This document shows, piece by piece, positions 1 to 64,000 of a stretch of DNA of 64,000 nucleotides. The position numbers and the translations under genes are program-made. The notes beneath the pieces are model-generated. The model was not told where the DNA came from, made no database searches, and saw nothing but the letters and a program-made list of their open reading frames with translations. How positions within the stretch are numbered: the first letter of the stretch is position 1; each line of letters begins with the position of its first letter. The DNA comes from an uncultured Acidobacteriota bacterium (GTDB lineage Bacteria > Acidobacteriota > Terriglobia > UBA7540): assembly GCA_963804995.1 (NCBI GenBank), contig CAWDSK010000006.1, positions 1,152,001 to 1,216,000 on the forward strand. The letters run 5' to 3'.

Positions 1-227
1 AGATACTGGAGGACTTTCGCGAGAACCTCTTGCGCAACGGAGTCCGCGTCCCGGAAGAATACTGGAGCGCGGATCAGGACTACCTGAAGCTGCACCTCAA
101 GGTTGAAATTATCAATCTGGTTTTTGGCCTGGCGCGCGGGGATGAAGTCGAGGCCAAGGGCGACCCGCAAGCCCAACAGGCCTCCCGCCTCTTTCCCCGC
201 GTCCCGCAAATCCTGAAAGGGCAGTGA
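1..227 (+). CDS. 3' end of a CDS running in from the window edge, possibly an S41/CtpA-like C-terminal processing peptidase
   Basis: Frame open from position 3. The helical tail (EIINLVFGL...DPQAQQA) resembles S41 peptidase C-termini from memory only. Confidence 0.4.
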   Translation, partial: ILEDFRENLLRNGVRVPEEYWSADQDYLKLHLKVEIINLVFGLARGDEVEAKGDPQAQQASRLFPRVPQILKGQ

Positions 228-300
228 CCCCGGTTTCTCGGGAGGGGAAGAACTAGGTTGACTTCATCGAAGACGTGATAGTCAGAGGCGCGCGGCAGGA

Positions 301-537
301 TTATGCCACGTGCCTGTCGAGATAGTCGGGATCATCAAAGGAGCTCGCCGGTTCGTGAGCCTTACGCCCGTAAACCTTTTCGTAGGCTTGGCAGAACGGA
401 CACACTCTGTTTTCGATTCGCTTCACAAAGTTGAAGGCCAGGCCCCGCTGCTTCCAGCGGGCATGTTTGCAGACTGGGCAATCCACGCAGCGCTGGGCCA
501 TGGCTCGGTCGCGGTCCGTAATCGTCTCACCCTTCAT
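301..537 (-). CDS. Small Cys-rich hypothetical protein
   Basis: 78 aa with CVDCPVC and CPFC motifs; GGAGG upstream of the ATG. Confidence 0.65.
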   Translation of the reverse strand: MKGETITDRDRAMAQRCVDCPVCKHARWKQRGLAFNFVKRIENRVCPFCQAYEKVYGRKAHEPASSFDDPDYLDRHVA

Positions 538-664
538 AATTTACGCCTCCCGCAACATCCTCAGCATTTCCCATAACTTGGCGCTGCTTGCCACCCAAAA
601 GTCCTCCCGGATTCCCCTGCCGCCGCCCATAGGGGAAATCGCGTACCCCTACCGAATTTTTCTG

Positions 665-693
665 TTGCACTATGGTTGCCAAATGTGTATACT
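665..693 (+). promoter_or_regulatory. sigma70-type promoter of the cold-shock gene, giving a ~140-nt 5' UTR
   Basis: TTGCAC-17nt-TATACT; long 5' UTRs are typical of csp genes. Confidence 0.6.
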
Positions 694-838
694 AAAAACG
701 CTTGATGAGCGTTTGTGACCGAACACCACGATGACGGAGGCCGCAAAATCGTTGATTTTGTGGCTTTTTCTGTTTATGGCGAGCGGTAATGACACGCCAA
801 CAAGTTAATCTCAAACAATCAAAGGAACACCGAAACAA

Positions 839-1045
839 ATGGACAGAGAACAAGGTATCGTGAAGTGGTTCAACAATTCGAAGGGCTATGGATTCATCCA
901 GCGCTCTTCCGGAGATGACGTCTTCGTGCATCACTCCGCTATTCAAGCCGAAGGCTACCGCTCGCTCAACGAAGGTGAAGCCGTGGAATTCGCCGTCACC
1001 AAGGGCCCCAAAGGCCTGCAAGCTGAGAACGTCAAAAAGCTCTAA
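839..1045 (+). CDS. cspA: Cold-shock protein
   Basis: RNP1 (KGYGFI) and RNP2 (VFVHHSAI) motifs, 68 aa. Confidence 0.97.
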
Positions 1046-1119
1046 GCCCAACCCAGATCCCTGCCCGCGCCTTGCACTCGGGCAACGGCGCGGGCGGAAA
1101 TCCCGGAAAGGAAGCCACC

Positions 1120-1413
1120 ATGCAAATCCAATATCTAGGATTTCGACTCAAGCAGCATGGCCGGGACTACACCTACCGGGTGGTCGTCAACCAAGCCGAA
1201 GACCGCGAGTTTATCTTCAGTATCTCTAACCGCTCCTTTGCCGAAACTCATTTGCCTTTTCAGGATGCTGCCGCCCTCTGCTATCAGAAACTTCAAAAGG
1301 CCCTGGACCTGGAAACGGCAGAGCATCCCCTACCCCGCTGTTCCACCCTATCGGCTCAGGAACTCGACGCCTACCGCGAAGCCCATCGCCCCGCCCGCAA
1401 GCGCTCCTGGTAG
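1120..1413 (+). CDS. Hypothetical protein sharing a domain with 5683..6480
   Basis: ATG at 1120 after AAGGAAG; aligns by eye with the N-terminus of the 5683..6480 protein. Confidence 0.8.
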   Translation: MQIQYLGFRLKQHGRDYTYRVVVNQAEDREFIFSISNRSFAETHLPFQDAAALCYQKLQKALDLETAEHPLPRCSTLSAQELDAYREAHRPARKRSW

Positions 1414-1504
1414 AGACTTTCCGGCGAACATCCTTGCAACCACCCAAAGTGTGGTCTACCATCCGCACTCCGGATTAATGCAGCACACACCCTGAGGCCA
1501 CATT

Positions 1505-2674
1505 ATGACCATGTCATCCAAGCAAAGATTCCTCGCCGCGTTGCAACGGCGCAAGCCTGACCGCCTGCCCGTAACCACCCACCACGTCATGCAGTATTAT
1601 CTCGACAAGTACGAGGGGGGGATTTCCAGCCAGGAATTCTTTGCGCGCTATGGCCTGGACCCCATCACCTGGCACGTGCTGCACAGGCCGGCGGCCGGCA
1701 GCGGTGACTTCTTCGATCCTTTGCAGGGCGAGCCCGGGTTTTTGGAAGCGCGCCGCATTTCGTCCCCCGGATGGAGAATTGAGCCGGAAGAGATTCCTGA
1801 TGAGACTTACAAAACTGTCCGCTATCGTTTCGTGACGCCCAAGGGCACGCTCACCATGATGACGCAATCCAACGCCCAGACCACCTGGGTCAGCGAGCAC
1901 CTCGTCAAGAACCACCGCGATATCGACCTGATCGGGGAGTTCGTTACTTCTCCCCGGTGCGATGTCGAGGCGACGAACCAGGTCGTCGAGCAATACGGTG
2001 AGCGGGGCCTGGTGCGCAGCCACATTCCCTGCTTCGACGTGTACGGGCAACCGGGCACCTGGCAAGACGCTTGCTGCCTTTATCCCACCGAGCAGCTTAT
2101 CCTCGCGACCTACGACGATCCCACCTGGGTACACGAATTCCTGGGAATCCTGCACCGGCGCAAAAAGACTTATATCCGCTCCATGGCGGGGGCGAAAATT
2201 GACCTGGTGGAACTCGGGGGCGGTTCGGCCTCGTCCACGGTTATTTCACCCAAGCTTTTCGACCAGTTCGTGGCGCCCTACGATACGGAGTTGATCGCCC
2301 TCGCTCACCAGGCCGGCCAGCGGATTGTCTATCACACCTGCGGCGGCATGATGCCCATCCTCGAAAGAATCGCCGCCATGCAGCCCGATGCCATGGAAAC
2401 CTTCACGCCCGCCGCCATGGGGGGCGATATGATCCTGGCTGAAGCCAAACGGCGCATCGGCGACCGCGTCTGCTTTGTCGGCGGGTTCGATCAGTTTCAC
2501 TGCCTGGTGGATTGCACTCCGGAAGCCACGCGCGCCGCCGTACGTCAGTGCTTCGAGGACGCAGGCGAAGGCGGTGGCTTCATTCTCTCCCCCTCAGACC
2601 ACTTCTTCGATGCCGACCCACGTTTGGTTGCAGCTTACGCTGACGAAGGGCGCCAATGCGTCTACAGGGCGTGA
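1505..2674 (+). CDS. Uroporphyrinogen decarboxylase (URO-D/CIMS-like) family protein
   Basis: N-terminal SKQRFLAAL..KPDRLPV, YHTCG, and C-terminal GGGFILSPSDH motifs. Confidence 0.85.
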   Translation: MTMSSKQRFLAALQRRKPDRLPVTTHHVMQYYLDKYEGGISSQEFFARYGLDPITWHVLHRPAAGSGDFFDPLQGEPGFLEARRISSPGWRIEPEEIPDETYKTVRYRFVTPKGTLTMMTQSNAQTTWVSEHLVKNHRDIDLIGEFVTSPRCDVEATNQVVEQYGERGLVRSHIPCFDVYGQPGTWQDACCLYPTEQLILATYDDPTWVHEFLGILHRRKKTYIRSMAGAKIDLVELGGGSASSTVISPKLFDQFVAPYDTELIALAHQAGQRIVYHTCGGMMPILERIAAMQPDAMETFTPAAMGGDMILAEAKRRIGDRVCFVGGFDQFHCLVDCTPEATRAAVRQCFEDAGEGGGFILSPSDHFFDADPRLVAAYADEGRQCVYRA

Positions 2675-2741
2675 TAATCCATAGCGCAGCGCGGCGGAGT
2701 CGCAACCAACGCGTCTCGTAGGGGTGCCCCTCGGCATCGGG

Positions 2742-3038
2742 AGCGAAATTTCGGAGTGCGGGAGCTTGCTCCCGCTTTTGCCACCGCTGACTCGTCAGCG
2801 GTCGGCGTATCGCCGGATCGAGTTGCGGCGCGGGAAAGCGGCGACGAGTCGCCGCACTCCGAAATGAGAGCCTGCACCACCCCTGCCGCAAAGCGAAATT
2901 TCGGAGTGCGGGAGCTTGCTCCCGCTTTTGTCACCGCTGACTCGTCAGCGGTCGGTGCATCGCCGCATCGAGTTGCGGCGCGGGAAAGCGGCGACGAGTC
3001 GCCGCACTCCGAAACGAGAGCCTGCACCAGCCCTGCCG
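2742..3038. repeat. Two tandem ~150-bp copies of a palindromic GGAGTGCG...CGCACTCC element; reverse copies at 39101-39215 and 54317-54430
   Basis: Direct repeat with offset 150, terminal inverted repeats and internal hairpins. Confidence 0.9.
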
Positions 3039-3133
3039 GAAACGCTTGGGATGGCACGCGCGCCTCGGCAACGCACAGCCAGTCCGTTGCTCCCAGGAGC
3101 AACCCCCTCCACTCGAAACGAATCCCACCTCCG

Positions 3134-4309
3134 ATGATGTATCGTGCGCGGTTGGCAACCATCAACTTGGGCTGGCATACCATCGCGTTGGCTGTGGGGG
3201 CAGCGCTCCTTTGCGCACGCCTGGCGTGTGGCCAGAGTCCGAACTCCTCTCCCCGCCAAGCTGACACAGAAAATTACAAGCTCAGGGTGCACTCGAACCT
3301 GGTTTTTCTCCCCACCCGGGTTGAGACAAAGGAGGGCGAGACCATCTATGGACTCAAGGCGGAGCAATTCATCGTTGAAGACAATGGCATCCGCCAGGCC
3401 GTGGAGGTTGACGAAGACCCTGATTCCCGGGGCTTATCCCTGGTGGTGGCGGTGCAATGCAGCAGAGCGGCGCCGGCGGAATTCAGAAAGCTCAAGGGCC
3501 TCAGCGCCATGATCGATGAAATAGTCGGTGATGCCCCGCACGAGGTTGCGGTGCTCGCCTATGGCGAAAGGCCTTACGTGCTTGACGACTTCTCCCCCCA
3601 TGCTGAAGCCGTTCCTTTGGCCTTGTCGAAGCTCAAACCCTGCGGCGACTACCATGCCGTTACAATCGATGCAGTCTTTTTCGCCATCAACATGCTGAGG
3701 CGCCGGCAGAATCATTACCGCCGCGCCATCCTACTGATCAGCGAAACACGCGACCACGGGAGCCGCGCCAAACTCGATGAAGTGGTTGCCGAACTCGGGG
3801 TCACTGACACCGTGATCTATTCGGTCGCATTTTCCCCAGCCCGAGATGATCTTATCCATGGTCTCCGCTATGGCATTGATCAGCCGCAAGCTCCCGTCTT
3901 CACCGCTCCGCCACCCTCCTCCGGCCCACCGCCCACTGTGGAATCGGACTCATCCTCGGCTGCCTTGACCGAACCCTTGTACACAGAGCATCCGCCTCTT
4001 TTGGAACTACCTCCGGAAGTGCAACTGATAGCTAATGCCCTGAAGCCGAACGCTGCGTCTGAACTCGCCGGTCTCTCCGGTGGCGAGTACATCAACTTCA
4101 CGACGCAGAGGGGGTTTGAGCAAGGCTTACAGCGTGTCTCCGGCCAGATCCATGATTATTATGTGCTCAGCTTCAAGCCGTCAGCCGGCCCTGGCATGAG
4201 CCTTCATTCCCTCCGGGTTCGCGTTGCAGGTTATCCGGACGCCGTGATACAGAGTCGAAGATCCTATTGGTCGGGAATCTTCGAGTCTTCAACCGGGGAC
4301 GGTCGATAG
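3134..4309 (+). CDS. Secreted VWA-domain protein (VWFA-related, Acidobacterial type)
   Basis: Signal-like N-terminus; LVFLPTRV, RRAILLISETRD, LSGGEY, YYVLSF motifs. The upstream ORF extension is translated repeat DNA. Confidence 0.8.
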   Translation: MMYRARLATINLGWHTIALAVGAALLCARLACGQSPNSSPRQADTENYKLRVHSNLVFLPTRVETKEGETIYGLKAEQFIVEDNGIRQAVEVDEDPDSRGLSLVVAVQCSRAAPAEFRKLKGLSAMIDEIVGDAPHEVAVLAYGERPYVLDDFSPHAEAVPLALSKLKPCGDYHAVTIDAVFFAINMLRRRQNHYRRAILLISETRDHGSRAKLDEVVAELGVTDTVIYSVAFSPARDDLIHGLRYGIDQPQAPVFTAPPPSSGPPPTVESDSSSAALTEPLYTEHPPLLELPPEVQLIANALKPNAASELAGLSGGEYINFTTQRGFEQGLQRVSGQIHDYYVLSFKPSAGPGMSLHSLRVRVAGYPDAVIQSRRSYWSGIFESSTGDGR

Positions 4310-4617
4310 AGACATTCGCCCACAGGTACAAGCTGGCCGACGCAGGCTACCGTGCTTCGCGCCGCTGACGGGATTGTGATTCCCGCACAAACCCAAACTC
4401 GGTTCGTAACCAAAGGCCCCTTAAATGAAGAGGCTTATCTAAACCTAGTGACGAAAGTTAGACTCCTGGGATTGGACACAACCAGGCTGATCCGGATGGC
4501 TGGAAAGAAATAATCGGGCGCACCTCAGTGCGTCGTATTCTGCAAGGTAACGTTCGACCACAACGAACGAAACGGATTGTGGATACTCGATCCCCCGGTG
4601 GGTAGAGAGGAGGTTAA

Positions 4618-5061
4618 ATGAAGAAGCCAAAAATGCAGCAGGTGTGGCAGGCGATCAGTTATATTCTGTGCTTTCTCTTGGCATTGCGAATCACAGACGG
4701 CCTCGACGGAACGGAGTTTAGTGGAGGGTGGCTTACGGGCCCGCTGCTCTCGATGGCCGATATGGGAATCCTTCTTTTCGTGCTCGCTTTTGTCGTGACA
4801 TTCGCGTTTCCGAGGGTCGCTGCGGTGCTCGGACTGGCGTCATCGCTGCTCTGCTTACCACTTTATCTGTTCTTCATCGCACCAGTTCCATTCAATCAGG
4901 TCTTCGGATTTGGGCATCAGTTCAGTGTTCAGCCGGCTCCGGGCCTCCACTGGGGAAAATGGACAGTGACAGGCTTACTCACCCTCGTCCTTACATGTTT
5001 CTTGTGCGCTCGCCGAATCGCAGAATGGAATAGGCCCGAGAAACTGCCGGCCCAACCATAG
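4618..5061 (+). CDS. Hypothetical membrane protein (~4 TM)
   Basis: GAGGAGG RBS; hydrophobic segments. Confidence 0.7.
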   Translation: MKKPKMQQVWQAISYILCFLLALRITDGLDGTEFSGGWLTGPLLSMADMGILLFVLAFVVTFAFPRVAAVLGLASSLLCLPLYLFFIAPVPFNQVFGFGHQFSVQPAPGLHWGKWTVTGLLTLVLTCFLCARRIAEWNRPEKLPAQP

Positions 5062-5347
5062 GCCGAAGCGGTCCGCACCGTCGGCTCTCCCAAGTGCCGA
5101 CCACCCCGATCCGCTCTTCATCCTAGTGATTTACCGAGCGCCGGCACTTCCGCTCGATGCCCCACCGACCGCGTTCTCATTTACGCAGGATTGCCGAAAG
5201 CACACGCTGATCGGGGTGGCTGGAGAGAAATAATCTGGATTTAGAGGCGTACGGCTGCGGCGTCGCAGACCCGGCGCCGCGCGAGCGTCCTCAGCACGGG
5301 CCTTCCCTCTGCGATGACCATTACAAAATGCAGCCCCTGCAGCTCAG

Positions 5348-5569
5348 CTAAGCCTGAGCCTGAACAGCGGCTTTCTTGCGGCGTCTGGCGGGGGAAGGTT
5401 TCGGTGGAAGGGTTTCGTCGGACAGCTCAACCACCATAATCTTGGTGACAAATTTCTTCGGTCCATGCAAGTGGAAATCAATCGAGGTACGTTCGGCGTC
5501 CGACTCGGTTACCACACCGAGTCCGTATTGAAAGTGCCTGACGCACCGGCCTTCCGGGAGTGATTGCAT
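5348..5569 (-). CDS. Small hypothetical protein (SH3/Tudor-like beta fold possible)
   Basis: AAGGAG RBS; G.CVRH..YGLGVV pattern and basic tail. Confidence 0.7.
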   Translation of the reverse strand: MQSLPEGRCVRHFQYGLGVVTESDAERTSIDFHLHGPKKFVTKIMVVELSDETLPPKPSPARRRKKAAVQAQA

Positions 5570-5682
5570 ATTAGTCTCCTTTTTGGCGAGCGGATTATGG
5601 AATTAAGGGAACCCTGCCTATACCTACATGCCTGACTGCGAGCGCCGGCCGATCTTCGGAGCGGCGGAAATTCTGGCCCTGG

Positions 5683-6480
5683 TCAGGCGGTGGCGAACTG
5701 AGCCTGGCGCAAAGCCAGAACGCTCTCTACGGCGCTCTTCACCACCTGAGTCAACTCGTTGACGGTGAAGGGAGGCACAATGAAATCAAACGCCCCGCCC
5801 CCCATAGTATCCACATAGAGCCTGACATCGACCAGGCGCGAAACAATAATGACCTTCACGGCCTGCTCTGACTCGAGCGCGTGCTTGACGACGTCCGTCC
5901 AGGCGGCATCCGGCAACTGGGCCTCGGTAAACACCAGGTGGGGCGGATTCGCCGCTCTCAGCAGCGGCCAGGCTTCCTCGCCTGTTTCAAGCCAACGGAC
6001 CTGGATCGATTGCAATTCCAGAGCCTGCTGAAGCAGACGTAAGGTATGGCCGGGTCGATGCAACAGGAGCGCCGTGATTTTCTCTTTCAAGGGATTTTTC
6101 CTCGGTTCCGAGAGCCCCTGCCAGGGCGCTGCCGGCGGCACGAGTGCCTGTGCGTCTGGAGGTTCCGGGGAAAACGGCTCTCTTTGCCCGAACGGCTTTT
6201 TTACGGGTGGGTAGTGCCGCGCCAGATACTCGCGGATGTCCTGCTCATTGATTTGCAACTCGAGCTGCGCGCCCGCCGACGGTGTCTCCCGGCCCAACTC
6301 CTGCTCCAATCGCTCAAAACAGATGCCGGGGCCATCCTGGAGTTTCAGGGAGGCCCAATGATTCGTGTCGGAGTGAATTCTGACCGTGAATTCGCGTGGC
6401 TCCCGGGCGGCCTCGAGCACGCGGAAGGTGTAGGTCCGTGAATTTGCCACTGCCTCAAACCCGCCGTACTGAATATGCAT
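5683..6480 (-). CDS. Unknown N-terminal domain fused to an atypical response-regulator receiver domain
   Basis: C-terminal LVFTE.QLPD, VIIVS, GAFDFIVPPF; phosphoacceptor Asp and conserved Lys are not evident. Confidence 0.8.
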   Translation of the reverse strand: MHIQYGGFEAVANSRTYTFRVLEAAREPREFTVRIHSDTNHWASLKLQDGPGICFERLEQELGRETPSAGAQLELQINEQDIREYLARHYPPVKKPFGQREPFSPEPPDAQALVPPAAPWQGLSEPRKNPLKEKITALLLHRPGHTLRLLQQALELQSIQVRWLETGEEAWPLLRAANPPHLVFTEAQLPDAAWTDVVKHALESEQAVKVIIVSRLVDVRLYVDTMGGGAFDFIVPPFTVNELTQVVKSAVESVLALRQAQFATA

Positions 6481-6932
6481 AACTCTTACCCGCTCGCTGC
6501 CCGCAAGCCTTGACCCCTAAAGTTTGGACTGAGGGCGGAGGTGGCGCCGCTGGATCTTGTCCCGTGCGCCGTGATCGGCTCAAGCTTGAGAAGCTGTGAA
6601 GAAATCCCATCAAACCTTTCACCGCGGAGACGCGGAGGCGCAGAGGTTTGAAAACAAAGGGTCATTTCTCAGCGTCTCAGCGGTGAAAATGGTATTTTTT
6701 CACACCTTCCGAACCGTGGGCCGCCGTCCTACTTGGCCACGGCAAGAACCGGCTCTGGTATTTTGCTCATCAGCGCCTTCCGCAATTCTCGCATTTGCTT
6801 GCGGAGAAGATTCCTGCGATTGTGCTGCCGCCCGAATCTGGCTTTGTCACCGTTTCTTTGAGACATCGTTCCCTCCTGGGTAGGCCCCAGAAACTTCTGA
6901 GTTCCGAGCAGAAGCCCCGCCCGCGTTCCCTT

Positions 6933-7283
6933 TCAGAGCGATTGGCTTCCCGGCGTCCGGCCGGTAATCGACGGCGTGGAAAACAGCGGTCCGGTCCTTA
7001 AGGCCACGAGCGAAATGAGAAACGCCACGATGCTGACCCATTCCACGCCCAGGAAAACCCTGTGTGGAAGCGTGACGGGCAGCGCCGGGTTAAAGAGTGC
7101 CGACATGGCGAGGAATACGATCCCCCAGATGTATTTGCGCATGCGCAAGGCCTGCACGAAAACCACAAGAGCGGCCACACAAACCACGATTTCGAGCCCA
7201 ATCCGGTAGCCGGCAGAAGAACCGAACAACATTCCGAATAGCAAGGTAGTGGCAGAAAGCCCCTTCATAATGCTGGTGAACAT
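6933..7283 (-). CDS. Small membrane protein (DUF6804-like)
   Basis: Hydrophobic helices with the W....A...LFNP..P motif. Confidence 0.7.
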   Translation of the reverse strand: MFTSIMKGLSATTLLFGMLFGSSAGYRIGLEIVVCVAALVVFVQALRMRKYIWGIVFLAMSALFNPALPVTLPHRVFLGVEWVSIVAFLISLVALRTGPLFSTPSITGRTPGSQSL

Positions 7284-7491
7284 TAAAAGCCCCGTTTCTT
7301 TTTCGCTTGGCCGGTGAAACTAGTGGAAGGCGTGGGCCAGCCGCGGACGACCCCTGAGAGTCTTCGCCCTCCGGCCGCTCGGCGCAGAGGTGGAAATCCC
7401 AGGGCGCTCGCCGATGCAGCGCGGTTGCAGATAATCTGAAGCGGTTCAGATGACCTGGAAGGTGAGGAAAGTGCGGCTCATCTTCTCCATT

Positions 7492-7520
7492 AGATTAAGT
7501 GAATTAACTTGTATTGTCAA
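7492..7520 (-). promoter_or_regulatory. sigma70-type promoter divergent from the XRE regulator
   Basis: Minus strand TTGACA-17nt-TAATCT in an AT-rich patch. Confidence 0.55.
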
Positions 7521-7581
7521 GTGGAATCTGTCAATCTCGAAGCCGGATTCATCATCTTTGGTTAAGTCAAGGAGCAACCCT

Positions 7582-8439
7582 ATGGATATGGCCCTGGTCC
7601 TCCGGCAACGCCTGGAACAACTGGACCTCGAACAGCGGAATCTCGCGTCGGCGGCGCAGGTCACGGAATCGTATATCTCTCAGTTGCTCGCCGGCAAGAA
7701 AGCGCCTCCTGCTCCCGGTCGCACGGATATCTACGACAAGCTGGAACAGGTGCTGGGGTTCCCCAAGGGTGAGCTGGCGCGGATCGCGGAACTCCAGCGC
7801 CAGGAAGTGGTGAAACGCAAATTGGGTGTCACCACTGCCCCGCTCTTCCAGGAGATTCGGGATCTGGTCCTGCGCAAATGCCATCCCGACAAACAGAAAT
7901 CGGTGCGCGCCATCTTTGAGCAGCAACCCTTCGGCGAGCTCGAACGTTTGGTGACGCAGAAGCTTCTGGAAGTGGTGAAGGGCGTGGTCAGGAAGGAACT
8001 GGATAATGAAAAGTGGCTGCGCCGCGTGGCGCAACTCAGCCGCCACAGTTACGAACAGATACGCGTTACGATTCTGGATTTCCTGGATCAGGATGTCTTT
8101 AACGTGTCGCCGGAAAACTGTGTGACCTTCCTGCAGCCGCTGATTGAATCCTGGGATATCGATCTTGCCACGTTTGGCATGGATATCGTCCTGAACCACC
8201 GCGTGGCCCCGGGACACCCCAAGAAATTCGAGTATGTGGAAAGGGAGCCCGAATCCAATCCGAAGGATGAACCCGGTTTTACCGCCTTCCTCGAGACCAC
8301 TTCCCTCAGCAAGGACGCCACCAAGGACGAGATCGAGTTTCTGCGAAAGCTGCGCTTCGACTCGCGGCGGCCCACTCCGCTTTATTATTATCGCGAACTC
8401 CAAAACCTGCGCGACCCCCTGCATTTCCGCCCTTCCTAG
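7582..8439 (+). CDS. XRE-family helix-turn-helix transcriptional regulator
   Basis: QRNLASAAQVTESYISQLLAGKK HTH; AAGGAG RBS before ATG 7582. Confidence 0.85.
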   Translation: MDMALVLRQRLEQLDLEQRNLASAAQVTESYISQLLAGKKAPPAPGRTDIYDKLEQVLGFPKGELARIAELQRQEVVKRKLGVTTAPLFQEIRDLVLRKCHPDKQKSVRAIFEQQPFGELERLVTQKLLEVVKGVVRKELDNEKWLRRVAQLSRHSYEQIRVTILDFLDQDVFNVSPENCVTFLQPLIESWDIDLATFGMDIVLNHRVAPGHPKKFEYVEREPESNPKDEPGFTAFLETTSLSKDATKDEIEFLRKLRFDSRRPTPLYYYRELQNLRDPLHFRPS

Positions 8440-8649
8440 TGTGCGGTATTCTTAAAAGAAGAAAGGTTCGGTCGCTGGGTTGTGGCTGCACAGTACCGTG
8501 CACGCTGCGAGACTCTGAGGTGGGACACAAGTGTAAGAGCCGGAGGGGGTAAATCTGCCCGTCCAGCCGGGCGCGGGTTGAAGAGGCGGGCTCGGCCTCG
8601 CCTGCTGTCCCACTCCAATTTTGCAGGCCCCCCGACGTTTTGAAAGCAA

Positions 8650-8702
8650 GTGGGACTGTCCCACAAGTTGGGCTCCGCGGGGCATAGCGAGCGAGGTCCC
8701 AC
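8650..8702 (+). repeat. GTGGGAC...CTCCGCGGGGC.TAG...GTCCCAC element; copies at 26028-26082 and 49472-49524
   Basis: Three dispersed copies with 7-bp terminal inverted repeats and a conserved core. Confidence 0.8.
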
Positions 8703-8908
8703 TTATTTCCCCACCCTCATGCGTTTTCTTCCTATGACTTTTCACGTGTGCCGCCGCCGCGCTAAGCTTCCATCTGGAGGCTTGTGCATCAGGCCTTCGC
8801 TCCGCCAGGCCCGCCAAGACTTTCTCTTCCCCTGGCGCTCACAAGTGTGGATAATGGCGCAGGCGGCGCGGGACATCTCAGACCTGCGGCGGCCCAAGGG
8901 ATATCATC

Positions 8909-10057
8909 ATGGCTACCGAAGTCCAGGTGCAATCATTCGCTGCTAACGAAGTTCCGGCGCAATCCTTCTTGAAGAAGCGCGTGGCCTGCATTGACGCCTT
9001 GCGCGGGTTCGACATGTTTTGGATCGCGGGTGGCGAAGGAATCATCCGCGCCATGTACAAGGTGTGGCCCAACTCGGTCACGGGCGGGCTCGATGTGCAA
9101 TTTCAACACGTCTACTGGGAAGGCTTTCACTTTTATGATCTGATATTCCCGCTCTTCCTCTTCGTAGTCGGGCTGGTGCTGCCGTTTTCGCTCACCCGGC
9201 GCTTGGAGGAGGGCGCCAATCGCCGCCAGCTTTATGGCCACCTGGTGCGGCGCTTGCTGCTGCTCCTGCTGCTGGGCTACCTTTACAACGGGCTGCTTGA
9301 TTTCAACCTTCACAACCTGCGCATTTCCGGCGTGCTGCAACGCATCGCGATATGCTATTTTCTGGCAGCGCTGGTGGTGATGAATACGCGCATCCGCGGC
9401 CAGGCCTGGGTAGCGGGTGGAATCCTAGTGGTCTACTGGCTGATATTGAAATTCGTGCCCGTGCCCGGAATCGGCGCCGGGGTATTAACGCCGGATGGCA
9501 ACCTGGTGGCTTACCTCGATCGCCTCATCCTTCCGCGCCCCTATTGTTGTTACTACTTTGGTGACAACGAAGGCCTGCTGTCGAATCTCCCCGCGGTGGC
9601 GACGACGCTGCTCGGCGTGTTGGCGGGCCATTGGCTGCGCTCCAAAAACCCGCCGAATCGCAAGGCGCTGGGCCTGGCAGTTGCAGGCGTTGCCAGCCTG
9701 CTCCTCGCGCTGGTCTGGAGTTTTGACTTTCCCATCATCAAAAACATCTGGACAAGCACGTTCGTGCTCTGCGCCGGCGGCTGGAGCCTGCTGCTCCTCG
9801 CGCTGTTCTACTGGGTCATCGACGTGCGCGGCGTCGCGCGTTGGTCGTTCTTCTTCAAGGTGATTGGCATGAACGCCATCACCATTTACATTGTCGACCG
9901 GTTTTTCCGATTCAGCATCATCTCCAACATTTTCCTGCATGGCCTCAATAAGTATTTGGGCGCTTTGCAGCCACTCGTCGACGCCTGTGGCGTGGTCGCG
10001 GCCATGTGGCTGTTCCTGTATTTCCTCTATCGCCAGAAAATCTTCCTGAAGGTTTAG
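8909..10057 (+). CDS. HGSNAT-like transmembrane acyltransferase (DUF5009-type)
   Basis: IDALRGFDM, DLIFPLFLF, GVLQRIA, PIIKNIWTSTF, GMNAITIY motifs. Confidence 0.9.
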   Translation: MATEVQVQSFAANEVPAQSFLKKRVACIDALRGFDMFWIAGGEGIIRAMYKVWPNSVTGGLDVQFQHVYWEGFHFYDLIFPLFLFVVGLVLPFSLTRRLEEGANRRQLYGHLVRRLLLLLLLGYLYNGLLDFNLHNLRISGVLQRIAICYFLAALVVMNTRIRGQAWVAGGILVVYWLILKFVPVPGIGAGVLTPDGNLVAYLDRLILPRPYCCYYFGDNEGLLSNLPAVATTLLGVLAGHWLRSKNPPNRKALGLAVAGVASLLLALVWSFDFPIIKNIWTSTFVLCAGGWSLLLLALFYWVIDVRGVARWSFFFKVIGMNAITIYIVDRFFRFSIISNIFLHGLNKYLGALQPLVDACGVVAAMWLFLYFLYRQKIFLKV

Positions 10058-10206
10058 CCCGGATTTTTCAACAAGCGGTTGACTCGGAAGAGCGGAGCGA
10101 AGAACCGGGCAAAGCCCTTCCTGAGGGGAGTCCGACTTGGGAGGACTGCTGAGGGGTACTTCGCTACCACAGCACGAATGGTTCCAGCGTCACATTGACA
10201 CTTTCA

Positions 10207-10755
10207 TCAGGTAACCCGCGCCCAATCTTCGGCGAGCAGGCCGTAGATTTCGATATCGAGGTAATGTTCGTCGAAGGCTTGCGACTGGCGCAGCAGGCCT
10301 TCCTTCGAAAACCCCAAGCGTTTAGGGATGGCGCAGCTTTTGGGGTTACTGACGGCGCAGCGGATTTCCACACGTTTCAGTTTGAGGTCATTGAACAGGT
10401 AATCGAGCAGGGCGCGGCAGGCGCCGGTGACCAAACCTTTTCCCTGGTAGGCTTCGCCCAGCCAATAGCCGATGCTGGTCGAGCGGTTCTCCCAGTCAAT
10501 GCGCCCCGCCCCGATGATTCCTGCCAGCCGGCCTTCCCACCAGATCCCCATCGTCACGCCCGAGTTCGACGCCAACTGCTCGAGCGAAGTGCGGATAAGC
10601 GTTTGGCAGTCCTCGGGGGTTTTCTGCACATCCCACTCCGGCAGCCACTGGCGCAGGAAAGTGCGGTTCTGGTCGATCAGCGCAAACAGTTCGTCGGCAT
10701 GCTGATACCCGAGCAGCCGAAGCTCAGCGCCTTCCGCAAAGGAGTGGGAGAGCAT
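10207..10755 (-). CDS. RimJ/RimL-family GNAT N-acetyltransferase
   Basis: IGYWLGEAYQGKG and N.KS..IPKRLGF..EG.LR motifs. Confidence 0.92.
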   Translation of the reverse strand: MLSHSFAEGAELRLLGYQHADELFALIDQNRTFLRQWLPEWDVQKTPEDCQTLIRTSLEQLASNSGVTMGIWWEGRLAGIIGAGRIDWENRSTSIGYWLGEAYQGKGLVTGACRALLDYLFNDLKLKRVEIRCAVSNPKSCAIPKRLGFSKEGLLRQSQAFDEHYLDIEIYGLLAEDWARVT

Positions 10756-10826
10756 GGTTGGTCGTTATCGTCTGTTTGAGTGCGTCCCGCCCAAGAGTGT
10801 GGGCGCACCACGCGGGGGCCGGGCGC

Positions 10827-11216
10827 TCAGGCCACCGCCTCCGCTTCGATTTCCACCAGCATCTCGGGATCGACGAGGCGCGCCACGCCGATCAAGGTGG
10901 TGGCGGGGTGGACATTGCCGAAGAACTCCACGTGGGCCTTCGCGACTTCCTCCCAACGCTCGATGTCGGTCACGTAGATGCGGGTGCGCACCACGTGTTC
11001 GAGGCCCAATCCTAGGCGCTGCAGGGCGCTTTCGATATTGCGAATCGTCTGCACTGACTGCGCATACATATCGCCGGGCGCCAGCACTTTGCCGGAGGGG
11101 TCGGTGCCCGTGGTGCCGGAAACATGCACGACATCACCCACCTGCACGGCGCGCGCGTATCCCACCTTGGGTTCCCACGGTGTGCCGGAAAATGTTTTAT
11201 TTCGTTTAACCTTCAT
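10827..11216 (-). CDS. RidA/YjgF family protein
   Basis: GYARAV, VSGTT, VVRTRIYV, PATT, LVEIEAEA; GGAGG RBS. Confidence 0.92.
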   Translation of the reverse strand: MKVKRNKTFSGTPWEPKVGYARAVQVGDVVHVSGTTGTDPSGKVLAPGDMYAQSVQTIRNIESALQRLGLGLEHVVRTRIYVTDIERWEEVAKAHVEFFGNVHPATTLIGVARLVDPEMLVEIEAEAVA

Positions 11217-11278
11217 ATGTGCACCTCCAATTCCCACGTTGCGATCTTGGTCGCGCAACTACGGGATGCGTGCGCTTG

Positions 11279-11782
11279 CTAAGCTTTCTCGAAATATCGT
11301 CGATGGGCACGGGCCGCGAGGGCCAACCGTTGCCGGCGTCTTTCCAGCGCCTCACGGTAGCGCCGCTTCTCTGCCGCGGTCCGAGGTATCAACGGAGGGA
11401 CTTCCTGGGGTTTACCGGCGGGGTCGAGCGCCACGTAGGTGACGAAGGCCGAACTGGTCTGCCGCCGCTCGCCGGTCAGGTAATCCTCCAGGTAAACGCG
11501 CACTTCCGCTTCCATGGAGGTGCGGAAGGCACGCGTAATGTGGGCGCGCAGGACGATGAGCTCGCCCACGCGAATGGGGTAAAGAAAATCCAGGTTATCG
11601 ACAGCCACGGTCACCACCTGGGAGCGGGCGTGCCGGTGCGCCGCCACGGCCCCGGCAATGTCAATCAAGTGCATCACCTTGCCACCCAGCATGTTGCCCA
11701 ACGGATTGGCGTCATTGGGAAGCACCACTTCCACCATCTCCACGGCGGATTGAGCGACGCTTCTCCCTGCGGGTTTCGCCAT
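11279..11782 (-). CDS. Acyl-CoA thioesterase (hotdog fold, YciA-like)
   Basis: VLPNDANPLGNMLGG..M..ID and VVTVAVD...FL.PI motifs. Confidence 0.92.
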   Translation of the reverse strand: MAKPAGRSVAQSAVEMVEVVLPNDANPLGNMLGGKVMHLIDIAGAVAAHRHARSQVVTVAVDNLDFLYPIRVGELIVLRAHITRAFRTSMEAEVRVYLEDYLTGERRQTSSAFVTYVALDPAGKPQEVPPLIPRTAAEKRRYREALERRRQRLALAARAHRRYFEKA

Positions 11783-12112
11783 GGCCTTCAATCTTCAGAA
11801 CGAATAATTGCTGATCGACGCACACCCGCGAGATGTAACCTGCGGATGAGGAGCGCTCAGGCTCGGGGTTCTGCACCTTCCTGGGGCTGGTCCGCTTCGA
11901 ATTTCCGAACCACCACGAGGTTGGGGCGGGATCGCTCAGGCTGAATTTCCGCCCGTGCGCAACCCCGCTGAAAGGTTTTGCCTTGCCTAGTTCGCCTGTC
12001 TATACTAAGCGAGCCGCTGGAACGATGCAACCGGTTTCAGGCGAGCCGGTCGGTTTGTTTCTTGGAGCGAAGGTCTACCGGTGCCGATGTCTTTGGGTTG
12101 AATTGAATTTAC

Positions 12113-12190
12113 AACCCTCGCCCCTTTGGGGGAGAGGGTGGACCGCCGCCGGCGCGTTCATCAGCCGGGGCGGGACGGGTGAGGGGGTCA
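12113..12190. repeat. CCCTCACCC/CCCTCTCCC-type palindromic repeat; reverse copy at ~23740-23857
   Basis: Its reverse complement matches cccctcaccc...cccgccccggctg...gccggcggcggtccaccctct at 23.74-23.82 kb. Confidence 0.7.
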
Positions 12191-12280
12191 AAACCGGAAC
12201 ACAGCGCAACGACGCTGCCCCCGACACTCAGATGCATCGCGATTTGTGACTCACTACCCGCAAGCCCGGAGGGAAGAGCT

Positions 12281-12607
12281 TTGGAACCCGAAAAAACCCG
12301 CCGCGAATTCCTGGAAGAGGCCTTGCAGCAAGATCCGGGGAATACCTTCGCACGCTATGGCCTCGCGCTGGAACTCGCCAAAACTGAGCCGGCGGCCGCC
12401 TGGCTGCATTTCGAGCACCTGCTCCTCAATCATCCCGAATACGCCGCCACCTACTACCAGGCCGGCATGTTCCTCCTCGCGCAGGGACGGCCTGAGGACG
12501 CGCGCAAGGTGCTGGCCGCCGGAGTGGAAGTCACCGGCCGTCAAAACAAACAACACGCCCAGCGTGAGCTCCAGGCCGCCCTGGACGATTTGGAAAACAG
12601 CGTGTAA
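12281..12607 (+). CDS. Small tetratricopeptide-repeat protein
   Basis: DPGNTFARYGLALE and HPEYAATYYQAG motifs; GGAGG before TTG 12281. Confidence 0.85.
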   Translation: MEPEKTRREFLEEALQQDPGNTFARYGLALELAKTEPAAAWLHFEHLLLNHPEYAATYYQAGMFLLAQGRPEDARKVLAAGVEVTGRQNKQHAQRELQAALDDLENSV

Positions 12608-12941
12608 TGTGGACCATTTTTGTATTTCCGCGGTTTGTTTACCGCAGAGGCGCAGAGACGCAGAGAAGAATGATTTGCTTCAAGTCTCTGTGCCTCCGTT
12701 TCTCTGCGGTGAGAAGGATCATAGGGAGACCGACCTACAAAACAGGTACGCACTCCACTTGCTTTAACGCGTCTCAACCCACGCCGCCCGCCGCGAAACG
12801 CCGGTTGCAAGTAAATTGATAAAAAGAAATGGGTTGACTTGGCAACTAAGGTGCGTTATCTAGACTGGTAACCTTTAGCCTGATACAAGTTGGACCCAAG
12901 CGACCTTGCCCATCAGATTCTGATCTTGCGGCGTTTGCCAT

Positions 12942-13595
12942 ATGGAACTAAGCTGCCTTCGCACCTACCCGCGAGTTGACGTTGATCTACCGGTCGAATA
13001 CGAATTGCAGGGCGCAACGCATCTTACCCGAGCTATAAACCTCGGCGGCGGCGGCCTCGTCCTTGCCATCACCGAGCCGGTAGCTCCAGATACCAAACTG
13101 AGTATCGGATTTCAACCGGCCAAGCACCTTCCGCTGGTAAAGGCGACGGTGAGAGTCTGCTACCAAACCGCCGACCGGGGGGTTGCTGCCGAATTCACGG
13201 AAATTCAGCCTGAGGATCGCCAGATGATCCTGCGGCTGGTTCTCCACCGCATGGTCCAAAAGCGCCAGTATCCTCGCAAGCCACTCGTTACCCAGGTGGG
13301 GTATAACTCAGGAACCTTCCTCGGCTTCTCCCGAAGTGTCAGCGCGGGAGGCATGTTTATTGAGACCAAGGAACCCATTTTTGGGGGTTCCAAGCTCACC
13401 TTGGCGTTCAATTTGGAGGATGGCGGCCCCATCGTCCGGGTAATTGCGGAGGTCCTCTACGTGGTAACGAAGCTGGGCATCGGGGTGCGATTCATCGATC
13501 TATCGGCATCCGACCGAAGCCGCATCGACGCCTACGCATCCGAGGGGGAACCGGGTGACGCGGATTTACAGTCGAGGGCCGCGGGCCTGGCTTGA
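12942..13595 (+). CDS. Tandem PilZ-domain protein
   Basis: Two RxxxR motifs (RTYPR, RQYPR), each followed by NLGGGG or SVSAGG. Confidence 0.9.
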   Translation: MELSCLRTYPRVDVDLPVEYELQGATHLTRAINLGGGGLVLAITEPVAPDTKLSIGFQPAKHLPLVKATVRVCYQTADRGVAAEFTEIQPEDRQMILRLVLHRMVQKRQYPRKPLVTQVGYNSGTFLGFSRSVSAGGMFIETKEPIFGGSKLTLAFNLEDGGPIVRVIAEVLYVVTKLGIGVRFIDLSASDRSRIDAYASEGEPGDADLQSRAAGLA

Positions 13596-13878
13596 TTGAT
13601 CGGGGAAGTTTTTCACCGCAGAGGCGCAGAGACGCGGAGAGAAGCAGGTGTTGGGTGCCAGGTGACAGGTGACAGGGGCAAGTAAGAACCTGACACCTGG
13701 TACCTGATACCTGACCCCTGCTCTTCCGTGTCTGTGGTGAATCTTTTCCTGCATGGCACTCGAAGAAGTTGGCTCGAAGTACTACACTGTCCTTCATCCC
13801 GGGCACCAGCGCGCCCGTGCAGGAATCAGAGAACCTCCCGTGGTAGAATGCCCGCATTCCCGCGTTCGGGAGGTGCCG

Positions 13879-14442
13879 ATGCGGCCCCGATTAGTCCCGC
13901 TTATTCTCCTCATACCCCTGATTCTGACGCCGCCCGTGAGGGCGCACCAGAAACTCGTAGCGCCGACCTTGAGGTCGGCATTCTGTAGCGGCGGTGTCCC
14001 CACCGCCGGTCGGCGGTCGGAGACCGCCGCTGCAGTAGCGAATGCGTCGGCATGTGCCGCCATGCTCCCGGCCCTGCCTGCGGGAGCGCCGCAAAATCCA
14101 AAACCCTTCACCCAAGAGCAGGTCGAAGGCCTGGTGCGAGACGGGTTGGGCGATGATTCGGGCGCCAAGCTGATCGAGCAGCGCGGGATTGATTTCGCCC
14201 CGGCGGAAGACTTTCTCCGAAGCCTCAAGGCCGCAGGCGCGAGCGAGGCGTTTCTTAACGCGCTCCGCGCCGCGGTAGCGCCGGGCTTGAGCCCGGCACA
14301 TGCCGCCCTCAAGGGCGGCTCTACGGCTGCCGGCCCGCCCGCGAGCGCCAAGAAGCCGCTGAACCAAGTGCAGGTTTTCGCCTTGCTGGCTGGCCAAGTG
14401 CCGAGCCACCATGCTGGTGAGGGAGCGTGGCAACGAGCATGA
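13879..14442 (+). pseudogene. Truncated secreted repeat protein containing in-frame REP insertions
   Basis: GGAGG RBS and signal peptide. The second copy of the internal repeat (LIEQRGIDF) continues as MLVRERG in another frame near 14410, then stops. Confidence 0.6.
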
Positions 14443-14605
14443 GTAACGCCCACGGTCAGGACTGCACTGACCGCTCCCTGCTCGACCAGGGGTTAGTTTT
14501 TGGATTCGAACGCATCAATCTGAGGAAGAACCACAGACCGCAAGAACAGGGGATTGCCCTACGTTTACTTTGAAGTGTGTCGACGTTACCTATACACTTT
14601 AACGG

Positions 14606-15316
14606 ATGATAAACGACAAGAAGGCAGCGCCTCCTACAGCGAGCGGAGGAGATATTGCCCACACCTTCGTCAGGGTTGGGTTGTCTGCTATTCCTTTTGT
14701 GGGTGGCCCGGCAGTAGAGCTCTTCTCTGCGCTTATTACACCACCTTTGGCCAAGAGACGCGATAACTGGATCCGATCAATTGCTGAGGGTCTTGAAGAC
14801 CTTGAGAAAAAAGTCGATGGTTTCAAGATTGACTCGCTCCCAGGCAACGACGCATTTGTGACCGCAGTCATGCATGCCAGTCAAGCGGCGATTCGCAATC
14901 ACCAGCAAGAAAAACTAGAGGCGCTTCGCAATGCAGTGCTGAACGTTGCGACAGGTAATGCTCCCGACGAAGACCTTCAGTTGATGTTTTTGAACTTCAT
15001 TGACACATTGACTGCGTGGCATTTGCGGATTTTGCGTTTCTTTCAAGATCCTGCGGGCTATGGTGCGGCAAGGGGGGTGGGTTACCCCAACTGGTCCACA
15101 GGGGGACTATCTAATGTTATGGAGCACACTTTCTCGGAATTGCGAGGGCAGCGCGCTTTTTACGATCAAATCGTCAGCGACCTTTACTCACGTGGTCTCA
15201 TGAGTTCGGATGCTAGCGGGTTACATACGATGATGACAGCCGCTGGCATGTTCGCAAAGAGGACGACGCCAATGGGTGAAGGATTCCTCGCATTCGTGTC
15301 TTCACCTGTAAAGTAA
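14606..15316 (+). CDS. Hypothetical protein (DUF4393/Abi-alpha-like helical protein, tentative)
   Basis: 236 aa, lower GC; AIPFVGG and FLNFIDTLTAWHLRIL patterns. Confidence 0.65.
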   Translation: MINDKKAAPPTASGGDIAHTFVRVGLSAIPFVGGPAVELFSALITPPLAKRRDNWIRSIAEGLEDLEKKVDGFKIDSLPGNDAFVTAVMHASQAAIRNHQQEKLEALRNAVLNVATGNAPDEDLQLMFLNFIDTLTAWHLRILRFFQDPAGYGAARGVGYPNWSTGGLSNVMEHTFSELRGQRAFYDQIVSDLYSRGLMSSDASGLHTMMTAAGMFAKRTTPMGEGFLAFVSSPVK

Positions 15317-15422
15317 TTTGATCCGAGAAATTGTTCCTAACGCGATATGTTTCCTTACTGCTGCCTCACTCGTGGTCATCCTAGGGGGACGGTAGTGTAC
15401 CCGCTGCGGGAATGGGGACGGT

Positions 15423-16232
15423 TTGACCAAGAATCAAACGGATTACGCACGCAAAATGCGGAAGCTTGTCGAGATGGCGGTTGACCCTAGCCGTGAAGTA
15501 CTCGAATCAACGCTTCTCATGCTCAAGAATGCCTTAAGAGAGCAGAGCGAACGGGAAGTTGTGATTTCCCATTCGGGGTCCAGATATGCATGCCCACAAG
15601 CCCACGACCTTACGCTCGCAACCAAGGCTGCAATCGACAGAGTGAATCTCAGGCTGGGAAGGCACGCTCTCGGAAGCGACGAGGTTGGACAATCCCGTGC
15701 GACGGGCGCGGTGTCGTCTCAAATTGTGATCAGCTTGCCCGCGCTGATAATTTCACAGGGATACTCGGCCGACCTTGTCGAAGGCCTCTCGGACGAAGCG
15801 CGCGCCGCCTTAAATCTAGTCTTAAGAAGATCATGCTTGGGCGGGCAGTCTGTGCAGGAAATCATCGCGCAGATCGGCAAGGCGATCGGGGAAGGCGAGT
15901 TGGGAACACCTTCGCGCCGGGCGCAAACCATATACCGCACGGAAGTGGGCCGCATGGCGCACATGGGGGAGCAGGCGCGGATGGAACTGGCCGCTCGCAA
16001 CGTGCCTAAACTTGAGAAGCAATGGGTGGCATCCATCTGCCCGATTAGGTCCCATCAAGCAATCAACGGTGCACACGTTCCCATTCGAGGAAAATTCATG
16101 ATTGACGGGGAAGAGTTGATGTTCCCGTATGACCCTGCAGCTTCTTCCCGTAATACCGTCGGCTGCACTTGTGTGATCATGTCGTGGACACAGGGATTCG
16201 AAAGAATCGCTCCGACGCGACGAAGGGGGTAG
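15423..16232 (+). CDS. Phage minor head / head morphogenesis protein (MuF/SPP1 gp7-like)
   Basis: RRAQTIYRTE, KQW, RSHQAING, LMFPYDP, GCTC motifs. Confidence 0.75.
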   Translation: MTKNQTDYARKMRKLVEMAVDPSREVLESTLLMLKNALREQSEREVVISHSGSRYACPQAHDLTLATKAAIDRVNLRLGRHALGSDEVGQSRATGAVSSQIVISLPALIISQGYSADLVEGLSDEARAALNLVLRRSCLGGQSVQEIIAQIGKAIGEGELGTPSRRAQTIYRTEVGRMAHMGEQARMELAARNVPKLEKQWVASICPIRSHQAINGAHVPIRGKFMIDGEELMFPYDPAASSRNTVGCTCVIMSWTQGFERIAPTRRRG

Positions 16233-16270
16233 CGACGGTCAGTACTGTCTGACGGTGGCCTTTTGCTTCG

Positions 16271-16352
16271 ATGACGGACCCACGGTCAATTCCCAAGACG
16301 AATTGGCCGTGGCTACCTTCGGGTCACACAACCTCGGGCGCCGTTCGAACGG
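16271..16352. repeat. 82-bp direct repeat (second copy 19346-19427) containing a GTAG-type REP hairpin
   Basis: Five mismatches between copies; minus strand GTAG-CCACGGCCAATTC-loop-GAATTGACCGTGG. Confidence 0.9.
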
Positions 16353-16362
16353 CGGGCTGGCG

Positions 16363-18276
16363 GTTGCGGTAGGGATACCGGTTACCCGGTACCCCCCGCA
16401 CGGATCCGTACGTGCGCTGGTTAGCGCATACGGCTCTTATCTCGGATGTGTGGCGGCGAACCGTTGGGATGGCCAAGGATGCACAACGTGCGGAGCAGGC
16501 AACCAGCAGGCCGCAAGCTTCCCCAGTCGGTCCCAGTTGAGGCGGTGGCGTTGACTGCGTTGACGCAGTTGCGTTCGCCACAGTCGGGTCAACCGTTCCC
16601 GAAAGATTCGCAGGCGGTCGAGGTTTCCCGGTACCGCGTGATAGTTGAAGTAGCCTTGCACGACCGACCGGAGCCATTTACCCGTATCCGCGATGGGATC
16701 GTGCCGACGCTGCCGGAGTTGTTGCTTGAGTTCCTGCAACTTCCCCCGCAGGCGCTTGCTGATCGTCTTCCGCTTCACGGTAAATTGCCCCCTCCGGTTC
16801 TTCCCGCTGATATGCGTGAAGCCCAGAAAGTCGAACGTCTCCGGCTTACCTTCTCCTCTCCGTTTCCGGTAAAGTTCGGCAAACGGCCCGAACTCGAATC
16901 CGGCGCGTTTTGTCAGGATGCAGTTCCAATCCAAACTTCCCCACCCGCTCCCGGAAATCCTCCAGAAAGCGGTCGGCTTCCGTCTGCGATTGGAATCCAA
17001 GGACCGTATCGTCGGCATACCGCACCACGACCACGTCTCCCCGGGCGTGCTTCTTGCGCCACGCCTGCACCCACAGGTCAAAGACGTAGTGCAGATAGAT
17101 ATTCGCCAGCAGGGGCGAGACCACCGCCCCTTGTGGCGTACCCATCTCCGTCTCCGACCATTCGCCTTCCTCCCTCACCCCGGCTTTCAGCCATTTCTGG
17201 ATGAGCCGGAGAATCCGGGGGTCGGCGACGCGATGCTGCACGAACTTGAGCATCCATTCGTGGGATATCGAATCGAAAAATCCACGAATGTCCGCGTCAA
17301 GAACGTAGTTCACGTGCTTCACCGTGAGCGCGTACGAGAGCGCGTCCAGCGCTTGATGCTGGCTGCATCCCGGTCGAAAGCCATACGAGAAGCCCAGAAA
17401 GTCTTCCTCGTAAATCGCCTTGAGGATGGTGACCACGGCCTGTTGGACGATCTTGTCCTCCAGTGCCGCAACCCCCAACGGACGTTGCCGCCCGTCGCCT
17501 TTCGGGATATACGCCCTTCGCGAGGGCTTCGCTCGGAATGCTCCGCGGTGGACCCGGCTGTGCAGATCGACGAGTCGACCTTCCAGCCCGCTTTCATACT
17601 CCTGCCACGTCATGCCGTCTACTCCCGGTGCAGCTTTTCGCTTCAAGGCGTAAAAGCTTTCCCGCAGCAGATCGACCGTTAAGTGGTGGAGCAAGGCCGT
17701 GAACTTCATCTCCCTGTGTTCCTTCGCGGCTTTCCGCACACCCGCGAGTCCCTGGGACACGCGTGCCCCGCTCTGTGTCGGGTGCGTGTTAGGCCAACGG
17801 GTGTTCTCCTTGATCAGCGGCCTTCCCTCCTCATTCTCCGCCAACGGCTTCCCGTCTTTGTTCAAATGATTCATCGGTACTGTTCCGCTGTCCGACTCCT
17901 CGAAAGCGTGCAGGCGGGCTGTACGGCCATCGCCTTTTCCCGCCGTCCGGCCACGATCTACGGCGGCCGGCGCCTCCGAGGTCTCCCGGTTCTCATGCAG
18001 AAAGTGTCTAGGCGTGTCTGGGGTCTACGACTACGCAGGACTGTGCCGGAACTCGCGTTGGCGTCCCGGCCTCATGTTGCCTTCCGTTTAGTCTGAAAAC
18101 GTCGGCGTCCTGATTGGACATTTTCGAAGCTCAATACCCAGCCCACCTATTCCCCTGTTTACGCTTCACCGTGCGCCTCACGACGCCCAGCGCAAAACTC
18201 GGGGCCGAGTGGATCGCTGCTCCTTCCTCGTGAGAAATTTTCATTCTCTGCTTTCTGCCGGTTTATCCCGGCGCAC
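16363..18276 (-). mobile_element. Group II intron, copy 1 (1914 nt)
   Basis: 5' GTGCG at 18276; domain V GAGCCGTATGCG...CGCACGTACGGATC; 3' ...CCCTACCGCAAC at 16363; near-identical to copy 2. Confidence 0.95.
16437..17874 (-). pseudogene. ltrA: Intron-encoded RT/maturase with a +1 frameshift
   Basis: Same as 41369..42805 except an extra A at 16897-16898 and one substitution. Confidence 0.9.
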
Positions 18277-18696
18277 CAGACCTAGTTGTTGGGGGTCTGC
18301 GATTTCGCGAAGCGACTTGTAGGAGCTGACGGCTCATACGAATCGGCTGGGAGAAGGGCACGCTGCCGGAGAGCAGTCCCGCGCCAAAGCCATGCCCGAA
18401 GGGAGTCCCTTAGGGAGATCGCAGACCCCAAAGTGCGGGGGTCTGCGCCAGCCCCGGGTGCATTGTCCAGCGCAAAATCGTTGTAACCTGGCCACCGCCA
18501 GACGAACCCACAGTCAGGAAGGCGCTGACCGTGGCTACCCCCCCAAGTCCGCCGCCACCCTTCGTGGCACGTCGGTGTGTAGCCACGGGCACAGCTCTCC
18601 TGACCGTGGACTTTTCCTTCGATGACAAACGCAATTCCCAAGGCGAATTGAGTGGCTTACGTTTGTTCGGTGGCAGCAGGTAGGGGGTTGCAAGGT

Positions 18697-19023
18697 CTAT
18701 GCGAGATCGGACGCCTTAATCTTGCGTCTTGCGCCGTGGCGGATGGTGAGCACTGACACCGCTTGGCGGCCTTCATCGACTTCATAAATGACCCGATAGA
18801 CGTGAGGCTTCCTGCCATAAAGCAGGTTCCGTAACTCTCGCTTCATCCTCCGAGCCTCCGGGGCTACGGGGCAGCGTTGGGGGTACGATGCGAGGCCATA
18901 GACCGCCAGCTCCAACTCGTTATACCACCGCGCCGCAGCGTGTGACTCCGCAGCGTTCTTTTCCAGATAAAGGATTTCAAGATCGCGGACCGCGCGAGCG
19001 GCAAACTCAACGAGGTATGTCAT
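18697..19023 (-). CDS. RelE/ParE-family type II toxin
   Basis: MTYLVEFAARAVRDL...YRVIYEV...VLTIRHGAR; overlaps the antitoxin stop. Confidence 0.9.
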   Translation of the reverse strand: MTYLVEFAARAVRDLEILYLEKNAAESHAAARWYNELELAVYGLASYPQRCPVAPEARRMKRELRNLLYGRKPHVYRVIYEVDEGRQAVSVLTIRHGARRKIKASDLA

Positions 19024-19297
19024 GTTTGCGGCGAATCTCGTCAAATACCTCTCTCGCCGGGCGAGTGCGTCCGTGGGCGACGTCATCCAAGCCCTGACGA
19101 ATGCCTTCCTCGGCATCGGCCTGGGCGGCAATATCGAGCAATCGCTGATAGGCTTCGGCGTCCTGTACGATGGCCGCTGCTTTCCCCCTCACGGTGAGCA
19201 CCACGGGACGCTTGTTCCTTCTGAGCTGTTTCATGAAATCGCCGGACCGGCGGCGGAAGGTTGTCAGCGACTGGATGTCCTTGGTAATGTCAAGCAT
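19007..19297 (-). CDS. Phd/YefM-family antitoxin
   Basis: DIQSLTTFRR...PVVLTVRGKAAAIVQD..AYQ. Confidence 0.92.
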   Translation of the reverse strand: MLDITKDIQSLTTFRRRSGDFMKQLRRNKRPVVLTVRGKAAAIVQDAEAYQRLLDIAAQADAEEGIRQGLDDVAHGRTRPAREVFDEIRRKHDIPR

Positions 19298-19314
19298 GGA
19301 CCTGCTCCTTTAAA

Positions 19315-19332
19315 AGCACCTTTTTAGGTGCT
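19315..19332. promoter_or_regulatory. Putative TA operator palindrome
   Basis: AGCACCT-TTTT-AGGTGCT between a minus-strand TATTCT box and the antitoxin RBS. Confidence 0.6.
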
Positions 19333-20065
19333 ACAAGAATACTCTATGACGAACCCACGGTCAATTCCCAAGACGAATTGGCCGTGGCCACCTCCGGGTC
19401 ACACAACCTCAGGCGCCGATCGAACGGGTGAATGCAATCACGAGATGTAGGGGTAGGGCTCCCGACTTCGCCGGGACAGGTTGCCCTACCCGGCGTTCCG
19501 CAGGGTGAATGCGAAACCAGGGGGCGGGTCGCCGCGGCGACTCCCCCTACGGCGAAGGGCCTTGCGGACGTTGGGGGTAGCGCCGGGACGAGTTCAGGCA
19601 ATTAGTTGCCCCCTCGTTTACGATTTGGGCTACCGGTTGCCCATTCTTACCTATTTTACATTGAATTACACCCAATATCAATGCTACTATGATGGTGAAG
19701 CTCCCAGTGCTAGTAGCTGGGGAGAAGCAATAGGCAGCGAGCGCTTTTTGCGAGTCCCGACTTGTCGGGGCGAGCGCTTTTTGTGAGTCCCGACAAGTCG
19801 GGATAGGCAGCGAGCGCGATTTGCGGGTCCTGGTGGGCCAGGGTGGACAGCACGCTGACTCCTGACTTCTGACTCCCCAACTCTGACTGCTGCACACAGT
19901 TAACTTTAAGCTGTCGGCTGTAAGCTGTCAGCTCTAAAAAGGAGATTCCGGGGAAGTCCGTCGCGTCACCAACCTGCTTCTGAAAATCATGCGCCGAGAG
20001 CTCAAAAAGGAGCCCGTGGGAGCAGGCAAAGAGGATCATCAAAGCCATGATGCGCGATTATTTAC

Positions 20066-20094
20066 TTGACAAAAGTAATTCACTTTAGTACAAT
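20066..20094 (+). promoter_or_regulatory. Inward sigma70 promoter whose -35 lies in the left TIR
   Basis: TTGACA-17nt-TACAAT. Confidence 0.75.
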
Positions 20095-20252
20095 TTCTCG
20101 CATGAGAGATAAGGCTCATTTCTCGTTCGACTTAGAGGTTGAGGCGGTCTCCTTAATCTGCTGTTTCAAGTCCTTTTTGATAGACGCCAAGAGTTTGCGT
20201 GTCGGAACTCTTTTGAGTAGCGCCTTTCTACCTTTCTCCATGCGAGGCTCCT

Positions 20253-21149
20253 ATGACGCTAGTTGATGTAAATACTCTCTTTCCGACGGAAGATAAATGC
20301 CGAGAGTTGCTGGTCCGACTTCGCTGGCCTAATGGCCCCGAGTGTCCACGTTGCAAGGCGAAGGTCGTAGAACTGGAAACTGAAAAGCAACTCTTCTACT
20401 GTAAAGACTGTGATTATCAATTCTCCGTAACCGCTGGCACGATCTTCAATGATTCTCACCTTCCGCTGGTCAAGTGGTTTATTGTAACTCTCCTGCTCTG
20501 CGAGGCAAAGAAAGGTATATCCGCCTGTCAGATTCAACGGACCCTCGGAATCAGTTACAAGACCGCATGGTATCTCTGTCATCGCATTCGCGCCGCGATG
20601 AAGGAAGTTGAGCAGCAGATGCTTGATGGAACCATTGAGATGGATGAAACCTTTATTGGCGGAAAGAAAAAGAACGTCTCGATGGCAGAAGCGAGAGAGT
20701 CCAAAGAGATCGTCATAGGGCTCCGCAAGCGCGCCGGGGAACTTCGATTCTTTCATTCCAAGGATGTGAAATCTGGGACGCTCGCGCAGTTCATCAAAGA
20801 CAACATCTCTGAGGATTTCGATGTGTTGATGACGGACGATTTCGCGGCCTATCCTGCTGCGGTCAAAAAGGCTAAGATCGACCCCAGTCAGCATCACACC
20901 ATCAACCACAGCAAGAAGGTGTATGCTGTCGGCGACACTCACACCAATACCATCGAGAATGCATTCTCTCTTTTGAAGCGCGGTATCCGAGGCGCTTGGC
21001 ATCATCTCAGTGCAAAACATCTGCTTTCTTACCTCGATGAAATGGCCTTCCGATTCAACAGGCGTAACTCCGAGGTGCTCTTTCTCGATACGCTGCGCCA
21101 CATGATTACTGCTCCGGTTCTGACTTTCAAGAAGTTGACGGTGGCGTAG
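20253..21149 (+). CDS. IS1595-family DDE transposase
   Basis: RWPNGPECPRC...CKDC zinc ribbon; EMDETFIGG, MTDD, HTNTIE, YLDE..FRFNRR. Confidence 0.96.
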   Translation: MTLVDVNTLFPTEDKCRELLVRLRWPNGPECPRCKAKVVELETEKQLFYCKDCDYQFSVTAGTIFNDSHLPLVKWFIVTLLLCEAKKGISACQIQRTLGISYKTAWYLCHRIRAAMKEVEQQMLDGTIEMDETFIGGKKKNVSMAEARESKEIVIGLRKRAGELRFFHSKDVKSGTLAQFIKDNISEDFDVLMTDDFAAYPAAVKKAKIDPSQHHTINHSKKVYAVGDTHTNTIENAFSLLKRGIRGAWHHLSAKHLLSYLDEMAFRFNRRNSEVLFLDTLRHMITAPVLTFKKLTVA

Positions 21150-22260
21150 GTTCGACAAGATTGACCCAACCCGGCTTGGCCAGACTTTGAATTTTAGAGA
21201 CCTTGCCGATCACCTGATTTTCAGCGCCACAATCTACACATTTTAGTGTGGCTGGCTCCGTATCCTTGCCGGGATTGGCCAGCATGTATTCATAGAGGCC
21301 GTTGCAGTTTCGGCATCTAAGCATAAGCGGCTTCCCTAAGACGTATTGCCTTGCGTCCTCCAATCGATCCCTAAACTCCTTGACCCGCTCGGGATCGTGC
21401 TCGTACTTTCCGCTTCCGTCAGCGAAAATTGTTGTTATTCCAGGCGGACGACGCGGATACGGGTCATTAGTGCTGATGATCTCCTCCCATGTTAGCTTTT
21501 CCATCGTCCTGTCGATATGCTGCTTGTGCAGATTTTCCGCAGCCCTTGAAAAGTTATCCAACAACTCCTTTAGCTGGCTTGAATTAATGCTCGTGTCGGC
21601 ACACGCCAAGAATACTTTGCTCACCCACTCTTCATACTCGGCAAGCCGGTCTCTCATCAATTGAATATACTTTTGCGGTTCAGTCCAGATGCCATTTCCA
21701 CGGATGATGGCAATGTTGAATGGACTGCGGACATAATTGGACGTTGCCTCAGCCAAAGTCAAAAGATAGATTCCAGCGAGTATCCCCTGCTGGATTGTCA
21801 TCCCAGGCGTCCAAAATCTGTTCATCGTTTCTTTGTACAGAGATTCTCCATGCCCAGTCAGTTCGTGGTCATCGAAGGGACAAAGCGTAGAATTCTGAGT
21901 GATCCAAGCGTTGTACTCGTTGCTTCTGGGGCAACATAAACCCACGATGAACTGCGACCTGTCTGCGCCTGGGTTGGCGTCGATATGCGCCTGTAGCTCT
22001 TCCTCAAAAATCCTCACGAAAGCCGCAAGCGAATCGGCAGATTCTCCGCTTAGTCTCCTCCGCAACTTTTCTATAAACGAGACAATGAATGGCGTATCAC
22101 CAGAGCCAGCTAAAATCACCTTGTAGTTGCCCATTTGCTCTGGATCAACCTTAAGGACTGTCCTTCGATATTCAATGCCGTCATCGCCGGTTACTGTCTC
22201 CTGCGAGTCGGCATGGATCACAATGCTATCGGAAAGACGCCATGCGGCTATGAGGGTCAC
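21127..22260 (-). CDS. Proteasome beta-subunit-like Ntn-hydrolase with C-terminal zinc ribbon (IS passenger)
   Basis: GTG start gives (M)TLIAAW...IHADSQ with Thr1/Asp17 spacing, LK, LAGSGD; CRNC...CVDC at the C-terminus. Confidence 0.7.
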   Translation of the reverse strand: MTLIAAWRLSDSIVIHADSQETVTGDDGIEYRRTVLKVDPEQMGNYKVILAGSGDTPFIVSFIEKLRRRLSGESADSLAAFVRIFEEELQAHIDANPGADRSQFIVGLCCPRSNEYNAWITQNSTLCPFDDHELTGHGESLYKETMNRFWTPGMTIQQGILAGIYLLTLAEATSNYVRSPFNIAIIRGNGIWTEPQKYIQLMRDRLAEYEEWVSKVFLACADTSINSSQLKELLDNFSRAAENLHKQHIDRTMEKLTWEEIISTNDPYPRRPPGITTIFADGSGKYEHDPERVKEFRDRLEDARQYVLGKPLMLRCRNCNGLYEYMLANPGKDTEPATLKCVDCGAENQVIGKVSKIQSLAKPGWVNLVEPTPPSTS

Positions 22261-22314
22261 AGTTCGCCTTCTAGGCCGTCTCCATGGATTCTTTGGAAGC
22301 GGTCTCGGACCCGA

Positions 22315-22343
22315 AGTATATAGACTTCCTGAGCTTTTGTGAA
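22315..22343 (-). promoter_or_regulatory. Inward sigma70 promoter whose -35 lies in the right TIR, driving the passenger gene
   Basis: Minus strand TTCACA-17nt-TATACT. Confidence 0.7.
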
Positions 22344-22784
22344 GTAAATAATCGCGCCATGATGTATTAGAAAACACAGGTACTTAGCGTTAAAATGGCA
22401 GAAATGTCCTAACTGCTATGTTATTGAAATTTAATAAGATAGCTCGTGTCGACAGCGTGGGCGCAGTGAAAAAGGGGGAATTAAAAATGAAGGATGAACC
22501 CATCATGTTGTTGAAAACACATGTAGAAAAAATGTCACTTTTGCGCAAAGCCATTATGTTTATGAAAAATAAGCTAGTTATAATTGTAAAGCCATTATGT
22601 TGATGAAAAGAAATGGGGTTAGCAGTTTTCTTTCAACATGGAGGAGGTTGATCGTGGCAAGCAGAGATGTGAGCAAAGATGCTTTAGCAGTGCTCGGCCT
22701 TGAGGTAGATCTGGCCGTGGTCAAGACGCCAAACGGCCATCCCCCCACCTCAGAGCACTCGCTGATTCTTATCCGCCGGCCGCC

Positions 22785-24120
22785 CACACTCCCCCACATC
22801 GCTTATCGGCGGAAGGCGCCAGGGAAGTGAGCAAAAATGGTCCCGCGACGCCCGTGCTTGACGCAGTGCTGATCGCGGTCGCGACGCCAAAAGACCGGTC
22901 GCGCGATCTCCGAGGTCTCCCTGAATATCCTGCGCCGGCCGCCCACACTCCCCCGCATCGCATATCGGCGGAAGGAGGCAGCGAAGTGAGCAAAAATGGT
23001 CCCGCGACACCAGTTCTTAATACAGGTCCTGCGTGCGGCTCGCCGAGCAACTCGACAACCTGCAAGAATCTCGCCGCGCTGATGGCTCCCCAGGACGAAA
23101 AATCGCTGCTCATGCAAAGAATGGAAGATTCCAACCTGCGGCAATTGTGGCGGCTTACCAACGTGCTTTTTAAGGTCCGCAACGGGGCGCTGACCGTAGA
23201 GATGTTAAAAATGAAGGTCGATCCGGGGATGTGTATGAAAACAAAGGCAAGAATGACAAAATGTCTGGCAATCTAACGGTGTTTTTGCAAGAAAATGCAG
23301 AAATTTCACGGTAATTCACACCTTCGAACGGATTTTTGACAGAAAATGCACCGATTGCGCGGTAATTCGGGGTGATGAAGGGGCGAGAGATGGACGGAAC
23401 TTCTCAACCAGCCGAGCCTGGAGCAGTCCGGAACTGCTTGCCCCCCCTGCCCGTGCCAGCAACCAAGCCCAGACCGAATGCCGCCTGCCTGTGACACACT
23501 TCGCCACATCGGTTATCGGTAGGTTTCTTACGGAACATGAGCTCGAATCGGTGGGAAGTTCGACGTTCGCCGAATCGCCCGATCACCAAATCACGCAAGG
23601 GGCCGATGGCCCGATGACCCAATCGCTCGAATGCCGGACGCCGCCGGCCCACACTCCCCTGCTTCGGTTATCGGCAGCGCCAGGTAGGAAGATGAATCAA
23701 ATGTTGACTTCGAAAATCGCCCATCGCCATTCGCAAATCACCCCCTCACCCCCACCGGGCAAAACGTGGGGCCCCCTTCCCGCCCCGGCTGGTGAGAACG
23801 CCGGCGGCGGTCCACCCTCTTCCGCCGCGGCGGATCTACGACCCCCGAGAGAGGGCTATGAACTTTCGCCCTGGACCGATGATCCGATGAATCAATGGCC
23901 CGATGGCCCGAGGCCCCATGATTCAATCACCCGATTCTCTGACGCGGCCAGCCCACACTCCCCCACATCGGTTATCGGCAGTGTCAGGTAAGAAGATGAA
24001 ACAGATGCTGGCTTCGAAAATCGCAAATCACCAATCGCCATTCGCAAATCAGCCGATCTCTTGCCCCGCTGTGTCACACTACCCCACTTCGGTTATCGGT
24101 GGGTTAGCACTGGGACATGA
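22785..24120. repeat. Six copies of CACACT.CCC..(A/T)TCG..TATCGG(C/T)-N16-(A/G)TGA
   Basis: Cores at 22803, 22962, 23513, 23668, 23972 and 24093. Confidence 0.85.
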
Positions 24121-24391
24121 GGCCACATATCGGCAGGGAGTTTGGCATTCGCTCAACCACCAGATCGCAAAATCACCTAATGACTCAATGGTCGATGATC
24201 AAATCGCCCGGTTTCCTGATGCGGTCGGCGCTACAAAGAAGAGCCGCGGACCTACAGAACAGGTCAGCGCTACGATGGCTGCCTTTCCCGACTTTGTCGG
24301 GACTCGCGCAGTGCGCTCGCTGCCTACTGCTTTCTGCCTTCTGCCTACCACTCCGCCTGCCGCGCACTCCATTTCATGTATAATTCCACCA

Positions 24392-25822
24392 ATGGCAGTG
24401 CATCAAAGCACTCTTACACTCGATTCCGCCTACAGCCGGGAGAAGCAGGCCGTGGCCTTGACCTCCGTGGCGGCGGCCGTCTTGCTCACCGGCATGAAAT
24501 TGGTCGTAGGGATCCTCACTGGAAGCCTGGGAATTCTCTCCGAGGCGATGCACTCCGGCCTGGACCTGGTAGCGGCGGTGATCACTTACCTATCCGTGCG
24601 CGTATCTGACAAGCCCGCCGACCCCCAGCATCCTTTTGGGCACGGCAAAATCGAACACCTTTCCGCCTTCATGGAAACCGGTTTGCTTGTCATCACCTGC
24701 GCGTGGATCATCTGGGAAGCGATGCGGCGGCTCTTCTTCCGCGATGTGCACGTGGAGCCTTCGCTGTGGGCCTTCGGCGTGATGTTCATTTCCATTACGA
24801 TTGACATCTTCCGGTCGCGCGCCCTGTTCCGCGTAGCACGAAAATACAACAGCCAGGCGCTCGAGGCCGACGCGCTGCACTTCTCCACCAACGTCTACAG
24901 CTCAACGGTGGTCATCCTGGGATTGATTCTGGTTTACGTGGCGGATCAGCAGAGCATTCACTGGCTGCGCAAAGCTGACCCGGTGGCGGCGCTGGTGGTG
25001 GCGGGGATCGTAACCTACATCACCCTGCGCCTGGGCAAGAAAACCGTGGATGCGCTGGTCGACGCTGCGCCTACCGGCTCGACTTCACGGATTGCCGAAG
25101 CGGTCAAGCGCGTCGCCGGCGTGCTCAGTCTCGACCGTATCCGCACGCGGGAGAGTGGCAGCCGGCTGTTCGTGGATTTGCGCTTGACCCTGGCCAGCAA
25201 CATCTCACTTGAGCACGCCAAGTCCGTCGCCGACGTGGTGGAATCAGAGGTGCACCGCCTGTTTCCCACCGCCGATGTGGTGATTCATACCACTCCGCAG
25301 GAGCCCTCGGCGCAGGACATCGTGGCGAAAATCCGGGCCGCGGCGCACCGGCGCAACTTCCTGGTCCACGAGGTGACGGCTTACGAGGTGAACGGCCGCG
25401 TCAACGTCTACCTGGACCTGGAAGTTGAGCCCACGCTGCGCCTGGCAGAAGCCCATGACCGCGCGACGCAGCTCGAAAGCGAAATCAAGGAGAATCTGCC
25501 GGAAGTGAATGAAGTGAATGTGCACCTGGAGCCGCTGCTGGTGAAGGTCGAAACTGGGAACGCCGTGCCGCTGGATAACCAGGCGGTGGAACGGAAGCTT
25601 GAGGAGTTGGCGCGGGAGACTCCGGGCGTGCTGAATTGCCACTCCGTTGAAGCGCATCAGGTGGGCGGCAACGTCGTGGTGCGGATGCATTGCACCCTGG
25701 GTCCCGACCTCCCCATTGCCAAAGTGCACGACATCACGGAAATGCTGGAATTTAAATTCCGCCAGGCGTTCCCACAAATCTCCAAAATCAGCATCCACGC
25801 TGAGCCTCAGGATCGGGCGTGA
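24392..25822 (+). CDS. Cation diffusion facilitator transporter with three C-terminal dimerisation domains
   Basis: EAMHSGLD, HPFGHGKIE, ALEADALHF; repeated ZT_dimer-like segments ending V.IH.EP. Confidence 0.93.
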   Translation: MAVHQSTLTLDSAYSREKQAVALTSVAAAVLLTGMKLVVGILTGSLGILSEAMHSGLDLVAAVITYLSVRVSDKPADPQHPFGHGKIEHLSAFMETGLLVITCAWIIWEAMRRLFFRDVHVEPSLWAFGVMFISITIDIFRSRALFRVARKYNSQALEADALHFSTNVYSSTVVILGLILVYVADQQSIHWLRKADPVAALVVAGIVTYITLRLGKKTVDALVDAAPTGSTSRIAEAVKRVAGVLSLDRIRTRESGSRLFVDLRLTLASNISLEHAKSVADVVESEVHRLFPTADVVIHTTPQEPSAQDIVAKIRAAAHRRNFLVHEVTAYEVNGRVNVYLDLEVEPTLRLAEAHDRATQLESEIKENLPEVNEVNVHLEPLLVKVETGNAVPLDNQAVERKLEELARETPGVLNCHSVEAHQVGGNVVVRMHCTLGPDLPIAKVHDITEMLEFKFRQAFPQISKISIHAEPQDRA

Positions 25823-26134
25823 GGACCCGGCCAGGGGGCCGGTTGAATTGTGGATACGGTGCAAATCGTCGATACTCCCAGGACTAGGCGCGAGTGGCGG
25901 GGGGGGTTCGGAGCGGACATAAAGTCCGCATGATTTGCTTCTGCGGGGGCTGGGCCTATACCGGGACAAGCTGACTTAAAGTCGGTGGGCAACGCCGCCT
26001 GGAGGGTGCGGGCTCGGTCGGGGGAAGGTGGGACAAAAACCCTAAAATTGCTCTCCGCGGGGCATAGAAGCCCAGGTCCCACATAAAAACAGGCCTTCGC
26101 TCACGCGTAGGCAAAAAATGTCAGGAGGAGAATC

Positions 26135-26545
26135 ATGCTTCGGATCGCGCCCGCTGCTCTGGTGACAGGGATGATTATGCTCGGGCTGTGCCGCGCCAGC
26201 CTTCCCTGGCAAGAGCCCATGCCCCAGCCACTGACCCTGCCGCTTGCCTGTGTGGGCGGAGATTGTCCCCTGCTGCGAGGCGCGCCGCAGACGGCCGGAA
26301 TGCGCTCGGGTTTCGTTCGCCTGAAGCCCGGCGAAACTGTGGGCTGGCATACGACCGGCAAGAATGAAGAGTCACTGATCGTGCTGCGCGGCCGCGGCGA
26401 AGCGCGCGTCGAAGGTCAACCGCCTCGCGCCTTCGTAGCCCCGGCGCTCGCCTACATTCCGCCCGCGACACGGCACAACGTTGCCAATACCGGCGACGCG
26501 CTTTTGGAATATGTGTACGTGGTTGCGCCCGCCAATCCACGGTGA
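26135..26545 (+). CDS. Secreted cupin-domain protein
   Basis: LKPGETVGWHTT..NEE..IVLRG.G and YIPPATRHNV.NTG motifs; AGGAG RBS. Confidence 0.88.
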   Translation: MLRIAPAALVTGMIMLGLCRASLPWQEPMPQPLTLPLACVGGDCPLLRGAPQTAGMRSGFVRLKPGETVGWHTTGKNEESLIVLRGRGEARVEGQPPRAFVAPALAYIPPATRHNVANTGDALLEYVYVVAPANPR

Positions 26546-26669
26546 GAAAACAAAATCAGGAAAGCGCCGGCGGGTTGCAAGCGGCGGCGAAACACACCAC
26601 ACCCCGCGTTTCCACGGGGCGGTGGTGTGAGACATCAAGTAGGGATTCAGGCGCGACGGGGACTATTAA

Positions 26670-27287
26670 CTAAGGCTTTGTCGCCGGCTTCGGAGTGGTC
26701 GCGGCCGGTTTGGGAGGGGCTGGCCGAGTCGCGGCCGGAGGCGCAGCCACCTCGGGCGCCGGATTCGCGGCGTCGTAACGCTTTACGATCTCCTCCGTAA
26801 TATCCAGATCCGTAGCAGCGTAATAAATCGGGATCTGGGCGCCATCGATCACCATCGAGAAGCCGCTTTGCTTGGCGTATTCTTGGATGACCTTAACCAT
26901 TTTCTGACCAATCCGGCGGATGGCCTCGTCGCGGTCAGTGCCAAAATCAGCCTGGGCATCCTCACTGGAGCGCTTCAAGAGCTTCTGCTTTTCCTCGATA
27001 TCCCGGCCCAAGCGGCGCTGTTCCTCTTCGCTCAGCGTGTTGACACCCTTGGTTAACTGGTCTTGGAGGGCCTGGATCTCCTGCTGAAGGCGCTGCAGTT
27101 CTTGCTGGCGAGGCTGATATTTTTTCGAGAGGTCATCGAAGGCTTTCTTGCCTTCGGCGCTGCGGGCAATCGCCTCCTGAATGTTAATCACCCCAATCTT
27201 ACTACTGGCCGGGCTCTGCGCAGGCACGAGGAGAGGAAATGCCAGGAACGCCAGGAGCACGGTGAGTACAATCAATCGGTTCTTCAT
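26670..27287 (-). CDS. skp: OmpH/Skp periplasmic chaperone
   Basis: Signal peptide, KIGVINIQ.AI, coiled coil, DITEEIVK; directly downstream of bamA. Confidence 0.93.
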   Translation of the reverse strand: MKNRLIVLTVLLAFLAFPLLVPAQSPASSKIGVINIQEAIARSAEGKKAFDDLSKKYQPRQQELQRLQQEIQALQDQLTKGVNTLSEEEQRRLGRDIEEKQKLLKRSSEDAQADFGTDRDEAIRRIGQKMVKVIQEYAKQSGFSMVIDGAQIPIYYAATDLDITEEIVKRYDAANPAPEVAAPPAATRPAPPKPAATTPKPATKP

Positions 27288-27350
27288 TCAAACTCCTTTA
27301 CGAGGGTAAAGTCCAAAATCAAGATTCTATTCCAACTCACTCCCCAGTGT

Positions 27351-30300
27351 CTAGAACGTGCGCTCCACCGTAAATCCCACCCGTCCCTTGATGTCCCGTA
27401 TCTGGAATTTTCGGAAGTTCTGCAGGGCATCCAGGTATGTGGCAGGGTTCGGGAAGAGGGACTCCGGCGGCAGATTCTGGGGCGGTGTAATCGTGTTCTC
27501 CATCCGCAGCCAATTGTAGCCGTAGTAAATATGAACCGGCATGTTGACCATGGGAAGGATGACCGCTAGATCGAGACCGGTAGAGCTGCGCGGGCGGAAA
27601 CTGGTCAGGCCGATGGGCTTCAATTGTTTAGGAATGGGAAAATATGGAAACTGGCTCGAAATTGAGCTTAGGGCATTCGGCGTAAGTTTGAGTTGGTTCG
27701 GCCACAACACACCCGTAGCTCCAGCATCGAGGAAAGCAGCCAGGGTGACAGGTCCCATGATGGGAACTCGATACTCGAAGTTGGTGACAACTTCGGTATC
27801 ACCGCCCGGGAAGATCGGCGCATTTATGGGGAAGCGGGTGGAGGACCCGCAGGCCCCGGTGGGCCTGCCATTGCTATCGGTCGCGATAATCGGGTTGCCG
27901 GCATTGTCACGGTTGCACACCGACGACATCGTGGGATAAAACGCCACGGGGCTCAAAGTGCGGATGTTAAAGCCGCGGATATCCTGCTCACCTCCGATAT
28001 AGAATCGGGAAAAGGGTGGAATAACCCGGCCACTAAAACCTGTCGTGGAAGACACCAGAAGACGCATGCCGATCGCGGTCGGCTTATCGGAGCGCACGTG
28101 CCGCACAGGATGGAAATACTTGGCCTCAATCACTGGCCGGATTGTATCGACGTTGCCCCCAATGACACTTCCGGAGAAGGAAAGACCCCCATAAAGATAC
28201 TTGCCGCTGGTGGGATTCCAGACACTGTTGACGGTGTTGTAGAGGTAGGTCAGCATGACGGAGCTGGAATTAATCCCCGTCAAGGCGCTAGGGCCTGTCA
28301 AGCCGTTAAAATTGATAGCCTCAAAATAAGCCTGGGAGGCCGCGCTGAAGGCCTGCATGCTGCTATGTGTGTAGCTGTAGGTCAGACCCACGCGCGCAAA
28401 AACACGATGCAACGGGTAGCTGGCAAAAACCGTGAAGCCGTCAGAATTCTGGGTAAAGTTTTGGCCATAGAGTTGGCCGTAGGACGATTGCGCGAGCGCG
28501 TTGGGATTGATCCCCGAGTAAACGGCGAGCTGCCGCAACTGGTTGTAATTGTAGTCGCTCTTGAAAAGCGTAAAGCCCGAGGATATCGGACGGTCAAAGA
28601 GATAAGGCTCCGTGAATCCGAAAGAATACATCTTCTGGAAAGTGCCCCACTGGAACTGCAGGCTGAGCGTTTCGCCGAGGCCCAGGAAGTTGTTGGTGGC
28701 GTAATTGAAACCCACAAAGTTGCCCGCCAGGCCGCTGACGCCACCCGAAAACCCGATGGAGTTTTTTCCCTTCTCCTTGACCTTCACCAGCACGTCGACG
28801 GTGCTGTCTTTAGCGTTCTGCTTGATTTCGTAATCGTCTTTCTTGACCTCGTCGAAAAAGCCCAACTGGTTCACACGCAGCACACTCAAATCCCAATACT
28901 GGGAGCTGAAGACGCTGCCTTCCGAGACGAGCAATTCCCGCCGGATAATCTTGTCGCGCGTTTTAGTGTTTCCCGAGAACTCAATGCGGTGAACCGTGAA
29001 CTGTTTATCTTCCTCAAAATCCAGCGCCAGGTTGATGAGCTTGCGTTTGTTGTCAGGCTCAATATCCGGGGTCGCCGTGAAGTTAATATACCCGTAGTTG
29101 CCGTACAACTTGGTGTAATTTTCCGTGGCCTTACGCACTTTACCGAGCGCGAAGAGATCCCCGGGCTTGATGCCTAAGATGGGAGCCAAATTCTCCGTCT
29201 TGAAAAGCTTGTTGCCGCGTATCACGAACTTCCCCAAACGGTACTGAACCCCTTCCTCAACGGCAATTTTCAGGTCCACACGCTTGCCGCGGCCCCAGCT
29301 CCAGAAGAAGAACGGCCAACGTCGCCCGGTGTCGACCATCTTGGTCTCGGGTTCCTTGGGCAGAGCGTAAAAGTAGCCGTGGTCGCGGTAAAGGTCGCGA
29401 ATGTTTTCGAGGTCGGCGCCAATGCGCTCCTTATCGTAGGTCTTGTGAAACCAGTAGAACCACGGCGGCGCACCCGCGGGGCGCGAATACTTCATGGCGC
29501 GCTCAGTTGGCGGTCTGTATATACCGTGTTGCCTTCAAACCGCACATTTCCGACTTTCACCTTGGGCCCTTCAACCACGATAAAAGTCAGCGCCACGGAA
29601 TTGGGAGGAATGTTCCGGGTACGGTGGCGCACGGTGGCAAACATCTTGCCGTGCGCGGCCAGCAGCCCCTGCAATACCACTTCGGCATGCTTGATCGTCA
29701 CGGGGTCATACTGGGATTGAATGGAGAGCCCAACTTTCTGCTTCTTAAACTCGTCCAGGACGTCGGATTGTTGGACGGTGCTCAGCCCCTTGTAGTCGAT
29801 GCTGCGGACCAGTTTCTTCTCGCGCACGTAAAAAGTAATGATCTTATTGCCGTCGGGGGCGTCTGCGACTTCCAGGCGAATGTCATCGAAGAAGCCGGTG
29901 TTCCACAACGCCATGAAGTCGCGGTCCAGGGCGCTTTCATCATAGATGTCACCCGCGTGGGTGAAGATGCGCGCGCGCAAGGTGGCGGCAGGAATGCGCC
30001 GATTGCCACGAAAGATGGGAGCCCCTTCGATGGTCGGCTTGTGTTCCTCCGCCGGTGGCTGGGCAGGCGCCACGGGAGTTTCCAGCTTCTGGCCACCTGC
30101 GGGTTCGGTCTTGGGGGTTTCCAGTTCCAGTTTCTGGGGCGGCGTCTGAGGCTGACCAGCGGGTTTGGCCGGTGGAGCTTGGGGCGCTTCGGGGGATTCC
30201 AGCTTGAGCTGCCCTGGGGCGGGCGCGGGCTCCTCCGTTTTCTTTTCCGGCGGCTTTTGCGGAGTGGACTCCTTCTTCTCGGGGGGGGATGGAGGATTCG

Positions 30301-30433
30301 TCGTTTTCTGGTCCGCGGGAGGGTTCTGAGCGGCAATCAGAAGAGGCGACAACAAAATCAACGCCAGGGTGAGAAGACTCAGCCTGCACGGCTTCCATCG
30401 AAGTCGAGGCACACGCAAACTCGTATTTTTCAA
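27351..30433 (-). CDS. bamA: Outer-membrane assembly factor BamA, split by an apparent 1-bp deletion near 29503
   Basis: POTRA segments, GNTKTRDKIIRRE, FTEPYLFD, RFYIGGEQDIRGF, terminal F. ORFs 29492..30433 and 27351..29495 abut mid-POTRA. Confidence 0.9.
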
Positions 30434-30618
30434 GAGACCGCGTTCCCCCCCTCAAACCTGCGAAAACCAAGACAATCCGATGCTAAGATTCCGCCAGAAG
30501 TTGGCCGGAATGGTTTTTAAACCAGAAAGCCTTGTTTCGTCTCCCGAAGATTCCGGCTCGCAGGAGTCGAGCCTGTGGATTGTCCGCTTAACGGCCGGGG
30601 TAACCTTGGCGACTCGCC

Positions 30619-33057
30619 CTAGTGGGAGAGCGGTGTGGCACCGACCAGTTTGTCGTTTACTGAACGATAGTAAAGCGCCTCGTTCTCGACGATAACTTCC
30701 AAGACCGCCGGAGGGTGAATCTCACCCTGGATTAACGCCTCCGAGAGCGGATCTTCAACGTACTTCTGTAAAGCACGGCGCAAGGGCCGCGCGCCATAGG
30801 AGCGATCGGCGCAGGTCTTGTCCAGAATCCATCTGCCGGCTTCGGGCGACAGCGTCAGTGAGATGTTTTTCTGCGTAAGGTTCTGGTTCATCTGCCCGAC
30901 CAACAACTCCAGGATCTGGATCAGATCACTCTCCGACAGGGCATTGAAGACGATGGTTTCATCCAGGCGGTTCAAGAACTCAGGATTGAACAGCCGCTTC
31001 ACCTCGCTCATCACCAACTCTTCGGCTTTCTTTTCGCTGGTGCCTTCGACGCCCGACTGAAATCCCATGTGAGACTGACGCTCCAGGTAACGCGCGCCGA
31101 TGTTGGAGGTCATGATGATGATGGCGTTCTTGAAATCCACAGTATTGCCGAGGCCGTCCGTTAGCTGGCCATCCTCAAAAACCTGGAGGAGAATATTAAA
31201 TAGATCCGGGTGAGCTTTTTCAATCTCATCGAGCAGGATCACAGAGTAGGGGGCGCGACGCACCCGCTCGGTTAACTGGCCTCCCTCTTCGTAACCCACG
31301 TAACCCGGGGGCGAACCGATGAGTTTCGAGACCGAGTGCTTTTCCATGAACTCCGACATATCGAAGCGCACCAGGGCGCGCTCCGAGCCGAACAGGAAGG
31401 CGGCCAGCGAGCGGGCCATTTCCGTTTTGCCCACTCCCGTCGGCCCTAGAAACAGGAAAGAACCCACGGGCCGGCCCGGCAATTTCAAGCCCGCACGGGA
31501 GCGGCGAATGGCTCGCGCCAAGGCGGAAATCGCGCGGTCCTGGCTGATGATACGCTTGTGCAGTTCTTCTTCAATGCGCAGAAGCTTGGAGCCTTCTTCT
31601 TCCTTGATGGAGGTGACGGGCACGCCGGTCCAGCGCGCCACTATTTCCTCGATGTCTTCACGGGTTACCACACCCATCGCGGTCTCGTCAATGTTGTACT
31701 TTTCGCGGAGCAGGCGCAGGTTTTCGCGCTCCTTGCGCTCCTCGTCGGAGTAGAAACGCGCTTTTTCGAATTCGTGGTTGGCGATGGCGTTTTCCATGCG
31801 ATGCACCACGAACTTGATGCGTTTCTGCACGTCGATCATTTCCTCGGGCAAGGAACTCTGCCGCAGCTTCACGCGCGCGCCCGCTTCGTCGACCAGGTCA
31901 ACCGCCTTGTCGGGGAGGAAGCGATCCGGGATGTAGCGATTGGAATGGTACACGGCGGCATTCAAGGCCTCGTCAGTATACGTCACCGCATGGAATTTCT
32001 CGTAGCGGTCCTTGATGCCAAAGAGAATCTTGATGCCTTCGCCCTCCGAGGGTGGCGGAACCTTCACGGCCTGGAAGCGCCGCTCCAGCGAGCGATCCTT
32101 CTCGATGGACTTGCGATACTCGGCCGGTGTGGTGGCGCCGATGCACTGGATTTCCCCGCGCGAAAGCGCCGGCTTCAGAATGTTGGCGGCGTCCAGTGAG
32201 CCTTCCGCCGAGCCCGCACCCACCAGGGTGTGCAGCTCATCGATGAAGATGATGGCGTTCTGTGCCTCCATCAACTCCTTCATGATGGTCTTCAGGCGCT
32301 CTTCAAACTGGCCGCGATACTTGGTGCCGGCCACGATGAGCGAAAGATCGAGTGCCAGGATGCGCTTGTCGGCCAGGAAGGAAGGCACGTCACCATCCGC
32401 GATGCGTTGGGCCAGGCCTTCCACGATAGCGGTTTTACCCACGCCGGGTTCGCCGATGAGCACCGGATTGTTCTTGGTGCGCCGGCAAAGGATCTGGACC
32501 ACACGCTCGAGTTCTGCTTCGCGGCCGATCAGCGGGTCAAGCTGGTTTTCCATGGCCGATTGCGTCAGGTCGCGGCTGAACTCGCCCAGCAAGGAAGTCT
32601 CTTTGGGACGGGCGGTGGTCGCCTTTTCGCTCTGCACGCGGCTCAACTCCTCGCGCAACGTGGAGAGGCGCAGACCCCGCTCGTGGAGGATTTCAGCCGC
32701 AAAGGATTTGTCCTCGCGCAGCAGGCCCAGCAGCAGGTGTTCCGTGCCAATGTGCTTGTGGGTAAGTCGCTCGGCCTCCTCGGCAGCATAAGCCAGCACG
32801 CGCTTGCACTCCTGGCTGAGCGGCAGGTCTACCGAAGTCGAGACCTTTTCGCGGATCGGCGTGCGTCCCTCGATCTGCTTGCGAATGGATTCAATGGAAG
32901 CGTGGGAGCGCAGGAAACGGTTGGTGAGGGCCTTGTCTTCACGCAGCAATCCCAAGAGCAGATGCTCGGTTTCAATATAGGGGCTGCCAAACTGGCTGGC
33001 CTCATAGCGAGCGAAGAAGATGACACGCCGAGCTTTTTCGGTGTACCTCTCGAACAT
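30619..33057 (-). CDS. clpC: ATP-dependent Clp protease ATP-binding subunit
   Basis: [11 protein letters not shown]lp-N repeats; Walker A GEPGVGKT and [15 protein letters not shown]. Confidence 0.97.
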
Positions 33058-33112
33058 AGCTCCTCAGTCCTTCTGGAACCCCACTCCCTCTCGCTCGCAG
33101 GGAGTGCAGGAG

Positions 33113-33844
33113 TTATGGAACTCTTGGAACTACCGTTTCCGTCAGCTTTCCATCCGCCAAACGCAAGGTCCGATTGGCGCGACGGGCCAATTCCAAATTG
33201 TGCGTAGCCAGCACAGAGGTCAAGTGATGCGAACGGTGCAAACTTTCCAGCAGGTCAATCACTCGCTGCGCCGTACGGTGGTCCAAACTTCCCGTGGGCT
33301 CATCTGCCAGTAACAGGGCTGGCTGATTGGCGAGCGCTCGGGCCAGCGCCACCCGCTGCTGTTCACCACCTGAAAGCTCTCCCACGCGGCGCCCCGCAGC
33401 GTTTTCCAGACCGACTTCGCCGAGCAACTCTTTGGCGCGTCCCCAGGCATCGCGATAAGAAAACCCGCGAATCAACTGCGGAATCACGACGTTCTCAAGC
33501 GCACTAAACTCCGGCAGCAGATAGTGCATCTGCCAGACAAAGCCTATCTTTACATTGCGATAGAACGCTCGGTGGTCTTCCTGAAACTCGCTCAATCGCC
33601 TGCCGTCAAAGTATACCTCACCCTTCGTCGGAGTGTCCAGAGCAGCCAGCAAGTGCAATAGCGTGGTCTTCCCGGAACCCGACTCTCCCACCAGCGCGAT
33701 GAATTCACCCGCCCGGATTTCCAGGTTCAGGTCCTCGAAAACCGCCACTTCTTCGCTGCCTGAACGGAAGCTCTTGGTCAGATTCTCGGCGCGCAAGAGC
33801 GTCTGCGGAACGCCGTCCGTTGTCGGTTGCACAGAGCTAGTCAA
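33113..33844 (-). CDS. lolD: Lipoprotein-releasing ABC transporter ATPase
   Basis: GESGSGKT, LSGGEQQRVA, LLADEPTG; downstream of lolC/E. Confidence 0.9.
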   Translation of the reverse strand: MTSSVQPTTDGVPQTLLRAENLTKSFRSGSEEVAVFEDLNLEIRAGEFIALVGESGSGKTTLLHLLAALDTPTKGEVYFDGRRLSEFQEDHRAFYRNVKIGFVWQMHYLLPEFSALENVVIPQLIRGFSYRDAWGRAKELLGEVGLENAAGRRVGELSGGEQQRVALARALANQPALLLADEPTGSLDHRTAQRVIDLLESLHRSHHLTSVLATHNLELARRANRTLRLADGKLTETVVPRVP

Positions 33845-33872
33845 ATGTCGTCCTTGTCCCGCTAAACGAAGG

Positions 33873-34053
33873 TCGAAAATCGAAATTCGAAACTCGAAAA
33901 TCGCCCAGCATGACGTCGTTTCCCTTAATCACCAGCAGTCCCCAACACGAAATTCGAAACTCGAAATTCGAAACTTGCCCAGCTTGAAGTCGTTTCCCTT
34001 GATTACCCGCAGTCCCAAACACGAAAATCGAAACTCGAAATTCGAAACTCGTC
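33873..34053. repeat. Heptamer (TCGAAAN)n arrays within two ~75-bp tandem units
   Basis: tcgaaaa/tcgaaat/tcgaaac runs separated by repeated ccagc.tga.gtcgtttccctt.at.acc.gcagtccc. Confidence 0.9.
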
Positions 34054-34073
34054 CAGCTTGATGAGCTCTTCCC

Positions 34074-34475
34074 TCATCCGCCCTCGGTCGCCGACTTCAA
34101 CGCCAGCATTGAGCGCAGATATCCGTTCAGCAGTTGCGTTGCACGCTGGGCGATTCGGTCTACCTGGCGTCCCTCCGTAAGCGGGATATAACCCGCGTCG
34201 ACACACGTTGTCAGATGATCCCTCAACTCATAAAGCGACCCTCTGGCCTGCCGGCAAAATTACGCATTCTCTTGATAGCCAAACCGCCCAAACCCTTCAG
34301 CAATATTTGCCGTGACAGAGATTGCAGCCCGCCGAAGCTGGCTGGCCAGTCCAAACTTTTCTGACTCCGGCAGACCCTTGGCCACCTTGTATATCTCCTG
34401 CCTAAGCTCGCGAGCAGCCATCCATACATCCAAGTCTTTGAAATCTCGGACTCGCCCCTTGACCCGCTGGCCCAT
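34074..34475 (-). pseudogene. Four-helix-bundle (23S rRNA IVS protein / Avd-like) gene with an in-frame TAA at 34260-34262
   Basis: FKDLDVW, EKFGLASQLRRAAISVTANIAEG; the frame continues FCRQARGSLYELRDHL...LLNGYLRS after the stop. Confidence 0.9.
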
Positions 34476-34784
34476 CGTCACGGGCGAGTTTCGAGTTTCG
34501 ATTTTCGAGTTTCGCTCTTCAATTCGCGATTTTCGGCTATCCATCGCAGTGATGCCTACCTACCAGACTCCCCCCTTGAACTGCGGACCATCGTCACAGG
34601 CGAGTTTCGATTTTCGATTTTCGAATTTCGATCTTCGATTTTCGATTTTCGATTTTCGAGTTTCGAGTTTCGGCTATCCATTGCCGTAATGCCCATCTAC
34701 CAAACTCAGCCCTTGGACCGCCAGCCCATCGTCACGGGCGAGTTTCGATTTTCGATTTTCGATTTTCGATTTTCGGTTTTCCAT
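34449..34784. repeat. Three tandem ~120-140-bp units, each with an (NTTTCGA)n heptamer run
   Basis: ccatcgtcac.ggcgag at ~34472, ~34588 and ~34726, each followed by heptamers and tttcgg.t.tccat. Confidence 0.9.
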
Positions 34785-34799
34785 TCTCATGGAGTCTAT

Positions 34800-36041
34800 T
34801 CACTCATACCTCAGAATCTCCACCGGATTCAGTCTCGCCGCCGCCAGCGACGGGTACAGTGTGGCCAGGAAGCTGATGGTGAGGGCAGCGAGCGCGATCC
34901 ACAAACCATCCAGGGGCCGGGCATGGAACGGCACCGACGACAGCGAGTAGACATCAGCTTCGAGGGGAATCAACTTGTAGGTATTGCCGAGCCACGACGC
35001 GCCATAGCCCAACAGCAATCCCAGCAGCGTGCCCAGCCCGCCGATGGCCACTCCGTGCAGTGTGAAGACCGCCCACACCTGGCGTTGGCGTGCTCCCATG
35101 GACATCAGCACGGCGATGTCACGATTCTTTTCCATCACCATCATGACCAGGGCGATGAAGATGTTGAGCGCCGCCACCACCACGATGAGACCGATGGTCA
35201 GGACGGTGACCAGCCGCTCCAGCCGCAACGCGCTGAAGAGCGAGTGGTTCTGCTCGATCCAAGTTGTGGTGTCGAAGCCGTGGCCGGCAGTGCGGCGAAT
35301 CTCCTCCGCCACCTGGGGCGCTTGATAAATGTCGTCAATCTTGAACTCGATCACGGAAACAACGTCCGCAAGATCAAACAGACGCTGGGCGGCAAGGAGG
35401 CTGGTGAACGCCCAGGAGGCGTCAATGTCGTAGAACCCCGAATCGAAAACTCCCACAACGCGGAAGTGGCGGAACTTGGGCACCACCCCGGTCGGCGTCA
35501 AGTAGCCTTGGGGGCTGGTCACCAGGACCGAATCGCCCACAAAGACGCCCAGGGATTTGGCCAGTTCCTTGCCGATGATGATGGGGTCAGCGTTAGGAAA
35601 GGTCTCCCCCAGGCCCGCGAGCGAGCCTTCGCGCAGCCGCTTCAGCAAGTCGCCCACTTTCACTTCGCGCGCCGGGTCAACGCCCTTCAGCACGATGCCC
35701 GCAGCGCGCGAGCCGTGGGAGGCCAGGACTTCCCCATAGAGCGAGGGGGCGGTGGCCACCACGTGCGGCACGTGCGCCAGGCGGTCGGCGAGCTGATCGA
35801 AGTTCCTGATGCCGTCGCTCTCGGTGCGCAGCAGGTTGACGTTGGCGGTGGCGCCCAGCAGGCGGCTCTCCAGTTCTTCGCGAAAGCCGTTGTTGATGGC
35901 CAGCGCAATCACCAGCGCCGAGACCCCCGCCATCACCCCAATCACTGAAATCACGGTGATGATCGAGATGGCCGCCTGCCGCCGCTTGGCCTTGAGGTAG
36001 CGCAGCGCCACGAAGAATTCGAAGTTCATACGCGTCAACAT
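34800..36041 (-). CDS. lolC: Lipoprotein-releasing ABC transporter permease LolC/E
   Basis: FEFFVALRYL, NNGFREEL, VMEKNRDIAVLMSMGA, ATLYPS..AARLNPVEILRYE; true start may be 36029. Confidence 0.92.
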   Translation of the reverse strand: MLTRMNFEFFVALRYLKAKRRQAAISIITVISVIGVMAGVSALVIALAINNGFREELESRLLGATANVNLLRTESDGIRNFDQLADRLAHVPHVVATAPSLYGEVLASHGSRAAGIVLKGVDPAREVKVGDLLKRLREGSLAGLGETFPNADPIIIGKELAKSLGVFVGDSVLVTSPQGYLTPTGVVPKFRHFRVVGVFDSGFYDIDASWAFTSLLAAQRLFDLADVVSVIEFKIDDIYQAPQVAEEIRRTAGHGFDTTTWIEQNHSLFSALRLERLVTVLTIGLIVVVAALNIFIALVMMVMEKNRDIAVLMSMGARQRQVWAVFTLHGVAIGGLGTLLGLLLGYGASWLGNTYKLIPLEADVYSLSSVPFHARPLDGLWIALAALTISFLATLYPSLAAARLNPVEILRYE

Positions 36042-37636
36042 TACCCCTGCTTTTCCGGCCGCAGCAGGGGGAACAAAATCACATCGCGGATGGAGCGCGA
36101 GTCAGTCAGCAGCATGGTAAGGCGGTCGATGCCGATGCCTTCCCCACCCGTCGGCGGCATGCCGTAGCTGAGCGCGCGAATGTAATCCTCGTCGATAGCG
36201 TGCGCCGTCAGGTCGCCCTTCTCCCGCAGGAACTGCTGGTAGCCAAAGCGGTCGCGCTGCTCGACAGGGTCGTTGAGCTCGCTGAAGGCGTTGGCGAGTT
36301 CCATGCCGCCCACGTAAAGTTCGAAGCGCTCGACCAGGTTGGGATCTTCGCGCTTCTGCTTGGAAAGGGGCGAAACCTCCAGCGGATAATCGACGATGAA
36401 GGTGGGCTGAATCAGTTGGCGTTCGGCCACGGCTTCAAACAACTCCGCCAGAGCCATGCCCGGCGCTTTCCCTTCGTCCCTTGGAAGGGGTTCAGCGCCA
36501 CTCCCGGGCTGCGCGGCCCACTCGTTATAAGCCGCGACCCAGGCGAAGACCGCCTTGGGCTCCGCCAGATCGTCAACGGTTGGTCCCTTACCGGCCGCGG
36601 CGGGCCAGAACTTGACAACCGCTTCCTTCATCGTGAAGCGATCAAACTTCGCAAACGAGATGCGCTGGCCGCAATAATCGAACTCAACGCTGCCCAGTAC
36701 CGCCTGCGCCACGTGTCGCAGCAGGCGCTCCGTAAGGGCAATCATATCGTGGTAATCCGCGTAGGCCTGGTAAAACTCCAGCATCGTGAATTCAGGATTA
36801 TGCTGTGTGGAGATGCCCTCGTTGCGGAAGTTGCGGTTGATCTCGAAAACCCGGTCGAGGCCGCCCACGATCAGGCGCTTCAGGTAAAGCTCCGGGGCAA
36901 TGCGCAGGTACAGATCCATGTCCAGCGCGTTGTGATGGGTGACGAAGGGACGGGCCATGGCGCCGCCTGCCAAGGGCTGCATCATGGGCGTCTCCACTTC
37001 CAGGTAGCCCTCGGCTTCCAGAAAATCTCTGACGGCCCGCACCAGGCGGCCGCGGCGTTCAAAGGCGATGCGGACTTCCTCATTTGCGATCAAGTCCACG
37101 TAACGCTGGCGGTAGCGGATTTCGACGTCGGTGAGGCCATGCCACTTTTCCGGCAACGGCAGCAACGCCTTGGCCAGGAATTGCAGGCGCTCCGCGTGCA
37201 CGGTAAGCTCCCCCGTCCGGGTGCGGAAGAGATACCCCTCCACGCCGATCAGGTCGCCCAGATCGAGGAGCTTGTAGAGCTCGAAGTCACGTTCCCCGAC
37301 GGCGTCCAGACGCACGTAAATCTGCAGCCGCTTGCCCCCGCCCGCCAGATGCGCAAAACCCGCCTTGCCGTGCGGGCGGATGGTCATCACGCGCCCCGCC
37401 ACGCGGACGGAAATCTTGCGCGCCGCGAGTTCTTCCGCCGAAAGCGCGGAGTTTTCCGCCAGAATCTGCGGGATCGAGTGCGTGATGTCGTACTTGCGCG
37501 GGTAAGCCTCAAACCCCAGATCGACAATCGCCTGGAGCTTCTTCTTGCGTTGCTGGATCAGGTCTTGCGGTTCATTTTCTAACACGCGGATAACCCACAA
37601 CTTGCAGAGAATTTTGGAACACAGGTGAACCGGCAT
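36041..37636 (-). CDS. lysS: Lysyl-tRNA synthetase class II (start may be GTG 37585)
   Basis: LPEKWHGL.D.E.RYRQRY, YLRIAPELYLKRL, FRNEG, GMPPTGG.GIGIDRL. Confidence 0.98.
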   Translation of the reverse strand: MPVHLCSKILCKLWVIRVLENEPQDLIQQRKKKLQAIVDLGFEAYPRKYDITHSIPQILAENSALSAEELAARKISVRVAGRVMTIRPHGKAGFAHLAGGGKRLQIYVRLDAVGERDFELYKLLDLGDLIGVEGYLFRTRTGELTVHAERLQFLAKALLPLPEKWHGLTDVEIRYRQRYVDLIANEEVRIAFERRGRLVRAVRDFLEAEGYLEVETPMMQPLAGGAMARPFVTHHNALDMDLYLRIAPELYLKRLIVGGLDRVFEINRNFRNEGISTQHNPEFTMLEFYQAYADYHDMIALTERLLRHVAQAVLGSVEFDYCGQRISFAKFDRFTMKEAVVKFWPAAAGKGPTVDDLAEPKAVFAWVAAYNEWAAQPGSGAEPLPRDEGKAPGMALAELFEAVAERQLIQPTFIVDYPLEVSPLSKQKREDPNLVERFELYVGGMELANAFSELNDPVEQRDRFGYQQFLREKGDLTAHAIDEDYIRALSYGMPPTGGEGIGIDRLTMLLTDSRSIRDVILFPLLRPEKQG

Positions 37637-37698
37637 TATAGGTGGCGCGCAAAAACAGTGTCAAGAAAGCCGGTGCGGGGGGAGGGGTGCAGTTTGAC

Positions 37699-37771
37699 GT
37701 AGCGGCGGGTTTACCCCGCCATTTTATGCCACGCGATCGCGGGCAGGATGGCGGGGTAAACCCGCCGCTAC
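37699..37771. repeat. Inverted REP doublet identical to the REPs flanking the RAYT gene
   Basis: GTAGCGGCGGGTTTACCCCGCCAT at 37699-37722 and its reverse complement at 37748-37771. Confidence 0.92.
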
Positions 37772-38110
37772 GCCAGCAGACTGATCCGGTTCGGGCGGCG
37801 GCGTGACCGCCTAGCCTTACACAACTTGCTGGCGGCAATGGCGCCGATCGCGCCGCCGGAAGTACACCTTCGCGAAACAATTCAAGGTCCAATTCCCTCC
37901 GACGCGCTGAGGCAAGGTTGCCGCGTCGCATGATTCCACCTGCTTAGGAACAGACCGGGTGTGATCACCAGGCCGCCACCTCGTGCCAGAGAGTAGCGAA
38001 TGTATCCGAGGAGCAATGGCACATAAGTTAGATTACAAATTTTACGCTATGAAAACTCTTTTAATTTACGACTTGAAGTTGAGGCTACAAATCCCTATAG
38101 TTGAGGAGTT

Positions 38111-38842
38111 ATGCAGTGGCTCATGGGTGGCCTACTCTGGGGCGCGGTGGGAGTGGCGCTGCGCCGTGTCCTGCGTATGGACTCCCCGGCGCGTACCCGA
38201 GTGGGCGGATTGGTGCCCCTTAGTGTGGAGTTGCACGCCATTTATCATCCCGTGGCGCAAGAAGTCGAAGCGCATGCGGCCATTCTGGGCATCACCCTGA
38301 ATGACGCCTTTGGCGAGCGCAGAGTGAATCAACCCGAAATGGCCTGGGGCATCGTTCACCTGGCGATGGGTGAGTGGGACCGGCTGACGGGATTGGTAGT
38401 GGGGCTGCAAAATACCCTTGTCAAGTATCTGCCGGCTACCCAAGTAGTGGTTCCGGTCCGCCGGGTTTCCGCCGGCAATTTCAAATCCCAGGCCCTGATT
38501 GATTACGTGGGCCTTTACGAGTTCCTGGATCAAGTTGTGTTCAGCTCCCGGCGACGGTTTTCACTCCAGTTGCGTGTGCTGAATCGCACTTCCATCCTGC
38601 TCAGCAAGGAATTCCGCCGAACCTGCCTGGAAGGCGCGCGCACTCACGACCTCTCCCCTGAGGTGTGGAACCGGTTGGATTTCTATTTCCACGATTTCGA
38701 TTTGATTGCCAAGGAGACACTGCTGGCCTTTCGTTCGTTTCTGGCCTGCCAGTCTCCCGCCGGCCTTCGAGAGTTGTCCCGCGACCTGCAGGCCCTCACC
38801 GAGCGCGGCGTGTGCGTCTCCGTTCCAGTCTTGGATCAGTAA
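38111..38842 (+). CDS. Hypothetical protein with N-terminal membrane anchor
   Basis: GAGGAG RBS, 243 aa, no recognisable motif. Confidence 0.7.
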   Translation: MQWLMGGLLWGAVGVALRRVLRMDSPARTRVGGLVPLSVELHAIYHPVAQEVEAHAAILGITLNDAFGERRVNQPEMAWGIVHLAMGEWDRLTGLVVGLQNTLVKYLPATQVVVPVRRVSAGNFKSQALIDYVGLYEFLDQVVFSSRRRFSLQLRVLNRTSILLSKEFRRTCLEGARTHDLSPEVWNRLDFYFHDFDLIAKETLLAFRSFLACQSPAGLRELSRDLQALTERGVCVSVPVLDQ

Positions 38843-38860
38843 AGGCGCGCAGCGCCGGAA

Positions 38861-38997
38861 TCCGAAAATCGAAACTCGTAACCCGACATTCGAAATCCGC
38901 AATCCGAAATCCCCAGTTCGAAATCTGAAATTCGAAATCCAGAATCCGGAATTCGAAATCCCAAATTCGAAAATCGAAATCCGAAACTCGGAATTCG
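38861..38997. repeat. Degenerate (TCGAAAT/CCGAAAT)n heptamer array
   Basis: About 19 consecutive degenerate 7-mers. Confidence 0.85.
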
Positions 38998-39491
38998 CGG
39001 GTGGCGCCCCGATGCATCGGGGCGGCCCTTAAAGGTAGTAAGATGCCCTCGTTGTGATCGCCTCCATGCCAAAAGGCGGCACGCAGGCGCCACCCGCGCG
39101 TTTGGAGTGCGGCGACTCGTCGCCGCTTTCTGACGCCGCGACTAGTCGCGGCGTAACACCTGCCGCTGACAAGTCAGCGGTCAGAAAAAGCGGGAGCGAG
39201 CTCCCGCGCTCCAAAAATTGGGCGGGCGCCTCGACGAGTCGGGGCGATTTAGTTAAGCCAGCCGGTCCATGGTCAAGACGGACGAAGCGTTGCGGTCATC
39301 GCATCGGACGCCGTCCCGGGCCGAGCTCGTAATGGCGTCTCTAGGTCAGGACCATCGGGGGCAGGGTCAGACACGTGAAGCGCAGAGCTGAGCTCGCTCT
39401 GCGGCAGCCGGCCAAGCTTACTCCTCTTGAATCCGCTGGCAGGTGGCATTAGACTCTTGGCTCAAATCTGGTCAACTCCAGGAGTTACCCC

Positions 39492-40168
39492 TTGTCTGTG
39501 TCCATTGCCACGTTTCACTCTGAAGTAGAAAAGCTCATCCGAAAGTTTCAAGCCGACCACCAGTACTATTCCTCCAAGGACTATGTTGAGGCCCAGGCGC
39601 GCATGGACCTCATCACTCCGTTTTTCAAGGCGTTGGGATGGGATGTCGAGAACGAGGCTGGCCTGGTGCACCACGACCGGGAAGTACTGGTGGAAAAGGG
39701 CGACATGGAGGCCACCGGGCGACCCGACTATAACTTCCGTATCGGCGGGCAGACCAAGTTTTACGTGGAAGCCAAGTCGCCTTCCGAGCCGCTCGACACG
39801 CCGCGCCACATTTTGCAAGCCAAGGGTTATGTTTGGAACACCAAGAGCGTTTACTTCGTCATCCTCACGAACTTCGAGGAATTCCGTTTCTACGACGCCT
39901 CCGCCCAGCCCGACCCCAAGCGTCCTGACGAGGGCCTGCTGCTCAGCCTCCGCTATTCCGATTACCCAGTGAATGCGGAAAAGCTCTGGGAATTCTCACG
40001 CGAGCGTGTGGCGGCGGGTTCGCTGGAAGCATTGCTCCCCAAGATCCGCCGAGCGCCACGGCTGCGAAAGCAGGTTGATGACGTTTTCCTGGACGAGATG
40101 ACGGGCTGGCGGGAAGACCTCGCCAAGAACATTCACAAGAACAATCCCGAACTCACCGCCCGGCAGCT
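39492..40168 (+). pseudogene. N-terminal endonuclease fragment of a type IIG/HsdR-N-like restriction-modification protein
   Basis: ITPFFKALGWD, GRPDY, YVEAK, QAKGY, ILTNFEEF PD-(D/E)xK motifs; no methylase domain; the frame runs into the antisense BON gene. Confidence 0.75.
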
Positions 40169-40822
40169 TCAGTCTTCTATTTTGAGGAGATTCCTGATTT
40201 CGCGCACACCCGGCGCGGCCCAGGCAGCCCGCTCGGCGTCCTGATACTCCACCCAAGTGCGAACGGTCCCAGTCAGGATGACCTTACCACCTTCGGCCTT
40301 CACCGTGATCCTCCTCGCGTCAACAATCGCGCTGCGTTGGAAAGCTGCTTGGATCTTTTCCTTGACTTGGGTTGGCTCCACCTTCGGTTTGAGGACGATC
40401 TGGTTGTTGACATCCGTGACCCCCGCTAAGTGGAGCACGACTTGGAGTGCGATCTCCCTCTCGAATTGCTTCTCAACCTCGCCTTCCAGAGTGATCCGCC
40501 CTTTTTCTACGGTCACCTTAATGCAGTCTTGCGGCACGTGGGCATGCCATTTGAGTGCGTTCTCTGCCGCCCGGGCAAGATCCGCGTCGGTTAGCTCGCG
40601 GAAGCGAGCAGGTTCAACTCTTATCTCATCGGCCAACGCCTTGACGCCAGACACTCGCTTGGCGGCCCCGTCGGCCGCCCACTTCTCCGCGAAGGATTCA
40701 ACACGACCGGCGAGCGTCACCATGCCGTCCTTCACTTCCACCCGAATCTGCGCGGCATTGACCGCTGGGTCCCACTTGAGTTCGTCCAAAACATCTCTTT
40801 GCAATTGGATGTCACTCTTCAT
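40169..40822 (-). CDS. BON-domain protein (three BON repeats, OsmY-like)
   Basis: Three D..L...V...L / V..G.VTL.G.V / GV..V.N repeats. Confidence 0.93.
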   Translation of the reverse strand: MKSDIQLQRDVLDELKWDPAVNAAQIRVEVKDGMVTLAGRVESFAEKWAADGAAKRVSGVKALADEIRVEPARFRELTDADLARAAENALKWHAHVPQDCIKVTVEKGRITLEGEVEKQFEREIALQVVLHLAGVTDVNNQIVLKPKVEPTQVKEKIQAAFQRSAIVDARRITVKAEGGKVILTGTVRTWVEYQDAERAAWAAPGVREIRNLLKIED

Positions 40823-40878
40823 AGGGCCGCTCCTTTCGCTATGCCCATCCTGTTCGATCAGTTAAATTCCCCCGCAGG

Positions 40879-41112
40879 TCACGATGCGCTTTTTGTTGAT
40901 CGTGTCCGGTCCTGCCGTGGCAGATCGAGTTTATCCGGTGCTTCCAACCGGAACGGAACCAGTCCGGCTTGCACTTCCGCTTGTGCAATCCGGGTGGCGC
41001 GCTTCGATGGTGTTTGGATTAACGGCCTAGCGCCTTTTTGCAACTGTCGTGCGCGCGCGGCCACGACCAGAACGAAACGGAACTTGCTGTCAATTCCCTG
41101 CGGAAAATCCAT
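40879..41112 (-). CDS. rpoZ: RNA polymerase omega subunit
   Basis: DSKFRFVLVVAARARQLQKGARP...IAQAEV..G; GGAGG RBS. Confidence 0.88.
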   Translation of the reverse strand: MDFPQGIDSKFRFVLVVAARARQLQKGARPLIQTPSKRATRIAQAEVQAGLVPFRLEAPDKLDLPRQDRTRSTKSAS

Positions 41113-41294
41113 CCAGCTTAGCCTCCAAACTGGAATTCCATTTTCGCCTTCCAGCGGCTCCGATTATACATCCACTTGTCTCCCCTTGAACGATGCGTTG
41201 GGAACGAAAAACGCCTTTTCCGGCGAGGTTGCCGTCGCATATCACCTCGGAGCATAGTGTGGGAAACCTGTCGATGTCCTTAGGCTGGCTGGCG

Positions 41295-43207
41295 GTTGCG
41301 GTAGGGATACCGGTTACCCGGTACCCCCCGCACGGATCCGTACGTGCGCTGGTTAGCGCATACGGCTCTTATCTCGGATGTGTGGCGGCGAACCGTTGGG
41401 ATGGCCAAGGATGCACAACGTGCGGAGCAGGCAACCAGCAGGCCGCAAGCTTCCCCAGTCGGTCCCAGTTGAGGCGGTGGCGTTGACTGCGTTGACGCAG
41501 TTGTGTTCGCCACAGTCGGGTCAACCGTTCCCGAAAGATTCGCAGGCGGTCGAGGTTTCCCGGTACCGCGTGATAGTTGAAGTAGCCTTGCACGACCGAC
41601 CGGAGCCATTTACCCGTATCCGCGATGGGATCGTGCCGACGCTGCCGGAGTTGTTGCTTGAGTTCCTGCAACTTCCCCCGCAGGCGCTTGCTGATCGTCT
41701 TCCGCTTCACGGTAAATTGCCCCCTCCGGTTCTTCCCGCTGATATGCGTGAAGCCCAGAAAGTCGAACGTCTCCGGCTTACCTTCTCCTCTCCGTTTCCG
41801 GTAAAGTTCGGCAAACGGCCCGAACTCGATCCGGCGCGTTTTGTCAGGATGCAGTTCCAATCCAAACTTCCCCACCCGCTCCCGGAAATCCTCCAGAAAG
41901 CGGTCGGCTTCCGTCTGCGATTGGAATCCAAGGACCGTATCGTCGGCATACCGCACCACGACCACGTCTCCCCGGGCGTGCTTCTTGCGCCACGCCTGCA
42001 CCCACAGGTCAAAGACGTAGTGCAGATAGATATTCGCCAGCAGGGGCGAGACCACCGCCCCTTGTGGCGTACCCATCTCCGTCTCCGACCATTCGCCTTC
42101 CTCCCTCACCCCGGCTTTCAGCCATTTCTGGATGAGCCGGAGAATCCGGGGGTCGGCGACGCGATGCTGCACGAACTTGAGCATCCATTCGTGGGATATC
42201 GAATCGAAAAATCCACGAATGTCCGCGTCAAGAACGTAGTTCACGTGCTTCACCGTGAGCGCGTACGAGAGCGCGTCCAGCGCTTGATGCTGGCTGCATC
42301 CCGGTCGAAAGCCATACGAGAAGCCCAGAAAGTCTTCCTCGTAAATCGCCTTGAGGATGGTGACCACGGCCTGTTGGACGATCTTGTCCTCCAGTGCCGC
42401 AACCCCCAACGGACGTTGCCGCCCGTCGCCTTTCGGGATATACGCCCTTCGCGAGGGCTTCGCTCGGAATGCTCCGCGGTGGACCCGGCTGTGCAGATCG
42501 ACGAGTCGACCTTCCAGCCCGCTTTCATACTCCTGCCACGTCATGCCGTCTACTCCCGGTGCAGCTTTTCGCTTCAAGGCGTAAAAGCTTTCCCGCAGCA
42601 GATCGACCGTTAAGTGGTGGAGCAAGGCCGTGAACTTCATCTCCCTGTGTTCCTTCGCGGCTTTCCGCACACCCGCGAGTCCCTGGGACACGCGTGCCCC
42701 GCTCTGTGTCGGGTGCGTGTTAGGCCAACGGGTGTTCTCCTTGATCAGCGGCCTTCCCTCCTCATTCTCCGCCAACGGCTTCCCGTCTTTGTTCAAATGA
42801 TTCATCGGTACTGTTCCGCTGTCCGACTCCTCGAAAGCGTGCAGGCGGGCTGTACGGCCATCGCCTTTTCCCGCCGTCCGGCCACGATCTACGGCGGCCG
42901 GCGCCTCCGAGGTCTCCCGGTTCTCGTGCAGAAAGTGTCTAGGCGTGTCTGGGGTCTACGACTACGCAGGACTGTGCCGGAACTCGCGTTGGCGTCCCGG
43001 CCTCATGTTGCCTTCCGTTTAGTCTGAAAACGTCGGCGTCCTGATTGGACATTTTCGAAGCTCAATACCCAGCCCACCTATTCCCCTGTTTACGCTTCAC
43101 CGTGCGCCTCACGACGCCCAGCGCAAAACTCGGGGCCGAGTGGATCGCTGCTCCTTCCTCGTGAGAAATTTTCATTCTCTGCTTTCTGCCGGTTTATCCC
43201 GGCGCAC
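41295..43207 (-). mobile_element. Group II intron, copy 2 (1913 nt, intact)
   Basis: GTGCG 5' end at 43207; domains V/VI and AAC 3' end at 41295. Confidence 0.96.
41369..42805 (-). CDS. ltrA: Group II intron reverse transcriptase/maturase with no endonuclease domain
   Basis: APGVDG, IPK.DG..RPLG, SYGFRPG, GTPQG, RYADD, FDFLGF; domain X GYFNYH; ends without HNH. Confidence 0.97.
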   Translation of the reverse strand: MNHLNKDGKPLAENEEGRPLIKENTRWPNTHPTQSGARVSQGLAGVRKAAKEHREMKFTALLHHLTVDLLRESFYALKRKAAPGVDGMTWQEYESGLEGRLVDLHSRVHRGAFRAKPSRRAYIPKGDGRQRPLGVAALEDKIVQQAVVTILKAIYEEDFLGFSYGFRPGCSQHQALDALSYALTVKHVNYVLDADIRGFFDSISHEWMLKFVQHRVADPRILRLIQKWLKAGVREEGEWSETEMGTPQGAVVSPLLANIYLHYVFDLWVQAWRKKHARGDVVVVRYADDTVLGFQSQTEADRFLEDFRERVGKFGLELHPDKTRRIEFGPFAELYRKRRGEGKPETFDFLGFTHISGKNRRGQFTVKRKTISKRLRGKLQELKQQLRQRRHDPIADTGKWLRSVVQGYFNYHAVPGNLDRLRIFRERLTRLWRTQLRQRSQRHRLNWDRLGKLAACWLPAPHVVHPWPSQRFAATHPR

Positions 43208-43511
43208 CAGACCCCTGATCTTGGGGGTCTGCGCCAGCCAAGCGGGATCGGCCGTTCGTGCAAAGGAGCGACAATCAGCATCCTTTCGCTCTGCCTCGAT
43301 TGTGCTTCCTCCTCCCCCGAGGCAGAAAAATCGGCCAAGCGCGCGATGGCCACCGAGTTGCTGTAATTTGTGCCGTGAGCGTAAAGTACCTCCATCGGCA
43401 TCCTGCCGCGCAAACACCTTCTAACAATACGCATAATATTGATTGGAAAGACTTTGTTCGGGGGCACAGTAAGAAGTCTACCCTTCCAAGATGCCGAGGG
43501 GATCGACCAAG

Positions 43512-44102
43512 ATGGAACATCTAAGCAATCGCGTCCTTTTAGTAGACGACGATCCCCTTATCCGCAATGTCGTCTCACGATTCTTGGTGGCTGCGGGGTA
43601 TGTTGTTCGGGTGGCGATTGACGGTCTGGATGCGATAAAAAAACTCCGCGCGGGACCTCCTGTCTTGATTATTTCCGATCTCAATATGCCCCGTATGTCA
43701 GGGATTGAGCTTCTTAACGTAGTTCGCAAACGCTTACCTCAAATACCGGTCATTGTTATCAGTGCAGTTGCGGCCGATAAAATGCCAGAAGGAGTGGCTG
43801 CCGACGCTTACTGCCATAAGAATGAATTCCTATCTGAGCAGCTCCTGCAAACCATATCGGACCTGACAAGCAAACCTCCTCTACGAAGTATTCCCCCGCA
43901 CGTTGACAACAATCCCTTCCAGGCAATATGGGGGAGTGACGGACACTACATCATCTGTTGCGAAGATTGCTTGCGTGTATTCAGTGTCCTCCCCACCATT
44001 ACCATGGGGCGAGGTGAAAAGTGGACCCTCTGCGTGCACTGTGAGAAAGTCGTTCGCTTCCTCGACGCGCAGGGAGAGCCGCAGGGCTCTACACGGACGT
44101 AG
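43512..44102 (+). CDS. Response-regulator receiver protein with C-terminal zinc-ribbon motif
   Basis: LLVDDD, IISDLNMP.MSG, VIVIS, K; C-terminal CEDC...CVHC. Confidence 0.88.
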   Translation: MEHLSNRVLLVDDDPLIRNVVSRFLVAAGYVVRVAIDGLDAIKKLRAGPPVLIISDLNMPRMSGIELLNVVRKRLPQIPVIVISAVAADKMPEGVAADAYCHKNEFLSEQLLQTISDLTSKPPLRSIPPHVDNNPFQAIWGSDGHYIICCEDCLRVFSVLPTITMGRGEKWTLCVHCEKVVRFLDAQGEPQGSTRT

Positions 44103-44576
44103 TTTCAAGTGGTCACAGCTTGCTTCTGAGGGGTCACGCGTCACTGCTTTTGTGAGCGGATGGCGTGATGCTTCCCGGCCTCCGATCAGGTCACCTCAAA
44201 GTTCTGTGCTACAGTTGGCGAGCAGAGTCTCGTGGGTGGCGCATACGTGCCGCATTTTGGCATGTATGCGGTCACAACCTTCTTGCATAGAGAGCATGGA
44301 GTCACCGTTCAGAAAATAACATCTCCAACTGGACCACGGCCAGTCGCCTAAAGGCCGCATACATCCCCACCAAGGGCACCGGGACGTATCCGCCACCCGC
44401 GAAACCTGGCCGCAAGGCCATGGCGGGTTAGTCGAGTCCGGATATTCTTCACTGCCAGGTCTGCTTGTCCGATGGCAACTCCATCGAGGGGGAACTCTAG
44501 TAGCCTTTTCAAAACCCCGAATTCGACTCGCTAACCCATGATTCCAAAACGCCCAAAATGGGTTTTGAAACCAGCG

Positions 44577-45290
44577 CTAATCATGAAGGACTATGTTGAG
44601 GAGTGAACTGTGAACCAGCATGCCGCCGTTGTAGCCGCTGTAATCGATGAACCCGAGCTTGCGGAACTTGTTCATGAAGTGGCTGACCCGCGACCGGGTT
44701 GTTCCGATCATTCCCGACAGTGTTTCTTGACTGATCTTTGGAATCACCGGCTCCAGCTTGCCTTCCTTGCCAAAGTGCACAAGCAAAAGCAGAATCCGAG
44801 CCAACCGCTTCTCACTCGAATTGAACAGTTGATCGACCAGGTCCTCTTCAATTCGAATATTGCGGGAGAGCAGGTGGGCCGTGAAGAACTCCGAGTATTT
44901 TGGGTCGGTGTGCAGCAGCCGCACCATGGCCTTTTTGCGGATGCGCAGAACGGTCGTGGCTTCGTCCGCCGTGGCCGTCGAGATGCGCAGGGGTTGCCCG
45001 GCCAAGCAGCCTTCACCGAAGAACTCATCAGCACCGAGAAGCGCCACGATAGCTTCCTTCCCCTGCTTGGAAACCACGGCCAGCTTTACTCGGCCATTCT
45101 GAACGTAGAACACCGCATCCGCCGGATCGCCTTGCGAAAAGATCACTTGCTTACGCCGGTAGGACGAGACACTTTTCCCCTCGCTCACTCTCGTGAGCAA
45201 GGTCTTTGGGCCAATACGTAAGATCCGTTTCGGTGCTCTGGCCGCGATCCTGAGGTTAGCGGACATTCCCATTATCGTCGTTCCGCCCAA
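44577..45290 (-). CDS. Crp/Fnr-family transcriptional regulator
   Basis: IFSQGDPADAVFY, FFGEGCL, EKRLARILL; HTH SQETL..MIGTTRSRVS. Confidence 0.95.
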   Translation of the reverse strand: MGGTTIMGMSANLRIAARAPKRILRIGPKTLLTRVSEGKSVSSYRRKQVIFSQGDPADAVFYVQNGRVKLAVVSKQGKEAIVALLGADEFFGEGCLAGQPLRISTATADEATTVLRIRKKAMVRLLHTDPKYSEFFTAHLLSRNIRIEEDLVDQLFNSSEKRLARILLLLVHFGKEGKLEPVIPKISQETLSGMIGTTRSRVSHFMNKFRKLGFIDYSGYNGGMLVHSSLLNIVLHD

Positions 45291-45588
45291 CCAACAATAT
45301 ACACCTGACCGCCACTGGGTGCAATCGTGCGGGCGGGTTGGCGGGTTGGCTCCATCCCCCCCGCGCCGCTGTCAGCTCTTCGTTCGTTAGGCGCGGCCTC
45401 CCGTTTTGGGGTTCTTCCTTTGGAAAACCCGCAAATCTCCAAAACGGCGTCTGCACCAGACTTGTTTCTTCGCAACGGAACATTCGCTCAAATTGCACAG
45501 GAAGAACCGCGGACCTTAACGACGGAGGTCCGCGCTACGTTTGCTGCCACCTCGACCACGTCGCTCGGGGGCGGCTAGTCGTCCGAGA

Positions 45589-46023
45589 TCACTTAAAAGA
45601 ATCCGTCCGGGCTGGGTCATGGTCAGTCAAGTAACAGCCCTTAAAATCTTTTGTGATGAAGCTATCATCAGAGAACTTGAGAGTAACTTTGTAGTCGAAC
45701 GACCATTTGTTCCTTCTTTGCGGGTGGAGAGTCAGCGTGATGGTGCCGTTCGCGACTTCTCCTTTCGTTGGGTTGCCCTCCACCAGTAACGTGACGGTGT
45801 GGGTAGAATTCTTGTTCCAACGGCCTTCATTGCCTTCGGCCTTGGCGATTTCATGCCCGTCACTGGTCTTGACATAAACATCCAGTTTGGTTTGTTGATC
45901 CTTATTGTCGGTGGTCGTGTTAAACTTCACATCCGCGGAAGTGAGGGTTGGCTCCTGGGCGAACGCGGCTGACGTGAACACTGCCAAAGCGGCGAGCGCT
46001 AGGCAGGACATGATTTTTTTCAT
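45589..46023 (-). CDS. Secreted hypothetical protein (beta-rich)
   Basis: AAGGAG RBS; signal peptide ending AFA. Confidence 0.8.
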   Translation of the reverse strand: MKKIMSCLALAALAVFTSAAFAQEPTLTSADVKFNTTTDNKDQQTKLDVYVKTSDGHEIAKAEGNEGRWNKNSTHTVTLLVEGNPTKGEVANGTITLTLHPQRRNKWSFDYKVTLKFSDDSFITKDFKGCYLTDHDPARTDSFK

Positions 46024-46500
46024 CTGAAATCTCCTTTTCTGATCTCAAGCTGGCTAACCGGTAATGAATCATCCCTCTTATACGGTCAAGCTAACGCGTT
46101 GTCTATGCCGTTCGGAACACTTGTTTGGTCAATAGTGCTCATCTCAGGTGAACCGCATCGGTGAGCGCCGGCGGGCGCGAAAAGCAGGTAGCGCATCAGA
46201 GTGTGGTCCTTTCACACTCTGCGGCTCTTATTTTGATAAACATGCGCGGTAGTAGTAATACGGTGTGATGACATGTGACGTGGTAACCCGATTTCTCAGG
46301 GGGTCGTAAGCGGTGATCGGCAGTCGCACGCAACAAATGAAGAGCCGCTCTTCGTTGTTTAGGCGGGCCGGCGCAGCGCGAGCGCAGCCCTGCGATTTGG
46401 TGTGGATTAAGCAGATAGCGCAGGACGGCAGAGCCCCCTATCGTAGGGGCACCCCTCGTAGGTGCTCTGAAGTGCCGAGGTAACCTCGCGGTTGCATTTC

Positions 46501-47281
46501 GTAGCGGCGGGTTTACCCCGCCATTTTCGGGCGGGTTTGCCCCGCCACATGGCAAGGTCACCTCGCGGTCCCTTTCGTAGCGGCGGGTTTACCCCGCCAT
46601 TTTCCAGGCGGCTTTGCGCCGCCATATGGCGGGGTAAACCCGCCGCTACGTCGGAGTGCTGAGGTGAACTCGCGGGTACGGTGATACAATCGCGCCATGC
46701 CGGCCTCATACTTTGTCCGCAGGCGGAATCGCCTACCGCGGTCTTGCTACCTGGGCCACCAGTGGTACTTCATCACAGCGTGGACAGGATTGGGCCAGAC
46801 GCACTTTTCGAGTGGCGAACTGGAGAGATTATTGCTGGACCTCTTACGAGCACAGTGCTCTTCCTGCTCCTTCAATGTCTACGCCTATTGCTTCATGCCT
46901 AACCATGTGCACCTCGAACTCGTTGGCCTTTCCGACCAATCGGATGCGATCTTACTCCTCCACGATTTCAAGGGAAACGCGACATCACACGCCCGCACCC
47001 TGGGCATTCGAAACCTCTGGGAGAAGGGTTTCTACGACCACATTATGAGAGACGACGACAGGCCCAACGCGGTGGCGTGGTACATTTTCAACAATCCGGT
47101 TAGAAAAGGTTTCGTGAAGGACCCGCGCGATTGGCCGCATTCAGGCTCGTGGATGTTCGATTGGAAGAAAGCGGTGGGGCCCATTGAACAGTACAACCCA
47201 CCCTGGAAGTAGCGGCGGGTTTACCCCGCCATTTCCGAGGCGGCCTTACGCCGCCACATGGCGAGGTAAACTCGCCGCTAC
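46501..47281. repeat. GTAG REP cluster flanking the RAYT gene
   Basis: 24-mers at 46501, 46577, 46626 (reverse), 47209 and 47258 (reverse variant). Confidence 0.92.
46697..47212 (+). CDS. REP-associated tyrosine transposase (RAYT/TnpA-REP, Y1 HUH)
   Basis: YFIT, YCFMPNHVH (HUH), LW.KGFYDH, WYIFNNPVR (catalytic Tyr); flanked by REPs. Confidence 0.92.
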   Translation: MPASYFVRRRNRLPRSCYLGHQWYFITAWTGLGQTHFSSGELERLLLDLLRAQCSSCSFNVYAYCFMPNHVHLELVGLSDQSDAILLLHDFKGNATSHARTLGIRNLWEKGFYDHIMRDDDRPNAVAWYIFNNPVRKGFVKDPRDWPHSGSWMFDWKKAVGPIEQYNPPWK

Positions 47282-47319
47282 ATCATCAAGCAATCTTTGC
47301 CGGGGAATGAAGGTGAATC

Positions 47320-49428
47320 ATGAACCGATTAGGGGTGAACGTGCTCTGCGGATGGCTGAGCGTTTGTGCGCTCACCATGCCAGTTGCCTGGACACAGGAA
47401 AAGCCCGCGTCGAAGGCCTTTGATCTTATCGCCTGGAACGGCGGGAAATTCGTTTATGGCGCGGACTACTATCCGGAAGCCTGGGACGAAACCCAATGGG
47501 AAAAAGACGCGGTCATGATGCAGGAGGCCGGCATCAACTTCGTTCGCATGGGAGAATTTGCCTGGGTGAAGATGGAGCCCCAGGAGGGCCACTTCAACTT
47601 TGATTGGCTTGACCGGGCCTTGAAAGTCCTGAACGCGCATGGCATCAAGGCTGTACTGGGAACGCCCACCGCCTCTCCGCCTGCCTGGCTGTATGCGAAG
47701 TATCCTGAAATTGCCGCGATGGATCCGAACGGGGTGCGCTATCGATACGGCTCGCGCCGCAATTATTGCCTGCACAATTCTGATTTCCTTGCCGCCACGC
47801 GCCGGATCGTCACTGCCCTCGCGGAGCATTACAAGGATCACCCCGGCGTCATCGGCTGGCAGATTGACAACGAACTGGGTGATCCGAAATGCTTTGATCC
47901 CGCCAGCCGCGCGGCTTTCCAAAAGTGGTGCCAGCGCAAGTATCAAACCTTGGAGGCGCTGAATAAGGCCTGGGGCACGATCTTCTGGGGCCACACTTAT
48001 CAAGCCTGGTCGGAAATTCCCTTGCCCTGGAACACCCTCTTTAACACCCACAATCCCAGCCTGGCGCTGGATTACGACCGCTTCCAGAGCGACTCTTCGC
48101 GCGACTATCTTAACTTTCAGGCCGCCCTCCTGCGCTCGATTGCCCCCCGCCAAGCCGTCACCCACAACGAAATGGGCCTGTTTACAGGGGTTGATTACTA
48201 TGACTTCAATCGCTCGCTTGACTTCGTGGCCTGGGATAACTATCCCAACTTCGAGAAAGAGTACGCGGAGTACGCCGGGCCGGGCCTCGGTCACGACCTG
48301 ATGCGCGGGTCGAAAAACAATCAGAACTTTATGGTCATGGAGCAGCGAGGCGGCCTGCCGGGGTGGGCTGAGTTCTGGGGACGCCAGGCGCCCGGCGCAC
48401 TCTATCGCGTGTGGGCTTATCAATCGGTGGCGCACGGCGCGGATGGCGTCTGCTACTTTCGCTGGCGCACCTCCCGCTACGGGACGGAACAGTATTGGCA
48501 AGGGATTCTGGACCAGGACAGCTACCCCAATTCCCGCTACCGCGCGGTCGAGCAAACGGGAAAGGAATTGGGGCAATTGACAGAGCTGCTCCACGGTTCC
48601 GAGGTTGTCTCACCCGTCGCCATATTGGTTTCCCCGGATTCACGCTGGGCGTTTGAGATTCAGCCACTGGTCGCAGGCTTCGAATACGACCGCGAGCTCC
48701 ATAACTATTACGACGCTTTCCGCCGGGCCGGCGTCAACGTGGACGTGGCCTTCCCCCAAAGCGATCTCACTGCCTATCGCATTGTCGTCGCGCCCTGCCT
48801 GTTCGTCGCGGATCAGGCCCTGGCCGATAAGCTCACGGCCTACGTCAAGAACGGCGGGACCCTCGTCCTCACGTTCCGCTCCGGGGTGAAAGATGAATAC
48901 AACGTGGTGACTAATCGCACGCTCCCGGGAGTTTTCGCGGACCTGGCGGGGGTGGCCATCCATGAGTTCGATCCTCAGCTCAATGAAGAGCAAGAAGTGA
49001 TGGGCCCCGGTGAGTTGAGCTTCCCCTCGCGCGTCTGGTCCGACATCTTGGAGCCCACCACGGCGAAGGGCGTGGCAAACTATGAAAAGGGTTATTACGC
49101 CGGCAAAGCGGCCGTCACGGAAAACAGCGTGGGGAAAGGCTCGGTGTACTACGTGGGCACCGAATCGACCTCTCCCTTGTTCTATGACCGCCTGATGGTC
49201 CGCGCTGCGAAGAAAAGTGCTGTGCCTCTCAACGCTAAACTGCCCCAAGGCGTGGAGGTGGCCGTCCGCCAAAAAGGCGGGAAGAAAATCCTCTTTGTGT
49301 TGAACTACACCAGCCAACCCCAAACCGTGCCGCTTGACCAGGCGTATCACAACGCCCTGACTGGTGGAACTGAACCGATGGATGTGCAGGTACCAGCTTT
49401 CGACGTGAAGGTGCTTACTGGCCCATAG
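47320..49428 (+). CDS. GH42 beta-galactosidase with signal peptide
   Basis: GADYYPE.W, RMGEFAW, LGTPTASPP.W, WQIDNE, WDNYP, YFRWR...GTEQ. Confidence 0.95.
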   Translation: MNRLGVNVLCGWLSVCALTMPVAWTQEKPASKAFDLIAWNGGKFVYGADYYPEAWDETQWEKDAVMMQEAGINFVRMGEFAWVKMEPQEGHFNFDWLDRALKVLNAHGIKAVLGTPTASPPAWLYAKYPEIAAMDPNGVRYRYGSRRNYCLHNSDFLAATRRIVTALAEHYKDHPGVIGWQIDNELGDPKCFDPASRAAFQKWCQRKYQTLEALNKAWGTIFWGHTYQAWSEIPLPWNTLFNTHNPSLALDYDRFQSDSSRDYLNFQAALLRSIAPRQAVTHNEMGLFTGVDYYDFNRSLDFVAWDNYPNFEKEYAEYAGPGLGHDLMRGSKNNQNFMVMEQRGGLPGWAEFWGRQAPGALYRVWAYQSVAHGADGVCYFRWRTSRYGTEQYWQGILDQDSYPNSRYRAVEQTGKELGQLTELLHGSEVVSPVAILVSPDSRWAFEIQPLVAGFEYDRELHNYYDAFRRAGVNVDVAFPQSDLTAYRIVVAPCLFVADQALADKLTAYVKNGGTLVLTFRSGVKDEYNVVTNRTLPGVFADLAGVAIHEFDPQLNEEQEVMGPGELSFPSRVWSDILEPTTAKGVANYEKGYYAGKAAVTENSVGKGSVYYVGTESTSPLFYDRLMVRAAKKSAVPLNAKLPQGVEVAVRQKGGKKILFVLNYTSQPQTVPLDQAYHNALTGGTEPMDVQVPAFDVKVLTGP

Positions 49429-49758
49429 CCGGAGGGGAAAAGAGCCCCCGGGTCCGCGACTTTTTGTCAATGTGGGACTGTCCCATTAGTTGCTCTCCGC
49501 GGGGCGTAGCGAGCGAGGTCCCACTACTTTCCCCAATCTGACGCGTTTTAGTCTATAACTTTGTCATGTGCTGTTTCGTCATGCTGCGCGGGAAATCCGG
49601 CTGAGAATCGCGCCGTCAAATGCAGGTTATGGGCCGGGCCCGAAGTCGATCCTGGAATTCAGGGCCAAGAGGCAAAAGCCATCGGCACCCAGCGCTGTTG
49701 TATTGAACAGCAATTCCGGATCAAGGTAAGATCCGGTGGTTTCAAATGGAGGTCTGTA

Positions 49759-50550
49759 ATGCTACGCGCTCACAGGCTCATCGCAGTCGCGGTTCTGTGT
49801 GTCATTCCAGCGGTGGCTGCCGAGGACAAATTTTTCAACTCGAACGGAGTGAAGATTCGCTACACGGATCAGGGTTCCGGCGCGCCGGTGATCCTGATTC
49901 ACGGATTCACCGTCAACTTGGAGCATGAATGGGTGGAAACGGGCGTGCTCCCCAAACTCGCTGAACACCATCGCGTGATCGCGATCGACGTGCGCGGGCA
50001 CGGCAAGAGCGACAAGCCGCATGACCCAAGCGCCTACGGGCCTGAGATGGGAATGGACGTCATCCGCCTGATGAATTCCCTAGAAATCCCGCGTGCGCAC
50101 ATCATGGGTTACTCGATGGGTTCGATGATCACCGCCAAACTTCTCAGCGACCATCCGGAGCATTTCCTTACCGCCACGGTGGGAGGCGGCGCTGGATTCC
50201 GAACCCTAACACCGGAGTTCGCCAAGCTCCGCGCGGGATGGGAGGCGCAACTCGAGCGCGGTGAGATGACCGAGGGCTGGGCGGCTCTGCACAACGACCC
50301 ACTGGCGTTGCTCGCCGTAGTGAAAAGCATGCCGAGCCTGCAATGGGATGAGGCAAAAATGCGGCGCGTGCAGGTGCCCGTACTGGCGGTGGTCGGAAGC
50401 AATGACCCCTGGCTGGAAGGGGCGAGGGATCTTAAATCCGTGCTGCCCTCCGTGAAGCTCGTCGTCATCGAGGGAGCTACCCACGCTGGCGCGACGGGCG
50501 CGCTTTACCGGCCGGAATTCATCGCGGCCATCCGGGCTTTTCTCGATTAG
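49759..50550 (+). CDS. Secreted alpha/beta hydrolase
   Basis: LIHG, DVRGHGKS, GYSMG nucleophile elbow; GGAGG before ATG 49759. Confidence 0.92.
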   Translation: MLRAHRLIAVAVLCVIPAVAAEDKFFNSNGVKIRYTDQGSGAPVILIHGFTVNLEHEWVETGVLPKLAEHHRVIAIDVRGHGKSDKPHDPSAYGPEMGMDVIRLMNSLEIPRAHIMGYSMGSMITAKLLSDHPEHFLTATVGGGAGFRTLTPEFAKLRAGWEAQLERGEMTEGWAALHNDPLALLAVVKSMPSLQWDEAKMRRVQVPVLAVVGSNDPWLEGARDLKSVLPSVKLVVIEGATHAGATGALYRPEFIAAIRAFLD

Positions 50551-50563
50551 CTCAGCACTTGCT

Positions 50564-51178
50564 CTACTGCCCCAGGTAGGCGCGTACGAGGTAGGAGATT
50601 CCCATCACCAGCAGGAGGATGTTTGCGGCCAGGAAGAGGTGCTGCTTGAAGACTCTGTGCAACCCCGCGCCCCAGGCCATGAGGTAAGTCGAAACCACCG
50701 CCGCCCCATAATATCCCACCAGGCCGCCGACAAAGAACGGCACGATGTGTCCGTAGCCATGCACGCGACCTTCTGCCAGGATGGGCCCGGCGATGGTAAC
50801 CCAATAAATCCAAGTCCCCGGCGCGGCGACCTCTGAGAGCAAGGCAACGGAAACGCCCGCGGCCGTGTAAGTGGCAGAATTCGCCACTTCCTCCTTTGTC
50901 TTGCGGCGCAATTCCCACAGGGCGTGGCTGGCAAATCCAATCAGGACCAGGCCCCCCAAGTAAGCAACGTAGTGGACGATGCCCATGGGGATGAAACGGA
51001 AGAAGAATAGGGTCACGAACAGGAAGGCGGCGTCAACAAACAAGGGCGGCACAGTCAGCACGAAGATGGCGCGCCCCCACCGGCCCATTGCTACTTGGGT
51101 CAGCGCGATCATATGCAGAGGGTTGGGCAGCATCCCGCCCACCACCCCCATTCCGGCGCCGAGGATCAGCAGGTCCAT
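50564..51178 (-). CDS. LysE-family translocator-like membrane protein
   Basis: About 6 TM segments; N-terminal PNPLH..AL and internal P...IYW pattern. Confidence 0.7.
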   Translation of the reverse strand: MDLLILGAGMGVVGGMLPNPLHMIALTQVAMGRWGRAIFVLTVPPLFVDAAFLFVTLFFFRFIPMGIVHYVAYLGGLVLIGFASHALWELRRKTKEEVANSATYTAAGVSVALLSEVAAPGTWIYWVTIAGPILAEGRVHGYGHIVPFFVGGLVGYYGAAVVSTYLMAWGAGLHRVFKQHLFLAANILLLVMGISYLVRAYLGQ

Positions 51179-51664
51179 AAGAGCGACCCGCGATGTTATG
51201 CGGTTGAGCGTAGAATGTAAAGAGCCGCCATGCCGATTTGGCGGCAGAGAGGCTTGGAACCCGGACCGGGCTTTGCAAAAGTTACCGACACTTTAGCTCC
51301 CGCGCGGGGTTGTAGACCTTTGCTCGCGGATGGTGGTCCCTTTGCTGCATTGGAGAGAGTCAAAGCATTAGGTAAATCGGATCCGGGATTACGGGGACCA
51401 CGGTGGGGGTTTGAAAAACCGGAGGATCACGTAACCCAGGCTGCCTCCTCAAACGTCTATGAGGAAAGTTGACATTGTCCCGGGGAGAAAGTGCGCCGGG
51501 GGAACCCTCATGCAAGCGAATTCCGGCAACATCTCCGGGGGTTGAGGCCAAGGAAAAAATCCCCGCACTGACGTGTAATTCTGGCATCATTAAGGTTCAG
51601 TTTTCCCCAAGAGCACTGGTTGTCACAAGAAGCGGTACTAATCGTCTAAGGTCAGGAGCCGTGA

Positions 51665-52915
<1,251 letters not shown>

Positions 52916-53035
52916 CCATTGTCATGGCTTAACTCACTGAAATAGAATGACACGGAATGACACTCGCGCATCAAGCACAGTGTCAAGATTGTCCGGGAAG
53001 TAACACTTTGCGGTTGGCAACCGTTAATAGATCAG

Positions 53036-54229
53036 ATGTACAAATCCACCGATGGGCAGCACCCCCGGATCCTTATTTTGACCTTGCACCACGGGTCAAC
53101 TCACGTGCGGATTTCCCGCGCCCTCGAAAAAGCTCTTCTCCATTTGCGGCCAAACCTAAAAGTTGAAGTTGTGGATGCGCTGGCGCATTGCGCGCCATGG
53201 TTCCGGGCCTATTACAATTCGTATGAGCTTCCGCTGAAATACTGGCCAGGACTTTGGGATTACATCGAAAGCCACCAGTTTAGCGGCGAGACCAGCGGGC
53301 CGTGGTGGCTTTATCGATGGGGCGCCCGCCCGCTGTTCCGGTACATCGAGGCTTTCAAGCCTGACGTGGTCGCCGCCACCGAAGTCGGCCTCGGAGAGAT
53401 TGCCGTCATTCACAAGCGCCAAACGAAAGCTCGGTATTCTTTGGTGGGCATGGAGACTTTCGCCTATGAGCGCCCGTGGGCGCAGCCGGAGATTGACCTG
53501 TTCATATCCTACCCAGGGGAAGTCGCCGCGCAGATCAGAAGCCTGGGTGTGCGGCCGGAAAAGATCTTGGAATGCGGAGTCCCAGTGGATCCGGCGTTTG
53601 GCATGTGTTCCAATCGGTCCGCCCTGCGCGCGCGCCTCGGACTTCATGATGATCTACCCACGCTCCTGGTCAATTTTGGTGGGTCGGGAAAAGTCAAACC
53701 ACGCGAAGTGGTATCCGAACTCCAGAAAGTTCAGCAGCCCATCCAGGTGGTCTTCATCTCGCGGCGTGATGAAAGCCTTCGAAAAGAGCTTCTGCGACTT
53801 TCCGAAGACATGGCCCACGCGCATGTTCTGAGCTGGGTGGATAACATGCACGAGTGGATGGCGGCGGCGGACTTGCTCGTCAGTCGTGCCGGGGGCGGTA
53901 TCGTGGCGGAGTCGCTGAATTGCGGGTTGCCGATCCTGGTGTTCGACGCCCCTCCCGGCAACGAACGTCGCTTCTGCCAATTGATTGAAGAAAGTTGGCA
54001 TACAGGTTACTGGGTGAAGCAGCCCGGTGAGCTAGCCGCGCGAATAGAGCATCTGCTTCGACGAACGGACGATCTTGAGCGGCTCCGCAGCAACGCGCGC
54101 CAGCATGCTTACCCGGACGCCGCCCGCACCGCCGCGGAGGCCATTTTGCATCTGCGCAATGAGCCTGCGGACGAGGGCTCCAGCCCAAGCTGGACAAACC
54201 TTCCCACGATCGGCATAGAAAGCCGGTAG
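53036..54229 (+). CDS. GT28 / MGDG synthase (UgtP)-like glycosyltransferase, paralog 1
   Basis: HGSTH, FKPDVV.AT, GVPVDPAF, NFGGSG, WVDNM.EWM.AADLLV..AGG, PGNE. Confidence 0.85.
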   Translation: MYKSTDGQHPRILILTLHHGSTHVRISRALEKALLHLRPNLKVEVVDALAHCAPWFRAYYNSYELPLKYWPGLWDYIESHQFSGETSGPWWLYRWGARPLFRYIEAFKPDVVAATEVGLGEIAVIHKRQTKARYSLVGMETFAYERPWAQPEIDLFISYPGEVAAQIRSLGVRPEKILECGVPVDPAFGMCSNRSALRARLGLHDDLPTLLVNFGGSGKVKPREVVSELQKVQQPIQVVFISRRDESLRKELLRLSEDMAHAHVLSWVDNMHEWMAAADLLVSRAGGGIVAESLNCGLPILVFDAPPGNERRFCQLIEESWHTGYWVKQPGELAARIEHLLRRTDDLERLRSNARQHAYPDAARTAAEAILHLRNEPADEGSSPSWTNLPTIGIESR

Positions 54230-54858
54230 GGACCATTGCATTGCGGTTGGGTTGCGGGATGCGGCCCTGCCCCAGGGCTAGCCCGCAATTCTCACCACGG
54301 GCAAGCGAACCGAAGCTTGGAGTGCGGCGACTCGTCGCCGCTTTCCAACGCCGCGACTCGTCGCGGCGAATCACTCAGCGCTGACGAGTCAGCGGTAGAA
54401 AAAGCGGGAGCGAGCTCCCGCACTCCGAAATTTGCCTCCGCGCGCCCGGACAAGCTGTTCGATCGTGGCGGGCGCGGAAACCATCAGAAAGGGCCTTTAA
54501 CGACGGGGGTTAAACCCCGCCCTTCCAAAGCCGTGATGAGAAATGCGGGCTAGGTGCACAAAATTTGCTCCTCGGCAACCCCCTCACCAGCCTGCGGGCC
54601 GAAAGCTGAATCTTTGTAGCGCGGGTGTCCCCACCCGCGTCCCCAGCAATCGCGGGTGGGGACACCCGCGCTACAACCCGGCCGCCACGCTGCCGCAGGG
54701 CCCAGGTCTGCGATTCACTTTCAGCAGAGGCCTTCAGGAACGCATTGACCCTGAACCCGAACAACGTTAGGATGCGGGCGTTGATTTTGTTGATTGCTTC
54801 CGTGATATGGGCCGTGGGACCTTGTGCCCGCAGCAGCCACCTCTAATCAGTAGTTATC

Positions 54859-56025
54859 ATGACAGAGCCCGTCAGAGCTCAGCCACCCCGCACCCTCATC
54901 CTCACGGTGCGCCATGGATCAGCCCACGTGCGCATTTCCCAGGTCCTTCGACAGGCGCTTCTCGATTTGCGACCCGATCTCAAAGTTGACGTGGTGAATG
55001 TGCTCGCGCATTGCCGGGCGTGGTTCCGGGCTTACTACAATGCGTTTGAAATCCCCCTCAAGTATTGGCCCCGGCTCTGGGAGTACATCGAGAACCGGCA
55101 GCATCTCAGCGAATCCACAAGCCCCCAGTGGCTCTACCGGTGGGGAGCACAGCCACTCTTCCGGTTCATCGAATCGACCGACCCGGACGTTGTGGTTGCC
55201 ACTGAGGTGGGCTTGTGCGAGATCGCCGTCCTGCACAAGCGCCAGGCGAAAGCCCGCTATTCCTTGGTCGGTGTGGGGGTCCTCGACTTCGATCGGGCCT
55301 GGGCGCAGCCAGAGGTTGATCTGTTCACGTCGTTCCCGGGAGAAATCGCCGCCCAATTGAAAGGTCTGGGGGTACCACAGGAAAAAATCCTCGAGTGCGG
55401 AATGCCCGTGGATCCGGCATTTGGGCGGTGTCCCGACCTACCGACCTTACGCGATCGCCTGGGCCTCGACCGGGATATTCCCCTCCTGCTGGTTAATTTC
55501 GGGGGTACAGGAAAAATGAATCCCCGGCAGGTGGTTCCTGAACTCCGCAGGATTCAGCGGCCAGTCCAATTGGTTTTCATTTCCCGGCGTGATGAGAAGC
55601 TTCGCAGAGAACTTCTGCGTCTCACCGCAGGCATGCCGCACGTGCAGGTTCTCGGATGGGTAGACAACCTGCCGGAGTGGATGGCTGCGGCCGATTTGCT
55701 GGTGGGCCGGGCGGGCGGCTGCACCGTGGCGGAGGCTCTCAACTCCGGCTTACCGCTGCTCGTGTTCGGCGCTCCCCCCGGTGACGAACAACGCGCCTGC
55801 GAGTTGATTGAGAACAAATGGCAGACGGGCTATTGGGCGAAGCGCCCCCAGGACATCGCACCTCTGATTAACCGCATGCTCGCCCAGCCGGAAGAACTTG
55901 GCCGTCTGCGCTGTAACGCCAGGCGCCATGCCCACCCTGACGCCGCGCGTGACGCCGCAGAAGCAATCCTGATGCTCTGTGGACCGCCCCATGGTTCTCC
56001 CCTCGCAAAACACTCGTGTGGATAG
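54859..56025 (+). CDS. GT28 / MGDG synthase (UgtP)-like glycosyltransferase, paralog 2
   Basis: Colinear and closely similar to 53036..54229. Confidence 0.85.
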   Translation: MTEPVRAQPPRTLILTVRHGSAHVRISQVLRQALLDLRPDLKVDVVNVLAHCRAWFRAYYNAFEIPLKYWPRLWEYIENRQHLSESTSPQWLYRWGAQPLFRFIESTDPDVVVATEVGLCEIAVLHKRQAKARYSLVGVGVLDFDRAWAQPEVDLFTSFPGEIAAQLKGLGVPQEKILECGMPVDPAFGRCPDLPTLRDRLGLDRDIPLLLVNFGGTGKMNPRQVVPELRRIQRPVQLVFISRRDEKLRRELLRLTAGMPHVQVLGWVDNLPEWMAAADLLVGRAGGCTVAEALNSGLPLLVFGAPPGDEQRACELIENKWQTGYWAKRPQDIAPLINRMLAQPEELGRLRCNARRHAHPDAARDAAEAILMLCGPPHGSPLAKHSCG

Positions 56026-56089
56026 TAGGTGTTTTTTCCGGTAAACTGCGAATTCCTCACGGTAATCAATCTGGACAAGGAGACACCTC

Positions 56090-56920
56090 ATGCGGCAGGT
56101 CATACCTCTAATGGCAGTCGTCCTGGTTTTTGGTGCAAACCTTTCCCTCCGGGCGCAGTCGACAGCGCCGCCAGCGCAATCAACCGCTGCCACTCCCCAT
56201 CAACATGCGGGCATGGAGATGAGCGGGATGCAGCACGATCATATTTCCATGGGTAATGAGGAGAAAGGCGGCATTCCCCATTGGTCGGACGCTGAATGGT
56301 CGATATTCAATCATCGCGGGGCGGGCTGGTTCCTGTTATTCTGGGGTCTCACCGGTTTGATCGCGGGGCTGCAATGGCCGCGCCGGACGTGGTGGCGATT
56401 CGTACCGCCCCTCGTGCTCTTCGGTATGGTTGAGTTCCTTGTCCTCCGGAACGACCCCGAGGCCTGGCCGACCGGACCCATTGGCCTTTGGGCGAGCCTC
56501 AACGACCCCGAAGTCCTGCAACACCGCGTCTTTGTGCTGCTGCTTCTGGCCATGGCGATCGTCGAACTACTGCGCGCGGCCGACCGCTTGCCCCCGTTTT
56601 TCCAAAAGTATTCGCTGCCCGCGCTCGCCGTGTTCGGCGGGATCTACCTTTTCTTCCACAAACATGGCGGCGCCGAAATGGCCAACATGATGGAGCAGAT
56701 GAAGGATCCTGCGATGGGTGCGAGCCCGGGCATGCAACGGATGATGGCCTCGATGGATATGATCCGTCACGAGCACCTGTGGTTTTCGCTGATTGGATTC
56801 GGCCTCGCGGCGGCCAAACTCCTGGGAGATACGGGACGCCTCAAAGGGCGGTGGGGAGCGGTGCTGTGGTCGTTGTTCGCGATCGTTCTGGGAATATATA
56901 TGACCGGGTATACCGAGTGA
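56090..56920 (+). CDS. His/Met-rich integral membrane protein
   Basis: AGGAG RBS; signal peptide, HQHAGMEMSGMQHDH, several TM helices with His. Confidence 0.75.
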   Translation: MRQVIPLMAVVLVFGANLSLRAQSTAPPAQSTAATPHQHAGMEMSGMQHDHISMGNEEKGGIPHWSDAEWSIFNHRGAGWFLLFWGLTGLIAGLQWPRRTWWRFVPPLVLFGMVEFLVLRNDPEAWPTGPIGLWASLNDPEVLQHRVFVLLLLAMAIVELLRAADRLPPFFQKYSLPALAVFGGIYLFFHKHGGAEMANMMEQMKDPAMGASPGMQRMMASMDMIRHEHLWFSLIGFGLAAAKLLGDTGRLKGRWGAVLWSLFAIVLGIYMTGYTE

Positions 56921-56926
56921 CTCCCG

Positions 56927-57869
56927 CTAGACAAGCACCAGATTGGGATGATAGACGCTGCCTGAGACATGTCGGGCCACGGCGATCAGACGGCGCTCAG
57001 GATTGAGGATTTTGAGGAGGGTTGCGGCCGGCGAGGACCCCGGCGCTTCGCCACGGCCCGGACGCAGGGCCTGGGCAAGTTCAAACGTGCATCCATGCCG
57101 CACAGCAGCCTCCTCGCGGCCACGCACCATCAACTCAGGACAATTCGGCAAAAGGGCTTCCAACCGCACCAGGCAGGAATCCAGCTTTCCCTCTCTTGCA
57201 GCTCCCTCGAGGCGTTCCAGGGTGACGGCCTGGCTCTCCGTAAATTCCGCTACGGCGGTGCGCCGCAGACACGCTAGGTGCCCTCCACAGACCAGTTTCC
57301 GGCCCAAGTCGTGGGCAAGGGAACGAACGTATGTCCCGCCGGAGCACTCCACCGCGAATCGCACCTGTCCACCGTCCACCCCCTGGAGTTCCAGCGCGTA
57401 GATCTCAACTTCGACCGGCGTCAGGCTGAAAGGCTTGTGCTGGCGAGCCAGCTCGTAGGCGCGCACTCCACCCACGCGCTTGGCGGAATAGGGCGGCGGG
57501 GTTTGCATCAACCGGCCCGTGAATCCCTGGAAGATTCTTTCCAGAGCCCCCGCGTTCGAGTGAGACCGGCACGGCCTCCGAGGAGGGCTTTCCGGTGGCA
57601 TCGTAAGTGTCAGTCGAATAACCGAAGTGGATCTGGCCTTCGTACGCCTTGCGTGATTTCAGGTAAAACTGCGCGAACCGCGTGGCCTTCCCTACCGACA
57701 CCGGCAGCACGCCCGTCGCGAAGGGGTCGAGGGTTCCGAAGTGACCAACCTGCCGCGTGCCCAGGATTCTGCGGACGTGCGCCACGACGTCATGCGAAGT
57801 GAGGCCCGCAGGCTTGTCCATGACGAGCACGCCGGAGATTTCGGGATGGGTCGAGGCCGGATCACTCAT
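56927..57869 (-). CDS. truB: tRNA pseudouridine(55) synthase, split by an extra base in a G run at ~57547-57551
   Basis: DKPAGLTSHDVV and GHFGTLDPFATGVL in 57405..57869; QTPPPYSA and GGTYVRSLA.DLG in 56927..57601. Confidence 0.92.
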
Positions 57870-57894
57870 GGGTAAGGACGGGGACTGTTGCCTT

Positions 57895-58260
57895 TCACTC
57901 CGAAGGTGAGCTTTCCTTATGGATTTTCTGAAGGATCATTTCTATCTCTTCGCCCTCTTCGGTGCCGTGGTCCAGAACAAAAGTAAGCTCCGGAGCGCGC
58001 CGCAGCGCCAGCCGATGCCCGATTTCATGACGAATGAATGCCGCCGCTGAGGACAAACCTTCGATCGTCCCCTGTTGCTCCTCGGCGCTTCCGATCACGG
58101 AAACCAGCACTCGGGCATGATGAAGGTCCCCGCTCACTTCCACGCGCGTCACCGTGGCGAACCCGATGCGCGGATCCTTAAGTTCCCGGGTGAGCATTTC
58201 CGCCATCTCCACCCGAATCTGGTGACCCAGCCGCTCTGCCCGGCGTCCCGGTAAACTCAT
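57895..58260 (-). CDS. rbfA: Ribosome-binding factor A
   Basis: LKDPRIG, VEVSGDL.HARV, LRRAPELTF..D. Confidence 0.96.
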   Translation of the reverse strand: MSLPGRRAERLGHQIRVEMAEMLTRELKDPRIGFATVTRVEVSGDLHHARVLVSVIGSAEEQQGTIEGLSSAAAFIRHEIGHRLALRRAPELTFVLDHGTEEGEEIEMILQKIHKESSPSE

Positions 58261-58304
58261 GGGGTTCCCCTGTTACAAGTGCCAAGCAACCGAAAGACGA
58301 AAAA

Positions 58305-58360
58305 CGAAACTCGAAATTCGAAACTCGCCACGATTTTCGAGTTTCGATTTTCGAATTTCG
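58305..58360. repeat. Inverted heptamer arrays forming a hairpin; a second example at 58731-58787
   Basis: (CGAAANT)n facing (NTTTCGA)n across a short spacer. Confidence 0.85.
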
Positions 58361-58388
58361 GTCCTTGCAGGCCCGGTACCCGTCACTT

Positions 58389-58670
58389 CTAGAAAAACTC
58401 CAACGTGTGGTCAGCCACGTCGTCGCCCAGAACCTTTTCGGATTCCGCCAGCACCTGGCGAAAGACCGACTCGAGAAGAATCTGGCTATCGGAAATTGAC
58501 ACTACACCCAGCGTGGCGTGCTGCCAGACGTCCTCATGGTCAAGCTCCGCCACGGCCACGTTAAAACGCGCCCGAAGGCGGTCCCGCATTTTTCGCAGGA
58601 CCGCACGCTTTTCTTTAAGTGAGTGCGCGTAGGGGAGCTGGATTTCCAGGGTCAATACGCCAACCGGCAT
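58389..58670 (-). CDS. DUF503 (YlxP-like) protein
   Basis: AHSLKEKR.V...L..RFNVAVAE; conserved position between infB and rbfA. Confidence 0.93.
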   Translation of the reverse strand: MPVGVLTLEIQLPYAHSLKEKRAVLRKMRDRLRARFNVAVAELDHEDVWQHATLGVVSISDSQILLESVFRQVLAESEKVLGDDVADHTLEFF

Positions 58671-58808
58671 CAGTTCAGCCCCTCCGTCTGGAGGCCCGGG
58701 GTAGGGCGTCAGGATAAAGATGCGATAATTGAAATTCGAAACTCGAAATCCGGTCCCTCACTCACGAGTTTCGAATTTCGATTTTCGTCCTTTCTCTGGC
58801 CCCCAGCC

Positions 58809-61598
58809 TCACGCCATGGCAGGCTCGGCCACCCTCTCCTTCACGTAGGACTCAATCACGTCACCAACCTTAACGTCATTGTAGTTCTCGAGCGAAATCC
58901 CGCATTCCATTCCGGATTTCACTTCTGACACATCTTCCTTGAAGCGTCGCAGCGATCGGATCTTGCCCTCGTGCACCACCACGTTGTCGCGCAGCAGGCG
59001 GATCTGGGATTCGCGCGTGATCTTGCCATCCAGAATATAACATCCGGCGACAGTTCCAACCTTGGTTATACGGAAAGTATCGCGAACGTCGGCACGCCCG
59101 AGCGAGATCTCTTTGTACGTGATGGCCAGCAAGCCCACCATGGCTTTCTTGATTTCCTCGGTCACGTTGTAAATGATGGTGTGCAGTCGGATATCGACAC
59201 TTTCAAGCTGCGCTAGTTCCGTCGCTTTGCGTTCCGGCCGAACGTTGAAACCGATGATGACGGCATTGGAAGCCGAGGCCAACAGCACATCGGACTCCGT
59301 AATGGCTCCCGCCCCGGCATGGATCACCTTGATCTTCACTCTATCGGTACTCAGCTTGACCAAAGTCTCGGCGAGAACTTCCACCGAACCTTGCACATCA
59401 GCTTTGATGATAAGGGGTAGGTCTTTGACATCGCCGGCCGCCAGTTGCGCATGCAACTGTTCCAGCGTAAGGCGCGCGCTCTTGGCCATGGCCGCATCGC
59501 GCAGCTTCCCCTGCCGGTGCAAGGCGATCTGCCGCGCTTTGAAGGTATCCTCGATCACTTGCAGGCGATCGCCGGCCTGGGGCACATCCTCCAACCCCAG
59601 GACTTCTGCGGGGGTGGAAGGCGGAGCCTCCAGGATAGGCCGCCCGTGGTCGTCAAACAAGGCGCGCACCTTGCCGTAAATAGCCCCGACAATGAAGGAG
59701 TCTCCCACACGCAGGGTTCCATTTTGAATCAGCACGGTGGCGACCGGGCCGCGCCCACGGTCGAGTTTGGCTTCCAGCACCGTCCCAGAGGCCAGCCGCT
59801 GGGGATTCGCCTTGAGGGCTTGCATATCCGCCACCAACAAAATCATTTCGAGCAGCAGGTCCAGGTTCTTGCGTTGCTTGGCGGAAACCTCAACCGTCAC
59901 GGTCTGCCCACCCCACTCTTCTGGCATCAGATTGTGGTCCGCCAACTGGCGCTTGACACGTTCCGGCTGGGCTTCGGGCTTGTCGATCTTGTTTACGGCG
60001 ACGACAATGGGAACCTTTGCCGCCCGCGCGTGGTTGATGGCTTCGAGCGTTTGGGGCATGACGCCGTCATCCGCCGCCACCACCAGCACCACGACATCCG
60101 TGACCCGGGCGCCCCGCGCGCGCATCAAGGTAAAGGCCTCGTGACCGGGGGTGTCGATAAAAGTCACTTTGCGCCCCTGCCCTACGACCTGGTAAGCACC
60201 GATGCTCTGGGTAATGCCGCCCGCTTCGTGCGCAGCCACATTCGTTTCACGAAGCGCGTCCAGAAGGGAGGTCTTTCCGTGGTCAACGTGGCCCATGACG
60301 GTCACAACCGGGGCGCGCGGCTGAAGGTCCTCCGCCCGATCCGACTCCTCGACTTCCTGGAGGACTTCTTCCTCGTAAGTGACGATGGTGGCCTCTGCGC
60401 CAAAGCCCCGCGAGATTTCCACGGCCGTCTGGCCATCGAGCGTCTGGTTAATGGTAGCGAAAATACCCTTGTCCAGGAGGCGCTTGATGACGTCTTTGGC
60501 GCGCGCCTCGAGCTTTTCGGAAAGCTCTTTGATCGCGATTCCTTCGCTGATCTGGATTTTCCGCGTGATGGGGACTTCCTCCGGAACCACCGGCCGGGGT
60601 GGCGCATAAGAGGGCGTCGAAGGACTTCGCCGCATCAGGGGCGGCGCCGGTCTGCCGGAAGGCGGCCGCACGGCGGGAACCCCTCCCATCGCCACCACGC
60701 CAGGCGCACCCGTGGGGCGAGCTGAGGTGGGATGCATGGGCCGCGGCTCACCGGGGCGCCGCGATGGCAGAGGCCGCGCCGGAGCGGGTTTCGGCATCAC
60801 CGCCTGAGGATAGATTGGCTGATTCGAAGTAGGATCGGCATGCCGCAGCGATCGCACCGGGCGCATCGACTTCAGATGAGGAGCCGCGGGAGTTATGGTA
60901 AGAGGCACCTCAGGAGCCTTGGCCAGCAGAGCGGGCTCAGCTCCGCCGCTTGCACGGGCAACAGGAGCAGTGGGCGCTACACCCCCGCCTTTCAACGGCA
61001 TGCCTGGCACCAAAGGCCGTCCCGGCGTTGGCCGGACAGCCGGCGGTACGGCCAGGGGTGGCGCCATTCGTTTCACAACGGCGGGAGCAACCGCGGCCGG
61101 TGGCGGCGTGGCTACAACCGGTAGCGCCACGGGTTGGGGCTTTTCCACGGGCCGCTCCACAGGGGGCGCCTTCGGCGCCACTGGCGCACTCACAGGTCCA
61201 GTGGCAGCGGGTGGCGCGACAAGGGGACGCGGCGCAGGGGGCGGCGAGGGAGGTACAACCGCTTTGCGAGCCGCCGCCTTGATCTCAGCAATCGAACGGG
61301 TGAGCGGATGAAGGTCCGGCTTGAGCTCGTGCAGTTTCTTCAGATCCAATATAGGATGCACATCCGGAGTTTCCACTGGGTGGGCAGGAGGTTCAGAAGC
61401 GGCAGGTATCTCCGCAACTTTTTCGGCAGGCGCTCCGTCGGCGCGAAAATGTGCCCGGATCTTGTCGGCAAGATCGTCTTCAAGCGCGCTGGAATGCGAC
61501 CGTTTTTCCTGGATGCCTATTTCCAATAGGTACTCCAGGACCACGTTGCTCTTCACTTCCAGCTCACGAGCCAGTTCGTTGATCCTAATCTTCCCCAT
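58809..61598 (-). CDS. infB: Translation initiation factor IF-2
   Basis: [11 protein letters not shown]-terminus; [33 protein letters not shown]. Confidence 0.98.
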
Positions 61599-61686
61599 GC
61601 TTGGTTCTTTTTCTCCCTTACGTCTGCCCAATCACTCGATGGCAAAAATCTGCGGGCCGGTTCTAGCAAAGCCTAGCAGCCTTATT

Positions 61687-63282
61687 TCATACTTCTTCAC
61701 CTCCCCCTCCTGGCGCCGCCGGTTCCACCTTACTCTCCGGTTCCTGCGTGCCCGAAGGCCTATTTGATTCACATTCCTGGGAAGAAACGTCCGACTGGGA
61801 AGGCTCGGCCGGTGACGGGGCGCTCTCTAACTCCGCCTCTGACTCAGTTGCCGCAGCCTGCGCGGATGCAAGCTCCTCCTCTGCCGGAGCAGTCTCTGCC
61901 GGCACTTCTGCCTCTCCCGCTTCAGCGGTTTCAGAGGTCACAGTTTCCGCGGATTCTTGAGTGTCCGTCTCCTCCGCCGCCACTTCTGTTCCTTCCTCAG
62001 CGGAAGCCTCTTGGGACTGGTCGCGTTCAAAGTAGTCCGTCACGACGCGACGGATCCGGTCCACGGTCTTCTCTCCCACGCCTTGGATTTGCATCAAGTC
62101 TTCAGGAGTCATTTGCGCCAATTGCTCCACGCTCTCCAGGCCGTGGTCGCGCAGTTTCTGCAAGGTCTTATCGCCCAACCCCTTCAGTTCGGAGATGGGG
62201 GCCCCGCGCAAGGCCATGGCGGCCATCTGGGACTCGATCTCCTGCCGCTTCTCTTCCTCACTCTTGATGTCGATGTGCCACCCCAAGAGCTTGGCCGCCA
62301 GCCGCACGTTCTGGCCTTTCTTGCCGATGGCCAAAGACAACTGGGTGTCATCGACAATGACCTCGAGGTGCTTTTCCTGCATGTTGAGAACGGATACGTG
62401 ATTGATTTTCGCCGGGCTCAAGGCATTGGCGGCGAAAACCAGCGGGTCGTCGTTGTACTCGATGATGTCAATCTTCTCCCCGCGCAATTCCCGGATAATC
62501 GACTGCACGCGCATTCCCTTCATGCCCACGCACGCGCCCACGCAATCCACATCCGGGTCCTTGGAGTAGACAGCGACTTTGGTTCGCTCCCCGGCCTCTC
62601 GCGCCATGGCTTTGATGACCACCGTGCTATCGTAAATTTCGGGGACTTCCATCTCGAAGAGCTTTTGAACCAGCAGCGCGTCCGCACGAGAGACGACCAC
62701 CTGTGGCCCGCGGGCAGCGCGATCGACTTCCTTAATGACGGCGCGGATGCGGTCACCAATCTGATAAGTCTCCAGGCGCGATTGCTCCTTGCGGGGCATG
62801 CGCGCTTCCGTCCGGCCCAAATCTACGATGACGTCCGGCCCTTCCATGCGCTTCACGGTGCAGTTCACCAATTCGCCGACCCGCTGGTTATACTCCGCAT
62901 AGACCGTGTCGCGCTCGGCTTCCCGCACCTTTTGAAAAATCACCTGCTTGGCAGCCTGGGCGGCAATGCGACCCAGCACATCAGTGGCCTTGGGAATTCT
63001 CACCTCACCCTCGACCGCCACCTCCGCGTCGTACTTCCGAGCATCCTTCAGGCTGATTTCATGATCGGGGTCCTGCACGTCCTCGACGACCTTCTTCACC
63101 GCGTGAACCTCAACCAGGCCGGTGTCTTTGTTGAAGTGCGATTGCAGGTCTTCGGAAGTCTTGTAGTACTTCCGTGTGGCCACCAGGATGGCGTCCTCTA
63201 CCGCCGAGATGATAATCTGCGCATCGATACCCTTCTCGCGGCTCAACTGATCGATCGTCTGAAACAAAAGGCTTGTCGTCAC
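61687..63282 (-). CDS. nusA: Transcription termination factor NusA with long acidic tail
   Basis: GRIAAQAAKQVIFQKVREAER, EVPEIYD, GACVGMKG, AIGKKGQNVRLA. Confidence 0.98.
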   Translation of the reverse strand: MTTSLLFQTIDQLSREKGIDAQIIISAVEDAILVATRKYYKTSEDLQSHFNKDTGLVEVHAVKKVVEDVQDPDHEISLKDARKYDAEVAVEGEVRIPKATDVLGRIAAQAAKQVIFQKVREAERDTVYAEYNQRVGELVNCTVKRMEGPDVIVDLGRTEARMPRKEQSRLETYQIGDRIRAVIKEVDRAARGPQVVVSRADALLVQKLFEMEVPEIYDSTVVIKAMAREAGERTKVAVYSKDPDVDCVGACVGMKGMRVQSIIRELRGEKIDIIEYNDDPLVFAANALSPAKINHVSVLNMQEKHLEVIVDDTQLSLAIGKKGQNVRLAAKLLGWHIDIKSEEEKRQEIESQMAAMALRGAPISELKGLGDKTLQKLRDHGLESVEQLAQMTPEDLMQIQGVGEKTVDRIRRVVTDYFERDQSQEASAEEGTEVAAEETDTQESAETVTSETAEAGEAEVPAETAPAEEELASAQAAATESEAELESAPSPAEPSQSDVSSQECESNRPSGTQEPESKVEPAAPGGGGEEV

Positions 63283-63414
63283 TAGCTTGTCACCTCAGTA
63301 ATACTTCCCGATACCGGCAACCAGATTCAGCGACCCGATCACGGAGGATTGGAGCGGGGTAATGGCTGCCTCTGGCCCCCAAACCCTGGCCCAGGATCCC
63401 CAGCGCAGTTGCGG

Positions 63415-63870
63415 TTAGAACTCCACCACCAACTGGGCTTTCTGGATGTTCGTGAGATCAAGTTCCCGGAGACCACGTTCACCCAGGTCCAATCGAACCC
63501 GGCCGTTATCAAAACCTGCCAATCGCCCCTCAAAAACCTTCTGCTCGTCAACCGCTTCCCGCACCACCAGGCGCGCCCGCCGCCCGACGAAATGAGTGAA
63601 GTCGCTCGGCTTGGAAAGCTTCCTGTCCAGGCCCGGAGATGAAACCTCCAGCAGGTACCTCCCCGGGAAGGGGTCCTCCACGTCCAGGATTGCACTCAAC
63701 TGTTCACTCACCAATTGGCAATCAGCGTGTGAAACCCCCTCAGGTTTATCGATATAAACTCGCAGGAGGGGATTTGAGCGGCCCCCTTTGAGCTCCACAT
63801 CTACAACGGTCAATCCTTCGGAAGTCGCCACACGCTCAACCATCTCCCGGATTTTGTCCACATCCACCAT
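63415..63870 (-). CDS. rimP: Ribosome maturation factor RimP
   Basis: LRVYIDKPEGVS..DC and Y.LEVSSPGLDR.L. Confidence 0.97.
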   Translation of the reverse strand: MVDVDKIREMVERVATSEGLTVVDVELKGGRSNPLLRVYIDKPEGVSHADCQLVSEQLSAILDVEDPFPGRYLLEVSSPGLDRKLSKPSDFTHFVGRRARLVVREAVDEQKVFEGRLAGFDNGRVRLDLGERGLRELDLTNIQKAQLVVEF

Positions 63871-63944
63871 TGGTCCTGGCGCCTACGCACTCCCGTCCGC
63901 TGGCGAGTCTGCGACGAGGCGGACCCGACCGATTCCGGCCTAAC

Positions 63945-63967
63945 AAAAAAGTGGGCTTTCGCCCACT
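63945..63967 (-). terminator. rimP-leader hairpin / intrinsic attenuator
   Basis: Minus strand AGTGGGC-GAAA-GCCCACT-TTTTT about 75 nt upstream of rimP. Confidence 0.75.
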
Positions 63968-64000
63968 ATGTGCGTTCGCCAAGTAAAGTATAGCCCTTGC

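What the first reader, a model, noticed from the sequence alone, without database searches (positions are those of the whole stretch)
16351..18453. Group II intron that homes into a REP-like palindrome family
Seen: both intron copies sit at the same junction in otherwise unrelated loci. On the minus strand it reads CGCAGACCCCCAA-N6/7-GGTCTG^CGCCAGCC. Removing copy 2 rebuilds a 17-bp perfect inverted repeat (TGGCTGGCGCAGACCCC-8nt-GGGGTCTGCGCCAGCCA). Removing copy 1 rebuilds one arm of a REPIN-like doublet whose partner hairpin is at 18420-18453. A candidate EBS1, CAGACU in a hairpin loop (plus 18090-18095 and 43021-43026), pairs with exon GGUCUG. The IBS2 region differs between the two sites. 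Unoccupied matching junctions exist at 18445/18446 and 43231/43232. Established: IIC introns use terminator or attC hairpins, but this intron has an AGC triad and an RT without endonuclease. Inference: it exploits a multi-copy intergenic repeat as a renewable, harmless target, i.e. a retroelement parasitising a REP system.
Basis: partly seen in the sequence, partly recalled or inferred. Interest (0 to 1): 0.8.

Follow-up and report, generated by a model that had tools for sequence, protein, structure and literature searches.

The report
Class E intron homing into REPs
A self-splicing mobile intron has recently copied itself about forty times in this bacterium, always into one exact spot of a small repeated palindrome (a REP), which it most likely finds by ordinary RNA-DNA base pairing at the replication fork, so REPs serve as an abundant landing site between genes for this kind of element.

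Summary
Observation confirmed, with far more support than two copies. The genome holds 40 copies ≥99.6% identical. All 36 with both flanks sit at the same base of a REP family: 35 in a clear hairpin, 1 in a degenerate one. REP-associated transposases (RAYTs) are flanked by these REPs. The intron is class E, not IIC.

Occupancy falls with EBS1 mismatches (31/152, 4/188, 0/186). The untagged arm is never used (0/174). Copies follow the lagging-strand template (24/25 vs 67/173 empty sites).

Best reading: sequence-guided, endonuclease-free retrohoming into a multicopy REP. Recognition of the hairpin as a structure is neither shown nor excluded; close relatives also use non-palindromic sites. I found no published intron with a REP homing site in the held library. 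This scan has already reported this element several times in this genome (e.g. e1-7823220, e1-7823266) and similar cases in other genomes.

The parts
16363..18276 (-). Group II intron, class E, copy 1 (1914 nt); ORF frameshifted by one extra base near 16898
   Evidence: the only one of 39 near-full copies without the 478-aa ORF
16846..17874 (-). 5' part of the frameshifted RT/maturase ORF of copy 1 (342 aa); the rest is in frame 16437-17081
18090..18095 (-). EBS1 (CAGACU) in the D1 terminal loop; pairs with exon -6..-1
   Evidence: covaries with IBS1 across relatives
18117..18120 (-). EBS2 (UGUC); pairs with exon -12..-9, which is the REP loop
16363..16436 (-). Domains V (AGC triad at 16435-16433) and VI of copy 1
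   Evidence: read; same layout as class E reference L169
18277..18301 (-). 5' exon: left part of the interrupted REP (5' arm, loop, IBS2, IBS1)
16355..16362 (-). 3' exon: last 2 stem bases plus the complement of the REP's CTGG tag
18420..18453 (+). Empty partner REP of the inverted doublet; unoccupied junction 18445/18446 on the disfavoured strand
41295..43207 (-). Group II intron copy 2 (1913 nt)
41369..42805 (-). Intact RT/maturase ORF, 478 aa (P0001), YADD, no endonuclease domain
43021..43051 (-). EBS2 (43051-43048) and EBS1 (43026-43021) of copy 2
43208..43240 (-). 5' exon of copy 2: most of a REP tagged at both ends; its second junction 43231/43232 (+) is empty
41286..41294 (-). 3' exon of copy 2: completes the 17-bp inverted repeat
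45505..45538 (+). Empty GTAG-type member of the target REP family (IBS1 GGTCCG, junction 45532/45533)

Best explanation
A class E (IIB-like, endonuclease-free) group II intron whose homing site is a REP. The RNP recognises the target as a linear sequence: EBS1 (CAGACU) pairs with the 3' arm (-6..-1), EBS2 (UGUC) with the loop (-12..-9) and EBS3 with C+1. A further contact, probably by the protein, reads +2..+5, the complement of the REP's GTAG/CTGG tag and the two bases next to it. [quoted passage not shown] Because RAYTs have spread hundreds of such REPs between genes, one homing site became about 150 perfect sites, and a recent burst filled about 40. SHOWN here: copy number, target identity, RAYT association, class, the EBS1 and EBS2 covariation, the arm asymmetry and the strand bias. 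INFERRED: splicing, reverse splicing, priming at the fork, a protein contact at +2..+5, EBS3 identity, and low cost to the host.
For: 40 copies, mean 3.6 substitutions between 39 aligned copies, 38 of 39 with an intact ORF. 36 of 36 with both flanks are in the REP family. Occupancy by unpaired EBS1 positions among 526 tagged hairpins: 31 of 152 (none), 4 of 188 (one), 0 of 186 (two or more). A 90%-identical intron in G001 has EBS1 CGGACU and C at -2 in 6 of 6 sites, while G000 has EBS1 CAGACU and T at -2 in 33 of 37. EBS2-exon pairing across 35 distinct EBS1/EBS2 rows: 2.86 vs 1.81±0.12 shuffled, 0 of 5000 shuffles reached it; slid registers z -0.2 to 2.3. Other arm of the same palindromes: 0 of 174 filled, and only 13 of 174 have ≥3 IBS2 pairs vs 119 of 157 on the used arm. 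Strand: 24 of 25 filled vs 67 of 173 empty sites on the G-rich strand of C3-C6 (p=2e-8); on C2 all 5 copies switch strand at dnaA. The REPs themselves are not strand-biased. RAYTs passing NF047646 are flanked by these REPs, one filled in each of two cases. Lagging-strand homing by the En-minus RmInt1 is described in PMC5894124 (passages).
Against: EBS1+EBS2+EBS3 pairing is not sufficient: 0 of 104 non-hairpin, untagged sites with a perfect IBS1, C+1 and 4 IBS2 pairs are filled, including about 33 intergenic ones. An extra determinant is needed, and tag and hairpin nearly always occur together. Tagged non-hairpin sites are filled at 1 of 36 vs 31 of 157 for hairpins (p=0.012), though not significantly once IBS2≥3 is required (1 of 19, p=0.12; 10 of the 19 are one repeated sequence). 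Four filled sites have ≤2 IBS2 pairs, including both window sites. The tag is not used by all relatives (L117, L145, L103, L105). Five of six G001 sites have one IBS1 mismatch. The EBS2 register was picked after scanning 120 combinations, and relatives are not independent. With a local-skew strand call over all contigs the bias is weaker (25 of 35 vs 95 of 234, p=8.5e-4). No expression, splicing or mobility was observed.
Confidence: 0.72

Rival explanations
1. Structure-assisted homing: as well as base pairing, the RNP needs the REP to fold as a single-stranded hairpin (loop exposed for EBS2, stem then invaded by EBS1). This would be a second origin, outside class C, of hairpin-reading target selection.
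For: 35 of 36 filled sites have ≥8 of 10 stem pairs and the last has 7; tagged non-hairpin sites are filled 1 of 36 vs 31 of 157. In metagenome copies chosen only on IBS1 plus the intron start, 12 of 16 distinct readable flanks have the 5' arm, vs 7.8% of 8,843 such hexamers in G000. A 60%-identical class E lineage (L105, L160) also sits in CTGG-type palindromes, on the other arm.
Against: IBS1 is buried in the stem, unlike IIC targets. Close relatives occupy non-palindromic sites that pair with their own EBS1/EBS2 (L145, L185, L187; read by eye). Sister lineages within the same RT clade use non-palindromic repeats (L017, L018, L025, L032). Of 90 distinct related junctions with both flanks, 78 have no such stem. 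A high share of palindromes is expected anyway if most good linear sites are REPs.
Confidence: 0.2
2. RAYT-assisted homing: a RAYT nick 5' of the tag, on the tag-bearing strand, leaves a 3'-OH in the intron's 3' exon on the bottom strand, where an endonuclease domain would cut, and primes reverse transcription.
For: The geometry fits: the intron always enters the strand opposite the tag, 2 nt from it. TnpA-REP cleaves at CT 5' or 3' of single-stranded REPs (PMC8266576, passages). Two RAYT-flanking REPs are filled.
Against: Filled sites have no excess of the CT or CA cleavage dinucleotide at +7..+30 (12 tests, all p≥0.43). Strand bias already points to priming at the fork. Relatives use the other arm or non-REP sites.
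Confidence: 0.04
3. Selection, not targeting: the intron inserts at many IBS1-like sites and only insertions in REPs survive; or the copies are assembly duplicates.
For: 73 of 106 perfect non-hairpin sites lie in predicted genes. Four contig ends fall at intron copies.
Against: About 33 intergenic perfect sites and 174 intergenic-type other-arm sites are empty. Flanks are distinct and there are 33 distinct intron sequences among 39. An intron end joined to the same REP type occurs in a public run (X1, loose end at 43213) and in JGI contigs.
Confidence: 0.04

Closest known systems
Bacterial class E (IIE) group II introns, e.g. the pBPHY02 and pBCJ2315 introns labelled E in Miura et al. 2022 (PMC8919778 Table 3, rows seen) and Cl.be.I2 (PMC3753933)
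   Same: IEP 57-58% identical and in one 100/100 clade; no En domain; EBS1 and EBS2 at the same place in D1; same DV/DVI layout.
   Different: 40 near-identical chromosomal copies in one REP family. The papers read do not describe a REP homing site for this class.
RmInt1 and RmInt2 of Sinorhizobium meliloti (class D; PMC5894124, passages)
   Same: En-minus; homing site in a multicopy mobile element (ISRm2011-2; the inverted repeats of ISRm17); bias to the lagging-strand template; target about -20 to +5.
   Different: Class D, 33% identical; targets are IS elements present in 4-13 copies, not a 30-bp REP present in hundreds.
Class C (IIC) and IIC-attC introns (PMC4424553, PMC7923331, passages)
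   Same: En-minus; intergenic hairpin targets; strong lagging-strand bias; high copy number.
   Different: 30% identical to the class C reference. IIC has a short IBS1 after the stem and no EBS2; here IBS1 is 6 nt inside the stem and EBS2 covaries.
REP-targeting insertion sequences IS1397, ISKpn1, IS621, ISPa11, ISPpu9/10, ISPsy8, ISRm19/22 (PMC1525189, passages)
   Same: Mobile element at one fixed position of a REP in every copy.
   Different: Those are DNA transposons; this is an RNA-guided retroelement. That paper's table lists P. putida group II intron copies as REP-associated in only 2 of 9 cases.
GTAG-family REPs/REPINs with RAYT (PMC3733652, PMC8266576, passages)
   Same: Tetranucleotide tag 5' of a palindrome, inverted doublets, RAYT gene flanked by the repeats.
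   Different: One subfamily carries CTGG instead of GTAG ('CTGG' has 0 occurrences in PMC3733652).

Membership tests
Group II intron | GUGYG 5' end, AY 3' end, D1, DV triad, DVI | tested here: met
   RF02005 at 170 bits vs cut-off 49; ends and DV read
Group II intron | RT/maturase ORF in DIV | tested here: met
   TIGR04416 342 bits vs cut-off 300
Group II intron | Self-splicing and mobility | not testable with these tools
   RNA contigs (X15) touch the region but cannot show splicing
Bacterial class E | IEP groups with class E references | tested here: met
   57-58% vs 30-35% to C, D, F, G, CL1A; 100/100; three E references, two of them identical
Bacterial class E | No endonuclease domain | tested here: met
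   only RVT_1 in Pfam
Bacterial class E | EBS1-IBS1 and EBS2-IBS2 pairing potential | tested here: met
Bacterial class E | RNA features named in PMC3753933 (alpha' at a stem-loop tip in DId3; 5-nt DV loop) | tested here: inconclusive
   DV loop here reads as 4 nt closed by two extra pairs (by eye); alpha' not mapped
Class C (IIC) | IEP in class C | tested here: not met
   30% to the pSymB class C reference
Class C (IIC) | No EBS2; 3-4-bp IBS1 just after a stem-loop | tested here: not met
   6-bp IBS1 inside the stem; EBS2 covaries
REP/REPIN-RAYT | Short palindrome, high copy, extragenic | tested here: met
   527 tagged hairpins; 9 of 234 empty target-type sites in predicted genes (rough gene caller)
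REP/REPIN-RAYT | GTAG tag 5' of the palindrome | tested here: met
   met for the main subfamily (24 of 39 3' flanks begin CGCTA); the window's subfamily has CTGG
REP/REPIN-RAYT | Cognate RAYT flanked by the repeats | tested here: met
   3 of 14 Y1 genes flanked vs 26 of 5,674 genes; two scanned, both pass NF047646
REP/REPIN-RAYT | Inverted doublets | tested here: met
   161 of 269 target-type REPs have an inverted partner within 250 bp
REP/REPIN-RAYT | RAYT cleaves and mobilises these REPs | not testable with these tools
   needs biochemistry

The most novel reading that the evidence does not exclude
A class E intron lineage has evolved a REP-specific targeting mode. It needs the folded single-stranded REP, reads the loop with EBS2 and the RAYT's own tag with its protein, retunes EBS1 as REP families diverge, and by splitting tag from stem removes REPs from RAYT control. 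That would be a fourth target specificity beside homing sites, terminators and attC, and a retroelement parasitising the REPIN-RAYT system.
Probability: 0.2. Interest if true: 0.75.

Novelty: new variant of a known kind. Interest (0 to 1): 0.5.

Why it matters
Reviews list three target specificities for bacterial group II introns: homing sites, terminators and attC (PMC4424553, passage). High copy number on chromosomes is mostly a class C and CL trait (PMC8919778, passages). This case shows how an ordinary sequence-guided intron can reach about 40 copies, by homing into a repeat that another element has already spread between genes. It is also a natural experiment: about 500 variant sites with known fill status give the relative weight of EBS1, EBS2, tag and strand in vivo for class E, whose EBS2 role in homing was left open (PMC3753933). 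If the hairpin proves to be required, it is a second origin of structure-based targeting. If not, it is a tidy new target for a known mechanism.

Tried and rejected
1) 'Only two copies': BLAST found 40.
2) Class C membership: rejected by identity, tree and EBS2. The PDB search gave only distant IEPs (E about 1e-39).
3) 'IBS1 alone': 0 of 1,722 untagged non-hairpin sites with a perfect IBS1 and C+1 are filled.
4) 'Hairpin plus tag alone': 0 of 111 GGACCG and 0 of 57 ACTCTG variants are filled.
5) RAYT-nick priming: no dinucleotide excess.
6) Transcription orientation: filled and empty sites show no clear difference in flanking-gene orientation (not tested formally).
7) Tyrosine-recombinase context for the second target motif of more distant relatives: 0 of 52 flank ORFs from 26 loci hit a phage-integrase family (1.5-kb flanks only).
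8) Public runs: none holds half of the region's words; contigs of 4 runs show neither an empty allele nor splicing at copy 2, which proves nothing.
9) Script faults: searches had errors or too-strict patterns and were redone.
10) Literature: nine searches of the held library gave no paper describing a group II intron with a REP homing site. Subscription papers, the Zimmerly database and some supplements (a .doc and a .pptx) were not readable and may bear on this.

Full report
1. Observation. The window holds two copies of one group II intron on the minus strand: 16363-18276 and 41295-43207. Rfam RF02005 matches both at 170 bits. Copy 2 encodes a 478-aa RT/maturase (TIGR04416 above cut-off; only RVT_1 in Pfam, so no endonuclease). 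Copy 1 has one extra base that splits the ORF.

2. Genome-wide test. BLAST found 40 copies at ≥99.6% identity, 39 near full length and one cut by a contig end. Because four sit at contig ends, the number of distinct loci may be 38-39. All 37 readable 5' flanks end RGTCYG and all 39 readable 3' flanks begin CGCYA. I removed the introns in silico and scanned all 5,167 RGTCYG-C junctions. Of the 36 filled ones with both flanks, 35 lie in a hairpin with ≥8 of 10 pairs and one has 7. None of 1,722 untagged, non-hairpin sites with a perfect IBS1 is filled. The copies are young: mean 3.6 substitutions, and 38 of 39 ORFs intact.

3. The target is a REP. Read on the other strand, the site is a tag (GTAG, or CTGG in the window's subfamily), 2 bases, the insertion point, then the rest of a 10-bp stem with a 7-8-nt loop. 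A relaxed search gives 527 tagged hairpins, and 161 of 269 target-type ones have an inverted partner within 250 bp. With a rough ORF caller of my own, 9 of 234 empty and 1 of 36 filled sites fall in genes. Three of 14 Y1 transposase genes are flanked by family members, vs 26 of 5,674 genes overall. The two I scanned pass NF047646, REP-associated tyrosine transposase. In both, one flanking REP carries the intron. Tag, palindrome, doublets and RAYT are the REP features described in PMC3733652 and PMC8266576 (passages).

4. Class. The IEP is 57-58% identical to three plasmid IEPs labelled class E in the table of PMC8919778 (rows seen; two are identical) and 30-35% to one or two references each of C, D, F, G and CL1A. 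Query and E references form a 100/100 clade. Its closest relatives are in Acidobacteriota (best 79 loci of 565).

5. What selects a site.
(a) EBS1. Among 526 tagged hairpins, 31 of 152 with full pairing are filled, 4 of 188 with one unpaired position, and 0 of 186 with more. In G001 a 90%-identical intron has EBS1 CGGACU and all 6 sites have C at -2, although 5 of the 6 carry another mismatch and only 3 have a full stem.
(b) EBS2. A 4-nt segment 5' of the EBS1 stem (UGUC here) covaries with exon -9/-10 to -13 across relatives: 2.86 vs 1.81±0.12 pairs over 35 distinct EBS1/EBS2 rows, 0 of 5,000 shuffles; 2.78 vs 1.78 over 25 distinct EBS2; slid registers z -0.2 to 2.3. Caveats: 62 of 113 junction rows matched my pattern, rows with EBS1 pairing under 5 were dropped, the register was chosen after a scan, and kin are not independent. 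In G000, 32 of 36 filled sites have 3-4 pairs; among tagged hairpins, sites with ≥3 pairs are filled 31 of 187 vs 4 of 82 (p=0.01). The two window sites are among the weak ones.
(c) Arm. Each palindrome offers IBS1 on both strands, yet the untagged arm is filled 0 of 174 vs 31 of 157 (p=2e-11). IBS2 lies in the loop, the asymmetric part: 13 of 174 vs 119 of 157 have ≥3 pairs.
(d) Something more. 0 of 104 non-hairpin, untagged sites with perfect IBS1, IBS2 and C+1 are filled; about 33 of such sites are intergenic. The extra determinant is either +2..+5 or the hairpin, and this genome cannot separate them: tagged non-hairpin sites are filled 1 of 36 (p=0.012), or 1 of 19 with IBS2≥3 (p=0.12), and 10 of those 19 are one repeated sequence.

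6. Replication strand. On contigs C3-C6, which have a consistent GC skew, 24 of 25 filled but 67 of 173 empty target sites are on the G-rich strand, i.e. the lagging-strand template (p=2e-8). C1, C7, C8 and C9 were left out for weak or mixed skew; a local-skew call over all contigs gives 25 of 35 vs 95 of 234 (p=8.5e-4). On C2 the five copies change strand across dnaA at 123,925. REP orientation itself is even. Perfect sites are filled 25 of 58 on the favoured strand and 1 of 69 on the other. This matches the RmInt1 pathway (PMC5894124, passages).

7. Other genomes. REP targeting recurs in G001 (6 copies), G027 (2 of 3), G003 and G007, and in L016. In JGI contigs picked only on IBS1 plus the intron start, 21 loci gave 16 distinct readable flanks (2 too short, 3 duplicates); 12 have the 5' arm, vs a 7.8% background. 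A public run shows an intron end joined to a GTAG-type REP (X1). Against a hairpin rule: L145, L185 and L187 have no palindrome. Sister lineages in the same RT clade use a non-palindromic repeat, and 78 of 90 distinct related junctions have no such stem. L103, L105 and L160 use the other arm of CTGG-type palindromes; L105's IEP is only 60% identical, so REPs were probably adopted more than once.

8. Mechanism. Most likely (about 0.7): ordinary class E homing by EBS1, EBS2 and EBS3 pairing plus a probable protein contact at +2..+5, into single-stranded lagging-strand template, with the REP as a homing site that RAYTs have multiplied. Structure-assisted recognition remains possible (about 0.2). 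RAYT-nick priming fits the geometry but found no support. Selection alone or misassembly is unlikely. Splicing, mobility, priming and host cost are inferred, not shown. That insertion inactivates a REP for RAYT is inferred from the importance of tag and stem in PMC8266576 (passages).

9. Comparison and novelty. It works like RmInt1/RmInt2 (multicopy mobile target, fork priming) and occupies the niche of IIC introns and of REP-targeting ISs (PMC1525189, passages; its table lists P. putida intron copies as REP-associated in 2 of 9). It is a member of class E and not of class C. Papers seen: passages of PMC7923331, PMC3753933 (plus section 6), PMC4424553, PMC3733652, PMC5894124, PMC8919778 (plus supplement rows), PMC8266576, PMC1525189, PMC12584367, PMC8643678, PMC7306698; PMC3552965 (passages, part 1 of section 3, supplement S2 and part 1 of S1); PMC4028801 (part of one supplement, not useful). 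Nine searches found no paper describing a REP homing site for a group II intron; the library lacks most subscription papers and the intron database. This scan has already noted the same element at least four times in this genome and similar cases elsewhere. Those are unchecked AI notes and not independent support. My reading before the first look-up was already class E, REP, RAYT and lagging strand.

10. Verdict. Real and strongly supported; a new variant of a known kind. Interest 0.5; about 0.75 if the hairpin proves to be read as a structure (probability about 0.2).

Noticed in passing
L019-L022, L033-L035, L043, L046, L051, L054-L058, L060, L062-L070, L075-L077, L080, L084-L088, L092 (exon flanks): A large set of 73-78% identical class E relatives in Acidobacteriota inserts into another recurring ~31-bp imperfect palindrome, from either side, with EBS1 matched to each side. 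It resembles a recombinase core site (my recollection of such sites; compare e1-2478804). No tyrosine recombinase was found within 1.5 kb.
   Followed up: partly
L017, L018, L025, L032, L123, L132; G000 C2:652257 and C1:206552: A sister lineage targets a non-palindromic A-rich repeat (core TGAAAAvAAAG, 36 matches in G000); two other introns or relics in G000 sit in it.
   Followed up: partly
L016, L026, L100-L106, L148, L150, L153, L160, L164: Several relatives begin with a 2-nt longer 5' end (GAAAGCG, GUAAGCG, GAUAGCG); the boundary is fixed by EBS1-IBS1 pairing. Some are ORF-less ~650-nt introns in the same REPs.
   Followed up: partly
window 46697-47212, with repeats at 37695-37774, 46497-46652, 47205-47284: A RAYT (NF047646) flanked by a different GTAG REP family that the intron does not use.
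   Followed up: partly
G000 C2:304854: A third Y1 gene flanked by the ACTCTG variant of the target family, which is never filled.
   Followed up: partly
window 33846-34790, 38856-39006, 58284-58790: Arrays of a 7-bp repeat (TTTCGA[AGT]-like) in both orientations.
   Followed up: no
window 2740-3013, 39101-39220, 54317-54442; 8650-8727, 26040-26085, 49472-49549: Further dispersed palindromic repeat families.
   Followed up: no
window 16268-16352 and 19343-19427: An 85-nt direct repeat (93%) brackets copy 1 and a ParE-like ORF at 18697-19131; an IS1595 transposase follows at 20253-21149.
   Followed up: no
G000, 39 aligned intron copies: Seven shared polymorphic columns give 33 distinct sequences, suggesting several donor copies or recombination among copies.
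   Followed up: no
G000 C6:2168574-2172663 and C7:1-3886: Pairs of copies in adjacent REPs of tandem arrays at contig ends; real double filling or assembly overlap was not resolved.
   Followed up: no
L170:341-371: The class E reference on pBCJ2315 sits in a CTG-N10-CAG box next to imuA that looks like a LexA operator (motif recalled; seen).
   Followed up: no
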